Source of the DNA: a virus
Taxonomy: Duplodnaviria > Caudoviricetes
Virus record (IMG/VR): IMGVR_UViG_3300050334_000106
Location: 1-64,000 of that record
Strand: one strand, 5' to 3'
DNA: 64,000 bases
The position numbers and the translations under genes were made by a program. Under the pieces are notes generated by a model. The model was not told the DNA's origin. It worked only from the letters and a program-made list of their open reading frames with translations, and did no database searches. Positions 1 to 64,000 of the stretch are shown here, piece after piece (position 1 is the stretch's first letter; every line of letters begins with the position of its first letter).

Positions 1-159
1 TTATTTTTCCAATATAATTTTAAAAACTTTGGCTAAACTTTTACTCCCGGATTGAATCTCAATTTGCTTTAAAAACTCTTCCGTAAACTCTTTACTCATA
101 AAGCGTATGTCAGATTTTAACACTTGCATTTCAGAAATTGCCTCAGCGAATACATCCAT
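1..159 (-). CDS. Small hypothetical protein (52 aa, MDVFAEAISEMQ...IILEK), probably SOS-regulated; absent from the ORF track
   Basis: Open frame from ATG 159 to TAA at 3-1; RBS GGAGG upstream; promoter and LexA box upstream. Confidence 0.6.
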   Translation of the reverse strand: MDVFAEAISEMQVLKSDIRFMSKEFTEEFLKQIEIQSGSKSLAKVFKIILEK

Positions 160-214
160 CAGTAATTATCCTCCACAAAATAAATCACCGCACTGCCAGT
201 TCCTTGTCAGTTTT

Positions 215-228
215 CGAACGCATGTTCT
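215..228. promoter_or_regulatory. LexA/DinR (SOS) box
   Basis: CGAACGCATGTTCT matches the Firmicutes GAAC-N4-GTTC consensus and lies just downstream of a leftward -10. Confidence 0.7.
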
Positions 229-236
229 TTTTTTTT

Positions 237-265
237 AGTATACATCGTATCGCATAAAAACACAA
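237..265 (-). promoter_or_regulatory. Putative sigma-A promoter for the 1..159 gene
   Basis: TTGTGT-17 nt-TATACT on the minus strand. Confidence 0.5.
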
Positions 266-291
266 CTTCTATTCTTTAAATTCTTTCGACA

Positions 292-483
292 TTATTTGCA
301 AATATACAAGTCTTCCGGCTTCACCCCCAACGCATTAGCAAGCTTGCAAATCACTGAAATTGTTGGTTCTCTCTCACCCCTTTCAATTTTGCTTATATAG
401 CTTCTGCTAACTCCTGATTTTCTTGAAAGCTCTTCTTGTGTCATATTTTGTCGATACCGCACGAATTTTAGTAATATTTCCAT
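292..483 (-). CDS. XRE-family helix-turn-helix regulator
   Basis: MTQEELSRKSGVSRSYISKIERGEREPT is a typical HTH_3 signature. Confidence 0.9.
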   Translation of the reverse strand: MEILLKFVRYRQNMTQEELSRKSGVSRSYISKIERGEREPTISVICKLANALGVKPEDLYICK

Positions 484-668
484 TGTTTCAAATCCTTACC
501 ACCGTTATTTTATCACGTATGCTTCTGTTTTTGTGCGCACCATAGGAACATTATGTAAAGATAATGTGAACTTTTTACCTATCCTCTTATAGTGTGTTAT
601 TATCCCCTTATCGGATATATTATACTCTTAGAGGAGCGACAATGATAAAATCTTTTTAGGTGATAAAA

Positions 669-872
669 ATGGTTAGAATACATCTTTCTAAGCTTCTCGG
701 CGAAAGAAAAATGACTCAAATGGACCTCTTTAGAAAAACAAAAATCAGATATGAGACTATAAATGCTTATTATCATGAGTATGCTAAAAGAGTTAATTTA
801 CATGACATTAATAAAATCTGCACAGTTTTGAATTGCAAAATTGAAGAATTGATGGAATTTATTCCCGATTAA
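669..872 (+). CDS. Cro/C1-type HTH regulator, divergent from the XRE gene
   Basis: LSKLLGERKMTQMDLFRKTKIRYETINAYY...KICTVLNCKIEELME; ATG 669 follows an AGGTGA RBS. Confidence 0.85.
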   Translation: MVRIHLSKLLGERKMTQMDLFRKTKIRYETINAYYHEYAKRVNLHDINKICTVLNCKIEELMEFIPD

Positions 873-878
873 CAAGTA

Positions 879-907
879 AAGCCCCTGGTCACCCCAGAGG
901 CTTATTT
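879..907. terminator. Intrinsic terminator-like hairpin
   Basis: AAGCCCCTGG...CCAGAGGGCTT right after the 872 stop. Confidence 0.6.
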
Positions 908-943
908 CATTCTCTTACAAACAAAGTCTTTCTAAACTTCTTG

Positions 944-972
944 TTGATTCTATTGTGTCACAGCCTTATAAT
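944..972 (+). promoter_or_regulatory. Sigma-A promoter
   Basis: TTGATT-17 nt-TATAAT. Confidence 0.7.
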
Positions 973-978
973 TAAGAC

Positions 979-990
979 AAACGTATGTTC
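979..990. promoter_or_regulatory. LexA (SOS) box variant
   Basis: AAAC-GTAT-GTTC, one mismatch to GAAC-N4-GTTC, between the -10 and the RBS of the 1007 gene. Confidence 0.6.
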
Positions 991-1006
991 TTTTTTGAGG
1001 TGGATT

Positions 1007-1262
1007 ATGAAAATACTTATGCAGCCAGTATCATTGATTGCGGTGTTCGACAAAGAAGGCCACCCACGGCCTATAAAATTTCAGATAAATAACAAAGGAA
1101 AAGAAACCACGATAAAGGTAGATATGTAAGTGTGAAGAACAACACTATACCGGCGATAAAGCTTTAATATATAAATGCCAAAGCTTAATTAACGGGAAAG
1201 ATGTTGTCTACGAGCTTAAGTATTTAAAATCTACATGTAAATGGTTTTTATACAAAATATAG
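1007..1262 (+). pseudogene. Frameshifted small SOS-regulated protein (MKILMQPV...IKVD / ICKCEEQ...ALIYKCQSLINGK...KWFLYKI)
   Basis: The first frame stops at 1127-1129; the +1 frame is open from about 1122 to TAG 1260-1262 and reads as a plausible continuation. Confidence 0.55.
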
Positions 1263-1271
1263 CTACAGGTA

Positions 1272-1859
1272 TTATTCTGTTATTCCCTTTCTCTTTTTAA
1301 TCTTTCCCTGCAACTCATCCATGACCACATGAGTATAAACCATGGTTGTATTTAAACTGCTATGCCCAGCCAGCTCCTGAACCTCTCGGATATTTGCGGT
1401 ACCTTCTCTCAACACTTCGGTTAAAAATGTATGTCTGAGCTTATGAGGGCTGACAGGCTTTTTTATAGCACCATCCTGGATAAACACGCCGGCTTTTTCA
1501 GAGATTCTGTAGCAGACTTCCCGGATATATCGTTGCATCAGTTGCCCGCCTTCCAAAGTGCAAAATACAAAGTGACTCTCTGGCCGGACAGCAAGCCAAA
1601 CCTTTAATGATTTTTCTATGTCTTCATCCATAGGCACATACCGGTCCTTCTTTCCTTTTCCCTGTTGAACGTAAATAAGCCCCGTTTCAAAATTACAGTC
1701 TGATAAACCCAGATTACATACCTCTGATACTCGCAGGCCAGCACGGTACATCATAATCACAATAGCATAGTTCCGGATCCCGGTTGGACAGCTTGTGTTG
1801 ATCTGAGCCAGCATTTTTTTAACAGACTTTTGGTCAATAATCTTTGGCAATTTAAGCAT
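1272..1859 (-). CDS. Tyrosine recombinase, catalytic domain only (195 aa; XerD/FimB-like size)
   Basis: GLRVSE, GKGKKDR, HKLRH and LAGHSSLNTTMVYTH give the full R-K-H-R-H-Y set; no N-terminal arm-binding domain. Confidence 0.95.
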   Translation of the reverse strand: MLKLPKIIDQKSVKKMLAQINTSCPTGIRNYAIVIMMYRAGLRVSEVCNLGLSDCNFETGLIYVQQGKGKKDRYVPMDEDIEKSLKVWLAVRPESHFVFCTLEGGQLMQRYIREVCYRISEKAGVFIQDGAIKKPVSPHKLRHTFLTEVLREGTANIREVQELAGHSSLNTTMVYTHVVMDELQGKIKKRKGITE

Positions 1860-1860
1860 G

Positions 1861-2061
1861 CTACCCCACTCTCCCTTCTAAAATTCTCCCTGCCTTTTCC
1901 TCGGCATCTTCTTCAAACATGATATCCATCAAGTCATACATTTTACGGTCAAGAAGCCTACAGAGTTCAGTTTTCTTTTTGTTGGATACATTTATATGTC
2001 CGTCACTGATAATCCTGTATAAAGCCACAACAGCATAACCTTGAGCCTGAGCATTTGTCAT
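1861..2061 (-). CDS. Hypothetical protein (likely start MTNAQAQGY)
   Basis: RBS GAAAGGA before ATG 2061; the longer ORF-track start runs through a repeat array. Confidence 0.6.
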   Translation of the reverse strand: MTNAQAQGYAVVALYRIISDGHINVSNKKKTELCRLLDRKMYDLMDIMFEEDAEEKAGRILEGRVG

Positions 2062-2091
2062 AAAGTCACATCCTTTCAATATTCCATTATT

Positions 2092-2300
2092 TGTAACACC
2101 GCAAATCGCCGAACTTCGCCGAACAACACCGAGAAACACCGACGATCACCGCGTTTTACCGAAAAACACCGTTAACCTACATATATAATATATACTATAT
2201 TTAAATATAGTAGGTTAGGAGAAGGAGAAGGTATTAGCCTTAGTAATATATATAATAAAATAAATATAAAAACTTAAATATGTGTAGTACGCGCGCGAGG
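2092..2300 (+). repeat. Origin-like element: eight 10-bp-phased NNNNNYRCCG repeats, an AT-rich tract with a 20-bp palindrome, and ACGCGCGCGAGG
   Basis: Units at 2092-2171 match the initiator-gene iterons (57911-57980) unit by unit; TACTATATTTAAATATAGTA at 2193-2212. Confidence 0.75.
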
Positions 2301-2429
2301 AATTAATATTTACTTGTCATTAAAATTTTATATAAAAAGGGCGCTTTATTATCCCTTGAAGCGACGGGTATCCCGCTACCATCCGGTTTATATCCGGGGT
2401 GGTTTCGGCCGGTTCCCTTCCGGCTCTCA

Positions 2430-2591
2430 TCAGGCGGGTATTATGTTTCCGGTAAAGTACTTCTGAGATTCATCCATCTCTAAAATAACCTCTTCTCCAG
2501 TCTCATCACAAAACGCTGTGATACCTAAATTACCTAAATCTTCAGGATAATAGCTGTAATGCAATCCATTGATTTCCTTTGTCTGAAACAT
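2430..2591 (-). CDS. Hypothetical protein (likely start MFQTKEING)
   Basis: Open frame with a plausible RBS in the leftward operon. Confidence 0.55.
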   Translation of the reverse strand: MFQTKEINGLHYSYYPEDLGNLGITAFCDETGEEVILEMDESQKYFTGNIIPA

Positions 2592-2638
2592 AATTAATTC
2601 TCTCTTTCTGCCAGGATTAACCAGGCCATTCAGTAACA

Positions 2639-3070
2639 TTATCGAATAAAAACTTCTGTTAAAATCGTTCCGCCACCAGATTGAAGACAACCAAGGAAGC
2701 AATGTGGCTTGCCATCAATCATAATTTTGTAATCGTCACAAATTGTTTGCCATTGCTTGCGGGTTACAACAGGATTATTACGAAGGATAGCTTCAAGCTC
2801 GTTGATTTCAGATGGTTTAATATTGCATCCATACGACCGCTGTAAGCGTTCTGCTATGATATGGTGGTTTGAAATCTTACTGCTTGTAAAATGTGAACAT
2901 CCGTCTCCACTTTTACTCTCAACAGCGATCACGTTGCAGATATACATAGGGTCACAAATTCCATTGATGTCAAATCGAATACAAACATTTTCAGATGTCT
3001 TCCTTATGTTTTCAGGTACTTCGTGGCCATCAAAGGCTTTTTGAAAATCAATCATAATAATATCCTCCAT
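2639..3070 (-). CDS. Hypothetical phage protein
   Basis: 143-aa ORF with GGAGG RBS, in operon. Confidence 0.7.
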   Translation of the reverse strand: MEDIIMIDFQKAFDGHEVPENIRKTSENVCIRFDINGICDPMYICNVIAVESKSGDGCSHFTSSKISNHHIIAERLQRSYGCNIKPSEINELEAILRNNPVVTRKQWQTICDDYKIMIDGKPHCFLGCLQSGGGTILTEVFIR

Positions 3071-3108
3071 CTACCGGATCCGGGAATTAAAATAGTTGTT
3101 AATAAACC

Positions 3109-3759
3109 CTAATTCATTTCATAGTCAACCCAGTCGACAACCTTGTTTACCATCTCTTTAAAATTGCAATCAAATGGATACTTTAAGCTATCAAATTCAG
3201 TTTCGTAGTCACTAGCCTGCAAGACACCCAGGAAAGCATCTTTTAAGGCAAGTAATGCACTTTTCATTTCTTCATCAGATTCCTCTAAATCATCTCCACC
3301 GTATTTTGATGTAGGATGTTCAATAGCCTTGCGGATAGAGGCCAACTCTATTATTGCTGTTTCGTCCGGGCAAACACTGTACAGATCTCCATCACGCGTA
3401 ATGTTCAGCGTAATTTCTCGCTGCTGCTCTTGATTATCAACACACAGAGCTATTGCTACAGGATATTTACCGCTGTCATCTACAACCGGTATTTCTCGGA
3501 CACGCCAACCGTCAAATGATAAGCCTTCATCCTCAAAATAATGCTTTGCGATTGATGTAGCTGCATCTGCGGCCTGTAAGCCATCGCAGGATGCGCTATA
3601 ATTGGTCCTATTAATGATTTCATCAACATACTTTTTCATCATTGCCTGTGCCTCCTTTATATTCCGTTTCGGCCTCATTTCAGAGACCATCATCAGTGCG
3701 GTATCCGCAGACGGTCGGGAGTTTTTAGCTCCCGGGTAAAGGTTAATTAACTGGCACAT
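3109..3759 (-). CDS. Hypothetical acidic phage protein
   Basis: 216-aa ORF overlapping the upstream stop. Confidence 0.7.
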   Translation of the reverse strand: MCQLINLYPGAKNSRPSADTALMMVSEMRPKRNIKEAQAMMKKYVDEIINRTNYSASCDGLQAADAATSIAKHYFEDEGLSFDGWRVREIPVVDDSGKYPVAIALCVDNQEQQREITLNITRDGDLYSVCPDETAIIELASIRKAIEHPTSKYGGDDLEESDEEMKSALLALKDAFLGVLQASDYETEFDSLKYPFDCNFKEMVNKVVDWVDYEMN

Positions 3760-3958
3760 ATCCTTCTGGTACAGTCAACACGGGCTTACCGGGCTTGTAG
3801 TCGCTGCCTTCCGATATTCCTATAATTTGAGCATCCGGCTTGTACTCTGTAAAATATGCTCTTGCGTCCGTTTCGTTTTCTGCCTTGATAATGAGGGCAC
3901 AACATGTGCCATTGTAGCTGTCTCTCGTCCATGTCAGGTCATATGTTTTCATACTCAA
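3743..3958 (-). CDS. Hypothetical protein, first gene of the leftward operon
   Basis: GGAGG RBS, directly downstream of a consensus promoter. Confidence 0.7.
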   Translation of the reverse strand: MSMKTYDLTWTRDSYNGTCCALIIKAENETDARAYFTEYKPDAQIIGISEGSDYKPGKPVLTVPEGYVPVN

Positions 3959-4006
3959 TTCCTCCGTTCATTTTATAGTTGTTAACTGTTCACTACCGAT
4001 AATCTT

Positions 4007-4035
4007 ATTATAGTACCGAAAATATGAAAAGTCAA
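4007..4035 (-). promoter_or_regulatory. Strong sigma-A promoter for the leftward operon
   Basis: TTGACT-17 nt-TATAAT on the minus strand. Confidence 0.85.
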
Positions 4036-4816
4036 CAACTTTTCACTACTTTTTGAAATAAAAAAATAACAGGTTAAAATACCTGCTATTGATTGATTTT
4101 AGATCAACTATTCTTTAGTTTTAAGTACTGTTTTAGCATATAATTTACTTGAGCATTAAAACTACGCTCATTCTCATCTGCAAGTGCCTGTATCATCTCT
4201 TCAAGGTCTTTATCAAAGACAATGGATTTCATGGACTGTTTTTCCTTGTTATAAGCCACATCAATGCCCTCCATAGGTTATTAATAGTCAACAACTATTA
4301 TATACTGCTGTAAGTCGTTTATCAAGCCCTGGATGCAATGACACGATTTTCGTACCTCGTCCGGCCGGCACTAGATCATGGATCAGGCAGAGCTGATTTA
4401 AACTTAATCATATTCGCAGTGTTTTTATATTGTTAACCGTATATCTTATTTATAGTTTACAATACAATTAAATTACAGTACCTGCAACGTTTTCAAGGCC
4501 TGCTGAATGCTTAAAACCGCTGTTCAAACAGTATGCTTTTGGGTGTGACATGTTATAACCGATTGATTGCAAAGGTATTTCACTTGACAAGGCTGTGTAC
4601 CGCCCTGTATTGCCGTGTTTCAAGGGTTATTATATTGTCAACTTTGTTAATGGTATGTGGTTGACGATACAGTATCACAACGCCAGAATAAACCCTTACT
4701 AGTAATGACATGTTAACAGCATTACTACTTTCGATATGTTTTATTTACCCAGCCATCTTCACCCCACCTGTTATGATGTTATTACAATACCGATTTTCAT
4801 CCTTTTCGGTACTATA
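4009..4816. repeat. Segment bounded by outward-reading inverted repeats TTTTCAT-N1/2-TTTTCGGTACTATA
   Basis: Perfect 14-bp core at 4009-4022 (minus) and 4803-4816 (plus), plus TTTTCAT at 4024-4030 (minus) and 4794-4800 (plus). Confidence 0.75.
4104..4259 (-). CDS. Arc/ribbon-helix-helix repressor (51 aa); absent from the ORF track
   Basis: MAYNKEKQSMKSIVFDKDLEEMIQALADENERSFNAQVNYMLKQYL; GTG start after GGAGG; RS-N pattern of Arc-like proteins. Confidence 0.75.
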   Translation of the reverse strand: MAYNKEKQSMKSIVFDKDLEEMIQALADENERSFNAQVNYMLKQYLKLKNS

Positions 4817-5010
4817 TTTACACTTTCAAGCCCTTATCCTGCCTGATTTATAGCCAAACACAATATATTGTGGTATGCCTCTTCAAAATGATGTGTTTTG
4901 GTCCCATTTTTGCGGGATTTTTGGACCCCTGGGGGGGAGGGTCGGACTTTGGGCGGGAGAGTTACCCCTCTCAAAAATATCCCCTTCCTATAAGCCGTTC
5001 AAGCCCGTAT
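4319..5010. other. Non-coding region with repeated TCAAG(C/G)(C/G)Y motifs and a GC-rich patch; candidate packaging (cos/pac) or control region
   Basis: Motif at 4322, 4493, 4620, 4826 and 4999; GGACCCCTGGGGGGGAGGGTC at about 4923-4943; lies upstream of the packaging genes. Confidence 0.35.
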
Positions 5011-5134
5011 TTTATGCAGCTTACAATCTCCTTTTAGTTCCTGATAGGGCAAAGTCCGTTTTCATCAAAAAAATCATGCTCAAATCGCCCTTATTTTCTC
5101 TGAATTTATCTAAAAACTTATCGAAAAAGGAAAA

Positions 5135-5207
5135 CGATACAAATGTGAGTCAAATGTGATACAGATATGAGTCATTCATGAGTCAATATTGATTCAAACA
5201 TGAGTCA
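5135..5207 (+). repeat. Seven 11-bp-phased iteron-like repeats, core TGAKWCA
   Basis: CGATACA 5135, TGAGTCA 5146, TGATACA 5157, TGAGTCA 5168, TGAGTCA 5179, TGATTCA 5190, TGAGTCA 5201. Confidence 0.9.
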
Positions 5208-5463
5208 CACAAAACGCAAGTCCTATGTTATAATTTATAATAGCGGAGCAAGTAGGAATTGGAAGGCACTGGTGAAGAACTGGGGCCTTTACTATTTGGA
5301 TTTGATGCGAGATGTATATAACTGCTATATAGTATCTCTCATCAAAACAAGCCGATCAAAAGTCTTGTATGCACTGGAAATAAAGTGTTATGCGGACTTT
5401 TTTCTTTTACAAAAAAACTGTTCAAAATGGCCCATTTTTTACAAAAAAATTGTAGGTGGTGTT

Positions 5464-6009
5464 ATGGCCCAGAAAGCGAAAAAGGTTACCAGATACATTA
5501 ACTCTGAAACCGGCGAATTCTCTGAGAGATTTAAATGGGTTGATATGCAATTTGATGATGACGGCTACCTTTTTTGGAACCGCAAATCAAATGTCAAGAC
5601 TTTTATAGAGGTTCCTCTCCCTGTGGAATTAACCTGGGCAGAAAAAGGTCGGATTCACGAGCTGAAACATTACATTTTGAAAGATAACCAATTTCTTGTA
5701 TACCGAAGCGGTAATACTATAAAACCAATAACAGCCACTGAAATGAGTAAGATTCTTGGAATGAGTGAACGTCAATGTAGATCTTTGGTTAAAAAAATGA
5801 AGGACCTTAAAATCATAAAAGAAATATCCTTTGATGGGTTTGTGTACTTTGTTTTCAATCCAATGTACGGTTTCAAAGAAAAGCGGCTTAGCCTCAATGT
5901 ATACCTGTTTTTTCAGGATGAGCTGCGGAAGATACTCCCTGAATGGGTGATAAAAAAATTCTCTGAATCAGCCATTGAGTTGCGTCCCAAATTTGAAATT
6001 ATTAAATGA
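5464..6009 (+). CDS. Winged-HTH protein, RepL-like (Firmicutes plasmid replication protein type)
   Basis: Start MAQKAKK after GGTGG; INSETGE, HTH ATEMSKILGMSERQCRSLVKKM and YFVFNPMY resemble RepL; the ORF-track N-terminal extension is probably not translated. Confidence 0.6.
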   Translation: MAQKAKKVTRYINSETGEFSERFKWVDMQFDDDGYLFWNRKSNVKTFIEVPLPVELTWAEKGRIHELKHYILKDNQFLVYRSGNTIKPITATEMSKILGMSERQCRSLVKKMKDLKIIKEISFDGFVYFVFNPMYGFKEKRLSLNVYLFFQDELRKILPEWVIKKFSESAIELRPKFEIIK

Positions 6010-6197
6010 CTCGGTTGTCTGGCTTCGGCCTCAACATAAATGATGATGAACGGATAAAAGATGTATAAAGCCTGTTGTGAGTACATCGGGCATAAGCAAC
6101 CTTTAGCTTGAGTGATGCCTAAGTAGCTCCCGGCTTGAAAGGTGCGGTGGTTGTCCTGGGGCAGTTTTGCTCAAGATAGCAACTTGAAAGAAATGAT

Positions 6198-6357
6198 TGA
6201 ATATGCGGTGGCGGAATAAGACGCTTAGCGTAAGGTTTACCACACTACCTTGTAGAGGTCGTAGGGCTGAAGTGAAGGCTGGTAAATGTGTGGCGGTTTA
6301 AGTCCGAAATGCAAAGAGGCTACTCGTGCAGGGTGAAATTCCCTGTCCACATATTTA
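6198..6357 (+). ncRNA. tRNA-like structured RNA with an ~95-nt insert in place of the anticodon/variable arms
   Basis: Acceptor TATGCGG (6202-6208) / CCACATA (6347-6353); D-arm-like TGGCGGAATAAGACGC; T-arm-like GCAGGG-TGAAATT-CCCTGT; internal TTTACCA/TGGTAAA pairing. Confidence 0.6.
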
Positions 6358-6376
6358 ATTCTTTGGAGGTGGTTTC

Positions 6377-6529
6377 ATGGAATGTCTAAGAAATTGTATT
6401 GGTTGCGACAAATACAGACAGAGAAAACAATGCGAAGCCTTCAAAGAACGCCGACGTGCAATCAGGCGTAGAATATATCAGTTCAGGAAAGCTCAAAAAG
6501 CAGCTACTGGCGGTGATGATCATGTTTAA
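6377..6529 (+). CDS. Small basic Cys-containing protein (50 aa); absent from the ORF track
   Basis: GGAGGT RBS; MECLRNCIGCDKYRQ...; stop overlaps the next ATG. Confidence 0.55.
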   Translation: MECLRNCIGCDKYRQRKQCEAFKERRRAIRRRIYQFRKAQKAATGGDDHV

Positions 6530-6947
6530 GGTGCCTGAATCCTTTTACAGTTTATTTGGAGTTGCGCGCATGCTTGGGATTTCAAGAGGAACGATTGCTA
6601 AGTTTGATAAAGGAACGCCTTCTGTGATAAAAGAACTTGAACCTATTGCCCACCTTTTTGTTTGCTTTGAAGAAGAAGGCCGAAAGACCTGGGCAATTAA
6701 GAAAAGCCATTTTGATAAATGGCAGAGAACCGGCAAGGTTCCAAAGGTGAGTTCAGGCAGACCTCCAAGATGGAAAAACAATCCTGATTATGACAATATC
6801 AATATCCCGGTTCCTAAAAAGCTTTATGATGAATTTAAGCAGGTTGTTGATAATGGAAATGCTTTATCGGCTGTAAAATATAGTTATAGGGACATGATTT
6901 ACGTGGCTATGCAGGAATTCTGTAATCGTCGTCCTAACTTAAAATAA
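6522..6947 (+). CDS. DNA-binding protein: excisionase-like HTH plus a C-terminal RHH-like segment
   Basis: YSLFGVARMLGISRGTIAKF; NINIPVPKKLYDEFKQ...YRDMIYVAMQEF; likely start ATG 6522. Confidence 0.6.
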   Translation: MFKVPESFYSLFGVARMLGISRGTIAKFDKGTPSVIKELEPIAHLFVCFEEEGRKTWAIKKSHFDKWQRTGKVPKVSSGRPPRWKNNPDYDNINIPVPKKLYDEFKQVVDNGNALSAVKYSYRDMIYVAMQEFCNRRPNLK

Positions 6948-6963
6948 TTTGTGTGGTGATAAT

Positions 6964-7692
6964 ATGAATTCGCTTTATAGAAAATGCAATGGATGCGGCA
7001 ATACCTATCCTGTGACCTCCGAATTTTTCACTAAAAATAGTAGCGTTAAATCTGGTTTTTATTCTTTGTGCAAACAGTGTAAGGCCGATCGGGATTTACA
7101 ATACCGGATACAAAACAAAGATAAAAAGAGAGTGACTGACAAAGCTTATAGAGAAAAGAATAAGGAGACTGTCAGTGAAAGACAAAAAGCATATTATTAC
7201 GAAAACCATGAAGCAGAAAAGCTTAAAAGAAAAAACTATTATTATGCGAACAAAGAGAAAATGATTGAACAACATAAAGAATATGTATCTCAAAACATCA
7301 ATGTTGTTAGAAAATATAAGAAAAAATGGCGTAAAAATAATCCTGAAAAGTTGGCTATCATTGCTCATAACAGAAGATCTCAAAAAAAGAGTCTTGAATA
7401 CTCCTTAACTCCAGAACAGTGGAAACATTGTCTGGAGTTTTTTAATTACAGAGATGCTTATACCGGATTACCTATGTCGACTATAAGTCAAGACCACATT
7501 GTTCCTTTGGCTAAAGGTGGAACATATACATCAGATAATATTGTTCCGTGTGAAATCAATGTCAATTGTAGTAAACAAGATTCAGATATGGAGAGTTGGT
7601 TTAGAAAACAGCCATATTTTTCAGAACATAGACTAAAAAGAATCTATGAGTGGATAAGAAAAAATAAGTTATCCATTGCAATTGGCGGGTGA
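6964..7692 (+). CDS. HNH endonuclease
   Basis: N-terminal CxxC pairs; QDHIVPLAKGGTYTSDNIVPCEINVNCSK. Confidence 0.9.
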   Translation: MNSLYRKCNGCGNTYPVTSEFFTKNSSVKSGFYSLCKQCKADRDLQYRIQNKDKKRVTDKAYREKNKETVSERQKAYYYENHEAEKLKRKNYYYANKEKMIEQHKEYVSQNINVVRKYKKKWRKNNPEKLAIIAHNRRSQKKSLEYSLTPEQWKHCLEFFNYRDAYTGLPMSTISQDHIVPLAKGGTYTSDNIVPCEINVNCSKQDSDMESWFRKQPYFSEHRLKRIYEWIRKNKLSIAIGG

Positions 7693-7696
7693 TACT

Positions 7697-8248
7697 ATGG
7701 CAAACAAACCAAAGTCTAAAATTACAAAAAAGTCTGTGACAAAACCACAGCCAGAAGTCTTTCCTGTAGATATTTTTGAACCGAGCCCACTTGAAACCGA
7801 GCTTTTGCCTGTTAACCCCCTCCTCCAACCTCCGGTTATTACAGTAGATTATGAGAATGAGCAAAAGGTTCAAATGATAACTGAAATTGAATCATTGGCC
7901 CAGATAAATAAGCAGCAATTAGCTGTAAAACGGCAGCAGGTTGAACTTGAAGTTGACAATAAAAAGCTTGATACTGCGAAGAAAACAATCGGAGCAGTTG
8001 AGAAAATAATTGATTCTGTACTTTCAAAAGAAACTCTGGACCGTGTTTCAAAAAACATTAATACTCCTATGGACATGAAATTCATGGCTGAGGCTGCGGA
8101 ACGATTAACCGGCACACTTAAAAACCTCATGAACCGAAATTCCATGGATGAATTCGGGACCAAGAAAAAACAAAAGATTAATTTCATGTTCAAGAGCTCC
8201 GGGACAGTCCAGGGAGCAATTCAGATTGACAATTCAGATGATGAATAG
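7697..8248 (+). CDS. Hypothetical protein, possible terminase small subunit
   Basis: Coiled-coil protein in the packaging module; call rests on position only. Confidence 0.4.
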   Translation: MANKPKSKITKKSVTKPQPEVFPVDIFEPSPLETELLPVNPLLQPPVITVDYENEQKVQMITEIESLAQINKQQLAVKRQQVELEVDNKKLDTAKKTIGAVEKIIDSVLSKETLDRVSKNINTPMDMKFMAEAAERLTGTLKNLMNRNSMDEFGTKKKQKINFMFKSSGTVQGAIQIDNSDDE

Positions 8249-8259
8249 TGGTGATTTAC

Positions 8260-8796
8260 ATGGTTGACTTTTATAGATATACAGATAAAGAGCTTCAATC
8301 TCTGCTTAAGAGTATTAATATAATTATGGATACCCGGGAGCAAGAAAATGGGCATATTATAAAATGGCTGACTGAAAAGAAAATTCCATATGTCACTCAG
8401 AAAATCGAATCCGGTGATTATAGTTTCTTCCTCCCTGCTACTCCTGAATTAGGAATAGTCAGGGATTTGTATTTTACGGATAAAATCAGCATTGAGCGTA
8501 AAGGTGATCTCGTTGAGCTCTCCGGAAACTTTACCAATGACCGGCTCAGAATTGAATCGGAGTTTATCAGAAAGAAAGGCAAGATGCTTCTCCTTATTGA
8601 GGATGCCGAATACACGGATATCATTAAACACAATTACCGGACGGAATATAAGCCTGAATCCTTCCTTGCTACATTACACAGCTTCAGTGAAAGATACGAT
8701 ATCCCCTTTTATTTTATGAAAGATAAAAAGTGCTCTGGGCAGTTCATTTATTATACGTTTTACTATTGGCTTAGAAATTATCTGCTACATAAATGA
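8260..8796 (+). CDS. ERCC4/XPF-domain nuclease
   Basis: IIMDTREQ, GDYSF and ISIERKGDLVEL motifs. Confidence 0.85.
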   Translation: MVDFYRYTDKELQSLLKSINIIMDTREQENGHIIKWLTEKKIPYVTQKIESGDYSFFLPATPELGIVRDLYFTDKISIERKGDLVELSGNFTNDRLRIESEFIRKKGKMLLLIEDAEYTDIIKHNYRTEYKPESFLATLHSFSERYDIPFYFMKDKKCSGQFIYYTFYYWLRNYLLHK

Positions 8797-8811
8797 TTGG
8801 AGGTGGCTCAG

Positions 8812-8913
8812 ATGAAAGAAATAATTATTTTAATATTAATAGTTTGGGCATTAACTTGTATCATAGATGCATTAAGCAGCCCTACTTTAGCACCTCCAAA
8901 TGAGGATGAATAG
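8812..8913 (+). CDS. 33-aa single-TM membrane peptide; absent from the ORF track
   Basis: GGAGGT RBS; MKEIIILILIVWALTCIIDALS. Confidence 0.5.
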   Translation: MKEIIILILIVWALTCIIDALSSPTLAPPNEDE

Positions 8914-8914
8914 T

Positions 8915-9064
8915 ATGATTACATTAAAATTCTGCAAATGGTGTGAATGGCAAAACCTTGAGGTTGTGGAGCTTGAGACTTATAAGGATTTCTTTGAATA
9001 TTATTATAAAAATTCAGGAAAAGGCTGCATCTTCGACGTGAAAGATGACGGCGATACAAAATAA
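8915..9064 (+). CDS. 49-aa hypothetical protein; absent from the ORF track
   Basis: Coupled to the preceding stop; MITLKFCKWCEW... Confidence 0.45.
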   Translation: MITLKFCKWCEWQNLEVVELETYKDFFEYYYKNSGKGCIFDVKDDGDTK

Positions 9065-9086
9065 AAATTAAATTGGAGGCGGTTTT

Positions 9087-9581
9087 ATGAGAGAGGTTTG
9101 CAAAGGATTGTGGTGTGGTGACGAGAATTCATATGCCCCTACAATCACCAATGGTGAATGGGCGGAAGTTTTTGCGGCAAAAGAGCCTATGCATAGGCAT
9201 ATGGTAGGATATACGGGGCGTGGTTGCCCAAAAGATTCCCCATACTACTTTTTTATTGAGCGCGACCATGTGCTTGCTTTAAACATTGTAGATGCCCCTG
9301 ACCCGAAATTTTTTGACAAGGGAATGATTGATAAGGCTTTGGATTTCATAGAACAGAAATTGAAAGAAGGTCGCAACGTACAGGTCCGTTGCAATGAGGG
9401 TCGTAGCAGGTCAGCGTCAATTTGCCTGCTCTACCTCATTAAACACGGCATCATCAAAGACGATACGTTGGAGGATTGCGAAGCTCAGTTCATGAAAGTG
9501 TATCCTGAATATAATCCTGGCGCCGGCATGAGGGCATTCGTTAAGGAATATTGGAGAGTGCTTAGAAGGATTGACAAATAA
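9087..9581 (+). CDS. Dual-specificity/tyrosine phosphatase-like protein
   Basis: CX5R loop VRCNEGRSRSAS; upstream DAPD acid loop. Confidence 0.8.
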   Translation: MREVCKGLWCGDENSYAPTITNGEWAEVFAAKEPMHRHMVGYTGRGCPKDSPYYFFIERDHVLALNIVDAPDPKFFDKGMIDKALDFIEQKLKEGRNVQVRCNEGRSRSASICLLYLIKHGIIKDDTLEDCEAQFMKVYPEYNPGAGMRAFVKEYWRVLRRIDK

Positions 9582-9739
9582 TTAATCATTTCAGAAAAAA
9601 ATAGTATTCATCTTTTATATGGTATTTTGGCTCTCATTTGGGTAACAATTAGTATAAGACTTTAATATACTACATTAACTAAACCTCATTAAATAATATG
9701 TAGTTAAATATGTAGAAAAAAGGCGGTGATTATGTTAAA

Positions 9740-11719
9740 ATGTCAAATGAGGTGTTGATTGATATGGATAATCCTAGCGCTCTTGTGACAGTAGCAATGC
9801 TATCCTCCTTGCTAAATAAGGAAAAAAGAGAATATTTAGACATAATAACGCCATTTGTACTTAATTTATTACCTAAAAAGAAAGACGAAAAGGTTAATAG
9901 ACTGATTGTATTAGATAATTTAAAGTTAGAGTATGGATTTGAAGATATGCCTTCACACGTTTTAACATCCATACTCTCTCGTCTTGCTAATCGGAACCAA
10001 GGCATACTGCTAAAAAAAGATCATGAATATTTTGTTAAAAAGGTATTTGATTCTACTAAGTTTGACGAAAACCGTCTTAAGATGAAGGAACTTATTGAAA
10101 ATGTACTTGAATCGCTAATGGTATATTTTCACACTTACACTTCATATAAAAATATTTCCAAAGAAGAAACACAGAAGAGATTTATCATGTTTTTGAGTTA
10201 TTATGGTTACTCTGTAATTAAAGATATTAGTTTTCTTAAATCCATAACAATACATACAGATCAGAATAATTATTTTGTGGCAAGATTTATTTTAGAAGAA
10301 TATAAAAATGATACAGCAGTTTTTTATAAATTATTGGAGATCATTAAAGGATTTTTAGTATATAAATCCATATATTTCTTTAGTACCGAGCAGAAAAAAA
10401 CTATGAAATCAAAACTTAAAGGTACAATTGTGTATTTTGATACTCGTTTATTAATTCATGCTTTAGGATATAACCGGGACGAAGATAAACTTGCTACCAG
10501 GGAACTGATACGCCTTATTTACGAAAGTGGTGGTGAGGTAAAGACTTTTTCTCATAATAAAGATGAATTAGCTGGAATCCTCACAAAATACGCCAGGGAC
10601 AGAGATTCAAGAAATAGCTTGAGTCTTGATTATTTTAATGTTAATTGCTATGATGAAACTGATGTTATTCGGCTACGTGATTCACTATCAATAAATCTTG
10701 AACGCATCAAAATTTATGTTGTTGATACTCCAGAATATGGTGTTGTAGATGGATCTGACGTGGATAATAAAGGGTTTTTAGATCTAAAAGAGTTAAAAAA
10801 CAAACTTGAGCAAAATCTCAGAAATTTTGGGAAAACGCCAAAAGAAACTAGTATAGAGAAAGATATAGAGTCTATTTCGGCTATAAGCAGACTTAGAGGA
10901 AGGGCCTGTCCCTATAGTATCGAGAATTGCAAAGCTATATTTGTAACTACTAATTCAATAATATTACGCACATTGTATGATCTTTATAGTGAACGTTTCT
11001 CAAAAGGAGAAATATGTTTTGCAATAATGGAAGTTGATTTAACTGCTGTCCTATGGTTAAAGAGTTTTGACAAACAAACAAATTTGCCTTGTTTGAAACT
11101 TCTTGAAAATGCTTATGCTGCTTGTTGTCCTTCTCAAGAGGTTATGACTTCTTTTGTGGAAAAAGTCATCCAATTGGAACGTGAAGGTAAAATTTCTGAT
11201 GAAGAGGCTCTTTTATTAAGAACTCAACATTCAGTTAAACAAGATATTCTCGACCTTTCCGAGAACAATTTAAACAAAATTTCACCAGAATTAGTTATTA
11301 AAGTAAAAGAACGTTTCGTAAATGCAATTAGTAAAGAAAACCAAACTCGCATTGATGCGTTGGTTGAAGAAAATAACAAATATAAACAAACAAGAGCGCA
11401 AGCATATGATATTGCAGAGAAAGAGTCAATAGATGAAAGCTCATTATTTGAACGTAGGTTGACTCGCGCGTCTAAAATTAGCTTTGGAATCATTGGGATT
11501 GTATCAATAGTACTAACTGTTTATAGTTGCGTTTTTACAAATATTAGCCTAATTGCTTTAAGTATTCTTATTGTAATTCCTAGCGTTATTGGACTTATAG
11601 ATACTCTTAAATCTAAATTTGGTATTGTATCGAAATATATTGTGCGAGCTAAACAGAAGCGATTTGATAAATTATATAGTCAAAAGATGAAACAAATTGA
11701 TCGATACTATTCACTATAA
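9740..11719 (+). CDS. AT-rich moron: putative PIN-like nuclease domain with two C-terminal TM helices
   Basis: VYFDTRLLIHALG, NKDEL, KDIESISAI and IFVTTN resemble PIN acidic motifs; two hydrophobic stretches near the C-terminus. Confidence 0.55.
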   Translation: MSNEVLIDMDNPSALVTVAMLSSLLNKEKREYLDIITPFVLNLLPKKKDEKVNRLIVLDNLKLEYGFEDMPSHVLTSILSRLANRNQGILLKKDHEYFVKKVFDSTKFDENRLKMKELIENVLESLMVYFHTYTSYKNISKEETQKRFIMFLSYYGYSVIKDISFLKSITIHTDQNNYFVARFILEEYKNDTAVFYKLLEIIKGFLVYKSIYFFSTEQKKTMKSKLKGTIVYFDTRLLIHALGYNRDEDKLATRELIRLIYESGGEVKTFSHNKDELAGILTKYARDRDSRNSLSLDYFNVNCYDETDVIRLRDSLSINLERIKIYVVDTPEYGVVDGSDVDNKGFLDLKELKNKLEQNLRNFGKTPKETSIEKDIESISAISRLRGRACPYSIENCKAIFVTTNSIILRTLYDLYSERFSKGEICFAIMEVDLTAVLWLKSFDKQTNLPCLKLLENAYAACCPSQEVMTSFVEKVIQLEREGKISDEEALLLRTQHSVKQDILDLSENNLNKISPELVIKVKERFVNAISKENQTRIDALVEENNKYKQTRAQAYDIAEKESIDESSLFERRLTRASKISFGIIGIVSIVLTVYSCVFTNISLIALSILIVIPSVIGLIDTLKSKFGIVSKYIVRAKQKRFDKLYSQKMKQIDRYYSL

Positions 11720-11786
11720 TATAACTCAATATTCCAGTCTTGTCATATAATTTTTAATTTAAAAATTGAAATAGTATAATAATATT

Positions 11787-11811
11787 AGCACCTCTAAGAA
11801 GGTGCTTTTTT
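11787..11811 (+). terminator. Intrinsic terminator
   Basis: AGCACCT-CTAAGA-AGGTGCT-TTTT. Confidence 0.75.
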
Positions 11812-11845
11812 AATGCCCAAAAATTAAAATCAAAGGAGTGATTTT

Positions 11846-12586
11846 ATGATTCAGTTAACCGAAAAGCAGCAAGAAATTATTGATTCTCCTGCCAGAGTAA
11901 AGCTTGCCATAGGCGGATACCGCAGCGGCAAAACAATACTTGCGATAATGAACCTATGGAACAACATGAAGCAATTTAATAGTCCTTCCTTTAGAGGAAT
12001 ATTTCTAGTAAATAGCGATAGCCTTGTAAGATATTCTTTAAGAGAATTTAAGAGAGTACTTCCTGCTGCTAGCATTACTGCCATAATGAATGAGCATGGA
12101 AATGTGCTCATAAAGACTAAATTAGGGAGAATTGTTATCGCAAAAGAGCTTGTGCCTGTAAATTTTGATAATATCACAATCGACAACGCGTCAAGCAATA
12201 AGTATGCCAATCCAGAGATTTTAAAAGCATGGAGTAAAATTTATATCACCGGTCATCTACCTGATGATATCGATAATCAGTTTTTTAAATGGTGGCTTAA
12301 AGAATATTTCTCTGATACGGATGGGGTTTCTGCTTTTAGAATCACGGAAACCTTTATGGATGTCCATGGCAAAGAAGGTGGTTTAATTTCTGTCATTGGC
12401 ATTAACCGATTTAACAGAGGCTATAATGCAATACCTGATTATGTGGATTATGGTTCTGAGGAAAGACGGCAGCAAATGTATAGACGAGAATATCTTGCTG
12501 AATTCACAGACAAAATTGAAAATAGTGAAATCGGTTTTGATTTTAAGGCTCCATACTCCATGGGCTTTGACAAAGCTAAAGAATAA
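11846..12586 (+). CDS. Terminase large subunit-like protein, ATPase domain only
   Basis: LTEKQQEI; Walker A GGYRSGKT; degenerate Walker B ITIDNAS; YRREYLAEF; no nuclease domain. Confidence 0.75.
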   Translation: MIQLTEKQQEIIDSPARVKLAIGGYRSGKTILAIMNLWNNMKQFNSPSFRGIFLVNSDSLVRYSLREFKRVLPAASITAIMNEHGNVLIKTKLGRIVIAKELVPVNFDNITIDNASSNKYANPEILKAWSKIYITGHLPDDIDNQFFKWWLKEYFSDTDGVSAFRITETFMDVHGKEGGLISVIGINRFNRGYNAIPDYVDYGSEERRQQMYRREYLAEFTDKIENSEIGFDFKAPYSMGFDKAKE

Positions 12587-12636
12587 ATAATATTTCAGCA
12601 CTAATGAGAGTGCTTCTTTCATTGGTGGTGATATCT

Positions 12637-14199
12637 ATGCCCCGAAAAGGCGGTTCAGTAAGTATTATAACGCAAAAGAACGAAAAACTTATTCAGCACT
12701 CAACAAGTGAGAGAGTTGCTATTTGTGAACAGTGCGGGAAACCATTCACCCAGATTTACCGCTCTGAGTACGATTCTTACACATCTTTCAGAACATGTGG
12801 CTCTTGTCGTATGGCAAATGCTCGGGGCGGTATCAACATTGCTGCTGATTATACTCCGCATTGGGGCCAACAGTTAATCCATGATTCAACTGCCAGATTT
12901 AAAGTAATTGCAGCTGGAGCTCGTTGGGGTAAAGACCGATGTTCAATCATGGAAGGCATTGATTATTTTATAAAATGCCTCAATGAGGACCGTGGTTCTG
13001 ACATGGTCCCTCATGCTTTGTGGTGGATAATTGCTCCTACAGAAAAAGTTGCAAACCAGAACTGGCGTGAGCTTACGCACAACCTGCCGAAAGAAATTGT
13101 TGTTGATGTTTCCAAAACAACAAGAACCATTGAAACAGTAAATGGCGGTGTTATTGAAGTCCATTCTGCATACGATCCTGAAGCTCTGGTCGGTGTTGGT
13201 CTTGATATCGTCACAATAACAGAGGCTGCCAGAATTGCAGATATGGAAGATGTATGGTCAAACCTTGAAGCCCGTCTTAATTCTCCCGGCCGTGGCCTTG
13301 AGGGAAAAGGTGGAGTTGCACTGATCAACTCTTCCCCGCTCGGGATGAATTATTTCTATAAAATGTGGAAATGGGGACAAAAAAGCACTTCTGATTGGGA
13401 TCCCGATTGGGAAAGCTGGCAGTTCACTACTTGGGATAATCCCTATATGGCCGAGAGAGGTAATCAAATTACAAAGAACGGCCGGACATATCGTGAAAAC
13501 CTTGAACGCAGAATGTCTAAGAATAGATATCGTCAGGATTACCTTGCTGAGTTCATTGCTGATATAAATTCCGTTTTCCCGAATTACGAAAGAGTCATGA
13601 TAAAAGCACCTGCAGGCTTGACCGATGAGCAAGTCAATGAATTCTGGCGCAAATGGGAAGAACCTGAACCATTCGAAACATATACAATCGGATATGACCC
13701 GGCTTCAAAGGGTGATGGAAAACCAGCTATAATCAGAAACAGCAAAGGCCGGGTTGTTAAGATAGATCAAATGGTTGGTCTTGGTTGGGATTCACAGTGG
13801 GACAGAATAGCCTTTTATTCCCGATTATATAACGGAGCTTCAGTTAATTTTGGGCAGACTGGTATCGGTGAAACCATTGGTTCACAGCTTATAAAAAGAG
13901 GGTTAACGGTCTTCCCTATCAACGAGCAAGGCCGAAATAAGGAAAAGCTGGTTGATGATTTCTCTATTGTGGTTGAGCAGCAATGGTGTGAAATCCCTTG
14001 GAGCCAGGAAACAGAAAATCAGTTAAAAGGTTATATCTCAGTGAATCGGCCCGGACAGTCAACACAATATCATAACGGAACAGATAGTGACTACGACGAT
14101 ATTGTCAGTGGTCTTTATTTTTGTTTTGCTGACTTTCAGGCTCCTGCATTGGTCTTACCAGGTATGTTCCGGATGAGCGGTGTTGTGAGGGCAAGTTAA
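12637..14199 (+). CDS. terL: Terminase large subunit with an N-terminal Zn finger
   Basis: CEQC...CGSC; PHWGQ; GARWGKD; ITEAA; NSSPLG; YRQDYLAEF; nuclease IGYDPA and DDIVSGL. Confidence 0.95.
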   Translation: MPRKGGSVSIITQKNEKLIQHSTSERVAICEQCGKPFTQIYRSEYDSYTSFRTCGSCRMANARGGINIAADYTPHWGQQLIHDSTARFKVIAAGARWGKDRCSIMEGIDYFIKCLNEDRGSDMVPHALWWIIAPTEKVANQNWRELTHNLPKEIVVDVSKTTRTIETVNGGVIEVHSAYDPEALVGVGLDIVTITEAARIADMEDVWSNLEARLNSPGRGLEGKGGVALINSSPLGMNYFYKMWKWGQKSTSDWDPDWESWQFTTWDNPYMAERGNQITKNGRTYRENLERRMSKNRYRQDYLAEFIADINSVFPNYERVMIKAPAGLTDEQVNEFWRKWEEPEPFETYTIGYDPASKGDGKPAIIRNSKGRVVKIDQMVGLGWDSQWDRIAFYSRLYNGASVNFGQTGIGETIGSQLIKRGLTVFPINEQGRNKEKLVDDFSIVVEQQWCEIPWSQETENQLKGYISVNRPGQSTQYHNGTDSDYDDIVSGLYFCFADFQAPALVLPGMFRMSGVVRAS

Positions 14200-14334
14200 C
14201 AAGTTAATAAATTTTGCATGCCGTGAATAACGGGGACTTAGTTATGGGTCCGGCCCAAACCTCCAGGCCATCCTTCCTACGTGCGGCATGCATTTTACAT
14301 ATTTGGAGGTCAAATAAAATTAGGAGGCGATTAT

Positions 14335-14661
14335 ATGGAAAGTGAAAGAACTAAAGCTGCCAGAGAAAGGCTTACCCAATCCATAAAAAATGCTAGTCCA
14401 GAAACAAGGAAAGCTCTCAAAGAAGCTCTGGAAGAAACCAGGAAACATTTCCAGAAGCCAGAAGTCATTCAAGAATTATCATCAAATCTGAATAAAATTA
14501 AAACCGCTTTTGACAGCGGGAAGGTCAAAAAAATCACTGAGCAGTTTAAAGTAAAACATGGTCTATCTGGCAGCACAAAGTTGACTGATGATATGAAAAG
14601 AAAGCTTGTTGAAGAATTGGTAAATGGAATTATTGGAGGCGGACCCCATGAAAAAATGTAA
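14335..14661 (+). CDS. Hypothetical helical protein
   Basis: AGGAGG RBS before MESERTK. Confidence 0.6.
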   Translation: MESERTKAARERLTQSIKNASPETRKALKEALEETRKHFQKPEVIQELSSNLNKIKTAFDSGKVKKITEQFKVKHGLSGSTKLTDDMKRKLVEELVNGIIGGGPHEKM

Positions 14662-14768
14662 TTTTTGCTACCTAAAAAACGCAAAGCCGTGTTATGAGTG
14701 TTCGGCCTGTATGAGCGGAGACGACCACTTTAGACCACTTCCCAAAGAACTAACGGAGGTTGACGAAA

Positions 14769-15041
14769 ATGAAACTGAATCTTGATAATAATCTCCTCGA
14801 TTTAAGAGGAGCTCCGCAGGATAAACTTCTGTGCGAAATACTGGCCGATATTTTGGCAACATCAAGCACAAGCCGACCAGCTCAGACTATGGCCTGGGCT
14901 TATGACCTGATAAAGAGTGGTGAAATTGAGATTTCCAAGGATGATATCGCCTTTATCGTTGACCTTATAATAAGGAGCCAGAGTTTTATTGATTTGGCAA
15001 AGGCTCAGTTGCTTGAAGAAATAGAAAAGCTGAAGGATTGA
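14769..15041 (+). CDS. Hypothetical phage protein
   Basis: GGAGGT RBS; ORF between terL and portal. Confidence 0.65.
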   Translation: MKLNLDNNLLDLRGAPQDKLLCEILADILATSSTSRPAQTMAWAYDLIKSGEIEISKDDIAFIVDLIIRSQSFIDLAKAQLLEEIEKLKD

Positions 15042-15051
15042 AGGTGATAAA

Positions 15052-16476
15052 ATGGCCTTTTGGAACGACATGTTTGCAAAGAAATCAAGGGATGCTCCTC
15101 AAAACATACCGCCTGGCAGACGAACCCAAATTGGCAATGGTTTTAATACTACGCTGTCCCCTCACAGGTCAAGAACTTATGACACACTAAAAACATTGCG
15201 ACATATACCAGAGGAAGCTGAAGCTGTAAACTTTCTGAAAAGAGTTAATCCTGATGTATCAATGGCTGGATGGAACTTTATTCGTTTGGCAAATCAGGGG
15301 CATGAAGCTCAGTTCTATGCGCTTGATGGCAAAACCCGACTCACTGATGTCGAAAGCCAGTGGCGTGATTTCGCAGCCCAAATAAATGAAATAAGTAATT
15401 CCGGATTAGATGGATTGCTTGATCAGGTACATGGAAGCCATTTTTTTAGAGGTGCTATGGGATGGGAAGTCGAGGTTAATGAGCGACGTAATGATATATA
15501 CGATATCCACCCGGTTATTCCCCAGACCATTGAATGGGAATTGCTTGATGTGAAGGGCCGAAAGAAATATGTCCCCTACCAATGGAACATGACTGAAAAG
15601 GTTTATTTAGGACCAAATCAGGCAAACTTTTTTTGGGTACCTGCAGATCCTGAAATCGGTGACCCACGCGGCACATTAAACATGACACCGGTTCTACAGG
15701 CTATTGACTTCCAGATGCAAATCCTTCAGGACCTGCAAGCCGTGCTCCATCATCAAGGATACCCCAAGAACGATGTATCCATGGATATTGAAAAGATGTA
15801 TGCCCTCTGCCCTGCTCACATAAAAAACGATGCTGTCAAGCTTGAACAGTGGTTTCAAAAGCAACTTGACAACATGATTCACTCACTTGAAACTATGAAT
15901 CCTGATGCGGATTATGTGCATTTCAGCGATACAACAATTAATACGAATCAGGGTGCCAATGCTGCTCGAAGTCTTGACGTAAGGGCTGTAAACGAATTAG
16001 TTGATACTCAAACGCTATCTGGTTTAAAACAGATGGCTATTTTTATGAACAGGAACCAAGGCGTTACTGAAAGTTGGGGCACCGTCCAATTCCGCATATT
16101 TTGTTCGGGGATTGCTTCTTGTCAACGCGGCAGCAAACGGCTTGTTGAGGAAACCATGCGGCTCTGGTTAAGAGTTAAAGGCATTCAGGCTATTCCGGTG
16201 TTTAAGCATAACACAATTGATTGGAACTCCGAAGAACAGCGTATGACTGTTGAAAAAATGAAGCAGGAATTCTATGCGATTGCTGTATTGATGGGCTGGG
16301 TTGATAATGATGTGGCTGCCCAGGAAGTCATGAAGGTGCAAAAAGCCACCGGGAAGCCTAGTGAAAATATTCGGGCAACTTTTAGTTCGGGAGGTGGTAA
16401 CAGTGGAAATGACAAACATTCGGGGACAAAACTTCAATCAGATGTTTCCAAAGCCAACATTGATTCAATGTCCTAA
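15052..16476 (+). CDS. Portal protein
   Basis: 474 aa, after terL and before the protease; IHPVIPQTIEW and P-G-LNMTPVL portal-like segments. Confidence 0.85.
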   Translation: MAFWNDMFAKKSRDAPQNIPPGRRTQIGNGFNTTLSPHRSRTYDTLKTLRHIPEEAEAVNFLKRVNPDVSMAGWNFIRLANQGHEAQFYALDGKTRLTDVESQWRDFAAQINEISNSGLDGLLDQVHGSHFFRGAMGWEVEVNERRNDIYDIHPVIPQTIEWELLDVKGRKKYVPYQWNMTEKVYLGPNQANFFWVPADPEIGDPRGTLNMTPVLQAIDFQMQILQDLQAVLHHQGYPKNDVSMDIEKMYALCPAHIKNDAVKLEQWFQKQLDNMIHSLETMNPDADYVHFSDTTINTNQGANAARSLDVRAVNELVDTQTLSGLKQMAIFMNRNQGVTESWGTVQFRIFCSGIASCQRGSKRLVEETMRLWLRVKGIQAIPVFKHNTIDWNSEEQRMTVEKMKQEFYAIAVLMGWVDNDVAAQEVMKVQKATGKPSENIRATFSSGGGNSGNDKHSGTKLQSDVSKANIDSMS

Positions 16477-16600
16477 ATGTGGCGGCTGTATGATGGATTA
16501 TGCTCCTGGATTCAAATGCTATACTTGTGGATTTGAACAACCTCCCGTTTTTACGAAAACATCAAGTCATACAATGAAAGAAGGTGATAAATTTGAGTAA
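16361..16600 (+). CDS. Small Zn-ribbon protein overlapping the portal and protease genes (start probably near 16403-16409)
   Basis: CPKCGG...CYTCGF; GGAGGT inside the portal 3' end. Confidence 0.45.
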   Translation: MKIFGQLLVREVVTVEMTNIRGQNFNQMFPKPTLIQCPKCGGCMMDYAPGFKCYTCGFEQPPVFTKTSSHTMKEGDKFE

Positions 16601-18017
16601 ATTCGGAGTACCAACGGAACAGCAGTTGACTAAAATAAATAGGCTTGCCAAAAGAACCTTGTCAGCCGATGAGGTTTTTGCATTTTCAGGGAAATCCGCC
16701 GGTGACATCATGATACCTGGTAGGTATATAAGACTCAGTCCGGAACTTCTAAAGGTTATGATTGACGACGCCCAAAAGGGTGTATCATTCATGTTGAATC
16801 ATAACTGGAGCTCATTTGGTGGCATACAAGGTATTCCTTATGGCAAGGTATTTGATGGAAGGATCGAACAGAGCACGGCAGATGGTGAAACCGTCTCTAT
16901 GATTCTTGACAAATTTATTGTCAGAGATAACGAAACTGTGGACGGCGTTTCCAATGACGCACTCATTAAGAAGATTGAAACTGGCGTATTGTCTGATACT
17001 TCAATAGGTTGGACTACCAATGTAATGACTTGCTCCGTTTGTGGCATGAACTACTACAGTAGAGATTGTAGTCATTGGAAAGGTCAAACCTATGACTTGT
17101 CAGATGGAACAAAGAAACTATGCACAGTAACTGCTATGCCCCCTTCCTTAATAATTCCTTATAACAATAATGCCCTTATGGAAGAAAGTATTGTATGGGA
17201 TGGTGCTTATCCCGGCGCAATGGTAACACAGGCAAAGCATGGAGATGTAATTGAATTGCCGACAGGCAATTTTACGGTCATTCAAGATAAACTTGAATTG
17301 CCTGAAAATACGTCGTTTTATGGCAAATATCATAACGGTGATATTGTGACCATGGTGAAAAAATCAGAACATAAAAAAGTGTTTACTGGTGGGAATGTTA
17401 TATCTGACGATGTGTTATCCTTGAGAACAGCACATGAACTTGAAAATCTTGTAAAGAAAACAGGCAAAGCCGGTAAAAGCGTATGTCAAGCCTTAAAATT
17501 GAAAGGTGGTGAAAAACCAATGAATGAAAAGTTAAAGAAAATGCTTGAAACCTTGGGAGTTTCCTTTGAGGAAGGTAAGACTACCATGGAGGAATTGTGC
17601 AATCAGATTGCTGAAAAGTTCGAGGCTCTTCCGCCTGCCGAACATGCAGAGCATTACATGACTCAGGAACATGCCAAGGAAAAACTCGGCAAAGAACTCT
17701 CTGCTGATGAGCTCTTGAAGCTTGCAACTGATGGTCAGTGCTTTGCGTCACAGAAAGCTGAGTATGATACATACAGGCAGCAGACTATTGACAATGCCAT
17801 TGCAATGGGTGTTCGTGCTATGGGCAATGACTTCCCCGTTGATACATGGAAAGCTACATTTGCATCCATGGGGAAAAAGGCCATTGAAGATATTACAAAA
17901 ACTTGGGAAACTCAGGCCAAAGCTGATATACCGGCAGGAAGATTAACAAATCCGGAAGCAAATAGCCAGAAGCAATCGCAGTCAATACCAGAAGAAATGT
18001 ACCAGGTGGGAAGATAA
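16584..18017 (+). CDS. Prohead protease/scaffold fusion
   Basis: FMLNH and DTSIGW protease-type motifs with a CSVCG..CSH insert, EESIV; helical C-terminal scaffold from MNEKLKK (17520). Confidence 0.8.
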   Translation: MINLSKFGVPTEQQLTKINRLAKRTLSADEVFAFSGKSAGDIMIPGRYIRLSPELLKVMIDDAQKGVSFMLNHNWSSFGGIQGIPYGKVFDGRIEQSTADGETVSMILDKFIVRDNETVDGVSNDALIKKIETGVLSDTSIGWTTNVMTCSVCGMNYYSRDCSHWKGQTYDLSDGTKKLCTVTAMPPSLIIPYNNNALMEESIVWDGAYPGAMVTQAKHGDVIELPTGNFTVIQDKLELPENTSFYGKYHNGDIVTMVKKSEHKKVFTGGNVISDDVLSLRTAHELENLVKKTGKAGKSVCQALKLKGGEKPMNEKLKKMLETLGVSFEEGKTTMEELCNQIAEKFEALPPAEHAEHYMTQEHAKEKLGKELSADELLKLATDGQCFASQKAEYDTYRQQTIDNAIAMGVRAMGNDFPVDTWKATFASMGKKAIEDITKTWETQAKADIPAGRLTNPEANSQKQSQSIPEEMYQVGR

Positions 18018-18032
18018 TTGAAGATCAATACA

Positions 18033-18056
18033 AACCGCTTATGGGCGGTTATTTTT
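18033..18056 (+). terminator. Intrinsic terminator
   Basis: AACCGC-TTATGG-GCGGTT-ATTTTT. Confidence 0.75.
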
Positions 18057-18091
18057 ATGCTCTGAAACAGAGTGGAAAGGAAGTGTTCTAA

Positions 18092-18520
18092 ATGCCAAGA
18101 GGTGGAATTTCATTCGAAAGTATAGGCTTTCACGCGACAACATATAAGGCCGGTGCAGGAATAAAAGCATTGGTTGCTGCTGGTGGATTTGACACCAGAA
18201 CTGGATTGCCTACCGGGAAAGACCTTGTAAAAGACTTGCCGGTTGTTATAAGTGCAGCAGGTACGGTTGACCTTGGAACTGATGGAGATACAGTATTCGG
18301 ATTTATTGATATCTATGAATTTGATGGTTACTGTTCCGTTCAGGATGCTGGATATCGCACAGGTGTGCCCACTACAGCAACTGCACCAACTGTCGGCAAA
18401 ATCGTAGCACTAGACGGTGCCGGCAAGGTCAAGGATAGTGCCACAACTGCAAAATTAAGAAATCCGGTTTTTGTTGAGGTAGATGCCACATCAAAGACTG
18501 CAACTGTATTCATCGGTTAA
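18092..18520 (+). CDS. Capsid decoration/stabilising protein
   Basis: Ala/Gly/Thr-rich beta protein directly before the major capsid gene. Confidence 0.7.
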   Translation: MPRGGISFESIGFHATTYKAGAGIKALVAAGGFDTRTGLPTGKDLVKDLPVVISAAGTVDLGTDGDTVFGFIDIYEFDGYCSVQDAGYRTGVPTTATAPTVGKIVALDGAGKVKDSATTAKLRNPVFVEVDATSKTATVFIG

Positions 18521-18539
18521 TTGAGAGGAGATGATATAA

Positions 18540-19628
18540 TTGGCTATTTTACTAAAAGAATTGCATGGCGGGCTTTATAAGCAAGCTCACGAACAGGGAA
18601 TAACATTCTCAGCATTGCTGGAAAAAGAAAATCCCTCCAAGCCGGACAGTAAGCTTGATGCTTATGAGAGGCTGATGATGGAGGCAGGAATTCTCCCACA
18701 GTCCAACCATTCTAAGAATGTTTTTGCTTCATCTGTTGAAGCGTTCTATCGCACCGACGAGAATAAAGCACTTTTCCCTGAATATGTTGCAAGGACTCTG
18801 GTTAAGGCGATGACGGTATTCCCGCTTTATAATTATCTTGTGGCTAACAGGTTCGGTATTGATGGTAATGTCTACAGTGCTACATACCTCGACCTTGATG
18901 ATGCTGTAAACAAGAAGGCTATGCAAATGAAGCGTGTCACAGAAGCCGGTGACCTTCCGGTTGCTAAATTGAGACTTGGAAAGTCTGCCATTCAGTTCTC
19001 AAAGTACGGAATGGGTGTTGAAGCTTCCTATGAGGCTATACGCAGAATGAGTTTGGACCTTTTCAATATTCATATTAGAGCTATCGGAACCTACGCTGCT
19101 GATAATAAAGTTGCAGAAATTCTTTCAGTTATCAAAGACGGTGACGGCAACAGCAATGCTGCTCCGGTGGTAAAGACAAGTGACCTTGATTCAACTGCTA
19201 CTGCGGCAATTTCGAAAGATGTATGGATTAAGTTCCTGCTTTCATTCTATCCTTACAACTGCAATACCGTGGTTGCAAATGTTGATGGATTGCTCCAGAT
19301 CCTCAAGGTACTATACCCGGCATCTGAAATTGCAAGTAAAATGGACGAATTGCTTGCCAACGGATTGAAGGTGAGTACGGTCCTTCCTCAGAATCTGATC
19401 GCAAATACAACACTACTCTATAGCCCTGAGATTGAAAAAATTAGTGGCAAAGAGGTTGTATACGGAATTGATAGAAACAACACTATTGAGGAAATATTCG
19501 AACTTGGCTCCACAATTAATGAGGCTGATAAGTTTATCAAAAACCAGACTCAGATCATGACAGTATCCGAGAACAGTGGATTCAGAAAGATTCTCAAAGG
19601 TGCTTCTAAAATTCTGAGTATCCAGTAA
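18540..19628 (+). CDS. Major capsid protein (HK97 fold)
   Basis: VTEAGDLP, KYGMGVEASYEAIRR; size and position. Confidence 0.9.
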   Translation: MAILLKELHGGLYKQAHEQGITFSALLEKENPSKPDSKLDAYERLMMEAGILPQSNHSKNVFASSVEAFYRTDENKALFPEYVARTLVKAMTVFPLYNYLVANRFGIDGNVYSATYLDLDDAVNKKAMQMKRVTEAGDLPVAKLRLGKSAIQFSKYGMGVEASYEAIRRMSLDLFNIHIRAIGTYAADNKVAEILSVIKDGDGNSNAAPVVKTSDLDSTATAAISKDVWIKFLLSFYPYNCNTVVANVDGLLQILKVLYPASEIASKMDELLANGLKVSTVLPQNLIANTTLLYSPEIEKISGKEVVYGIDRNNTIEEIFELGSTINEADKFIKNQTQIMTVSENSGFRKILKGASKILSIQ

Positions 19629-19646
19629 AAAGGGGGTGCCTCCCCT

Positions 19647-20075
19647 ATGGCAAACAAGATTTTAGTTGATATGGGTTGGCAACAGAGAATACGGGATAAA
19701 CTGGGCGTTTTTGACTCATACCTCCTGGATTCAGTTATTGAACAACCAGACCATATAACCGTGGCAGAGGCGAACATAATAGCACAATTGCCCGATTACA
19801 GCAGTATTACGGATGATACCGCAAGGGTTTATCTTGAAGCTGCCGTAGTTTGTGAGTGCGCTGCTTTAATATGTCCCTCCCTTCCTACCCGGTTACCTAC
19901 AAAAGAAACTGGCCCACACGAAAGCCATGAGCTTAATGTGGATTGGGAAAAAACAAAAGCTGACCTTGAGGTGGAGCGGGATGTATATATTGGGAAGGTT
20001 ATTGAATTGGCCTTTCCTGAATTGTCCCCTCCTCCCATGCTTCATTTTACAGTAACACATCCGAGGCGGTGGTAA
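19647..20075 (+). CDS. Head-tail connector/adaptor
   Basis: Follows the MCP; helical adaptor pattern YLEAAVVCECAALIC. Confidence 0.7.
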   Translation: MANKILVDMGWQQRIRDKLGVFDSYLLDSVIEQPDHITVAEANIIAQLPDYSSITDDTARVYLEAAVVCECAALICPSLPTRLPTKETGPHESHELNVDWEKTKADLEVERDVYIGKVIELAFPELSPPPMLHFTVTHPRRW

Positions 20076-20076
20076 T

Positions 20077-20661
20077 ATGTCATATGCCGGAAACAATCTA
20101 CGGGCTCGTGGACAGAGTTGTACTATTCTCCGGGACCCTGCTATCAACACGAAAGTTTCTATTAAACGGTCAACAAAATCAAGCCACGACCTCGGCTCGA
20201 GGGAAGCATATTGGGAAGGATTAATTCTATCTGATGTTGCTCTACTAAGTGGTGAAATCCTTCAGATAGACGGCAGCAAGTACCTGGTTCAGTCAACCAA
20301 TCCTGACCCGGCATCCGGTGAAACTGCCTTGTTTATCGCTAAATGCAATGCTGTTATTCAACATAAGAGGTATGTTGAAGATGTTGACGATAACGGAAAT
20401 TTGATTCAGGAGTGGCAGACGCTTCACTCCGATGTACCTTGCTATGGTGAAATAATAACCTATCGGCTCCGGCAAGAAGACCCAGGACTATTGGACAGCA
20501 CAAAATATACTTTTCAAGTCCCTAAAGCCCTGGGAGTTGTTTTACTTGATAGGTTTGTATACGGTAATGGTCCGGATAATAAATATCAAGTTTCAAGTAT
20601 TGATGAAATTGGAATGTCTGGTGTATCAAGAATTCAACTTGAATCTGATACCCGGCCATAA
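20077..20661 (+). CDS. Head closure/head-tail joining protein
   Basis: Position; WQTLHSDVPC and KYQVSSID beta patterns. Confidence 0.65.
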   Translation: MSYAGNNLRARGQSCTILRDPAINTKVSIKRSTKSSHDLGSREAYWEGLILSDVALLSGEILQIDGSKYLVQSTNPDPASGETALFIAKCNAVIQHKRYVEDVDDNGNLIQEWQTLHSDVPCYGEIITYRLRQEDPGLLDSTKYTFQVPKALGVVLLDRFVYGNGPDNKYQVSSIDEIGMSGVSRIQLESDTRP

Positions 20662-20683
20662 ATAAAATTTGGAGGCGAATTTT

Positions 20684-20956
20684 ATGACAAGAAGAAATAA
20701 TGCAAAGATACCAATACCGGGATTACCGGAAAGAATTCGATTATGCAGAGAAAAGTCCGGATACTCAATGGATAAGTTGATAGTGCATCTCGGGATAACA
20801 AAATCTGCTTATAGGAACTATGAAACTGGCGAAGCTGAGCCATGTCTTGCTATCCTTGTTAAAATGTCATTGCTGTTTGGCGTTTCTGTAAACTTTTTAT
20901 TAGGAATTAAAGGTGACGAATTGCTTGGGAAGATAAACCCTGAGGAGGGCCTATGA
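20684..20956 (+). CDS. XRE-family HTH protein inside the morphogenesis operon
   Basis: RIRLCREKSGYSMDKL..LGITKSAYRNYETGEAEP. Confidence 0.85.
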   Translation: MTRRNNAKIPIPGLPERIRLCREKSGYSMDKLIVHLGITKSAYRNYETGEAEPCLAILVKMSLLFGVSVNFLLGIKGDELLGKINPEEGL

Positions 20957-21336
20957 GCGAAAAAGAATTGTATGCTGAATATCTCGGCGAAGGCTATCAC
21001 GCCAAACTACGGCATATGCTGACTGCTGATGAAACCCTTCTTCCTAACAGGATTATTGATGCCGATTTAAACATCCGTGGTATGAAACGGCTTGTTGCTC
21101 CAGCTTTGGAGAGAATGAACATGACAGGCAATAAAATTGATGATGAGCGAAAATGGAACCAGCTTTCCTCCGCCGCATTATATTATCTGGCTGGTATCCT
21201 ATGCATGGCTATGAAAAGTCGTACCTCTGCCTCACCTTTTAATGTGCCAAAGTACAAGAAACCTTGGGATAAAAAACAGGCTGGTTATATGCAGAAAGCA
21301 AATCTATTAATGGAAGGACTGAGGCAAATGGGATAA
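20953..21336 (+). CDS. Paralog of the head-tail connector (19647..20075)
   Basis: Aligns by eye: GY..KLR.ML....LLP..II vs GW..RIR.KL....LL..VI; IDD......LSSAA...LAGILC vs ITDD.....LEAAV...AALIC. Confidence 0.55.
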   Translation: MSEKELYAEYLGEGYHAKLRHMLTADETLLPNRIIDADLNIRGMKRLVAPALERMNMTGNKIDDERKWNQLSSAALYYLAGILCMAMKSRTSASPFNVPKYKKPWDKKQAGYMQKANLLMEGLRQMG

Positions 21337-21380
21337 GGTTTGATTCAACCGGCTGTATTGCTGCACTAAAGCTTGAACTC

Positions 21381-21869
21381 ATGACATCCATGAAGCAACT
21401 CCAGCAGGAACTTCTTGCCGAAGCCAAACAAGGAATGCTCACATCTGAAGGCGCTGAGGACTTAGAAGCTGATGATATCGGAATTGTGGCAAATGTGATT
21501 ATAGCCTCAATTGTCGGTGGTCCGTGGGCTGTACTTGACGAATGGGGCTATGGTTCATTGATGGACCCCAATAATCCTGCTCTCGAAGATTACAAAAGCA
21601 GTGGCATGTGGAATCCGGCCCGACGCGATAATAAAATCCGAAGCAGACCAAAGCAACCTGGGCAAACCGATATTTTTGGCAATTCTGTTGACGGCAGAGG
21701 AAAAGGCGGTCATGACCTTGAGGCAGATGGGAAAGTCCAGCCACAACCTCCATCTCATGCGCTACAAACTGCTTCAAGGTGGATGGCTAATGGCAGGATG
21801 AAAGAAGTAATACAAAACACTATTAAAACCTTTCCTTTTGGAAGGTTTTTTATTGTGGATAAAAAATGA
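21381..21869 (+). CDS. Tail completion/neck protein (HK97 gp10-like position)
   Basis: Position; VLDEWGYGSLMD; the frame is open upstream to at least 21330 (GIRFDS...). Confidence 0.55.
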   Translation: MTSMKQLQQELLAEAKQGMLTSEGAEDLEADDIGIVANVIIASIVGGPWAVLDEWGYGSLMDPNNPALEDYKSSGMWNPARRDNKIRSRPKQPGQTDIFGNSVDGRGKGGHDLEADGKVQPQPPSHALQTASRWMANGRMKEVIQNTIKTFPFGRFFIVDKK

Positions 21870-21885
21870 CTTTGGAGGCGATTTT

Positions 21886-22875
21886 ATGGGCAGACCGGCA
21901 GAGGCGAGAATGAGGGTCGAGAGAGAATATGGTAAGCCAATCAAAGAATTAATGCAGGAATTGTATATCGACAAAAACATGCATAGTTCCGAGATCGCGA
22001 AATTATTAGGCGTAACTATAACACCAATTTTAAAATGGTGTAAAGCTTCGGGAATATCCATAAAACCTAGAGGTGGCAGAATTGATTTTCCTGAAAGCCT
22101 ATATCCGCAAATGTTCAAATTGTATCAGGATGGTTTATCGTCTGCCGAGATTGCCGAAAAATTTGGCTGTTCAGATAACACTGTTCTCTCTGCAATAAGA
22201 AAACTTGGCGGGCACATTAAAACGCCGCGTGAAAGGGTTAAACGTACCTATACTCTAAACGAAAGTTATTTTTCAAATATTGATACGCCTATGAAAGCAT
22301 ATTTTCTCGGATGGGCCGCTTCCGATGGATGTGTTAGAAAAGACAAAGATGGATATTCTTATAGACTAAAAATTCACGAGAAAGATATTGAAGTTATCCA
22401 TATGTTTAGGAAAGAAATCAGCTCGGATTCGCTTATTTGCTACGAAACCATGGCGAACGGAAACAAAGCGGCTTTCATCAAGGTATATTCGGCGCAGTTT
22501 GTTGACGACTTAATCTCTCGCGGCGTAATACCGAACAAAAGCAAAGTCATGTCTGCCCCGATTGGCTTGCCTTATGAACTGGAAGGACATTTTATACGAG
22601 GATATTTTGATGGCAATGGGTCTGTTATGTATTCACATAAGGGAATGAATTTTCTTAAAATTGAGTTTTCGGGTGCTACGCCAATAATTGAATGGATTGC
22701 AGAGAGCATTCAAAATCATACCGGACTCCCTAAAAATAAGGTCTGCATGCGTGAGCCATACTTCTCTACCCTATCGTATTCATGTTCAAAAGTATCTATC
22801 ATCAATAGATTCATTTATCCGACTGAAAATGAGTTTGGCCTGAATCGCAAGAAAATTTTACTTTTTACCGCATAA
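21886..22875 (+). CDS. Free-standing LAGLIDADG homing endonuclease with N-terminal HTH domains
   Basis: AYFLGWAASDG and FIRGYFDGNG; two HTH-like segments. Confidence 0.9.
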   Translation: MGRPAEARMRVEREYGKPIKELMQELYIDKNMHSSEIAKLLGVTITPILKWCKASGISIKPRGGRIDFPESLYPQMFKLYQDGLSSAEIAEKFGCSDNTVLSAIRKLGGHIKTPRERVKRTYTLNESYFSNIDTPMKAYFLGWAASDGCVRKDKDGYSYRLKIHEKDIEVIHMFRKEISSDSLICYETMANGNKAAFIKVYSAQFVDDLISRGVIPNKSKVMSAPIGLPYELEGHFIRGYFDGNGSVMYSHKGMNFLKIEFSGATPIIEWIAESIQNHTGLPKNKVCMREPYFSTLSYSCSKVSIINRFIYPTENEFGLNRKKILLFTA

Positions 22876-22888
22876 CAATTTTCATGTT

Positions 22889-22912
22889 GGCCGCCTGCAA
22901 GCGGTTATTTTT
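22889..22912 (+). terminator. Intrinsic terminator
   Basis: GGCCGC-CTGCAA-GCGGTT-ATTTTT. Confidence 0.65.
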
Positions 22913-22924
22913 ATGCCCTGAAAG

Positions 22925-23353
22925 GTGGTGATGCCTTTGTACAATCCTTCGCAGGACCTTACGGCCGTACAGTCAATTTTAAAATCTGATTCATCCATAC
23001 TTGCCTTACTTGATCTTATTGGCGCAACACCTGTTAATATCGCAAAACGAATTATAAAGCGTAGCCAGTGGAATGACCTTGTTGGAAGTGATAAACGATT
23101 ATGCGTATATTTCCTCCCTGCTCGTAGAGCCCGCAACGAAAGTTTTTTTGAAGAAATCATGGAGATCGATTGTCATGTGCCGGCTATCGAAGATTACAAG
23201 GCTTGGCAGGTTCAGGAGCAGATTTTTAAATTACTTCACAAGAAAAAGGTAAATAGCAGATATATTTTTGCAGAGCCTCCGCTTGGTGAACTCCCCACCA
23301 TACCAGGCTTTTTTTGTTGCGGGAGCAGATACAGATTTTACAGAAATCTTTGA
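22925..23353 (+). CDS. Tail terminator-like protein
   Basis: Position before the major tail gene; EIDCHVPA motif. Confidence 0.6.
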   Translation: MVMPLYNPSQDLTAVQSILKSDSSILALLDLIGATPVNIAKRIIKRSQWNDLVGSDKRLCVYFLPARRARNESFFEEIMEIDCHVPAIEDYKAWQVQEQIFKLLHKKKVNSRYIFAEPPLGELPTIPGFFCCGSRYRFYRNL

Positions 23354-23366
23354 AAGGATGTGTTTT

Positions 23367-24149
23367 ATGCAACCAATTTATTTTTCCAAGGCTGGAAAAC
23401 TTCAGCTTAACAAGTACGTGAATGGTATCCCTGTAAGAAGTGCTACCACTTCATACTTCAGGAATGGTGCTGTGCAGCAGATTACACCCAACATCACAAT
23501 TAATGGTTCACCAATCGCTGATGGTAATAGCCTTTGGAACGCTGCAAATCCGGATACCAGTATCGAAGGTACTCTGGCAGTCCAGTTGGGTTTTATGCCT
23601 CCTGAACTTTACGCCTTCATTATGGGTGATACTTCCGAGGAATTGACTAATGCTTCATTCCCTGTTGTGGATGAAGAAATCATAGTTCCGATGAAAGCCC
23701 CTTATACGGTTAAGCTCAAGCATGAGCCAATTGTCAATACTCCATTCCTGCTGGTCGATAGAGATGCAAAGGCTTGGGAGTCTGCAACATCAACAGCGGC
23801 AGCCGGTAAATATCTTCTTGATGGAGACGAACTTGAATTCGTAGCCGCAGATGCAGGTAAAGCTTTATTTGTCTCTTACGATTATCAGGCAGCTACTGCC
23901 ACTAGGTTTGGACTTCCAAAAACTCCAGTCAGACCTGCATATCAACTTATCATATCCTCTGAGGCCACAGGTGAGGACGACACATTGTTTGAGGCGGCTA
24001 TTGTTGTTGATAAATGTAAGGTAATGGGTTCAATCAATCCGCCACAGCAGGGCGGTACCCCTCAACCGGTTACAGTTACCTTTACAATTTTGAAGCCTCG
24101 TGGCAATAACAGAGCTGTCGATTATACAGTAACCCCTATAACTGCATAA
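23367..24149 (+). CDS. Major tail tube protein
   Basis: Start MQPIYF after a GAAAGGA RBS; position before the chaperones and TMP. Confidence 0.8.
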   Translation: MQPIYFSKAGKLQLNKYVNGIPVRSATTSYFRNGAVQQITPNITINGSPIADGNSLWNAANPDTSIEGTLAVQLGFMPPELYAFIMGDTSEELTNASFPVVDEEIIVPMKAPYTVKLKHEPIVNTPFLLVDRDAKAWESATSTAAAGKYLLDGDELEFVAADAGKALFVSYDYQAATATRFGLPKTPVRPAYQLIISSEATGEDDTLFEAAIVVDKCKVMGSINPPQQGGTPQPVTVTFTILKPRGNNRAVDYTVTPITA

Positions 24150-24162
24150 GGAGGAATAATTT

Positions 24163-24489
24163 ATGGGTAATGTAACTGAAAAGACACCTATTTCCTTCGG
24201 TGTAATGGCTGGGGAGGGTGAGTCTTTTGTTATCAACGAAAAAAGCTACACCGTAAAGCCTATGCTTGTCGGTGATGCTCTCAGGTTTGCAGAAGATGGG
24301 TTATTTATCGATGTTCAGCTTTTTAATCTCGGAAACAAAAAGGCCAAAGCAAAGCTTGATGAATACCTGTCCAGGTACTGCATTGATGAAAATAATGAAT
24401 CAATGTCAATTGAAAAAATCACTGCTGATAACTGGAATCTCGTCCATTTAAAGCAGTTTGTTAAAAAGTTGGTTGATATATCGGGCTGA
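24163..24489 (+). CDS. Tail assembly chaperone (G-like)
   Basis: Between the tail tube and TMP; ends DISG-stop. Confidence 0.75.
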   Translation: MGNVTEKTPISFGVMAGEGESFVINEKSYTVKPMLVGDALRFAEDGLFIDVQLFNLGNKKAKAKLDEYLSRYCIDENNESMSIEKITADNWNLVHLKQFVKKLVDISG

Positions 24490-24779
24490 CGGAGGCCCCT
24501 TCTGGAGACAGTGGAGGGAATGAAAAACCGCCACCTACTGATTGGGGTGTGACTTATACTCGACTCCTTGATGCCGGGCTCAGATATGATGATATTCCCA
24601 AGAGGACGCTTCCTCAAATCAAAGCCATTCTCGGAGAATGGTCCGAGATACGGGTCAACATTCCAAATATCTTTGGCGCAACGGCGACAGCTGCTCCCCC
24701 TCCCCCGCCTCCAGATAGCGGGCCTCCAAAGGTAAGTCAATTTGCCGCTCTTGCTGGCATGTTCGGCGGAATCCATTAA
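24483..24779 (+). CDS. Tail assembly chaperone frameshift extension (T-like)
   Basis: The -1 frame is open from 24477 (GLTEAPSG...DWGVTYTRLL...). Confidence 0.65.
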   Translation, partial: GLTEAPSGDSGGNEKPPPTDWGVTYTRLLDAGLRYDDIPKRTLPQIKAILGEWSEIRVNIPNIFGATATAAPPPPPPDSGPPKVSQFAALAGMFGGIH

Positions 24780-24796
24780 AAGTGTGGTGATTACAT

Positions 24797-27700
24797 ATGT
24801 CAGACGATTCATCTATGGTTAAAATAATTGACACATTGGGCTTGGACTACAACCCTGCAATCCAATCTACTATCAAATTTGAGAAAACTATTACTGACCT
24901 TCAGACCGAGCTTTTGGCTTTAAAGGCCGCCGCAGGACACACAGCTAAAGATATAAACATCTCGTTTGCTGTTGAACTGAGTAAATTAAAATCCCAGGGA
25001 TTCGGAATATCGGTTAAGGATGTAACCCAATCAAAAGTCATACTTGACCAATATGGAAATACACTAAAAAATATCAGTGAAGAAGCTTCAAAAGCAAAAG
25101 AATCAATCAAGCAAAGTACATTATCATCTATGGACGCTCAAGCAGCATCTATTCAACAAAGAGTTTCTGCGAAAGGTTTAAGTGAAGAATATAAACTACA
25201 AGCCGCTCTTATACGGAACCAAGTTACAGTACTCCAAGAGAAACTGGCGGCAGAAGGCAAATTGTCAGCTGAAGAAATTAAGCAAACTGTTCAATTGAAA
25301 GAACAGCTAAATATTCTTAAATCACAAACCCGGGCAAGTATTGCAGATGATGCGAGTAATCCCAATATATTTACTCAAGGCTTCCAGCGTCGTGCCGAAT
25401 GGTTTATGACAGGAAGCCTTTTCTTCGGGGTTACCAATGGTGCGAAAGATGCTGTAAAAGCAATATCTGATGTAGAAATGGGTATAACTGAAATCGCCCG
25501 TGTAATGGAAGATTCAACTTTCCAGTTTAATCAATACAGAGACGACATAATACAGTTTGGTGTTGATTACGGCCAGACCTTCGACAATGTTCAGGATATA
25601 GCTCTTAGGTGGGCACAGGCTGGTTATAATGTATCGGATAGTTTAGAAAATACTCGGACATCTCTGCTTGCACTAAATACTGCCGAACTCGATGCAAAAG
25701 CAGCAACAGAGGACTTGATCGGTATAATGGCTCAGTGGCAATTGACTTCTGCCGACTTACCTTTGGTATTGGATGAAATCAACAAGACTGCCGATGACTT
25801 CACTGTAACATCTCAGGATCTTGTAGACGGCCTGCTCCGCTCATCAGGAGCGGCAAAAATAATGGGGCTGTCAATTGAACAGACCATTTCCCTGCTTACT
25901 GTCATGCGTGAAGCTTCCGGAAGGACTGGACGTGAAGTTGGTAATGCCCTTAATTCAATACTTTCATATATCCAAAGGCCTATCGCTATAAAAACTCTTG
26001 AAACTAATGGAATTCAAGTATTTGCTGATGCCGCTAAAACTCAGTTCAGGAATGTCATGGAGATATTCCAGGATATTGCTGCAAAATGGCCCACACTATC
26101 TGCAGATATTCAGGATGGATTCGTAAAAGCAGCAGATGATGCTGGTCTTTACAATGAAGAGCTGGCAAATGCTATCGGGACACAAGAAGAATGGAATGAT
26201 TTACAGCAGAGAGACCTTGCTCAGGCTGCAGCTGGTGTCTACCGTAGAAATTACTTTATAGGCATGATTGAAAGATTGTCTGGAGCTCAGGAAGTACTTA
26301 ATAACATGACTGATGCCGCCGGGTATTCTATGGTCGAAAACGAAAGAACCATGGATACCCTGGAGAAGAAATATCAATCCTTACAGGCTGCTGCTACACA
26401 GTTGGCAGTTTCTATGGGTGATGCTGGCATGACAGGTGTTCTAAAAGGCTTGACTGATGCTGGTACCGGAACATTGGAACTGCTTAACTCTTTGGATCCT
26501 AATCTGAGAAATTTCATTGTATTGTGGGCGGAATTAGCTGCTGTCATAAAAACCTCCCAAATGGCGCTGAGACTTATTGGTGTTGAATTGCCAGTAATCG
26601 CTTCATTAACAACGGGCATTGCAGGACTGAAAGCTGCTGTCACTGGGCTAGCTGCAAGTGTTAAAGGATTCTTTGTTGCAAACTGGCCATTACTTGCTAT
26701 AACCGGAGTTGTCGCGGCCATTGTAGCAATTGCCTCTGCTATTAAAAAAGCCGATGAGGAACAGAAACAATTTATTGAGAGCACAAAGAAAAACATTGAA
26801 TCTCTGACGGATCAAAAAACCGGCTTACAACAGTTATCTTCCGAATACGAAACCCTGAAATCGAAGGAACAGAACTTAACTGCTACTGCTGACGAAAAGA
26901 TCAGATTGCTTGAAGTTCAAAAGGAATTGGTTTCTCAGTATGGTGTTTCAATATCTGGTATTAATGCAGAAGGTGAGGCTTATTCAGATTCCATAGAAAT
27001 GATTAAACTCAGAACGAAGGCTCTTGAAGATGAACTCGCAGTGGAACAAAAGAGGCTTGAGACTGCTGTTCAGGCTAAAGATAGTGATGATGTTTCAAAG
27101 CTAGAGGATTCAATCAAAAAGCGAGATACTGCCTATAAAAGCCTCCAAGAAACTCAACAAAAAATTGCTGATATGCAAAAAGCACTTGAAACTGGAGGAA
27201 AAATCAATCTCGGTTCAGGAATTGTTTATAATGCTTCTAACCCAGAACAGGCAAAGTGGTTAAAATCTTCTATTGAGTCTTATAGTCAAGTAGCTTCGGA
27301 AATAGAACAAGCATACACTAAATTCAATAGCAAAATATCTGATATTTCAAAAGATCGCCAGCAATTGCTTCAAAACGATGCCTCATCAATTATTAAGCAA
27401 TTGCAGGATAATGGCACAAAGGTATCCGATTCAGCTCGAGCCTTCGCCTCCGAATTTGCAAAGTCGCTGGCATTGCATCCCAAGGATATTCAGTCTCAGC
27501 GGGATGCCTTAAAGGGTTTTATTGATCAAATCAACGATTCAGACTTTGATGAAGCAATACAGAAATATAACGATTTTAAGGCTAAAGGTGATAATGTTGG
27601 TATTGATAATGCCTCAAAAGTAATTATTGAACTTACCCATGCTTTTGCCGCAGGCAAACCTGAACTTGATAATTTCGTTTTGACCATGGAATCAATGTTC

Positions 27701-29875
27701 GGTGACAGCTCCACCATTAAAGCAGCCAACAGCACTCTCCCGGTATTTGCGAGTAATTTATCCGGCCTCGCTTCAAAGTTCTCACAGAACACTTCAGAGA
27801 TTAAAAATCTGAACAATGTTATGAATACCTTGAACAAAAAGGAATCTCTGTCAGCTGAGCAGGTAGCTGAATTGCTTATTCAATATCCGGAATTAGTTGG
27901 CGCCATCCACGAAACTGCCGACGGGTATACTATTGAGTCCTCCGCTCTTGAAATACTTAGACAAGCAAGGATAAAGGAACAGGCTGATGCTTTAAAGGCG
28001 GAACTCGGAATAACAGAGGTTACCACAGCGGAACTTGGAAATCGGCTAAAGGTATACGGTATAGAAATAAGCGCCATAAAAACATTAAGTGACGCTCGAA
28101 ATGCTGCGGCAAATATATCAGGCCCTCCTGAAAATTTACGTGGCATTATTCCTGATGCAGCCTTTAAAAGCACGGATGATTTAAAGAAAACTCTTTATGA
28201 TTATGGTGAAGCGCTGGATTTAATTAATTCTCTTCAGGACAAAATTTCAAATCCGAAATTTGGAGTTTCAAGTAAATCTGGCAGTTCTAAAACCGAGAAC
28301 AAAGCTCTGGATAATGCTTTGAAGCAACTTGAGCACCGCAAGAGGATGTCAGAGGAAACCGTTGCATCAATTCAGACAGAAATAAAAGAACTCAACAGGA
28401 TAAATTCTCTCTATGCCAAAACCGCAGATGAGCGAATGGATATGGACGAGCGTATTTATGATGCTGAAAAACGACTCAAAGACAAACGTCTACAGAATTC
28501 TGTAAATTGGATATCTGAACAAAAAGAGCTTGGGAAAATGTCTGTAGCTCAGGAAATTGCTGCTTGGGAAAATGTTCTGAAAACCCAGAAAAATAATAAT
28601 GAGGCTGTAAAACAGGCTACCTTGAATTTGTATAAACTTAAGTCTCAGCTTGCGGAAGAAACTACTCAGAAGGAAACAAACAGTATTGAGCACTGGGCTA
28701 AAATAGGTGTTTATAGTGTTCAACAGCAGATTGATAAGTATAGAGAACTCTACAAGGTCAAGGCTAAAGACCAGGCTGAAGAATACAAGCGCACTGAGAA
28801 TTTGTTTGGTCTTTATAAAGACCTTCTGGATGAGCAACAAAAATCCATAAAAGACGCATATGACGAGCGGATTAAGCAAATTGAAAACGAAGCTAAGGAA
28901 AAGAAAAAGGCTCAGGAAGAAATAATCAAGGGCATTGAAGCTGAGGAAAAAGCTCTTGATAGGCTTGAAGTTGAACATGACTATGCCAATGAAATGGCCG
29001 AGCTCAGAGAGCAGCTTGCATATTGGAGTGTCAGAACTTCCGAAGAAGCTCGGCAAAAGGTTGCTGACCTCAACAAACAGATTGCCGAGAAAGAGCATGA
29101 TCATGAGGTTGAGCTCCAAAAGCAAGGACTTGAGGATAAAAAGCAGACTGCTCAGGACGCAATTGATGCAATTGAAAAAGCAGCAACTGAAGAAAAAGAG
29201 AAATGGGAAACTACTTATAAACTTATTGAAAAAGCCTTTGATGAACACAGCGCGGATATCGTAGCCCGAGCAGGTGCTATGTCAAAAGAAGCTTATCAGC
29301 AATGGGTCGATAATTATCTTACTCCCCTTCAGAATGCTCTTAAATCTGGGGATTTAGGTAACTTTGAATCAGTGACCGGCGGCTTGCAAGACTCTGTAAA
29401 TGCTCTCCCCTCCCATGACTGGGGAATGTCGGATGCTGATTATCAAGCCTTTATGTCAAACGGTCAAAGATGGGCTGACCTTCACGCGCAGGGACATAAG
29501 CCGGCAGACAACAAAGAAATGCAAGGCCTACATGCTGCTAATGATGAACTCCGAAAAAAGTATGGACACAACCCTGCCCTCGGTGAAATGCCAGAATTCC
29601 ATACCGGTGCAGAGACACTATCTTATGGCATTGCTAATTTCAAGCCTGGGGAATTAGTCTTTCCTCCCCACCTTTCGACTGACCTGAAAACAATAATTCA
29701 ATATGCTCAGGCCGGAGCTTTTAGGCAATCTGGTTTTCAATCTTCAACCACTGATAATCGAAAGCAGGTGCAATTCAACGGGCCTTTGTTGCATGTTGAA
29801 AATATGAATATGGAAGATCAGGCGGATGAGCAAAGCCTTGCAGGTGAATTAAAAAGAGCTGTTGCCCGAATTTAA
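24797..29875 (+). CDS. Tape measure protein
   Basis: 1692 aa, helical; TMP core (DNVQDIALRWAQAG, TGREVGNALNSILS); central hydrophobic segment. Confidence 0.95.
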   Translation: MSDDSSMVKIIDTLGLDYNPAIQSTIKFEKTITDLQTELLALKAAAGHTAKDINISFAVELSKLKSQGFGISVKDVTQSKVILDQYGNTLKNISEEASKAKESIKQSTLSSMDAQAASIQQRVSAKGLSEEYKLQAALIRNQVTVLQEKLAAEGKLSAEEIKQTVQLKEQLNILKSQTRASIADDASNPNIFTQGFQRRAEWFMTGSLFFGVTNGAKDAVKAISDVEMGITEIARVMEDSTFQFNQYRDDIIQFGVDYGQTFDNVQDIALRWAQAGYNVSDSLENTRTSLLALNTAELDAKAATEDLIGIMAQWQLTSADLPLVLDEINKTADDFTVTSQDLVDGLLRSSGAAKIMGLSIEQTISLLTVMREASGRTGREVGNALNSILSYIQRPIAIKTLETNGIQVFADAAKTQFRNVMEIFQDIAAKWPTLSADIQDGFVKAADDAGLYNEELANAIGTQEEWNDLQQRDLAQAAAGVYRRNYFIGMIERLSGAQEVLNNMTDAAGYSMVENERTMDTLEKKYQSLQAAATQLAVSMGDAGMTGVLKGLTDAGTGTLELLNSLDPNLRNFIVLWAELAAVIKTSQMALRLIGVELPVIASLTTGIAGLKAAVTGLAASVKGFFVANWPLLAITGVVAAIVAIASAIKKADEEQKQFIESTKKNIESLTDQKTGLQQLSSEYETLKSKEQNLTATADEKIRLLEVQKELVSQYGVSISGINAEGEAYSDSIEMIKLRTKALEDELAVEQKRLETAVQAKDSDDVSKLEDSIKKRDTAYKSLQETQQKIADMQKALETGGKINLGSGIVYNASNPEQAKWLKSSIESYSQVASEIEQAYTKFNSKISDISKDRQQLLQNDASSIIKQLQDNGTKVSDSARAFASEFAKSLALHPKDIQSQRDALKGFIDQINDSDFDEAIQKYNDFKAKGDNVGIDNASKVIIELTHAFAAGKPELDNFVLTMESMFGDSSTIKAANSTLPVFASNLSGLASKFSQNTSEIKNLNNVMNTLNKKESLSAEQVAELLIQYPELVGAIHETADGYTIESSALEILRQARIKEQADALKAELGITEVTTAELGNRLKVYGIEISAIKTLSDARNAAANISGPPENLRGIIPDAAFKSTDDLKKTLYDYGEALDLINSLQDKISNPKFGVSSKSGSSKTENKALDNALKQLEHRKRMSEETVASIQTEIKELNRINSLYAKTADERMDMDERIYDAEKRLKDKRLQNSVNWISEQKELGKMSVAQEIAAWENVLKTQKNNNEAVKQATLNLYKLKSQLAEETTQKETNSIEHWAKIGVYSVQQQIDKYRELYKVKAKDQAEEYKRTENLFGLYKDLLDEQQKSIKDAYDERIKQIENEAKEKKKAQEEIIKGIEAEEKALDRLEVEHDYANEMAELREQLAYWSVRTSEEARQKVADLNKQIAEKEHDHEVELQKQGLEDKKQTAQDAIDAIEKAATEEKEKWETTYKLIEKAFDEHSADIVARAGAMSKEAYQQWVDNYLTPLQNALKSGDLGNFESVTGGLQDSVNALPSHDWGMSDADYQAFMSNGQRWADLHAQGHKPADNKEMQGLHAANDELRKKYGHNPALGEMPEFHTGAETLSYGIANFKPGELVFPPHLSTDLKTIIQYAQAGAFRQSGFQSSTTDNRKQVQFNGPLLHVENMNMEDQADEQSLAGELKRAVARI

Positions 29876-29884
29876 CGAAAGAAG

Positions 29885-30391
29885 GTGTATATATTGTATG
29901 AATTATTTGAGAAAGTGGTTGATTCGGTTAAACCTGCAGTGGCCCTATTGTGGGCAGGAATAACATATTTAATATTCCCGGAACAAAGTTTTATTGCCTG
30001 GTGTATTGCGTTATGGGTAGCTGTGGTTCTTGACCTGTTAACAAGATGGTTTGCCATCTTCTCTAAAAACGGAGGGGTAGCAAAATCTCTGAAAACAAAA
30101 GCCTGGAACTCTGAAACCATGTTTCACAAGACTGCAATAAAAATCGTTGCATATCTGGTAATACAGATCCTTGCGGGCTTATCAATGAGATTTGTGGACA
30201 TCCCATATATTAGTAATATAGTGGCGACGGTTATTTATTCTTTTCTATTCTTTCGTGAGTTTGCATCAAACATTGAAAATCTCATAGATGCTGGGGCTGA
30301 CTATTTACAGCCCCTCCTGTTTTGGGTAAAAAAGAAAGAATCCGCAGTCTTGGATAAGGACAAGGAGGGTGATAATAATGAGCGCATCTAA
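29885..30391 (+). CDS. Holin (toxin secretion/phage lysis holin type)
   Basis: TM segments; VVLDLLT and REFASNIENLIDAG. Confidence 0.85.
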   Translation: MYILYELFEKVVDSVKPAVALLWAGITYLIFPEQSFIAWCIALWVAVVLDLLTRWFAIFSKNGGVAKSLKTKAWNSETMFHKTAIKIVAYLVIQILAGLSMRFVDIPYISNIVATVIYSFLFFREFASNIENLIDAGADYLQPLLFWVKKKESAVLDKDKEGDNNERI

Positions 30392-31088
30392 GACAAATCT
30401 TGGGCTTGTTGAACATGCTCAAATGGCCCTCTCTCAGAATTGGGGGTACACACTCGGCACCTGGGGGCAAATACTTACCCCGACAATTCTGGAACAGAAG
30501 CGTAAACAACTGGGAGATGGGATTGAACAATATCTCGACTTTATAAAAGAACACTGGCTTGGCCAACGCACAGTTGACTGTATTGGGTTGTTTAAATCAT
30601 ATCTTTGGTGGACACCTGCGGGACCGATATACGATTCCAAAACGGACCTAAATGCTGACGGCACATATACTGCTGCCAAAGTCAAAGGCCCTATTTCATC
30701 AATCCCCGAAAAAATAATTGGGCTTGGTGTTCGTAAGCCTGGTCACATTGGAATCTACATTGGTAATGGCTGGGTTATTGAAAGCAAAGGTACAAAGTAT
30801 GGTGTGGTTAAAACTCCACTCAAAGGATCCGGAGCAACAGCTTGGACACATTGGCTAGAATACCCGTTTATTGAATATGTAAAGGAGGAATCGAACGTGG
30901 GAAAAGCATTTAAAGATGTTGAGGACAGCCGCTGGTCTGCAAAACATATCGAAGCTGCAAAAAAACTTGATTTAATCGCCGGCAATAAGGACGGTACTTT
31001 TAATCCCACAGGTCCCTTAACCCGAGAACAGGCCGCAGTATTAATGGTTAACCTGTATGAAAAGGTAACCGGAAAGAAGGTGCTATAA
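30378..31088 (+). CDS. Endolysin: NlpC/P60-like peptidase plus a C-terminal SLH domain
   Basis: VDCIGL, GHIGIYIGNG; FKDVEDSRWS...GTFNPTGPLTREQAAVL. Confidence 0.9.
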   Translation: MSASKTNLGLVEHAQMALSQNWGYTLGTWGQILTPTILEQKRKQLGDGIEQYLDFIKEHWLGQRTVDCIGLFKSYLWWTPAGPIYDSKTDLNADGTYTAAKVKGPISSIPEKIIGLGVRKPGHIGIYIGNGWVIESKGTKYGVVKTPLKGSGATAWTHWLEYPFIEYVKEESNVGKAFKDVEDSRWSAKHIEAAKKLDLIAGNKDGTFNPTGPLTREQAAVLMVNLYEKVTGKKVL

Positions 31089-31089
31089 A

Positions 31090-31455
31090 ATGATTAACAC
31101 AGCTTTAGGTATTATTTTGGCAGTGGCAATAACGGTTGAACGGCTTGTTGAGTTGGTGAAACCTTTGTTCCTAAAGGCCAAAAAATTTTTTACGAAGAAA
31201 AACTCTTCTGAACTTACCGTCTCAGAAAAAATAGCAATAACCATCCTTGTCGGTCCTGTGATTACTTTGATTGCTGGGGTTCTAGGTGTACAGGAAGTAT
31301 CACCTTTATATGGTGTTCCTCATATGGCTCAGCAGATTATAATTGGGCTGCTTGCATCCTTTGGAAGTAATGTGATACATCCGATTATCGGACTTGTTGC
31401 AGCATTTAAGGAAGCTGCTGAAGGACTGAAAGATAAAAATATCTGGGATAAATAA
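31090..31455 (+). CDS. Second holin-like membrane protein
   Basis: Three hydrophobic segments; GLLASFGSNVIH; follows the endolysin. Confidence 0.65.
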   Translation: MINTALGIILAVAITVERLVELVKPLFLKAKKFFTKKNSSELTVSEKIAITILVGPVITLIAGVLGVQEVSPLYGVPHMAQQIIIGLLASFGSNVIHPIIGLVAAFKEAAEGLKDKNIWDK

Positions 31456-31467
31456 ACTTGATTTAAT

Positions 31468-31496
31468 AGGCCGTTCCTATGGGGGCGGCTTTTATA
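31468..31496 (+). terminator. Intrinsic terminator
   Basis: AGGCCGTTCC-TAT-GGGGGCGGCTTTT. Confidence 0.6.
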
Positions 31497-31517
31497 CTTT
31501 ATAAAGGAGATGAAACT

Positions 31518-32042
31518 ATGCGCGAACATGGAATCGGAATTGATGCTGTTGCAATCGGTGCGGGTGTCGGAATTAACGAACATGCAAAATGGCAACCAAA
31601 GTGGATTATAGAAAAATACGACGAAAACATGAGACTGTATGAAGTCGAAGAAATAGATGGAAACCTACTATTAACTGAAGGTATCAGCGAATTTATGAAG
31701 GTGGCCTGTGGCATAGGTGGAGCTACGGCTTTTAGTAATGCAACTGCTTACATAGGTGTAGGTGATGGGACAGCAGTAGCTGATTCTTCTCAGACGGGCC
31801 TTTTGGGGGCGAATAAAACATATGCGCCCATGGATGCTACTTTCCCCTCAGTTTCTAACAATACTATGACTTTTAGGGCCACATTCGGTCCGACATCCGG
31901 AAATCATAACTGGCGAGAATTTTCCGTTGCGAATGGAAACTCTGATGCCGCGAAAAACCTCAACCGCAAAGTTGAGACAGCACTTAGAAGTAAAGCGGAG
32001 CCGGATACTTGGGTAGTGCAGCTCCTAATAACAATATCTTAA
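31518..32042 (+). CDS. Tail-associated structural protein
   Basis: NLLLTEG, YIGVGDGT and WREFSV pattern typical of proteins preceding fibre genes. Confidence 0.6.
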   Translation: MREHGIGIDAVAIGAGVGINEHAKWQPKWIIEKYDENMRLYEVEEIDGNLLLTEGISEFMKVACGIGGATAFSNATAYIGVGDGTAVADSSQTGLLGANKTYAPMDATFPSVSNNTMTFRATFGPTSGNHNWREFSVANGNSDAAKNLNRKVETALRSKAEPDTWVVQLLITIS

Positions 32043-32057
32043 GGCAGGTGATATTTT

Positions 32058-33899
32058 ATGGCTAAAACTAATTGGCAGGATCCCAACTCCGGAGAAATTC
32101 TATCAACTCATATTTCTGGATTACAGGAAGCGGTGGGTAAAATCGAAAAGTCGATTGGTATAGAAACTGTTTCGGAAACTTCTATACCATTATCAGAAGT
32201 GTTTATCTCAAATGATGACCGTTGCAGAATCTATCAGGCACCTGATAACAAAAGAAACTGGGTAATCTCCCCTGCCCCAATCATTAAGAAAAATGGAACT
32301 ATTATATCATCTGATTTTGTTATTGATTATGGTGGCGGAGCTGTTATATTTACTACTCCTATTCTGGAATCTGACGTTATAACCACCGATGCAACTTATA
32401 CTATCTCATTTGAAGGAAAACAATTATCAACAGAAAATTATAGTACCGAAGAAAAGGATAAGCTTGGAGGGATTGAACCTCAAGCCAACAGATATACTCA
32501 TCCGAGCGCCCACCCTGCCAGCATGATTGTTTTAGCCGATAACACTGATGTCGAGACGAAAATAAATGAGATTGAGTCAGATTTTGAGTCGCATAAGTCG
32601 GAAAGTGAGACAAATTTTGATGAGATATTTTTAAAATTAAATGATTTGATGAACTATGGAGTAAAAGCAAGCCGACCGACCACAAACCTGTATCCTGGCA
32701 GACCATATTTCCAGACGGATTTATTGCCTAATGGGAAACGAATTGAATGGAATAATTCATTTTGGCAATATTCTGACGGGTCACCTGTTGACACAATTAA
32801 TATTGTAGATGGTAATATATACACTTCTTCAGCATTTTACGCCTTACAAACATTTTCAGCGGGAGCATCAACAGCACAGCAAACAGGGATTAATATGTCA
32901 AGAGACTTAATTATGTATATGGACGTGAAATTAGCTGACATTACATCAGAATTTTTTAATGTAATTATGGGCACGCTTAGTACTCCAATGAAATTAAGGA
33001 TAGGATTTGGATATGATTGGACTACAGGAACGGCAGATGGTGTCAGTATATCCGCCAAAGATGAAGTAAATGGAGCTACTTATAAATTTGGCGCACATGA
33101 TTTTCAAAGTGCATTTACGAAAATTATTATTTGGTACGATAAAAAGTGGGGATATTTTAACATTTATTTGAACAATGTTTTACTTGGTTCATATAAGCCT
33201 GCTGCCGGGGGAGTAAATCCATCAACAGACATCACTAGAATTATAACTACGGTAGGTGGAGCAAGCACATTAATATCAATGAATTATTATTATATGTGTA
33301 TGCCTTTAGTTTGTGCCATTGGTGATAGCATAACGGCTGGTGCCACATTACATGCTCCTAATCCCGATTATTATCCCGGAGTAGATACATACCAAGGTTA
33401 TCCTAAGTTATTGAGTGATTACCTGCAAGCCCATAACATAAAAAATTATTTTGTTGTAAATAAAGGTGTTAACGGGGAAACATCAGACCAAATAAAAGCT
33501 AGATTTAATACCGATGTTGTTAGCACGGGGTGCAAATATGAGATTGAAATGGGTGGACTAAATGACCATCAAACACACGCTAATGTAAATATTAGCACTC
33601 AAAACATGAAAGACATAGCAGATACAGCATTAGCAAACAATATTATTCCTATCATAATTGGAGTAACACCAACGAAAATAGGTTCTCCTGGGAACAGTCA
33701 TCAGTGGTCAATAGATTTGCATGAAGCCGAAAAAGGTGCATATAGTGCATATACTTATGCAAGCGTATGGAAAGCATTGCAAGACCCAAATAATCCAAAT
33801 GTTGCTGATGATTCTAAGTTCACAGATACGGTACATTTGAATGAATTAGGGAATGAAGATTTAGCAGCAGCAATAGAAAGTCGCTTTGTAATACAATAG
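32058..33899 (+). CDS. Tail fibre/receptor-binding protein with a C-terminal SGNH esterase
   Basis: GDSIT, NKGVNG, GGLND and DTVH give all four SGNH blocks; YTHPSAHPASMI fibre motif. Confidence 0.85.
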   Translation: MAKTNWQDPNSGEILSTHISGLQEAVGKIEKSIGIETVSETSIPLSEVFISNDDRCRIYQAPDNKRNWVISPAPIIKKNGTIISSDFVIDYGGGAVIFTTPILESDVITTDATYTISFEGKQLSTENYSTEEKDKLGGIEPQANRYTHPSAHPASMIVLADNTDVETKINEIESDFESHKSESETNFDEIFLKLNDLMNYGVKASRPTTNLYPGRPYFQTDLLPNGKRIEWNNSFWQYSDGSPVDTINIVDGNIYTSSAFYALQTFSAGASTAQQTGINMSRDLIMYMDVKLADITSEFFNVIMGTLSTPMKLRIGFGYDWTTGTADGVSISAKDEVNGATYKFGAHDFQSAFTKIIIWYDKKWGYFNIYLNNVLLGSYKPAAGGVNPSTDITRIITTVGGASTLISMNYYYMCMPLVCAIGDSITAGATLHAPNPDYYPGVDTYQGYPKLLSDYLQAHNIKNYFVVNKGVNGETSDQIKARFNTDVVSTGCKYEIEMGGLNDHQTHANVNISTQNMKDIADTALANNIIPIIIGVTPTKIGSPGNSHQWSIDLHEAEKGAYSAYTYASVWKALQDPNNPNVADDSKFTDTVHLNELGNEDLAAAIESRFVIQ

Positions 33900-34091
33900 G
33901 ATAATATCACGTTGTTATATACAATTAAATATAACATCTTAAATTAACATTTAGGCTCATTGATAGAGGGCATTTTTCATGGCTTGAGTTATCATGGTAC
34001 TTTATGGTAAGATTGCTATCAAGATGGTTGAATATGCGAGATAAATTTAGATTGTTCATTGGATATATTTCATGTTATTGTAGGGGTGCTT

Positions 34092-34385
34092 ATGGATTTA
34101 AAGAAAAAGAAGCTATATGTGAACATTACTGTAGCAATTGTAGTAATATTATTCCTAATATTGTTTTTTACTGACCACTTGGCATTAGCAGTTTCTATAT
34201 TATTTATGTCAGGTGGGATATTAGGGTTAATAACTCGTAATATTGCTAATTACAAAGCATCGAATAATTTTCCTTTTTCTAATAAGACAGTTAGTTATGA
34301 TGAAAATAGTATAGCTGGTCCATTATTAAATATAGGATTTTTGATACTTGGATTGATAATTTTTTTTATCAGCTTTCAGTTATAG
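34092..34385 (+). CDS. Small AT-rich membrane protein (moron)
   Basis: Three TM segments; flanked by terminator-like hairpins. Confidence 0.65.
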   Translation: MDLKKKKLYVNITVAIVVILFLILFFTDHLALAVSILFMSGGILGLITRNIANYKASNNFPFSNKTVSYDENSIAGPLLNIGFLILGLIIFFISFQL

Positions 34386-34411
34386 GTTATTTATAGAATT
34401 TAATTCTATTT

Positions 34412-34441
34412 GGATTACTCAGAAATGGGTAGTCCTTTTTT
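34412..34441 (+). terminator. Intrinsic terminator
   Basis: GGATTACTC-AGAAAT-GGGTAGTCC-TTTTTT. Confidence 0.7.
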
Positions 34442-34469
34442 ATATTTACATAATCCTAAGTGAGGTGAT

Positions 34470-35549
34470 TTGATGGCTAAATATAATTCTTCAGTGTTTT
34501 ATAATAGAAAAATCCCTAACGGTGGAGCTAATTATAATTCTGCGCCGTATATGATAATTGTAATTGTGGCAGACAATGGACATAGTCTTGATGAAATAGA
34601 AAACATAATTGCTTCTATAAATGAATCTGACTCAGCATCCGGCTCAGACTCTATAATTCTTGTTTCCAATATTGAACTTGTTGATCAATCTGTTTCAGCA
34701 AAGGATTCGGTTTCCCTTACAGTGCATGTTGATATACCTGATATTGCTGCCGGCAACGATATTGTATTGCCCATTAAAGCTTCGGTACCGATTCAGGATC
34801 TCGGAATGGGTGTTGATAATATTGGAGTGGTCGGCGCTTTTTTCGTCATTGACTCAAATAATATACTGCAGCCGTTGGGCGTTTTAGTGTTAAAAGACAG
34901 CAGACTTGAACTCCTCCCTTCTACCCGGGACAGCACGGACGAAATACCGGGAATGCATGGCGAATTCGACTTCGGTACTGAATTCAATTCCCGCGCTTTT
35001 GACCTTCATGTTGCAACAGATGAGGGTTATGCCCCACTGGATAAAGCGCTACTTCAAAGACTCTTCGCTAAATATCTGGATCCCACCAAAGGTGCAAAGA
35101 CTTTGATCTTCTCTGATGACATTGAAAAAACATATATAGTCAAATATTCCGGGAAGATTGATATAACACAGTACCCTTCTTGGTTTGAGTTTACTTTGCC
35201 CTTTAAAATGTCAAACCCGTTTATAATAGGCTCAATCGAAAAAACCTTGACCGGTAGCGGAACTTTGAAAAACAACGGAACCTTCGAGACCTCGCTAACA
35301 ATAGAAATAGCTGGGCCTGCAACAAATCCGTCGCTGGTAATCGGTGGTCAAACGTTATCATACGCTGGCGTAATACCCTCTGGCCAGACGTTGTTCATTA
35401 ATTCAAATGGCGGTTCAGGAACTGTAAAGCTTGGCGGAGTAAATGCTTTGTCCGGATATAATGGCATATTCCCTTCCCTACAACCTGGAAACACAAATGT
35501 TACTGCCGGAAGTAATGTCATAATACGTTGGAAAGACAAGTGGTTATAA
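34470..35549 (+). CDS. Distal tail protein (Dit) with an N-terminal extension
   Basis: EIPGMHGEFDFG, LIFSDDIEKTYIVKYSG and FTLPFKMSNPF. Confidence 0.85.
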   Translation: MMAKYNSSVFYNRKIPNGGANYNSAPYMIIVIVADNGHSLDEIENIIASINESDSASGSDSIILVSNIELVDQSVSAKDSVSLTVHVDIPDIAAGNDIVLPIKASVPIQDLGMGVDNIGVVGAFFVIDSNNILQPLGVLVLKDSRLELLPSTRDSTDEIPGMHGEFDFGTEFNSRAFDLHVATDEGYAPLDKALLQRLFAKYLDPTKGAKTLIFSDDIEKTYIVKYSGKIDITQYPSWFEFTLPFKMSNPFIIGSIEKTLTGSGTLKNNGTFETSLTIEIAGPATNPSLVIGGQTLSYAGVIPSGQTLFINSNGGSGTVKLGGVNALSGYNGIFPSLQPGNTNVTAGSNVIIRWKDKWL

Positions 35550-35561
35550 AATAGTAAGGAG

Positions 35562-37337
35562 TTGATATTCTTGGAGATTCCAAAATACATTGAAGTAAGA
35601 ACAGTTAGTGGCCAAAGGGCTGCTTTTTTATCTCCAAATGATGAAGGAAACAATATAAAAGACTGCTTTATTGATTGCAGACTAAATGGCGAAAGCACAC
35701 TTGAATTTTACATCCCTGCAACATCTGAAAAGATGGCTGAACTCACACCTGAATGTCAGATATGGGCAGGTGGTAGAGTTTATACACTTCTTGGGCCAGA
35801 GACTTCTGATACTACCCGAGACGATAAGAACAGGCTTTGGGCAAAGTTCATGGCCGTTGAACGCTGGAAGCAGCTTGAAACAAGTTTTGTTGAGCCATCT
35901 ATTTCAAATGATCCTTCAGCTGCTCCTCCTGCCGACTTAGCAGTTATTATCGTTGGTGGCGGTACAAACTTATCCGGAGGGCTATATCAAACCGGTACAG
36001 CAGCACATGCTTTATACGCCATTCTGCAAGGTTCAGGCTGGACCATAGGAACTTGTGATGTCACCGGCATCCATGATCTTGAGATGGAGAAAACAAGCCG
36101 TCTGGACCTTATAAGAGAAATACAGAACACTTGGGGCGGATATCTGGTCTGGGATTCAGTCAATAAAAGAGTCAGCCTCCGTTCCGGGAACACTTGGCAA
36201 AATTATACCGGCTTTCAAGTGCGGTACCGCAAAAATCTGAAACACATCACCCGAACCCAGAGCAACAGAATTATCACAAAACTGTATGCTTTTGGTCATG
36301 ATGATTTGGATATAGCTTCTGTCAACGGCGGCATAAAGTATGTGACCAACACCAGTTACACTCCCCGGGAATACGTCGGCATCTACAAAAACCAGGACAT
36401 TTATGATGCCCAGGAGCTTAAAGAAAAAGCTGCAGCAGAACTTTCTTTAATATGCCGTCCTCAATACAAATACACCGTCAAAATGGTTGACCTCAGAACC
36501 CTCCCTGAGTATTCCCATGAAGATTTTACAGTCGGTGACATGGTTGATGTAGTTGATGAGTCTGTCGCTCCGGAAATGCCCAGAGTAAGGTTAATCAGGC
36601 ATAAGTATAATGTTTTTAAACCTTGGATTTGTGATCTTGAAATAGGCTCCCCGACGGAAAGGCTTGAAGAGGATCTGAAGGCAGCATTTAATACAACATC
36701 ATTTATTGATAATATCTTTAAGGGAAACGGCCAGCTATCCGGATATAGTATCGAAAATCTGACCATTACAAATGCCAAAATATCCGACCTGTCAGCCGAT
36801 AAAATAACGGCAGGAACCATCACTGCTACAATAAGTATCAACGCTCCTAATATTTACGGTGGTTCGATTACAGGCGGAACAATCACCGGAGCCTTAATCA
36901 GAACTGCTGCAAGCGGAACCCGGCTAGAAATGACAAGCACAGGCTTAACCAGTTATGCAACAGGTTCAACAAAGACAGGGATATCCCTGACAAATAACAG
37001 CAGCATTGGGCTTGGGGATTTGCAGTATTATTACAACAATGTTCTTCAAGGAGGCCTGCAATATAATACCAGTGATTCAATGACGTTGTATTCACGAAAT
37101 GGAAATTCTATTGATTTGTCTTCTGATAAGGATGTCAATCTTTCTCCAAACAGAAGTGCAAGTGCCAAGGGAAGAGTTACAGGTATTTTATCAGACAATC
37201 ATAATCAAGGAAATCATAATCATGGTATTTCTGCAAAAACATATCTTGCAACAGTAGATCCCGTAACTGGCGATGTTAATGGAATGGTTGAGTGGATTCC
37301 AAGTGGTGGCTTTACTCATAATCATGACATATATTAA
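35562..37337 (+). CDS. Tail tip/Tal protein (prophage tail endopeptidase-like)
   Basis: LNGESTLEF, RYRKNLKHITR, ITKLYAFG and VGDMV; follows Dit. Confidence 0.85.
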   Translation: MIFLEIPKYIEVRTVSGQRAAFLSPNDEGNNIKDCFIDCRLNGESTLEFYIPATSEKMAELTPECQIWAGGRVYTLLGPETSDTTRDDKNRLWAKFMAVERWKQLETSFVEPSISNDPSAAPPADLAVIIVGGGTNLSGGLYQTGTAAHALYAILQGSGWTIGTCDVTGIHDLEMEKTSRLDLIREIQNTWGGYLVWDSVNKRVSLRSGNTWQNYTGFQVRYRKNLKHITRTQSNRIITKLYAFGHDDLDIASVNGGIKYVTNTSYTPREYVGIYKNQDIYDAQELKEKAAAELSLICRPQYKYTVKMVDLRTLPEYSHEDFTVGDMVDVVDESVAPEMPRVRLIRHKYNVFKPWICDLEIGSPTERLEEDLKAAFNTTSFIDNIFKGNGQLSGYSIENLTITNAKISDLSADKITAGTITATISINAPNIYGGSITGGTITGALIRTAASGTRLEMTSTGLTSYATGSTKTGISLTNNSSIGLGDLQYYYNNVLQGGLQYNTSDSMTLYSRNGNSIDLSSDKDVNLSPNRSASAKGRVTGILSDNHNQGNHNHGISAKTYLATVDPVTGDVNGMVEWIPSGGFTHNHDIY

Positions 37338-37368
37338 AATACCCAGAGAGTTAATTCTCCAGGTATTT
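37337..37368. terminator. Probable bidirectional terminator between convergent genes
   Basis: AAATACC...GAG-TTAATT-CTC...GGTATTT. Confidence 0.55.
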
Positions 37369-38016
37369 ATCTAAAAAGTTTATATTAAAATAGGTATATC
37401 CATTATAATTAACGTAATATTTGGGATTGGCATTTTGAGTTTCCAATATTAATATTTTGTTTTGATATAATTTTCTTATGCCTAATTTTTCACGTTCTAC
37501 TGAAATATTATTGAATTTGTGTAAATCTTGTTCACTGACATAAATATTGTCCTTGTATTTTATAGCTTTATATTTATTGTTGTAAGTAGTTGTTTCAATA
37601 TTATCATTATCAGTTAAATTAATTGGATTAGAATTTTTAACAGCTTCAATATCATTATAATCAATATTAGGGTCTTGATTCTGATTGATTTCAGGCACAG
37701 AGAAATCTGGCAGACCGCTGTTTGTTTTCTCGGACTCAGGAATCGCAGGTTCAGCTATGGTTGTTGAGCCTTCTATGGTTTTTATCTCAATCTGCTTTTT
37801 CTCGCTGTTGAAGTTTGCATCCACTCCTGCAGCCTTCAGGTCGGCAAGTTTAATGTATGTGGATCCTTTTATGTTGTAGGCTTCGATTGTGGATTTAATC
37901 CCGTCTACAAGTATGGGAAATGGGCTCGGCACTGCTTCAAGCTTAATCGCTGCAAAAGTTGTAAGTGAAAGTGATAGTATTACCCCGGTTAATAGACCAG
38001 CTATATATTTTTTCAT
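37351..38016 (-). CDS. Secreted protein with a copper-amine-oxidase-like N-terminal domain (moron)
   Basis: Signal peptide MKKYIAGLLTGVILSLSLTTFA; ILVDG...AYNIKGSTYIKLADL. Confidence 0.7.
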   Translation of the reverse strand: MKKYIAGLLTGVILSLSLTTFAAIKLEAVPSPFPILVDGIKSTIEAYNIKGSTYIKLADLKAAGVDANFNSEKKQIEIKTIEGSTTIAEPAIPESEKTNSGLPDFSVPEINQNQDPNIDYNDIEAVKNSNPINLTDNDNIETTTYNNKYKAIKYKDNIYVSEQDLHKFNNISVEREKLGIRKLYQNKILILETQNANPKYYVNYNGYTYFNINFLDKYLEN

Positions 38017-38123
38017 AGAATCGCCTCCTAGTTTAAGTATAGCCAATATTGGAAATTTTATCAAATATTTTATTGAATACCGATAACATTTAGGATAAAA
38101 TGGAGAAAAAAGGAGGTAGTATT

Positions 38124-38759
38124 GTGCGAAATTTTAAACAATTGATTGCAGGAATTGTTATTGGTGCAGTTGTATTCGGGGCTATTCCTGTAATGGCTAC
38201 GAATGGAACAAAAAACATATCTGCAGTATTCAAAAACATAAAAGTTACGCTTGATGGGAAAGAAGTAAAGACAAGTGCAGAGCCGTTTCAGTATGCTGGA
38301 AAGCTTTATGTTTCAGTTGATTTAATTTCTCAAATATCTGGCGCAAAAATTAATTATAATTCAAATAATAATACATTGCAGATAACCGTTACATCCCCTC
38401 GTGATACTGACTGGAAGGAAACTACTTCTAGTCTCCTTAATAGAACTAATGATATTATAAAGCAAGATAATAAACTGGATGTTTCTAAACACAGAGAGAT
38501 AGCTGTACTTGCTAAAAAAATGAATCCAATAAGGCAAGATTCGGAAGCATATATACCTCCAAAAGGTAGAGAAGATATATATACACTTCTAAAAGAGTAT
38601 ATCAAGGCAATCGAATCAAAGCTGAATGCTAGAGCCAAAATCGGCATGTATAGAGAATTTAAAAAATATGGTGAAGAATTATCAGCAATTGATGATTTTA
38701 ATTTCTACAAAGAAAGAGCTGATTCTATGCTTAAATCATTTAACAAAAACAACAAATAA
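38124..38759 (+). CDS. Secreted protein with a copper-amine-oxidase-like N-terminal domain (moron)
   Basis: Signal peptide MRNFKQLIAGIVIGAVVFGAIPVMA; IKVTLDGKEV...PFQYAGKLYVSV. Confidence 0.7.
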   Translation: MRNFKQLIAGIVIGAVVFGAIPVMATNGTKNISAVFKNIKVTLDGKEVKTSAEPFQYAGKLYVSVDLISQISGAKINYNSNNNTLQITVTSPRDTDWKETTSSLLNRTNDIIKQDNKLDVSKHREIAVLAKKMNPIRQDSEAYIPPKGREDIYTLLKEYIKAIESKLNARAKIGMYREFKKYGEELSAIDDFNFYKERADSMLKSFNKNNK

Positions 38760-38772
38760 AATGGCAAAGGGG

Positions 38773-39306
38773 CTACTCACCCCTTCCCTCCATTATCTCC
38801 ATAACTTCCTGATATGTGTCCACTGTAATTTGTGCAGCCGATATCATCCGTTTTATACTAAAATCATGAATCCTTTTTACGTGACTGACACTGAAGAATA
38901 TTTCTTCCTTTTTTAGTTCCATAGTAACATCCTTCCATGGTGTTTCAGAGCCATCCTCAGAATATCTTAGCTTCAGTATAGCTTTCTGAATTTTTGTCAG
39001 CACCTTCATTCCTGCATTCAGGCTTTCAATTACATTTGACAGTAGATTCACATCTTTCTGAAGCTGTTTTATATCCGACCTGGTTGAGTACTGAATTTTT
39101 AAGGCTATTTTCCCGGTTTTATCTGAAACAGAGCCAGTTGCTGGGATGCCACCTCCAGAACCCGAACCGTTCATATATGCGGCATAAATGCTGTCATCAA
39201 TATTTTCTGCAAGTCTCTCAAGTTCAGATTTTATGCTTTCATGTGCCGCCTTTATAATTGGCAAGTTCTTTATTAAACTTTTTATTTCCTCTGGCCGTAT
39301 AAGCAT
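38773..39306 (-). CDS. ArpU/RinA-like late transcriptional activator
   Basis: Last gene of the early operon; LTKIQKAILKLRY...W..V sigma-region-4-like C-terminus. Confidence 0.65.
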   Translation of the reverse strand: MLIRPEEIKSLIKNLPIIKAAHESIKSELERLAENIDDSIYAAYMNGSGSGGGIPATGSVSDKTGKIALKIQYSTRSDIKQLQKDVNLLSNVIESLNAGMKVLTKIQKAILKLRYSEDGSETPWKDVTMELKKEEIFFSVSHVKRIHDFSIKRMISAAQITVDTYQEVMEIMEGRGE

Positions 39307-39325
39307 TTTTATGACCCCGTTTCTT

Positions 39326-39922
39326 TTAGGCTATAGATTTCAAAATATCTTCAAGAGCTGCCTTTACCTTTGTCATATTTTCTTTCAAGGTTTTATTCTC
39401 TCTGGATAAGGATTTGTTTTCCTGAAGGATAAATTTAATTTTTGTTATGATCTCCAGTTCTTCGCTTACATTATTTGAAGTCTTGGCATTAGGCTCAGAT
39501 TTCTCACTTAATCCTTTCTGCGACATGGGTTCCTCTGAATTCTGCTTTTTCTCACCGGCTACAATCTTTTTCAGTTTATTATTCGATACATAATTCGCTA
39601 CGCTGCTTGATGGTACGTCAAATTCCTTCGCAGCTATCCTGTATGCTTGGGCTGTAAAACCATGCTCTGTACATATTTCAATTAGTCTTTCCCTATTTAT
39701 TTTAGTCATTTCTATACCCTTTCTGACCATTCCAGGGACGGTAGCTATCCCAGGTAGTCTATCTGTTTTTATTTTAATAGGTGGTCCATATTTCTCTATT
39801 TCTTCAGATGTCATTTTTCTTGTTATTGCTTCACCGCTCTTACGGTCCTGTCTGCCGTCCGGATCAACTTTAAATCCGTATGTCGGCATAAAACCATTAC
39901 CTATGGCCATGTAAATCACCAT
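39326..39922 (-). CDS. Hypothetical protein with HTH-like and coiled-coil segments
   Basis: YRIAAKEFDVPSSSVANYV; possible internal start MTKINRE. Confidence 0.55.
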   Translation of the reverse strand: MVIYMAIGNGFMPTYGFKVDPDGRQDRKSGEAITRKMTSEEIEKYGPPIKIKTDRLPGIATVPGMVRKGIEMTKINRERLIEICTEHGFTAQAYRIAAKEFDVPSSSVANYVSNNKLKKIVAGEKKQNSEEPMSQKGLSEKSEPNAKTSNNVSEELEIITKIKFILQENKSLSRENKTLKENMTKVKAALEDILKSIA

Positions 39923-40364
39923 CCCAATTCCAGAGCCGCTGCATACCTTTGACAGGTATAGGCTCCGGCAGCATCTTGACGTTTGCCAATTCCCATGCGT
40001 ATCTGCCCGTAGTCCAGTCTCCGAATTCTAGTTCTGGTGGATAAATTGTTATCGCCCTGCCCGCTTCATCAATAATGAATCTTGAACCATCAATACTGTT
40101 TCTGTGCATCTTCCAGCACCCAACCAGCTCAGCCGTGGCTATAATACATCCCCTGGGCAAATCATCCGGGTCTATTATGCCAAGTGCCGCTCTTACTTTG
40201 TCGACTATGCATCCTATAGCCTCCCATATACTGCTGGGTCTCTTAGCCGCTGCATGTATCGCTATCACCCCTCGGTACTGGGTAGCCCATGACCTAGTTT
40301 CATATTTTTTAGCCTCGCAAGCTATAAGAGATGCCCACGGTTGCCAAATTGTTATTGCTTTCAT
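39897..40364 (-). CDS. ASCH-domain protein
   Basis: MKAITIWQPWASLIA...KKYETRSW...KGMQRLWN. Confidence 0.9.
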   Translation of the reverse strand: MKAITIWQPWASLIACEAKKYETRSWATQYRGVIAIHAAAKRPSSIWEAIGCIVDKVRAALGIIDPDDLPRGCIIATAELVGCWKMHRNSIDGSRFIIDEAGRAITIYPPELEFGDWTTGRYAWELANVKMLPEPIPVKGMQRLWNWDGDLHGHR

Positions 40365-40413
40365 AGGTCTATCTATCCTCTCTTCTTATTTTTATGATAG
40401 AATTAAGACATGA

Positions 40414-40446
40414 AAATACCGCATTTCGTCTGAATATGCGGTATTT
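40414..40446 (-). terminator. Hairpin with an 11-bp stem after the DUF4145 gene
   Basis: AAATACCGCAT-11 nt-ATGCGGTATTT. Confidence 0.7.
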
Positions 40447-40477
40447 GTTAGTATCTCCTATTTTTTTAAAAGTTCTA

Positions 40478-41182
40478 TTACGGGACTTTTTTGGCCTGCT
40501 CTTTCTCTTCTTTCAATTTTACTATACTTTGAAGTCTTTGTTGTCGTTCAAATCTATTTATATACCAATCATTGATAAGTGTTTCTATCAATTCAATCAA
40601 AAGGCCTGCTTCCTCAGGTTCTACATCTATCATAAAATTTATATCCTTTTCCATGTGTGCCCCTATATTCCCTACTTTTCTAACTGCATCAATAGCATCC
40701 CAAGTTAATGGATCAATTTTGTCTTTTATGGCCTCAATCTCATCAACAAGTCTTGACTTATTGATTTTCCAAAAATCCCTTATCATTCCCTGTAAGCAAC
40801 GCCTCGAAAGAGTCGCAGATGCCTTGGGGCTTAACTCTTTAATTAAGCAAGCCTCTGAATAATCCTCTAAAATAGGAGTTGGTATATAGTTAGGAAAAAT
40901 TTTTGCAAGTACACCCGGAAGCAAATCCCAATCTTTAATATGTTTTACTTTACGCCACTGTCCACCCACCCATTTTGCTGAATACAAGTTGGCATAAGCA
41001 GATAATTCTAAACATTCAGGATTTGGGCAAACTATTAACATTGAATTTAAAGCTATATCCCCTTGTTTATTTTGAATATCACATAATAAATCATTTGTCC
41101 TTAAATTTTTATCAGTAATGGTAGTATCATGATTGCAATAGGGACATGTCCACCTAAATGGAACACCGGTTGGCATCATCAT
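40478..41182 (-). CDS. DUF4145-domain protein (moron)
   Basis: N-terminal CPYC/CPNPEC; DYSEAC, ASATLSRRCLQGMIRD and VRKVGNIGAH. Confidence 0.8.
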   Translation of the reverse strand: MMMPTGVPFRWTCPYCNHDTTITDKNLRTNDLLCDIQNKQGDIALNSMLIVCPNPECLELSAYANLYSAKWVGGQWRKVKHIKDWDLLPGVLAKIFPNYIPTPILEDYSEACLIKELSPKASATLSRRCLQGMIRDFWKINKSRLVDEIEAIKDKIDPLTWDAIDAVRKVGNIGAHMEKDINFMIDVEPEEAGLLIELIETLINDWYINRFERQQRLQSIVKLKEEKEQAKKVP

Positions 41183-41294
41183 AAGTATTAACTCCTATTT
41201 TTATATTTTTTCTATAGTTTACCAATATAATATAAAATAAATAGCAGAAATTCAAGTATAAAGATGGAAGGTTGTACAATCTGTATATACCGCA

Positions 41295-41315
41295 CTATTC
41301 AGTTTTCAAAGATCA
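41295..41315 (-). promoter_or_regulatory. boxA-like antitermination sequence
   Basis: TGATCTTTGAAAACTGAATAG on the minus strand resembles the Firmicutes rrn leader boxA (TCTTTGAAAAC). Confidence 0.55.
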
Positions 41316-41346
41316 TGCATTTCCTGTTTTCTATTCAAACTGTGAT

Positions 41347-41496
41347 TTAATCTACAAGGCGTTCTTTGATACGCTTTAATTTTTCATCACTGGATATCTC
41401 TGTATCGTTAATAATGTTTAAAAGCACTGTTTTCAGACTCTCAGCCTCATTTTTTACATTTTCAATTGTTTTAAAAAGGTTCCACATATTAACCAA
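41347..41496 (-). CDS. 49-aa hypothetical protein; absent from the ORF track
   Basis: AAGGAG RBS, TTG start; MVNMWNLFKTIENVK... Confidence 0.5.
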   Translation of the reverse strand: MVNMWNLFKTIENVKNEAESLKTVLLNIINDTEISSDEKLKRIKERLVD

Positions 41497-41623
41497 TTAA
41501 ATCCACTCCTTTCCGTTGTATTCGACTTATTTTGCATATTAATTGCTATTTATTGTAAGAATATACTTTTTGATGTAGAATGTTGTTATAACCCAAATTC
41601 ATACACCAGAGGAGGTGTTACAT

Positions 41624-41761
41624 ATGCCATCAACAGGAGAAAAACCGGGCAAAGGTTCATATCAGTGTAAAAAATGTGGACAAATTGTCAGATTGGATGA
41701 TAGTACTGATACTTTGCCCCCATGTCCTAAATGTAATGGTACTGAGTATTATAAGGTTTAA
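41624..41761 (+). CDS. 45-aa Zn-ribbon protein, opposite to the operon; absent from the ORF track
   Basis: AGGAGGT RBS; MPSTGEKPGKGSYQCKKCGQ...LPPCPKC. Confidence 0.8.
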   Translation: MPSTGEKPGKGSYQCKKCGQIVRLDDSTDTLPPCPKCNGTEYYKV

Positions 41762-41890
41762 TTACTTATAAATTGCTCAATAGCTTCGTCTGAGTAGCCA
41801 AATACTCTCCCGGGCGCCCAATGTTCATAACCTGTATTTGGCTTTTCAGTGAAGCCCTTTATAATAATCAAGCATAAATTATATATATAT

Positions 41891-42556
41891 CTACAAAGCT
41901 GTCCATGCATCCGAGGCAATTTTATCAATCTTATTCTTCAGATGAAAATTAAATGCTTCTTGAAGCGATAGTCCATTCCGTGATGCCGTTGAATATAATG
42001 TAGGTAATTTTATTCCAATAAGTCTACACGCATCCGTAATACATAATGAGCATGAATTAATTTTAATATTTTTATTTCTCCGTGTGTTTCTCATTTGCTT
42101 TTTATATGTTGCCCAAATGCAGTTATCTTTGGAATACCCCTTGTTTACATCAATTCTCTCTAAAGTTAACCCCGGAGAATAGCTTTTAAACATATCTTCA
42201 TAGAAGTTCTCAAAACTGCTCTCCCATCTATTACAAACTTTAATTCCTCTACCTCCATAATCCTGGTATGTTTTTTGCTTTGGATCATTGCATCTTCTTA
42301 TCATTGCCTGCCATACATAGTAAAATCTTGTATGTGACATATGATGTTTGGAATTGAGATTCTTTACTAAATCAAGTTTCATACATCCGCATGATTTTGT
42401 GTTTCCAGATATAAGAGAATTGGAGTCAATTGTTACTATATTTCCACAACTACATTTACATCTCCATAATGCTTTCCCATGTTTATTGGAACCAACTCTC
42501 TCAATTATGGTTAACTTTCCAAATACCTTATTTTTAAGATTTTTCGCTTCACTCAT
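41891..42556 (-). CDS. HNH homing endonuclease
   Basis: WRCKCSCGN, TKSCGC, YGGRGIKVC and LERIDVNKGYSKDNCIWAT. Confidence 0.9.
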   Translation of the reverse strand: MSEAKNLKNKVFGKLTIIERVGSNKHGKALWRCKCSCGNIVTIDSNSLISGNTKSCGCMKLDLVKNLNSKHHMSHTRFYYVWQAMIRRCNDPKQKTYQDYGGRGIKVCNRWESSFENFYEDMFKSYSPGLTLERIDVNKGYSKDNCIWATYKKQMRNTRRNKNIKINSCSLCITDACRLIGIKLPTLYSTASRNGLSLQEAFNFHLKNKIDKIASDAWTAL

Positions 42557-42573
42557 CTACACATACCTCAAAT

Positions 42574-42993
42574 TCAAAATGGGAGTTCGTCATCCTCGGA
42601 GCCATCCATATGGTAGTATCCATCGCTAGATGAGGTATTCTCATTTTTCGACATAGAACCGCTGGGATTGTTATTCTGCTTAGTACCAGTGAAAAATGTT
42701 TCCTCACACACAACCTCAGTAACATAATGGCGTTTGCCCTCGTTGTCTTCCCATGTTCTGGTCTGAATTCTACCAACTACAGCTACCTGCTGGCCTTTTA
42801 CAAAATATTTGCCCACAAACTCAGCTGTTTTATTCCAGGCAACTATGTTTATGAAATCTGCTTTGGGCTGGCCATCCTGTGCGAATCGTCTGTTTACGGC
42901 TAGGGTAAAGCTTGCGACAGCGGTGTTATTTCCGGATGTGTATCGCAAGTCCGGATCCTTTGTTAATCTTCCCATCAAAACAACCTTATTAAT
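42574..42993 (-). CDS. ssb: Single-stranded DNA-binding protein (apparent ATT start at 42993)
   Basis: NKVVLMGRLTKDP, ADFINIVAW, GRIQTR; acidic tail DDELPF. Confidence 0.95.
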   Translation of the reverse strand: MNKVVLMGRLTKDPDLRYTSGNNTAVASFTLAVNRRFAQDGQPKADFINIVAWNKTAEFVGKYFVKGQQVAVVGRIQTRTWEDNEGKRHYVTEVVCEETFFTGTKQNNNPSGSMSKNENTSSSDGYYHMDGSEDDELPF

Positions 42994-44734
42994 ATGACAC
43001 TCCCCCTTTCAATTTCTCAACAATCTTGTTCATATGCTCCGTAGCCTTCTGCTGAGCCAGCATTTTATCTTGCTCAGTTTCGGCCTTGTCCCCCATAATT
43101 CCAATGAACTGGGAAACCTTAAGACCAAGGAATTCCTGAATTGTTTCATCTGTGCCTTCCTCGGCAACCAGATAATAGCTAAGTATTGAATCCATTGTTT
43201 CATCAACGCCTATTCTCTGTATCCTATCTTCGGCTTGACTGTGAATTGCAGGTGACCAATCTAGTTCACCAAAGGCGCAGCATGTTGCACTCTGCAACCC
43301 ATCAATGCCTGCAGCAGCCCGGAGAGAAATGCAACAAATATTTGTCTCCCTATTTTTAAAAGCCTGCACAGATGCATCTTTTTGATTTACAGTTTCTTTG
43401 CCAGTTATGAATACAGGATGAAATTCCTTTAGTTCTTCTTTGTAGATGTCCCAGACCGCATGGTGATAAGCGAACAGCAAGACTCTTTCCCCTGCTTCAA
43501 GGAGCATTTTAACGAATGTTGCAACATATGGAGCCTTTGCAATACCTATAGCCTGCCTGGTTTCATTCACTATATCTCGGGACATCCTGCCTCGTTCAAA
43601 GTGGTCTCTGATGCTGTCAATAATCATCGCTTTACTGACCGCAGACTGAATTAAATTGCTATAAGTGCCTGTATCAAAATCAATCGTCTGTACGACCCGG
43701 CGTTTTGGTGGGAGCTCTTTGAGCACGTCCAGCTTTCGACGTCTGAGCATAAGGCCTTCACGTCTCAGGTAATCACCCAGTAAATCTGGATTCTTGACCA
43801 CATCAGAACCGTAACCAAAACACCATTCACGAGTAAATGAATCCCAGTCTCCCAAGCAGTGATACTCTATTATATTCATTACACTCCAAATCTCACCGCC
43901 ACGGTTGTAAATTGGCGTCCCAGAAAGTCCAATTACATTCTCACACCTGGAAGCTACCAGGGATGCTGCGCTGTATTTCTCTGTGCCGGTATGCCGCAAC
44001 TCCTGGATTTCATCCAATATGATGGCCTTGAATTTCATTTCAGGAAGGATGTTTTTCCATCCTCTTAATAGAAGATAGTGAATGATATATATGCTGGCCT
44101 CTGGTAACCTGTACGGCCTCAGGCCCTTAATGATGTGCACGGAATCTTTTTCATTTTCCTCAAATAAGGAAACCTCTTTTCGGGGAAGCTTTAGAAACTT
44201 GTTTATCTCTTTCTGCCAGTTGCGAATTAAGTGAGGAGGCACAATTAATAGGGCTGGGTAACTTTCAGTTGTAGCCAAGAAGGAAAGTGCCTGTGGGCTT
44301 TTGCCTAAACCCATTTCGTCAGCCAAAAGAGTCCGCCTATTGTAGAGCATGAAAGTATGTCCTTCTTCCTGAAATCCACGAAGTTCCCCTGTAAAATCCA
44401 TGGATGGTTTTATCTTTTGTGGTGATGCGTTAAGCTCGTTTCTTTTTAGTACATGTTCCACTGCCTGTTTGTAGGAATTATCCCATTTATCAGAATCTTC
44501 TATATTTAAGGGATACCTCTGCATAAGCCAATTCAGGTCACCATTAAATCTCTTTGTGTTATTAAACTTCACGACTCCCGAACCTCGCACCGCACTCCCG
44601 GGGAAAAGTCTCTTTGCTATATCAATTACGCAAGGTTCACCATGGATTTCCCATGCATCACTTACAGAGTCATAAACAAGGGTTCCATAATAATAGTCAG
44701 CAGTTTCTACTTTATTTAAATATGCCGGTATCAT
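42989..44734 (-). CDS. SNF2-family helicase
   Basis: LLADEMGLGKS, IILDEIQ, LSGTP and QAEDRIQRIG. Confidence 0.95.
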   Translation of the reverse strand: MIPAYLNKVETADYYYGTLVYDSVSDAWEIHGEPCVIDIAKRLFPGSAVRGSGVVKFNNTKRFNGDLNWLMQRYPLNIEDSDKWDNSYKQAVEHVLKRNELNASPQKIKPSMDFTGELRGFQEEGHTFMLYNRRTLLADEMGLGKSPQALSFLATTESYPALLIVPPHLIRNWQKEINKFLKLPRKEVSLFEENEKDSVHIIKGLRPYRLPEASIYIIHYLLLRGWKNILPEMKFKAIILDEIQELRHTGTEKYSAASLVASRCENVIGLSGTPIYNRGGEIWSVMNIIEYHCLGDWDSFTREWCFGYGSDVVKNPDLLGDYLRREGLMLRRRKLDVLKELPPKRRVVQTIDFDTGTYSNLIQSAVSKAMIIDSIRDHFERGRMSRDIVNETRQAIGIAKAPYVATFVKMLLEAGERVLLFAYHHAVWDIYKEELKEFHPVFITGKETVNQKDASVQAFKNRETNICCISLRAAAGIDGLQSATCCAFGELDWSPAIHSQAEDRIQRIGVDETMDSILSYYLVAEEGTDETIQEFLGLKVSQFIGIMGDKAETEQDKMLAQQKATEHMNKIVEKLKGGVSY

Positions 44735-45093
44735 AGTGCAATCCCCCACAGTTTGTTCAATCCCAGGGAAACACAGGGCTTCCCGTTTATCTCCCTGGGG
44801 ACATCCATATTCTTTTCTATTACAAGAATAATTCCTTTAACCCGGTCAAACTCTGCATATCGTTGTAGTTGCCCTATTGCCTGAGCCTTATTGGGCTTTC
44901 CTTTCTTCACTTCAATAGCAATTCCGTTCCTGAATGTAAGGAAGTCAACCCGATTTCGTGGCCCTAGCTTGCATTCCCTCTCGTAGTGTATTTCAGCATC
45001 AATAAGCAACTTTTCAATTTCTGCTTGAAGATCGTATTCCTCGTTAACAGGATTAATCCGTAACGTTTTGAGAACATCTATTATTTGTTGCAT
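44731..45093 (-). CDS. PD-(D/E)XK nuclease-like protein
   Basis: RVDFL...IAIEVKKG...QLQRYA. Confidence 0.7.
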   Translation of the reverse strand: MQQIIDVLKTLRINPVNEEYDLQAEIEKLLIDAEIHYERECKLGPRNRVDFLTFRNGIAIEVKKGKPNKAQAIGQLQRYAEFDRVKGIILVIEKNMDVPREINGKPCVSLGLNKLWGIAL

Positions 45094-45580
45094 CTTGATC
45101 TCCCCTTTCCAATTCCCCGAGCCACTTATTCAAATCATTCTTCAGCACCAGATTATCTGTTGATTCCATATATGCTCTTAACGCGGCTCTGGCGGCCGGG
45201 TCTTTATCAGGCCTTAATACAAAACATCCTTCTACCGGCTCATTATTTCTTGCTTTAAACACCCGGTATTTTACTTCAAGGCCAGTATAATCACTCTCAT
45301 ATAGAGTTGGGAGAGTTACGGGTCTTTTCAAAAACCCTTTAAAAGTCCTATTTCTTATTGCATATACAAGCCAATCGGCTATTATCAATGCAGCAATGAA
45401 ACCAATTTCAAATACTATAAATCCAACCGGAATAACAATAAATGCCCACCATTTAAACACGGCTATTGCAACAACCATATCTGTAATAATAAGCAATAGT
45501 CCCACGGCTCCAATGCCTATTAAAAATAAAATCTTAATAATTTTTTCAAGCATTTTTCTCATCTCCTTTGCTGGCTTCAA
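45053..45580 (-). CDS. Membrane protein with a C-terminal soluble domain
   Basis: Two long hydrophobic segments; FVLRPDKDPAARAALRAY. Confidence 0.6.
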   Translation of the reverse strand: MKPAKEMRKMLEKIIKILFLIGIGAVGLLLIITDMVVAIAVFKWWAFIVIPVGFIVFEIGFIAALIIADWLVYAIRNRTFKGFLKRPVTLPTLYESDYTGLEVKYRVFKARNNEPVEGCFVLRPDKDPAARAALRAYMESTDNLVLKNDLNKWLGELERGDQDATNNRCSQNVTD

Positions 45581-45857
45581 ACGAAACTTTACTAATTGCT
45601 TTTAAAGTCCCGCTCATTTCGGATAACTTCAACTGTAACCCGTCATTTTCAAAGAGAATTTCCCTGACGCAATCTGAGAGTTCAGAACTGTCCTTCCCAT
45701 GATTGTGAAGGTAGAATCTACAGAGTTCGATTTCCTGCCGCTGAACCTCAATGGTATCAATTAAATCGCGAATATCGCCTGGGCAACATATTTTGTTATA
45801 AAACCCTGTCTTTAATGCGTGTTTAATGACTTCCAAACTATTTTTATTAATTATCAT
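45546..45857 (-). CDS. Hypothetical protein
   Basis: In-operon ORF with RBS. Confidence 0.6.
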   Translation of the reverse strand: MIINKNSLEVIKHALKTGFYNKICCPGDIRDLIDTIEVQRQEIELCRFYLHNHGKDSSELSDCVREILFENDGLQLKLSEMSGTLKAISKVSFEASKGDEKNA

Positions 45858-45873
45858 ATTTAATTCAACCTCC

Positions 45874-46344
45874 CTATATCGCCCATTTAACTGGTTTCAA
45901 ATCTGCCTTAAGATATAGTGGATGCTTGGGGTGACCATCTTTTGTCAAACCGAGATACTGTAATTTATCTTCAAATATACGAATTATTTTTTTATCCCGA
46001 TTATGCAGATTCCCATGCGTTCCCCAAGCTGCGATAACAATATCTGAATTATTCACAGTGTCGAAAATATATTGATTATTTAAAGGCCCGATTGGGTCTG
46101 ATACAATCTTTAATTCCGTAGGGTTCGTAGCTCGGTAAGCAAACAGATTTACAACCTTTATCCCACCGTAACCCCAGCCCCTGGCATAATTCATGCAGCG
46201 GCGTATTGTTGGATCATCCTCATCCGCATCTGCTGTGGAAGGATTTAGCATTATAAACACCACCAGAGGTTTTGATTCATCCCATATCCGCCAGAGCTGA
46301 TACCGGTACTTGCCTGTTTCATCTATGATTGCACCTTTAATCAT
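45874..46344 (-). CDS. DUF1643-family protein
   Basis: YRYQLWRIW, FIMLNPSTAD, DPTIRRC, NLFAYRAT and HPKHPLY. Confidence 0.9.
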   Translation of the reverse strand: MIKGAIIDETGKYRYQLWRIWDESKPLVVFIMLNPSTADADEDDPTIRRCMNYARGWGYGGIKVVNLFAYRATNPTELKIVSDPIGPLNNQYIFDTVNNSDIVIAAWGTHGNLHNRDKKIIRIFEDKLQYLGLTKDGHPKHPLYLKADLKPVKWAI

Positions 46345-47155
46345 TCATCTTCAACCTCCTCATACATTCAGGCCATTCTTGGATTGGATAGCGCTCATAA
46401 AGTGGACTTTTTACAAATACCGGGACATTCACCTTCTTGCATTGGTCGATTATAGATTGCACATCTTCATCATTTGGGGGCTTATTTGGATTGGTCTGCT
46501 GGCCGATGATAACTAAATCAGCATATGCCAGCGTGCTTAAATCTTTCGGTGTTTCAAGCAAAGGCTCTATTGAAACAAAATAATGACTTCTGTGCGGTCT
46601 AGGTGTATTTATACAGGCAAAGGGGTCGCCTTCTTTCGTCACCGTGCTTCCAAACCAGAAATTCGGTTTATCCGGTACTCCTTTGCCGCCGTTCAGTTCA
46701 CCATATCTCTTCGGGTTCTTCGTAAGAAATAAATATGTGTGCCATGGAGCTCTTTCACAAGCCTCAAAAACTTCCTGAATCCATGAATCTGGCACCCATT
46801 CCCCGAACAAGTCTCCCATGTATACAACACCGATAATGCTTGGTCGCTTGATTTTCTGAGGCTCATCGAGGCGATAGCGATGAAAAGTGGGAGTGAAGCC
46901 GAAGGGATAAGGCGCCTTTATTCTGTTGCCGTGTTGCGGTATATACCTGGTCAATGGCGCATTAACCACATATAATCCTCCATCTGTTCGCTCCCAACTT
47001 CCGTCATCTAGGCGGTCAATATCTGCGCCCCCAAATCTATGCGCTATCTTCTTCGCATAACAATATTGATCTTTACACGAATGCATACAACCTGTGACGG
47101 GATTCCACGTATAATCCAGGTACTCTATCTTTTCTTTGTCTTGTTTATTCATCAA
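46337..47155 (-). CDS. DUF5131 (phage Gp37/Gp68) family protein
   Basis: TWNPVTGCMHSCKDQYCYA, MGDLFG, LFLTKNP and FVSIEPL. Confidence 0.9.
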   Translation of the reverse strand: MMNKQDKEKIEYLDYTWNPVTGCMHSCKDQYCYAKKIAHRFGGADIDRLDDGSWERTDGGLYVVNAPLTRYIPQHGNRIKAPYPFGFTPTFHRYRLDEPQKIKRPSIIGVVYMGDLFGEWVPDSWIQEVFEACERAPWHTYLFLTKNPKRYGELNGGKGVPDKPNFWFGSTVTKEGDPFACINTPRPHRSHYFVSIEPLLETPKDLSTLAYADLVIIGQQTNPNKPPNDEDVQSIIDQCKKVNVPVFVKSPLYERYPIQEWPECMRRLKMND

Positions 47156-47426
47156 TGTTTTCCCCGTCTTTCTTTAACAAAAATCTCTTTTCAACTACTG
47201 CATAGATACTCTTTACCACGCATTTCCGTGGCATTTGATAATCTGGAAGGACAGCACCGGATGAATAGTCTATTACATAATCAACCCCATTGTACAATTC
47301 AACACCTTCCAAAGCCTCTTGAATTTGCACAAGATTAGGTTCTTGCAGAAATTCAATCTCGTCTCTAAGTGAAGGCTCTCCGCTGAATCTCTGAACATAA
47401 CACTTAACAACATATTTAATCTCCAT
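47145..47426 (-). CDS. Hypothetical protein
   Basis: In-operon ORF with AGGAG RBS. Confidence 0.6.
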   Translation of the reverse strand: MEIKYVVKCYVQRFSGEPSLRDEIEFLQEPNLVQIQEALEGVELYNGVDYVIDYSSGAVLPDYQMPRKCVVKSIYAVVEKRFLLKKDGENIDE

Positions 47427-47429
47427 AAA

Positions 47430-48050
47430 TCACTCCTCCGCTCCTAACACATAAACCTCCAGCATCTTCACGCCAAACACCCGGCAGGCGTTCCCATCAG
47501 CCATATACACATCAATGCAATTCCGCTTAATAGCGCCACCCCGGTCCTTGACCACAAAAATCCCTTTATTCGGTGCATCTCGGAAGTATGGTATGTAAAC
47601 TCTTGTCCCGAATTTCAACTCCGGTCCGGCGGCAACAGTGTACCATTCCTCGACCGATTCACCGCTGGCCGTAATCCCATACAACGGATGATTTGGCAGC
47701 TTCCCACATGATTCCACGGATAGATCATAGGCCGTTACCCTCATTCTTCGCACATCTGCGCTACCCCGTGATATTTTGTTGTCAAGCTCATTACGATTGG
47801 TTTCGACTTTGGATGATAAAACATCTATTTGCTCTGTGATCTTGGCGATATCTGATGATATGGATGGCAGTACTTCAACTTGTTGCTGCAAGACTTCTAT
47901 TTGCTCATTTATAACATTTATATTTTCCTGATTTTCAAGTGCCAAGCTATTGTACTTGGCCAACAAAACCAGCATCAGTGCAAGTACACTCAAGATTGCT
48001 ATATCTTTTAATTTCAATCTCCTTACTCCTCCCTCCAGAACGCTTCCCAC
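47430..48050 (-). CDS. Membrane-anchored 3D-domain protein (cell-wall glycosidase-like); start probably TTG 48017
   Basis: N-terminal TM, coiled coil; VTAYD, GITASG, FGTRVYI and DRGGAIK..IDVY. Confidence 0.85.
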   Translation of the reverse strand: MGSVLEGGVRRLKLKDIAILSVLALMLVLLAKYNSLALENQENINVINEQIEVLQQQVEVLPSISSDIAKITEQIDVLSSKVETNRNELDNKISRGSADVRRMRVTAYDLSVESCGKLPNHPLYGITASGESVEEWYTVAAGPELKFGTRVYIPYFRDAPNKGIFVVKDRGGAIKRNCIDVYMADGNACRVFGVKMLEVYVLGAEE

Positions 48051-48168
48051 TCTTCTGGTGTCGGCTCCGGGATCTCTTCTTCAACCGGATAATATTTCTC
48101 CAACAACGAAACCGGTGGCGGGTGGCCATAGTGGTTTGTGTAAAACTCAATATATTGCTGTCTATTCA

Positions 48169-49203
48169 TCAAGTCCAACTCCCTTCAAGGCCTAGTTGAT
48201 TATTGTTCTGAGCTTTTATCCAAGGTTCATATTCCTCAAAACTACACTTGGTATAAATCCTTCCATTTATCCAACGAGCGAAATGATGATGCTTTTCTGA
48301 TATATAAGTCTTGTTGTAAGGCATCACATACGGGTTAATGTTCATTTCTCTGAGCCTACGGAAGCGATACATATCCTCCTCAAAAGAAGTATTGTAACAA
48401 GTTAGCATAAAACACATCTGTTTCCAACTCTTAACATACTGCTTGAAAAGTTTAATGCCATCTAATATCTGATTCTCAAACAACATCAGGTCCCAAGCAT
48501 AGTGTATGCTGCGTAAATGGCTTACTTCTGATAACGCCTGAGCTATTTCCGGGGTCAACAGTCTGACATCAATACCCTGTGTAATGTCTACAACCAGCTT
48601 TCTGTCCCGGATCTCGTGTAACTTTTCGATGCAGTCAGGGTCTGCCGTCAAATTGTTATCATATAATATCAGGACATTTGACCTCGGATTGAGGAGGTCA
48701 TTTATCTCGGCCACATGATGGAACTCGCCTTCTTTCTGCCTGACTCCACAGAATCCACATTCTTTCCTGATACAACCCCTGCTACTAAATCCCATCCCGG
48801 CATTCACAATCTCAGCAGCCTTATGCTCTTTGCTCCTTTTTGTGGCAATACCACCCCTGATTCGGGGCAGTATATCTGAAGCTTTGTATAAATCGTAGTC
48901 AGGCTTACAGGCTTCAATTTCAGGCGGCAATTCAGTATGTGTAACCTCAACAAATCTTCCCTTTTCATTAACTATGAAATCCCATCCAGTCCCGCCAATT
49001 TTAATTTCTGCTCTAGGATATAATTGCATTATCTTCTCGGCCTTTGACCGGCTCCAAGTAAACAAGACAGATATATATACTTTATCTGGCCTATCACAGG
49101 TGTTCAGATATACGGTGTCACCCAGCGCCTTATGCCAAGTTGAAAGTTTCATCAAGGCCAAATTGGGAAGTTTCCCGTCTATATCAATCAATAATACATT
49201 CAA
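48169..49203 (-). CDS. Radical-SAM-like Fe-S protein
   Basis: PNLALMKLS; SRGCIRKECGFC; LYDNNL; likely TTG start 49203. Confidence 0.8.
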   Translation of the reverse strand: MNVLLIDIDGKLPNLALMKLSTWHKALGDTVYLNTCDRPDKVYISVLFTWSRSKAEKIMQLYPRAEIKIGGTGWDFIVNEKGRFVEVTHTELPPEIEACKPDYDLYKASDILPRIRGGIATKRSKEHKAAEIVNAGMGFSSRGCIRKECGFCGVRQKEGEFHHVAEINDLLNPRSNVLILYDNNLTADPDCIEKLHEIRDRKLVVDITQGIDVRLLTPEIAQALSEVSHLRSIHYAWDLMLFENQILDGIKLFKQYVKSWKQMCFMLTCYNTSFEEDMYRFRRLREMNINPYVMPYNKTYISEKHHHFARWINGRIYTKCSFEEYEPWIKAQNNNQLGLEGSWT

Positions 49204-49314
49204 AATATCACCATCCCTATAATAATGGCTGAAACCCAATGAAAAACAAGAAACATCACCGTTGAGCCTGTTATACCCCAAAATCGCTTATCGGCTTTTT
49301 GCATAATTCTGATG

Positions 49315-49662
49315 CTATTCAGCATAAGGAATATCATTATCGAAATCCAGATCATTTGTGCTGTACTGTTCACCTCTAGCGGCTCCTTTCATGATATTTA
49401 TACAGAAATCATAAGGCGCCACTGCGTACTTAACTTCTTTTTCAATATCATACTCGTGCGTATTTAATCTTACGTTTTGAGCGACTTTGTTTTTTGTTCC
49501 CTCAATTTGCTTTATAACCTCGTCAATATCAAAAGTAGTAGGCTGGTTATCGACTATTGCCATTACTGCATCAAAGAAAATTATCTCATGCAACTGTTTG
49601 CAGTCAGACTTTGCTGTCTCAAGTGATTTTATTAATACTCCCCTACTTATCAAGTCTCTCAT
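49315..49662 (-). CDS. Hypothetical protein
   Basis: MRDLISRGVLI; in operon. Confidence 0.65.
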   Translation of the reverse strand: MRDLISRGVLIKSLETAKSDCKQLHEIIFFDAVMAIVDNQPTTFDIDEVIKQIEGTKNKVAQNVRLNTHEYDIEKEVKYAVAPYDFCINIMKGAARGEQYSTNDLDFDNDIPYAE

Positions 49663-50567
49663 CCCAATACCTCCATTTCATCACCAAAGAAATCAAATAA
49701 CGACGGTACTTCAGCTGAATTTTCAATTGCTTTTAGAAAATCCACCGATTTATTAAACCAGCTTTCTTTAAGTTCAATCCCTATACCTTTTCTTTTCATG
49801 TCCACAGCTTTATAGGGAACGCTTGCAATTCCTGCAAATGGATCAAGTACCGTATCGCCCTCATTGCTCCACAGTTCAATGCAATTCTGGATTGTATCTA
49901 ACTGAAGCGGTACGATATGCCTTTCATCCTTTTCATCCCTTGCTATCTTGGCATTAAGCGTATTTGATTGATCGATGTCCATCCAAACAGGCTCGGCTAC
50001 CTTTTGCCATTTATCAACTGGATAACTTTCATTTGTGTGAATAATTGGATTTGCATTCACTCCTGGCTTTCTAAGAGTAACTATATAGTCAGGCAGTCCC
50101 ATTCTGGACATAGCAGAATCCTTTTTTAATTGCTTATGCAGCAGGCCTAATGCGTTTGTCCTAACCATTTCAACAACCGGGGATTTACGGATTGTAACTC
50201 TACTGTGATAGATAAAACCTACTCGTTGAAACATTCTTATAAGCAGTCCCGGGAAGTCTTTTAATCCTATTTCTCCGTCTCTTTCTTTCATCAATGGTAC
50301 GTCCGTGCAATGAAGTGAGATATTTCTGCCTGGCATTGTTACTCTGTATAATTCTTTTGCTAAAAATCTCATATGCCTGATAAATTGCAGGTCGCTCTTG
50401 GAATTGCCCATATCTCTATCACTATTCGAATATGTGTAAAGCGATAAGAATGGCGTTGAAGTCAATGTATATCCTATTGAATTGGCTGGAATGCCTTTGA
50501 TAACCTCAACATTATCCCCGTTATACAAAACCCAATTACTGCCATGCGCTTGATTTAGCACTTTCAA
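49659..50567 (-). CDS. Amino (N4-C/N6-A) DNA methyltransferase, beta class
   Basis: TSTPF at motif IV; HIVPLQ; VLDPFAGIAS; GIELK. Confidence 0.85.
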   Translation of the reverse strand: MKVLNQAHGSNWVLYNGDNVEVIKGIPANSIGYTLTSTPFLSLYTYSNSDRDMGNSKSDLQFIRHMRFLAKELYRVTMPGRNISLHCTDVPLMKERDGEIGLKDFPGLLIRMFQRVGFIYHSRVTIRKSPVVEMVRTNALGLLHKQLKKDSAMSRMGLPDYIVTLRKPGVNANPIIHTNESYPVDKWQKVAEPVWMDIDQSNTLNAKIARDEKDERHIVPLQLDTIQNCIELWSNEGDTVLDPFAGIASVPYKAVDMKRKGIGIELKESWFNKSVDFLKAIENSAEVPSLFDFFGDEMEVLG

Positions 50568-51946
50568 TTCGCCACCCCCAACCAATCCGGCAATATCATT
50601 TCAACCTGCGGATTGTAGTCTATTGTTTCCCTAACCGTTCCATGTACTTCTGCTGTCAGTATCTCTTGCGTATGTTTGACCATTTCGGATATCATGCGGT
50701 CAGAATCTCTTTCCTTCCGTTCAATATTGGCTTTTACGGCTCCTTCGGCTTCAGATATTACAATGTATACGTTAACTCTTTCCTTTCTCCCAAATCTCCA
50801 GCAGCGGCGCACTGCTTGATAATACTGTTCATAACTATCGGATAACCCCGTGAATATTTCATTTCCGCAACTTTGCCAATTCAAGCCCCATCCAAATATG
50901 GATGGCTTACTGACTATTGCCCTTATATTACCTTTTGCAAAATCAACGGCAGTCTTAATCTTATGTTCCGTGCTGTCGCTTCCCCTGACCTCAACTGCAT
51001 CCGGGATAGCTTTCCTCAATGCTTCCGACTCAGCGTTTAAATCGCACCAAACGATTACCTGTTCTTTTATGCCATTGGCTATTTCGGCCACCTTTTTAAC
51101 TCTCGATTCCAAACTTTCATATCTTGCTTTCCTGCGGTCTTGCAGCGTTTGAGCTGTCTTCACAAACATGCTGTATGGATCTATTGGGCTTTCAACAACA
51201 ATTTCATGCAGATTCAGCGGCGGCAACTCGAATCCCTCATCTGGATATCCTAAGTCTGATGGCTTTTGGAGAACAACCGCCCATGAAGCCACCCACTCCC
51301 AAAATTTATCCTCCGCGTGTCCCTTAAGCCTCCATTTAGCGGTATCTCCGCTGTCGTGCACGAAAAACATTGCCAGCATTTCTGAACGGCTCATTACACC
51401 CAGGAACTCAGCATGATTCCCTATTTCCATGTAATCGTTTGGGGCCGGTGTTGCGGTATACTCAAATTTGTATGGCGTATCCCGGAACATATCAATAATC
51501 ATATTGCGGTATTTTCCATCAAAAGATTTCAATATGCTGGCTTCATCCAGAATCACACACCCGAATTTGTCCGGATTGAAGTGTTGAAGCATTTCATAAT
51601 TTGTAATGTTTATCCCCGGTTTAACATCCGCCTGAGTTCTGCATATATTAGTTTCAATATCGAACTTAATACTCTCTAAAACGGTCTGATGGGATACTGC
51701 AAGGGGTGCCACAAGAAGAACATTTTCTTTAGTATGCTGATAAACTTGTTTCCCGGCTTCAAGCTGCATTGGAGTTTTGCCCAGTCCACAATTTGCCCAC
51801 GTTGCAGATTTACCTTTTTTCAAGTTCCACCGAGTAATATCTCTTTGAAAATCAAATAATTTAGGATTCAGATTCTCCTTTGCAACGTTGAATCCTGAAG
51901 ACAATACAGATATTTTTTTCTCTTCCAGAAATTTTAAGTATTCCAT
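50564..51946 (-). CDS. SF2 helicase-like protein coupled to the methyltransferase
   Basis: GLGKT, ILDEAS, TATP and QAVRRCWRFG. Confidence 0.9.
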   Translation of the reverse strand: MEYLKFLEEKKISVLSSGFNVAKENLNPKLFDFQRDITRWNLKKGKSATWANCGLGKTPMQLEAGKQVYQHTKENVLLVAPLAVSHQTVLESIKFDIETNICRTQADVKPGINITNYEMLQHFNPDKFGCVILDEASILKSFDGKYRNMIIDMFRDTPYKFEYTATPAPNDYMEIGNHAEFLGVMSRSEMLAMFFVHDSGDTAKWRLKGHAEDKFWEWVASWAVVLQKPSDLGYPDEGFELPPLNLHEIVVESPIDPYSMFVKTAQTLQDRRKARYESLESRVKKVAEIANGIKEQVIVWCDLNAESEALRKAIPDAVEVRGSDSTEHKIKTAVDFAKGNIRAIVSKPSIFGWGLNWQSCGNEIFTGLSDSYEQYYQAVRRCWRFGRKERVNVYIVISEAEGAVKANIERKERDSDRMISEMVKHTQEILTAEVHGTVRETIDYNPQVEMILPDWLGVAN

Positions 51947-51957
51947 ATCTCAGCTCC

Positions 51958-53061
51958 CTATTTTGTTCTAACCGGAAGAATCATGTATCTGTAGTTATCG
52001 CATTCAGTTGGCATTATGAAGGCCGGTGCCAGTTCTCCAGAAAATCCTAGAGTAGTATTTTTATCTGATACATGTTTCAGGCAGGTTATAAATCTACGCG
52101 GGTCAAGACCAATTTTGATATCTTCTCCAGCAACATCACAGAATATTTCTTCATCAAATGAGCCTTTTTCACTCTTCATTGTCAATCTTATTGAATCAGC
52201 CTTTGATATTATCTTGAGTGGTTCACTTACGGTTCCCTTTGGGCCAGTATCAAAAACCAACAGTGCTCTTTCCAATGATTGAGTAAGTTCTCTTGTATTA
52301 ACACAAACCTGTGTTTTGAGATCCAAAGGTGCATATCGTTTATAATTCATATATGTACCTTCGACCACTCTTACAGTTACTCTCGTGTTATCAAAAGATA
52401 TTAGTGCCAAACTGTCTGATAGATCTATGTTCAATGTTCCATCACCAGTTATTGACTTTGTAACATTTTCAAGGGACTTGCCACACAGAAGTATGCTGGC
52501 ATTTGAAGAATCAATTTTAAACTTTTGCCAAGCTACCATATACCCGTCAATTGCCACAACATCCGCACATCCGTTTTCAATATTGATTTTTATTCCGGTA
52601 AGTGTTGGTTTTTCTTCGCCTTCATATACCGCGAATGCTACACCATTTATGGCTTCAACAAAGAGCTCCTTGTTAACTTCGAAACTGATTTTGCTTGTTA
52701 TATCCGGGACCTTTGGATACTCAGCTTCTATAACTGCCATTTTCATAACAGCTTTACCAGCTTCCAAGTTCATTTTTTTATCTTTAACAAAAATGTCTAT
52801 CTCCTCGTCAGGCATTTTTCGAACAACATCACAAACCATCTTTGCATTTACTATGGCACTTCCGGAGCTTATTACCTCACACTCTATCGTGTGCTCTATT
52901 GTCGATTCCAAGTTATTTTTTATAAGCTTAAGCTTCCCTTCCTGGGCTTCAAACAATATGCATTCTAGTATTGGCTGTATTACTTTCCCTGCTGTCGGCA
53001 CCGCTTTTATCACCGTATCCAAAGCTTGAACAAGTACGTTTTTATCAATTGCGATCTTCAT
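51958..53061 (-). CDS. dnaN: DNA polymerase III beta sliding clamp homolog
   Basis: ILECILF, YPKVP, LTGI, VAIDG, EGTYMNY and YMILPVR; about 367 aa. Confidence 0.9.
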   Translation of the reverse strand: MKIAIDKNVLVQALDTVIKAVPTAGKVIQPILECILFEAQEGKLKLIKNNLESTIEHTIECEVISSGSAIVNAKMVCDVVRKMPDEEIDIFVKDKKMNLEAGKAVMKMAVIEAEYPKVPDITSKISFEVNKELFVEAINGVAFAVYEGEEKPTLTGIKINIENGCADVVAIDGYMVAWQKFKIDSSNASILLCGKSLENVTKSITGDGTLNIDLSDSLALISFDNTRVTVRVVEGTYMNYKRYAPLDLKTQVCVNTRELTQSLERALLVFDTGPKGTVSEPLKIISKADSIRLTMKSEKGSFDEEIFCDVAGEDIKIGLDPRRFITCLKHVSDKNTTLGFSGELAPAFIMPTECDNYRYMILPVRTK

Positions 53062-55147
53062 CCCCAAAATACCTCCTGACCTCATCTATTTTACCGCTTA
53101 CCCATATTTTCAGATTCGAGAACCCCCAATGGACATCGCCCAGCAGATTCGGCATAAGCGTCTCTAATAACGCATTTCCAATCGCTGTCGCTGTCTGAAC
53201 CGGTACCGCATTGCCGATATACTCCCGGGCTTTTCCGTCACTACAATCTATCAATTCAAATGGCGTTCCATCCTTCATAGTTCTTGGGAAGCCCTGTAAC
53301 ATTGCCATCTCATATGTGGTGATAGGTCTATGCCAAGTGCCATCTACCGCAATAATTATGTAGATACCTCTGTCATCTGGTCCCGGGATTCTCGGGTCTG
53401 CCACCGCAGCTGCTCCTGCATGAATATCTCCACTTGCTGTTACCGTCTTAGCAGGTTCATCCCAATCCATCACACCGTAGTTTCCAGCTCCTGACCATTT
53501 CCGAGGATCTGCCACTGCTGCCACTGAATTTGAACTGCTCACACTCATATTCCCGGTTATTGTGTTTATTGGTTTATTCCAATCAGCAATTCCATATAAC
53601 CCGGGCCGTGATTCACAATGTATGCGCTTGTCTGCCACGCAAAGTGCTCCTGACTGAACATCAGTTTGACCTATGACTGTACTTGAAGGTTCCTCCCATG
53701 GTATAACCCTGTACGTTCCCGGATATCGCCCATCTCGTTTATTTAACCTAGGGTCAGCTACTACCGTTCCTCCATTGGTTGGCCCTGTTCCGGACGTGAT
53801 TGTCCCAGCGGGATTGTCCCAATCGGTTACTCTAAAACAATGATTAAAGTGAGGAGATTTATCTATTCTTGGATCTGCCACAGATACCGCGCCATTGGTC
53901 GGACCATTTCCACCTGTGATAGTTGGCCCCGGCTCATTCCAATCAGCCACTTTGCAAAGGTTAGCATATTTCGGTATCTTCGTGTCTACGCTTTCAGGTT
54001 CTAAATAATCATCATCTTCAATCTCACCTAATAAATCCGTACCGAAGCTTTCAGCAAATCTCTGAATATCCGGGTCTGCATATATGGGAGCTCCGCTTCC
54101 CAATCGACTTCCTGTTACCGTCGGGCTCGGTTCATCCGCAGATACAACTCTGTATTTATTGCCATAACCCTGAACGAACTCAATACGCGGGTCGGCGACT
54201 GCTGAAACTCCTGTGCTCTGTCCAACTCCCTTTGTAGAAGATGTAACCGCATTTGAAGGTTCATCCCAGGGAACAATTCTCCAAGCACCTTTCCATTGCT
54301 CTCTACCGAAATTCTCAAGTGCTCTCCAGTCTTTCCCGGCTGGTATAAGAGCCAGTCTTTCCCATGTTCTCCATGCAAGATTTGGAATCCGGTGCATTTT
54401 GCCACCTCTAGCCGTGTCACCAGGCATTGGCAACGGACCTAAAATGTCACCGATAGACTTAAGCGGTAATTCTGGAGGTTCAAACACAAAGTCCGGAACC
54501 TTCTCAACAAATCTTGAGATATGTAGATATCTTACTCTGTGCTGTCCAAGTCCTCCCCATTTTCCACAATCATATAAGGCTTCATGAAAAACATATCCTC
54601 GAGGTGATAACATTGTTCTTATGCCCTTAAGTGTCTTGTCTCCCCTGCCTTTATCGCGTATGCCAGGGACATTTTCCATCAGTAAAATAGGAGGTAAATC
54701 GTCAAACCAGGCTTCAAGTACAAGCTCATATATTCTTAATGGTAATTCGTTTAACGCCTGATACTTTGGCAACTCTGCCGTTTTTTTTGGCAATAGTCGG
54801 CTATTCCCTTTGCACGGCGGGCTCATGACAACCACATCAGGCCGTTTATTGATAAGTTCTCTCAGTTTCTTAGGAGTTAATTCTTCCCACTCAGGTCCTG
54901 GCTCATGGCCGTAGAACATAATGTATTGCCTTCTGGTAAAAAGGTCTAAGCAGATAGCTTTATTGCCTGTTATTCTCTCAAAGTTTTTGCAGGCTACTGG
55001 GTCAACATCTATTCCAACAACTGTTTTAAATCTGCCTGTAATGCCTTTATATTCATGCCTGGATTGTTCAAGTCCCAAATCCTGGCCTCCCACTCCACAG
55101 CAGAAACAAGCAACATATAATTCCATTTCATTATTTGTTAAATTCAC
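53045..55147 (-). CDS. C5-cytosine DNA methyltransferase with internal tandem repeats
   Basis: FCCGVGG, SPPCKG, LMENVPG, QHRVR and IGNAVP; about seven ADPR-ending repeats. Confidence 0.9.
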   Translation of the reverse strand: MNLTNNEMELYVACFCCGVGGQDLGLEQSRHEYKGITGRFKTVVGIDVDPVACKNFERITGNKAICLDLFTRRQYIMFYGHEPGPEWEELTPKKLRELINKRPDVVVMSPPCKGNSRLLPKKTAELPKYQALNELPLRIYELVLEAWFDDLPPILLMENVPGIRDKGRGDKTLKGIRTMLSPRGYVFHEALYDCGKWGGLGQHRVRYLHISRFVEKVPDFVFEPPELPLKSIGDILGPLPMPGDTARGGKMHRIPNLAWRTWERLALIPAGKDWRALENFGREQWKGAWRIVPWDEPSNAVTSSTKGVGQSTGVSAVADPRIEFVQGYGNKYRVVSADEPSPTVTGSRLGSGAPIYADPDIQRFAESFGTDLLGEIEDDDYLEPESVDTKIPKYANLCKVADWNEPGPTITGGNGPTNGAVSVADPRIDKSPHFNHCFRVTDWDNPAGTITSGTGPTNGGTVVADPRLNKRDGRYPGTYRVIPWEEPSSTVIGQTDVQSGALCVADKRIHCESRPGLYGIADWNKPINTITGNMSVSSSNSVAAVADPRKWSGAGNYGVMDWDEPAKTVTASGDIHAGAAAVADPRIPGPDDRGIYIIIAVDGTWHRPITTYEMAMLQGFPRTMKDGTPFELIDCSDGKAREYIGNAVPVQTATAIGNALLETLMPNLLGDVHWGFSNLKIWVSGKIDEVRRYFGDEDRN

Positions 55148-55151
55148 TTAA

Positions 55152-56456
55152 TCACTCCTCGTCTATGTCTGGGTCAAAATCCGGCTCATCTGCAACCCAG
55201 GTATTATCTTTCAAAACCAATTTATCAATTCTGTCAAAGATACAAGGCCGCGTTTCGAGCAATTCTTCCGTAGTCTCAAATACATCAAATAGACTCAGCA
55301 AGCCATTTCTTTTTGCGACCTGAAGCTTTCGGATTTCATCTGCCATACCCTTACGCATGAATGCTTGCCACTGTTTATTGTGAGTCCTCCGGAGCATAGC
55401 CATGTGATTATTCTGATAGAGTAGATCTGTCCCGCATCCCATACAGCCATTACGGGGTATCTTGTGGAACACTTTGTTTTCATCCGTCCAGCCCATATCA
55501 TATAGGCTGGAATATGGAACATTGTAACGGTGTATATATGCCCATATGTCATCATCAGTCCAAATGCTTATGGGATTGCAATGCCAGAATGAATGACCAT
55601 ATTTCTCAAGATGTGGCCGGGAAGATTCAAAGAGGTATCCACGGGAAATGAAATTCGTTTGTCTTGACCGCGACTCCGCCGCCATTAAGCCCTTAAATAT
55701 AACATCAACGTCAAGTTCAGCTTGAAGTCTTTCGCTCGGTTCCTTCTTTAAAGTGTCACAGCAGGCCTGAGAGATTTTCACCTGTCGAAGTATATCGTAA
55801 TAGGCCAGCAGTTGAGGGTCCTCTGATTCACTCTGAGAAAATTGCAGGAAGCAATCTATATTGATTCGGTGTGCTTTTAGTTTTGAGAATGCTTTCCCCA
55901 ACAGTGGCCATCCGTATTGGTCAACGCACCACCAGTAACTTTTTACCGTACCTTCTGGCCAAAAAAGTCTTTCTTTCTCAAATTTCTCTTTTAGATGTTC
56001 CGGACAAGCTGCTTCCAGAGCTGCCGTACTTTTTAACTTGCCGTCGTCTTTCAGAACCGTATAAAGAAGGTCCATGTCTATTAGGTACTGAAGTATTTCC
56101 TGCTGCGCTTTATATTTATAGCTCGGACACTCAGTCTTTAATGGGCAGGCTTCGTAAAAACATCCTTTTCCCCATTCCTTCCCGATCTGCCGGGCAAATT
56201 TTAAGCATTCCGGATATTCAACACCAGTATTACCATAGATGATGACAGTCTTTTCGGCATATTCCGGGAAGAATGTTCTTATTAAGTGCCATAATACGAG
56301 GCTGTCTTTGCCACCTGAGAAGGCTATTGCCGCCCTGTGTTTACAAACTGAATATGCTGTATGGATGGCCTTTTTAGCCTCATTTATCTTATAATCCAGA
56401 TCTTTCTTTTGCTCTATTTCAAGGTCTTTATAACTGATATACATTAGTGACCTCAC
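55152..56456 (-). CDS. PAPS-reductase-family protein
   Basis: AFSGGKDS, GNTGVEYP, CCDTLKKEP, PISIWTDDDIWAYI and RNGCMGC. Confidence 0.9.
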   Translation of the reverse strand: MRSLMYISYKDLEIEQKKDLDYKINEAKKAIHTAYSVCKHRAAIAFSGGKDSLVLWHLIRTFFPEYAEKTVIIYGNTGVEYPECLKFARQIGKEWGKGCFYEACPLKTECPSYKYKAQQEILQYLIDMDLLYTVLKDDGKLKSTAALEAACPEHLKEKFEKERLFWPEGTVKSYWWCVDQYGWPLLGKAFSKLKAHRINIDCFLQFSQSESEDPQLLAYYDILRQVKISQACCDTLKKEPSERLQAELDVDVIFKGLMAAESRSRQTNFISRGYLFESSRPHLEKYGHSFWHCNPISIWTDDDIWAYIHRYNVPYSSLYDMGWTDENKVFHKIPRNGCMGCGTDLLYQNNHMAMLRRTHNKQWQAFMRKGMADEIRKLQVAKRNGLLSLFDVFETTEELLETRPCIFDRIDKLVLKDNTWVADEPDFDPDIDEE

Positions 56457-56812
56457 TCATTTATAATTCTTGATACTGTATCCAGCCAGTACGCTGGAGG
56501 TTCCAGTCTGACAAATACCCTTTGACTGATTCTGAGGCAAATGAACTTCTTTGGACTTAAAAACCGTCCAGCATATATTTTGATATCCTGTTCCCATTCA
56601 TCAATGCTTTTGGTAGGGTTAAGTTCAACCGTTATACTCATCTGATCCCATATTTTGGCCATTCTGTTTAGTACCTGAGCTAATGCTATTTCAGCCCTGT
56701 CCCTATTCTCTGGAGTCTCCGCCATATATTTTGTGCGCTCATATTCTTCTGCTCTTCGCAGCCGGTCTTTAAGATTTTCAAATTCCATAATAATTTTTGT
56801 GTCCATATCCAC
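56453..56812 (-). CDS. Hypothetical protein
   Basis: In-operon ORF. Confidence 0.6.
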   Translation of the reverse strand: MDMDTKIIMEFENLKDRLRRAEEYERTKYMAETPENRDRAEIALAQVLNRMAKIWDQMSITVELNPTKSIDEWEQDIKIYAGRFLSPKKFICLRISQRVFVRLEPPAYWLDTVSRIINE

Positions 56813-56815
56813 ACC

Positions 56816-57007
56816 TCAAAATGGAAGCTCTTCTCCGTTGTCGTCGTAATATTTACCGGTTTCCGGCTCCCAGGCATCACCTTGTTGTTCGCCGGTAGCA
56901 GTTCTTCCAAGTAATCTATTCAAAACCGCCCTTGGGATACACCGATCAATGATTTCCCTGTATTGCTCATAATAATCAAGATCAATCATCGGCATCTTGC
57001 TCGTCAC
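56816..57007 (-). CDS. Hypothetical protein with an acidic ELPF tail
   Basis: In-operon ORF. Confidence 0.55.
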   Translation of the reverse strand: MTSKMPMIDLDYYEQYREIIDRCIPRAVLNRLLGRTATGEQQGDAWEPETGKYYDDNGEELPF

Positions 57008-57536
57008 CTTCTTTAAGCATCGTTTTTGATAATCCAGAAATGAGCTTTTTTGATGAATCCGGTAGCATGGAGTATTCTTTTATTTGCTGAACCCTTGCAG
57101 AATAACTGCGCATGAAATTGGACTGAATGACTGTTTCAAGTTGCTTTGTTTCAAGGAGAGCCCATTCTCGGAGCTGCCCCGGACTACCGACAATCTTTTG
57201 AAGAACGGCAGGGAGGTTATTGAAATTTTCGGTTGCATTGTAATATGAGATTGCATTTTTAATCTTTGCCCAAGCCTCAAATTCAGTAGGCGCTGGAAGT
57301 TGAGTTAGTTGAGCAACTTTCTTTTTTATATCAGCCGGAACAGGAGGAAATTCAAGCGTGCAAATTACTGCATGGACTGCCTCGGTAACAATTTTTGCGT
57401 TGTCATCTTTAAACAATACTGCCCATAAATTCAATGCAGCCTGCTTTTCATCTGAGGTCTTATTTGCATAAAACCTCGGGTATGCAGTCTCAAGAATCAT
57501 CATTATAGTCGCTGTTTCCTTTTTGGTCATGTTCAT
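56982..57536 (-). CDS. Replicative helicase loader/inhibitor (G39P-like)
   Basis: MTKKETATIMMILETAYP...WAVLFKD...FPPVPADI; follows the initiator. Confidence 0.8.
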   Translation of the reverse strand: MNMTKKETATIMMILETAYPRFYANKTSDEKQAALNLWAVLFKDDNAKIVTEAVHAVICTLEFPPVPADIKKKVAQLTQLPAPTEFEAWAKIKNAISYYNATENFNNLPAVLQKIVGSPGQLREWALLETKQLETVIQSNFMRSYSARVQQIKEYSMLPDSSKKLISGLSKTMLKEGDEQDADD

Positions 57537-58293
57537 TAGCCTCCTCTACTAAATCTACAAAACTCACATTCTTACCCTGTTTTTGCTTTGGTGCATCTCT
57601 GCCCTTTTTGTTTCCGCGTTCTACCTTCTTTGCTCGATACTGTTCAAGTGTCTTAACATTCTGGGATATGGAATTATCAAGCACCTTTTTAGCCCAGTTC
57701 CATTTATTATCCATGCCAAGGCTGTCTTTAAGTACCTCTATAATCATTTCAGGCTCTAATCCATCAATATCCATAGCCTGAGATATCGTCTCAGCTTGAA
57801 AAGGAGTAATAAGTCCAATGTTCTGGTTAAAAAATCTAAATACTTCGCCCTCGCGCGCGCGTTCTTCCTCTTCTTCTATAAGGTTAGGTATAGGAGAAGG
57901 TGAAGGATAACGGTGTTCTTCGGTACTTTGCGGTGATTGCCGGTGTTGCTCGGTGTTTTGCGGCGAAATGCGGCGCTTTTTTTCAGGGATGTAAGTCTGA
58001 TATTTATAGAAGGAACTCGGTGGGAAACTCAACATTTTGCCATCAGACTTAACCAGCCCAAGCTTTATCATCCCATCAACAGCCCATTGGATATCTTCCT
58101 CTGCTTTATCTGTGCGCGCTGGCATAACTTTGTTTTTAATCTCAAATGGATCTGCAGTTATCAGGCAGGTATCCTCGGCATGTGGGATCATCCATGTATA
58201 AAGGAGCGCTGCAAAGTCGCCGTATTCAATCGCCAATTTGTTAACAGCTTTATCTATTGAAATCTCAGTTGAAATATATCTGCGTCTTGCCAT
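57490..58293 (-). CDS. Phage replication initiator with a C-terminal DnaD domain
   Basis: MARRRYISTEIS..D, LYTWMIPHAED; repeat-encoded linker; FFNQNIGLITPFQAE...WNWAKKVLDN. Confidence 0.85.
   Translation of the reverse strand: MARRRYISTEISIDKAVNKLAIEYGDFAALLYTWMIPHAEDTCLITADPFEIKNKVMPARTDKAEEDIQWAVDGMIKLGLVKSDGKMLSFPPSSFYKYQTYIPEKKRRISPQNTEQHRQSPQSTEEHRYPSPSPIPNLIEEEEERAREGEVFRFFNQNIGLITPFQAETISQAMDIDGLEPEMIIEVLKDSLGMDNKWNWAKKVLDNSISQNVKTLEQYRAKKVERGNKKGRDAPKQKQGKNVSFVDLVEEANEHDQKGNSDYNDDS
57849..57980 (-). repeat. Intragenic replication origin: seven 10-bp-phased iterons
   Basis: CGGYR at 57911, 57921, 57931, 57941, 57951, 57961 and 57971; lambdoid/SPP1-type origins lie within initiator genes. 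Confidence 0.8.
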
Positions 58294-58367
58294 TTACATA
58301 CCGCCTTTATGTTGATGGACAGGGGCCTCGACCTGACCCCGCCATCTGATCTATGTGAATTTTGGGG

Positions 58368-59123
58368 TTAATAAGGGAATTTTTCCAGTCCTACTTCCAG
58401 TCCGGGCTTAGCTATCCTTGGAACTATACCTGTTAAATCTGCAATTTCCTTAACCATGCGTTCTGCGTCTGCGTTCTGACTACTCAGATGTAAGAGAATG
58501 ATTTCCCGGCATTGGCTCAGGTCATTTGCTCTAAGGAAGTCTTTCAGTGTTTCAAGACTCATATGGCTTTGTAGTAGCCTTGGTTTCATTGCTTCATGGA
58601 TATAACCATTCTCAATATTCCAGTCCAGAGTTTCCTTTATATAGTTGCATTCAATCATGATATAATTGAGGCCAGTGAACTGATATTTGCAATAATATGA
58701 ATCAGTTAGGAATAAAAGTTTTTCACCTGCTGGACGGTACTGAATAAGGAAACCTAAACTTTCAGGAGCATCATGCTCAGTGTCAAACGGCAATATATCA
58801 AAATCCGATATCTGAAACTTTTCTTTTGACCTCGCAAAGCTTAACCAGTACGAGTTACATGCCCAGTGTTCAATGTTCAATGCTTCACAGGTTCCAGTAC
58901 TTAGGTAAGTAATAATCCCCGCTTTCATCACGTCTAAGACTGCCTTGGAATGGTCCTTGTGACAATGTGTAACTAAGCACCCCTGAACACTTGACAAGTC
59001 AAATTCAAGTCTTTTTTGTATTTTCTTCCATGGAATCCCACATTCAAGCAGCAGGCTCCCTGTCGGTGACTCTAGGATATAACAATTGCCAGAACTTCCG
59101 CTTGCCAGCACCTTTAATTGCAT
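58368..59123 (-). CDS. MBL-fold metallohydrolase (putative exonuclease)
   Basis: SGSSGNCY, THCHKDH, HDA, TDS, IECNY, SHMS and LHLS. Confidence 0.9.
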   Translation of the reverse strand: MQLKVLASGSSGNCYILESPTGSLLLECGIPWKKIQKRLEFDLSSVQGCLVTHCHKDHSKAVLDVMKAGIITYLSTGTCEALNIEHWACNSYWLSFARSKEKFQISDFDILPFDTEHDAPESLGFLIQYRPAGEKLLFLTDSYYCKYQFTGLNYIMIECNYIKETLDWNIENGYIHEAMKPRLLQSHMSLETLKDFLRANDLSQCREIILLHLSSQNADAERMVKEIADLTGIVPRIAKPGLEVGLEKFPY

Positions 59124-59320
59124 TTCTCTGCCTCCAGTTTAATTCGATGATATTCCCTGCATTCCGGACATGTTATATTTCCATAGTTAATTGCACCACA
59201 TACCGGGCAAACTGGGTGAAAATGCATACTAGTTTCAGTACAAGATAATAATGGACATGGCCCACTAAATGGAATGTATTTTTTAACCTTTTTCATATCA
59301 ATACCCCGGCTCATCATCAA
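59114..59320 (-). CDS. Small Cys-rich protein
   Basis: CPVCGA...CPECR. Confidence 0.55.
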   Translation of the reverse strand: MMMSRGIDMKKVKKYIPFSGPCPLLSCTETSMHFHPVCPVCGAINYGNITCPECREYHRIKLEAEKCN

Positions 59321-60020
59321 TGGCCATTTGCTGTCCCTGGTCTTTTACCTCAACTTCCGGAACAGGCTCAATGTCAATAACCTCCATATTAGCCTTGGTT
59401 TTTATTTCCTCCTCGACCTGGACATCAACCGGTTTTTCTGACATTTCATCCTCGGTATACATAGCCCCAAGATTAGTCGGAAATGCTTCTCTCATGGCCT
59501 GAACAATTGCCACTTTACGAATCATAGTTGAGGGTCTGTCCTTCCACTGAGACTGTTTCTTGTCGTATTCGGTGAGTGATACCATTTGGCTGAATGGGAA
59601 TTTCTTGTCCTTACGGTATACTTTCGCCCAGCCTCCGACCAGCTTGTCAGTAGGCAGGTAAAATGTTCCTTCAACTTCAATCTGCTTACCGTCGCGTATT
59701 ATAATGATACCGGCCTGCAGCCCTTCATAGTCAGGATGGTTCTCAGCCCGTTTCATGAAAGCTTCTTTCCCAGTTACAATCTGCGCTTCGTTCCCAAATT
59801 TAATAAGATATGCCTCATTAAGGAATGGATTCAATTTCTGATATTTACAGAGGTTCATGAACAGGACCAAATCCTGGTCGGTTATATTGGCATTCCCCCT
59901 GACCAAATACTTCCTTACGATTTCACCTGAAAGCTTGATTTCTTCATCTCCGACATTGTAGGTCATTACCTTAGTGTTTACCTGGTTGTTTAATGCGATG
60001 GTTTGCTGTTCCTGTTTCAT
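59298..60020 (-). CDS. bet: Recombination protein Bet (RecT/Red-beta family)
   Basis: LCKYQKLNPFLNEAYLIKF, GKEAF, MIRKVAIVQAMREAFP and MYTEDEM. Confidence 0.9.
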   Translation of the reverse strand: MKQEQQTIALNNQVNTKVMTYNVGDEEIKLSGEIVRKYLVRGNANITDQDLVLFMNLCKYQKLNPFLNEAYLIKFGNEAQIVTGKEAFMKRAENHPDYEGLQAGIIIIRDGKQIEVEGTFYLPTDKLVGGWAKVYRKDKKFPFSQMVSLTEYDKKQSQWKDRPSTMIRKVAIVQAMREAFPTNLGAMYTEDEMSEKPVDVQVEEEIKTKANMEVIDIEPVPEVEVKDQGQQMAIDDEPGY

Positions 60021-60236
60021 TTATTTATCCTCCTGCCTTACGGCTTTACAAATTACGTTTTTACGCTGGATTGCATTATAGGCCATCCTAAATTGCCAAC
60101 TCATAAACCAACCATTGTGAGTTAATTTGTGGTGCCAATACACGAATTCTTGTGAAGCTAATTCATCAAGGTTTGTAATTGGCTCGCCTTTTACGAACTT
60201 GCTGCGTGGTTTGCCCATGCTATCCCTCCCCTGCAC
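60021..60236 (-). CDS. Hypothetical protein
   Basis: In-operon ORF. Confidence 0.55.
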   Translation of the reverse strand: MQGRDSMGKPRSKFVKGEPITNLDELASQEFVYWHHKLTHNGWFMSWQFRMAYNAIQRKNVICKAVRQEDK

Positions 60237-60492
60237 AATTTGAGCATAGCGGCCCTATTTCGTTATCAACTGCTATTTGAATGAACTCAGCTTCATCCGG
60301 ATGAATTTGAGCATTGCAGTTTACACAAAACTCCGTGCATTCCTCTTTGTATGCCTCATATGCATCTTGACAGCGGCATCCTTCACAAGCTGTATAACCA
60401 TTTGGCGCACCATGAACGCCTTTGGCTTCATCTGGCAGTGGACAGTATTTGCATAGTTCTTCGCCGTCAGTCAATTCTTCAATGGTTCTCAC
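60220..60492 (-). CDS. Cys-rich hypothetical protein
   Basis: CKYC, CEGC, CVNC and CSNC. Confidence 0.6.
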   Translation of the reverse strand: MRTIEELTDGEELCKYCPLPDEAKGVHGAPNGYTACEGCRCQDAYEAYKEECTEFCVNCNAQIHPDEAEFIQIAVDNEIGPLCSNCAGEG

Positions 60493-62538
60493 CTAATCCA
60501 CCTCCACGACCAATTTGCTGTACTTCTGCCTATCCTCGGCGATACGGATATCAGGCTTTATCAGGCTAATAACCTGGGATTCAGTCTCTGCAAGTTCAGT
60601 AATACTCTCCCTGTTATCTACAAAAAGTGGCACTCTGACTCCATAATGTTCAGACAAAGCATTTATAATGTCTATGCCGGCATTGATTCTCCCGGCAGTA
60701 TTTCCGTCGCCAAATGGAACCCATTTGCCGTTTGTGTTGACCATAGTGTCGCACACTTCCACCACGCCGCCGTTTTGCTGGATGTCGAACAAGCGGAAGC
60801 GAACATATTTGAATTTGGAATTCATTATGTCGGTGAGGGTGTTGGCCTTTGCTTTGATGAACTCGGTTATTAGGTTCAACTGGCCCTCCAGTTGGCTTTT
60901 CTGATTGGATAGGTCGCGCTCGGACTGTTTTAATTCTTCGATGCGGGCTTTGGCATTTTCGACTACCCGCTTATTGTTCAGGGCGCGATTACAGTTTTCA
61001 ATATCAGCAGCTATAACTGCTTTGCGCTGTCTTGCCTCTGCCGTTGTATCTTCAATCGGTTTATTAAGCTCTGCTTCCAGTTGTCCTATTTTTCCGGACA
61101 GCTGAGTATATTCAGCATCAATGGCATAGTCAGGCTCGGAAGTCGGCTGCTGCAATATAGTATCAATCTCTGCGATGCGTGAATTAATTGTTTCCAGGGC
61201 CTTTTCAGCCTTCTCAACTTCAGTTTTATAAACTTCAATATTTTTTTGTAGCTGCTCGATTTCCCGTTTTAACTGTAAACCGCTTTCCTTGTTACCATTT
61301 AAGCTGTTTTCGGAATATGATATTGAATCTTTTTTGGCCTTTTCAAACGCAGCGCGCATTTCATCCAACTTAGTTTCTCTATCACCTTGTGGCAGGCTTT
61401 GACCACATGTTAGGCAAATAAAGTTGCTTTCATCAGGATCAACAAATGTTGATGAGCGTTCATCCAACAACCTTTCGTGAAGCCTAGTCCACTGCTCGCG
61501 TAATTGCTGGAGCCTACTATTTTTATCAGCAATCCCTTTTTCAGCAATGGGTATCTGCCTTGCATAATCGTTTTTGTTGGCTTCTTGCTGATATTTCCGG
61601 CCCTGTAATTGGCTCTTTTCATCAACAAGCTTCTGGAGGTAGGCATTAGCTTCCTTGTAAATCCTACTCTTGATGTTCTCCAACTGTCCTTTAAGAGAGA
61701 ATAACTCCTGCTGTTTTTTCTTATATGCAAGAACAACATTTCCAGCGTCTGAAATTTCCTGCTCTATGTCTGACAATTCAGTTTTCAACCTTTGGAGCTC
61801 GGCTTCTGTAGCTGTATAGTCAATGGCAGTTTCCGGTATAAGCCTCATATTTTCATTGATAGCAGGGCCAACCTTCTCAATTTGCTCATTAAGCTTTTTA
61901 ATACTCTGGGCAATAATAGCTTTCCTATCTTCAATAGACTTTCCGTCCAGGACTTCCAGCAACTTTGCCAATCCCGGATTAGCCGCAATAATCTGTTCGT
62001 CAGTTATATCGCCGCATATTTCAAATAACAGCATCCGGCGTGACTGCCAATCGGTCAGTTTACCAACTTTATAATGCTGATTGAAATATAACGGGTTTGT
62101 GAGGAGCCGGAACGTTTCTTCACCAATAAGCTCATCGACCTTCCTTTTATATTCATTTGCACCGACAGGTACCTCGTCAAAGAAATACGCAATGTTATTT
62201 CCTTTATATTCCTGCTCCGTTTTCCCTTTGGGCTTAACCCAATTCTCGGTCAGAATCTTTTTGAGTTTTAGAGGCTTACCGTCCTTTGATAATCCAACCT
62301 CAACTTCTGTTTCCAGGAAATGAATCTCGTTTCCGGCTTCATCAAGCGGTTTTATTCCAAAATCAGCCTGATTGAAGCTATTCTTTCCGGATACTATCCA
62401 TACAAAAGCATCATAACAGCTAGTTTTATATGTAGCGTTATCGCCCAGAACGCTGATATTCTGTTCATTGGCATCAATCCGGAAATCCTTTATTCCTTTG
62501 AAGTTCTTAATTGCCATGTAGTTTAACCTTATATCCAA
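60493..62538 (-). CDS. SMC/Rad50-like coiled-coil ATPase
   Basis: GDNATYKT, long coiled coil with CLTC hook, NTAGRINAG and LFVDNRES. Confidence 0.85.
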   Translation of the reverse strand: MDIRLNYMAIKNFKGIKDFRIDANEQNISVLGDNATYKTSCYDAFVWIVSGKNSFNQADFGIKPLDEAGNEIHFLETEVEVGLSKDGKPLKLKKILTENWVKPKGKTEQEYKGNNIAYFFDEVPVGANEYKRKVDELIGEETFRLLTNPLYFNQHYKVGKLTDWQSRRMLLFEICGDITDEQIIAANPGLAKLLEVLDGKSIEDRKAIIAQSIKKLNEQIEKVGPAINENMRLIPETAIDYTATEAELQRLKTELSDIEQEISDAGNVVLAYKKKQQELFSLKGQLENIKSRIYKEANAYLQKLVDEKSQLQGRKYQQEANKNDYARQIPIAEKGIADKNSRLQQLREQWTRLHERLLDERSSTFVDPDESNFICLTCGQSLPQGDRETKLDEMRAAFEKAKKDSISYSENSLNGNKESGLQLKREIEQLQKNIEVYKTEVEKAEKALETINSRIAEIDTILQQPTSEPDYAIDAEYTQLSGKIGQLEAELNKPIEDTTAEARQRKAVIAADIENCNRALNNKRVVENAKARIEELKQSERDLSNQKSQLEGQLNLITEFIKAKANTLTDIMNSKFKYVRFRLFDIQQNGGVVEVCDTMVNTNGKWVPFGDGNTAGRINAGIDIINALSEHYGVRVPLFVDNRESITELAETESQVISLIKPDIRIAEDRQKYSKLVVEVD

Positions 62539-62549
62539 AATCCTACCTC

Positions 62550-62729
62550 CTATCTCTTTCTAGTCCCCAGAAGCAAGCTTTTCTTACTTGCCTTTAACTT
62601 ATTGAAACCCTCAACTGTAATAACAGCAAAGCCGGTTTCAGTTTCGTTGACAAGATATTCCACATTTTCGCCATATCTTTTCTTAAGGTCGGCTATAGCT
62701 TCGTCTATATATTTTTGGAATTTACCCAC
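62550..62729 (-). CDS. 59-aa hypothetical protein; absent from the ORF track
   Basis: GTG start overlapping the upstream stop; open frame to TAG. Confidence 0.5.
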   Translation of the reverse strand: MGKFQKYIDEAIADLKKRYGENVEYLVNETETGFAVITVEGFNKLKASKKSLLLGTRKR

Positions 62730-62991
62730 CTACAATCCCTCCATTCAACCCAGCCCGTAAAGCACATTCAGTACACGCTGCTTTGACCTCAAAATTGTTT
62801 TTAATTAATTCCCGGTGCTTGTCGGATTCCCAGCAACTCTCACCACAGATTGGGCATTTAACCAATTTCCAATCACTCTGCGGCGGCTCCTGAATGTTCT
62901 TATATTTCGGCATACAGAGCATCCCTGTGTCTCCCGGCTTCCATGGCCATATTTTAGCTTTCACCCAAATCACCATCCAAACCGATTGCAT
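62722..62991 (-). CDS. Zn-finger hypothetical protein
   Basis: CPICGESC...CTEC. Confidence 0.6.
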   Translation of the reverse strand: MQSVWMVIWVKAKIWPWKPGDTGMLCMPKYKNIQEPPQSDWKLVKCPICGESCWESDKHRELIKNNFEVKAACTECALRAGLNGGIVGG

Positions 62992-63409
62992 CCAGCTTTT
63001 GCTGGAAGGCCTGCATAATTTCTATCGCCTGCTCCAGGTCCTTGGCATACCAAAGCTCATTTGACAGCTGCTGATTCAAGGCCCAGACCTCGTCTTTCTT
63101 TTTCTGAACCGTCTCCGTCCCTTCATCTATAAAGCCCTGTATTGGGCTTCCTTCCCTTATAGAATCATAGCTGTTATAGCGATCCTTCTGGCCCTGGGTA
63201 TAATCCCGAACTCTGTTCTCATAAACTTTTTGCCGTTCCTTTTCGCGCAACTCCTCTATAACTTTTACTGCATCATAGTATGTAGCCTCAATTTGCAGAG
63301 TCTCTTTGTTTCTTATCTGAGACATACAATATCTATTTTCATTTCTCTTGTCGGTTATTATTGAGTAAACCAGATGCAGAGCGCTTAACTTGTTCATATC
63401 CTCCTCCAA
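62954..63409 (-). CDS. Hypothetical protein
   Basis: In-operon ORF with GGAGG RBS. Confidence 0.6.
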   Translation of the reverse strand: MEEDMNKLSALHLVYSIITDKRNENRYCMSQIRNKETLQIEATYYDAVKVIEELREKERQKVYENRVRDYTQGQKDRYNSYDSIREGSPIQGFIDEGTETVQKKKDEVWALNQQLSNELWYAKDLEQAIEIMQAFQQKLDAIGLDGDLGES

Positions 63410-63599
63410 TCTCTCGTATTAGTGCTGCCACTAAGAGATACAGCAATGGTATTAACACCTCACCACCTGTCGCTTCATAGCCTCGAATATCATTTGCCAT
63501 AGCTGAGAATTTAGGAACCATCAAACAGGAAATAACAAAACCGATTACAAACAATGCAGTTCTGTGGGCTTTTAAATTGTTAACCTTCCTGTTTGCCAT
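63339..63599 (-). CDS. Small membrane protein
   Basis: Two hydrophobic segments; RGYEATGGEVLIP. Confidence 0.65.
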   Translation of the reverse strand: MANRKVNNLKAHRTALFVIGFVISCLMVPKFSAMANDIRGYEATGGEVLIPLLYLLVAALIREIGGGYEQVKRSASGLLNNNRQEK

Positions 63600-64000
63600 T
63601 TAAGCTGCCTCCCTCTTTAAGCTGAAGCCGGATATGATCTGCCAGAAGTGCAATAAACTCTGAATTTGTGGCCTTGTTTTTGCATGCAACGGAATATCCA
63701 AACAGGGAATCTAAGGCATTATAATTTCCCCTATCCCATGCAACCTCAATAGCATGACGGATAGCCCTTTCTGCTCTGCTGGCCGTGGTGCTGTTACTTT
63801 TAGCAATAACCGGGTACAGCTCTTTTGTAACGCTTTCCATGATTTTCGGGTTCTGAACTGCCAGAACTATTGCTTGCCGCACAAAGTTAAAACCTTTGAT
63901 ATTACGTGGCATACTAATTTGACTGAGAAGATTTGTGACCTGTGTTTCCAGATCACCATCGCCTATTTGAAATGTTGGAGCGTTTGCCGGAATTTGTTCT
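63580..64000 (-). CDS. Spo0A C-terminal DNA-binding domain protein (5' end beyond the window)
   Basis: IKGF, ITKE-like VTKELYPVIAK, TASRAERAIRHAIEVAW and TNSEFIA; frame open to the window edge. Confidence 0.9.
   Translation of the reverse strand, partial: EQIPANAPTFQIGDGDLETQVTNLLSQISMPRNIKGFNFVRQAIVLAVQNPKIMESVTKELYPVIAKSNSTTASRAERAIRHAIEVAWDRGNYNALDSLFGYSVACKNKATNSEFIALLADHIRLQLKEGGSLNGKQEG

What the first reader, a model, noticed from the sequence alone, without database searches (positions are those of the whole stretch)
2092..2300. Second, non-coding copy of the replication-origin iterons about 56 kb from the initiator gene
Seen: eight 10-bp-phased units match the initiator's intragenic iterons in order (AAAAACACCG/AAGAACACCG, ACGATCACCG/GCAATCACCG, AGAAACACCG/AGCAACACCG, AACTTCGCCG/CATTTCGCCG). 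They translate to NNTEKHRRSPRFTEKHR-stop versus QNTEQHRQSPQSTEEHRY. Both loci end in ACGCGCGCG(CG)AGG and both contain an AGGTTAGG..AGAAGG.GAAGG block, which here is inverted relative to the iterons. This copy adds an AT-rich tract with a perfect 20-bp palindrome (2193-2212). No initiator ORF surrounds it. Inference: a second origin, an initiator-titration/handcuffing site, or an operator linking initiator levels to the recombinase operon. A decayed rep relic is also possible.
Basis: partly seen in the sequence, partly recalled or inferred. Interest (0 to 1): 0.8.

Follow-up and report, generated by a model that had tools for sequence, protein, structure and literature searches.

The report
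Second, non-coding phage replication-origin copy
This clostridial prophage carries a second, non-coding copy of the protein-binding repeats found inside its replication-initiator gene, joined to an easily melted AT-rich stretch; phage SPP1 has the same two-site layout (oriL/oriR), so this is a clear new example of a known design.

Summary
Eight 10-bp-phased repeats (2092-2171) match, in order, the seven repeats inside the initiator gene (57911-57980). Phased arrays of this motif occur nowhere else in the 74-kb record. The polypurine block and the CGCGCG motif are also unique to the two loci.

The non-coding copy is a discrete ~210-bp module. It consists of the iterons, an AT-rich tract that is the least stable duplex in the whole record, a polypurine block and a GC clamp. 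Three other elements carry it: two related Ruminiclostridium-type prophages and a Bacillota MAG. Its non-iteron part is 77-94% identical between them, while most flanking DNA does not align. A decaying gene relic is therefore excluded.

The initiator is a DnaD-like two-domain protein whose disordered linker is encoded by the iterons. A G39P-family helicase loader follows it.

This is the SPP1 oriL/oriR layout, with about 13 kb between the sites on the circular genome. I read the module as an oriR-type second initiator-binding site. These tools cannot tell whether it fires, arrests forks, or also gates the adjacent recombinase operon.

Earlier notes of this scan report SPP1-like double origins in other genomes. 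Verdict: new member of a known kind, moderate interest.

The parts
2092..2171 (+). Non-coding iteron array: eight 10-bp units ending in C(A/G)CCG or TACCG
   Evidence: Collinear with the intragenic array. Relatives carry arrays of 8, 10 and 9 units.
2172..2209 (.). TTAACCTAC junction plus the first AT-rich tract. It holds the 20-bp palindrome 2193-2212 and is bracketed by the inverted pair ACCTAC / GTAGGT. Candidate DNA-unwinding element.
   Evidence: It is the third least stable 40-bp window of the 74-kb record (start 2172), and the 100- and 120-bp minima start within it or just before it (2181, 2170). Nearly invariant in four elements.
2210..2231 (+). Polypurine block GTAGGTTAGG-AGAAGG-AGAAGG, inverted relative to the iterons when compared with the intragenic copy
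   Evidence: GAAGGAGAAGGTAT is invariant in all four non-coding modules.
2232..2288 (.). Second AT-rich tract
   Evidence: It contains the least stable 40-bp window of the record (start 2241). The module between the iterons and the GC clamp is about 80% A+T.
2289..2300 (+). GC clamp ACGCGCGCGAGG, the right boundary of the module
   Evidence: A CGCGCGCG run is kept in all four non-coding modules. Homology to relatives ends at 2297-2300.
57490..58293 (-). Initiator / replisome-organizer gene (267 aa): N-terminal winged-helix-like domain, disordered linker, C-terminal DnaD-like domain
   Evidence: Pfam PF07261 and PHROG 186. TIGR01446. PDB 2zc2. AlphaFold model and Foldseek.
57911..57980 (-). Intragenic iteron array: seven 10-bp units encoding linker residues ~105-128
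   Evidence: The linker is predicted disordered. Homologous arrays lie at the same place in relatives.
57850..57906 (-). Intragenic counterpart of the block (CCTTCACCTTCTCC on the sense strand) and of the CGCGCGCG motif; encodes PSPSPIPN...ERAREGE
   Evidence: The CGCGCG motif is not kept in the intragenic copies of relatives.
56982..57536 (-). G39P-family helicase loader gene, overlapping the 3' end of the initiator gene
   Evidence: Pfam PF11417, E 4.7e-14. PHROG 2289 'helicase loader'.
1861..2061 (-). 66-aa ORF of unknown function whose start codon lies 31 bp from the first iteron
   Evidence: Conserved next to the module in G001 and the MAG, and displaced in G002. No family match.
1272..1859 (-). 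195-aa Xer-like tyrosine recombinase (catalytic domain only), the last phage gene on this side
   Evidence: PF00589. NCBIfam Xer and invertase models. Homology to G001 and G002 ends at 1275-1279.

Best explanation
The 2092-2300 element is an oriR-type second binding site for the phage's own initiator. It is a non-coding copy of the origin written inside the initiator gene. Proposed mechanism (inferred): the winged-helix-like N-terminal domain of the 267-aa DnaD-like initiator binds the 10-bp-phased C(A/G)CCG iterons on one face of the helix, at both arrays. At the non-coding module, the resulting nucleoprotein complex abuts an ~115-bp tract of about 80% A+T, the easiest place in the genome to melt. 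There the G39P-like loader could deliver a replicative helicase, which must be the host's because the phage encodes none. The module would then act as a firing origin. As proposed for SPP1 oriR, it could instead act as a tightly bound initiator complex that stalls forks coming from the intragenic origin and triggers the recombination-dependent (RecT) switch to concatemer synthesis. Because the iterons sit directly upstream of the small-ORF/recombinase operon, initiator occupancy probably also hinders transcription into that operon. Shown here: the repeat anatomy, its uniqueness, its conservation and sharp boundaries, the AT-rich minimum, the protein families, and the parallel with SPP1. Inferred: binding, melting, and firing or fork arrest.
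For: - **Uniqueness:** the iteron arrays are unique to the two loci and collinear.
- **Conservation:** the module is present near the same prophage end in G001 (R. hungatei DSM 14427) and G002, and in a Bacillota MAG. In G001 and G002 an intragenic array lies about 50-56 kb away in inverted orientation, as here.
- **Selection:** the non-iteron part is 77-94% identical between elements. Flanks score about 50% (unalignable), apart from the left flank shared by G000 and G001 (72%). Iteron cores and phasing are kept while spacers and unit number (8, 8, 10, 9) vary.
- **Unwinding element:** the AT-rich tract is the least stable duplex of the 74-kb record at 40-, 100- and 120-bp windows. The intragenic site has no comparable tract. 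SPP1 shows the same asymmetry, with oriR less stable than oriL.
- **Proteins:** a DnaD-like initiator whose disordered linker is encoded by the iterons, a G39P-family loader next to it, and RecT upstream.
- **Precedent:** in SPP1, G38P binds oriL (inside gene 38) and the non-coding oriR. Both consist of direct repeats plus an AT-rich unwinding element, about 13 kb apart on the circle (PMC6316719, PMC5737612, PMC3485210; my check of the SPP1 sequence).
- **Distance:** about 13 kb on the circle here too.
Against: - There are no binding or replication data for this phage.
- In SPP1 itself oriR has not been shown to fire, and its role as a fork barrier is a model.
- A pure unwinding element needs only A+T richness. 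Here the AT-rich sequence, the ACCTAC/GTAGGT pair and the polypurine block are conserved almost base for base. This points to an additional specific factor, such as a promoter, a host protein or a recombinase, that this explanation does not cover.
- More distant relatives of the initiator show only the intragenic array. Most of those records are fragments, but the complete Paenibacillus phage Mock2 genome has no second copy. The second site is therefore not a general requirement of this initiator family.
- No DnaA boxes lie at either locus.
Confidence: 0.8

Rival explanations
1. The module is purely a transcriptional operator. The iterons exist so that the initiator represses, or times, the small-ORF / Xer-like recombinase operon, with no role in replication.
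For: The first iteron is 31 bp from the small ORF's start codon. The small ORF adjoins the module in G001 and the MAG, and a 194-195-aa recombinase lies just beyond in G000, G001 and G002. The strongly conserved AT-rich sequence could hold a promoter reading across the iterons.
Against: An operator does not need eight to ten phased sites, the least stable AT tract in the genome and a GC clamp. In G002 the small-ORF homologue lies on the other side of the module, and the next ORF starts about 190 bp away. In the MAG no recombinase follows. The consensus scan found no promoter on the relevant strand inside the module.
Confidence: 0.1
2. The module is a recombination or inversion site for the neighbouring recombinases (Xer-like tyrosine recombinase; serine recombinase in G001). 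The inverted pair TTAACCTAC/GTAGGTTAG, or the pair CTACATATAT/ATATGTGTAG, would bound a flippable or resolvable segment. That would explain why the polypurine block is inverted relative to the intragenic copy.
For: The module is flanked by recombinase genes. Inverted repeats bracket the AT-rich core. The 195-aa recombinase also matches FimB/FimE-type invertase models across its full length, though weakly.
Against: All four independent genomes show the same orientation. A scan for the flipped junction in metagenomes found only chance hits. The outer inverted repeat is not conserved in G002 or the MAG. The inner segment, 29 bp, is too short to invert. None of this explains the iterons shared with the initiator gene.
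Confidence: 0.05
3. The module is a neutral, decaying fragment of a former initiator gene, or a chance duplication of its linker-coding part.
For: The array still reads in frame as a linker-like peptide, 47% identical over 36 residues, with one stop.
Against: No other part of the initiator gene is detectable around it. The 10-bp phasing and all cores are intact. The element is kept in four elements that share only about 74-79% initiator identity. It is better conserved than the neighbouring genes: 94% against 72-82% between G000 and G001. It has gained an AT-rich tract that is itself conserved.
Confidence: 0.03

Closest known systems
Bacillus phage SPP1 oriL / oriR with replisome organizer G38P, loader G39P and helicase G40P
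   Same: One set of initiator-binding direct repeats lies inside the organizer gene, in its inter-domain linker. A second, similar set lies in a non-coding region about 13 kb away on the circular genome. Each is followed by an A+T-rich stretch, and the non-coding copy is the less stable one (PMC6316719, PMC5737612). A G39P-family loader gene follows the organizer gene, and a RecT-type recombinase lies upstream.
   Different: BLASTP detects no similarity between the initiator and G38P, and the C-terminal domain differs: PF07261 DnaD-like here, PF09524 in G38P. The two arrays are inverted here and direct in SPP1. The repeats differ: 10-bp C(A/G)CCG units here, against ~11-bp AAAAGACAC-type boxes in SPP1. 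The phage encodes no DnaB-type helicase. It is temperate and infects Clostridia. The non-coding module carries an inverted polypurine block and a GC clamp, and it sits beside a small recombinase at the prophage end.
Phage lambda ori inside gene O
   Same: Phased iterons lie in the part of the initiator gene that encodes the flexible linker between the DNA-binding and helicase-recruiting domains, followed by an AT-rich region (established knowledge; here).
   Different: Lambda has a single origin and no distant non-coding copy. The O protein is unrelated in sequence.
Iteron plasmids with extra iteron arrays (P1 incC/incA, R6K, RK2): titration and handcuffing
   Same: A second array of the same initiator-binding repeats lies away from the origin proper, so titration of the initiator or pairing of arrays is mechanistically possible (established knowledge of those plasmids; inference here).
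   Different: In those plasmids the control arrays lack an unwinding element and serve copy-number control of a stably replicating plasmid. Here the extra array has the best unwinding element of the genome, and the element is an integrating phage with no partition genes seen near it.

Membership tests
SPP1-type dual origin (oriL in organizer gene + non-coding oriR) | Initiator-binding direct repeats inside the organizer gene | tested here: met
   Seven phased units at 57911-57980, in the linker-coding part of the gene. Binding itself was not tested.
SPP1-type dual origin (oriL in organizer gene + non-coding oriR) | A second, similar repeat set in a distant non-coding region of the same genome | tested here: met
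   Eight units at 2092-2171, collinear with the intragenic set and found nowhere else in the record.
SPP1-type dual origin (oriL in organizer gene + non-coding oriR) | An A+T-rich unwinding element adjacent to the repeats | tested here: met
   Met clearly at the non-coding site, which is the genome-wide stability minimum. Met only weakly at the intragenic site, where the best window ranks in the top 11%.
SPP1-type dual origin (oriL in organizer gene + non-coding oriR) | The organizer protein binds both sites with similar affinity | not testable with these tools
   Needs EMSA, footprinting or ChIP.
SPP1 G38P protein family (sequence homology) | Detectable similarity to G38P, and the PF09524 C-terminal domain | tested here: not met
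   BLASTP E = 0.35. G38P carries PF09524/TIGR02220, whereas this protein carries PF07261/TIGR01446. However, the N-terminal domain of this protein is found joined to PF09524 in other database proteins (P0059, P0074).
DnaD-like phage replisome organizers | N-terminal winged-helix-type domain plus C-terminal DnaD-like domain | tested here: met
   PF07261 at E 8e-10. PDB 2zc2 by sequence and by fold, TM 0.82. The best full-length fold match is DnaD (9a5c_B). The N-domain resembles winged-helix regulators, with weak E-values but probabilities of 0.85-0.99.
G39P helicase-loader family | Match to PF11417 above the curated cut-off, and a position directly after the organizer gene | tested here: met
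   53.1 bits against a cut-off of 22. The gene overlaps the organizer's 3' end. BLASTP to SPP1 G39P itself finds nothing.
DnaA-dependent origin | DnaA boxes near the unwinding element | tested here: not met
   No TTATCCACA-type site, allowing up to one mismatch, near either locus.

The most novel reading that the evidence does not exclude
The non-coding module may be a portable origin cassette that has become the phage's main lytic origin. The intragenic array would then serve mainly for autoregulation or titration. Initiator occupancy of the module would also gate the terminal Xer-like recombinase operon, tying the start or mode of replication (theta to concatemer) to site-specific recombination at the genome end. 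The co-orientation of the polypurine block at both sites, despite the inverted iterons, would then set a common fork direction.
Probability: 0.12. Interest if true: 0.6.

Novelty: new member of a known kind. Interest (0 to 1): 0.35.

Why it matters
SPP1 has long been the only well-studied phage with one origin inside the organizer gene and a second non-coding one, and the role of its oriR is still only a model. Here the same layout has arisen around a different initiator family, in temperate phages of cellulolytic Clostridia, and selection clearly maintains it. This suggests the two-site design is a recurrent solution rather than a quirk of SPP1. One carrier is a culturable strain, Ruminiclostridium hungatei DSM 14427, in which the question of firing origin versus fork barrier could be tested. 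The base-for-base conservation of the AT-rich core and the inverted polypurine block also hints at an unidentified factor acting at such origins.

Tried and rejected
- **Rfam:** a scan of 1500-3200 found no RNA family.
- **Promoters and terminators:** the consensus scan gave nothing above shuffles.
- **Hairpin or cruciform:** single-strand DNA folding of 2165-2305 is no better than shuffles, z = -0.6, so there is no special cruciform energy.
- **DnaA boxes:** none at either locus.
- **GC skew:** its turning points coincide with changes in gene direction at ~4.8 and ~38 kb, so it says nothing about origin use.
- **Prophage ends:** I found no att direct repeat, and none of the short matches was convincing.
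- **More modules:** the viral, genome and metagenome collections yielded only G001, G002 and one MAG. The metagenome hits were chance matches, and no flipped junction appeared. blastn against GenBank phages found nothing.
- **Second arrays in distant relatives:** ten distant relatives' records showed only intragenic arrays, but all are fragments. The complete Mock2 genome has no second copy.
- **Closer metagenomic relative:** I could not reach the rest of the P0005 contig because the record is not held.
- **Same-genome similarity:** I tested whether same-genome arrays resemble each other more than cross-genome arrays. G000 scores highest, but the data are too few to claim gene conversion.
- **Rejected readings:** a dif-like, pac/cos or integrase arm-site reading does not explain the match to the initiator gene.

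Full report
**Observation**

- Eight 10-bp units ending in C(A/G)CCG (one in TACCG) run from 2092 to 2171 on the + strand.
- Seven such units run from 57911 to 57980 on the - strand, inside the ORF 57490-58293.
- The two arrays align unit by unit. blastn-short of the gene against the full record returns this as the only non-self hit: 83% over 60 bp, E 5e-5.
- A three-unit phased pattern gives 11 matches in the window against 0.02 expected, all at these two places. In the whole 74,199-bp record, phased pairs of cores occur nowhere else.
- GGAGAAGGWGAAGG occurs only at 2218-2231 and 57893-57906, both on the + strand, so the block is inverted relative to the iterons at one locus.
- ACGCGCGCG..AG occurs only at 2289-2299 and 57850-57862.
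- The 20-bp palindrome at 2193-2212 is perfect.
- The initiator protein matches the non-coding site only over its residues 96-131, with a stop inside, so no gene surrounds it.

**What the record is**

The window is the first 64 kb of a 74,199-bp IMG/VR provirus. Genes on the - strand from about 68.9 kb down to 38 kb form the early arm:
- a MazF-antirepressor fusion and a sigma factor;
- RecT, a metallo-hydrolase, the initiator and a G39P-family loader;
- PAPS-reductase-like and methylase genes, a DnaN clamp and helicases of other families.

The + strand from about 5 to 38 kb holds the late genes. A canonical 375-aa integrase sits at 69,049-70,176, followed by host-like genes.

On the left, homology to two related prophages stops at 1275-1279. 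That is exactly the stop codon of a 195-aa Xer-like recombinase. The phage therefore spans roughly 1.2-70.3 kb. On the excised circle the two iteron arrays are about 13 kb apart, not 56 kb.

**The initiator**

- The 267-aa protein carries a DnaD-like C-terminal domain: PF07261, TIGR01446 and PDB 2zc2.
- An AlphaFold model built on 46 homologues has two confident domains, residues 1-105 and 140-230. They are joined by a low-confidence linker at about 108-140.
- Foldseek puts DnaD first for the whole chain and finds DnaD-like domains for the C-terminal part (TM 0.82). For the N-terminal part it finds winged-helix regulators, with weak E-values.
- The iterons encode linker residues ~105-128, as the origins inside lambda O and SPP1 gene 38 do.
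- In relatives down to about 45% N-domain identity, the same linker position holds 10-bp-phased C(A/G)(C/G)CG arrays, usually followed by a (CCTTCT)n tract. The intragenic origin is therefore the family's ancestral feature.
- G000 has seven intragenic units and G001 has four. The difference is 30 bp, or 10 codons, which keeps the reading frame.

**The non-coding module in relatives**

Two related proviruses carry both arrays, in inverted orientation 50-56 kb apart, with the non-coding one 1-2.4 kb from the record end, as here:
- G001, identical to a prophage of Ruminiclostridium hungatei DSM 14427;
- G002, apparently the prophage of genome G019 in the same bacterial family, where the initiator match is the same.

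A Bacillota MAG contig begins with a fourth copy of the module. The rest of that phage runs off the contig.

The four modules share one plan:
- 8, 8, 10 or 9 iterons;
- TTAACCTAC;
- an AT-rich tract with the palindrome;
- GTAGGT(TA/GA)AGG-AGAAGG repeats;
- a second AT-rich tract;
- CGCGCGCG.

From TTAACCTAC to the GC clamp, identity is 77-94%. Flanking DNA scores about 50%, meaning it does not align, except for the left flank shared by G000 and G001 (72%). The iteron arrays are less conserved, because their 5-bp spacers vary while cores and phasing hold.

blastn sets the module boundaries at 2095-2297/2300. In G002 the module lies between the recombinase and the homologue of the small ORF. In G001 a serine recombinase abuts its other side. 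It therefore behaves as a discrete cassette under purifying selection, not as a relic.

The CGCGCG motif is invariant in the non-coding modules. It has been lost through synonymous or other changes in the intragenic copies of G001 and of a closer metagenomic relative. It thus matters at the DNA level only in the non-coding copy.

**Unwinding potential**

I computed nearest-neighbour duplex energies over the whole record.
- The tract 2172-2290 is the least stable segment at 40-, 100- and 120-bp windows, and third at 60 bp.
- The best window near the intragenic array ranks only in the top 11%.
- SPP1 shows the same asymmetry: oriR ranks in the least stable 0.01-0.15% of windows and oriL in 0.35-1.8%.

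**Comparison with SPP1**

Papers state four things (PMC6316719, PMC5737612, PMC3485210):
- G38P binds oriL (inside gene 38) and oriR (non-coding) with similar affinity.
- Both sites consist of direct repeats plus an AT-rich unwinding element.
- The sites lie about 12-13 kb apart on the circle.
- Theta replication starts unidirectionally at oriL, and G38P bound at oriR is proposed to stall the fork and trigger recombination-dependent concatemer synthesis.

I confirmed on the SPP1 sequence that gene 38 nucleotides 395-441 match 4901-4948 at 87.5%, in direct orientation.

The present phage has the same layout, a G39P-family loader and a RecT. It differs in several ways:
- The initiator is not detectably similar to G38P, and its C-terminal domain belongs to a different Pfam family.
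- Its N-terminal domain is nevertheless found fused to the G38P-type C-terminus in other database proteins.
- The arrays are inverted rather than direct.
- The phage has no DnaB-type helicase.

**Mechanism and rivals**

My preferred reading is an oriR-type second initiator-binding site with a true unwinding element (confidence 0.8). Whether it fires, arrests forks or pairs with the intragenic array cannot be decided here.

Because the iterons sit 31-45 bp upstream of the small ORF in three of four elements, initiator binding probably also affects the small-ORF/recombinase operon. I treat this as an added effect rather than the main function, for two reasons: the module has full origin anatomy, and the gene arrangement differs in G002.

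An invertible or recombination-site reading is weak. All four genomes show one orientation, no flipped junction was found, and it would not explain the iterons. The relic reading is rejected.

**Unexplained**

- The AT-rich core, the ACCTAC...GTAGGT pair and the polypurine block are conserved almost base for base, which is more than an unwinding element needs.
- The block is inverted relative to the iterons but co-oriented in the genome at both loci, in all three genomes that hold both.
- There are no DnaA boxes and no significant hairpin energy.

**Verdict**

The arrangement is a new member of a known kind. Earlier notes of this scan report SPP1-like double origins in other genomes. Another note describes the same module in a relative, flanked by two small recombinases, which I confirmed for G001.

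Noticed in passing
window 5143-5208: A second, unrelated repeat array: six or seven TGAGTCA-type cores at exact 11-bp spacing, just upstream of and overlapping the start of ORF 5200-6009. That ORF matches phrog_31110 (unknown function) and has no Pfam match. The array sits at the head of the + strand gene block. It could be an operator or another replicon's iterons.
   Followed up: partly
window 1272-2061 (-): A 195-aa Xer-like tyrosine recombinase with a catalytic domain only; it also matches FimB/E-type invertase models weakly. A 66-aa ORF with no family match precedes it. It is the last phage gene on this side, so together with the canonical 375-aa integrase at the other end (G000 69049-70176), two tyrosine recombinase genes would flank attP on the circle.
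   Followed up: partly
L041:8362-9240 (G001, R. hungatei prophage): In G001 a 292-aa serine recombinase (Resolvase + Recombinase domains) abuts the other side of the origin module. The module there lies between a serine and a tyrosine recombinase gene.
   Followed up: partly
L042:12074-13786 (G002): In G002 the origin module lies between the recombinase (with a different 60-aa ORF) and the homologue of the G000 small ORF, which is there part of a 130-aa ORF. The cassette, or its neighbours, has been rearranged.
   Followed up: partly
L010, L011, L014, L016, L018 (initiator genes of distant relatives): The intragenic iterons are followed by a (CCTTCT)n-type polypyrimidine tract encoding PSPSPS-like linkers in many distant relatives. 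The non-coding module keeps this tract, inverted, without any coding constraint, which suggests a DNA-level role.
   Followed up: partly
proteins P0059, P0074: The N-terminal domain of this initiator is also found joined to the PF09524 C-terminal domain typical of SPP1 G38P. This indicates domain shuffling among phage replisome organizers.
   Followed up: no
window 2340-2430: A GC-rich stretch with two CCGG-N-CCGG hairpins lies between the origin module and the stop of ORF 2430-2702 (-). It has no Rfam match and is not conserved in G001 or G002. It may be a terminator region.
   Followed up: partly
window 51958-53085 (-); whole record: The phage encodes its own DnaN sliding clamp but no DnaB-type helicase, although it has a G39P-family helicase loader. 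The loader presumably acts on the host helicase.
   Followed up: partly
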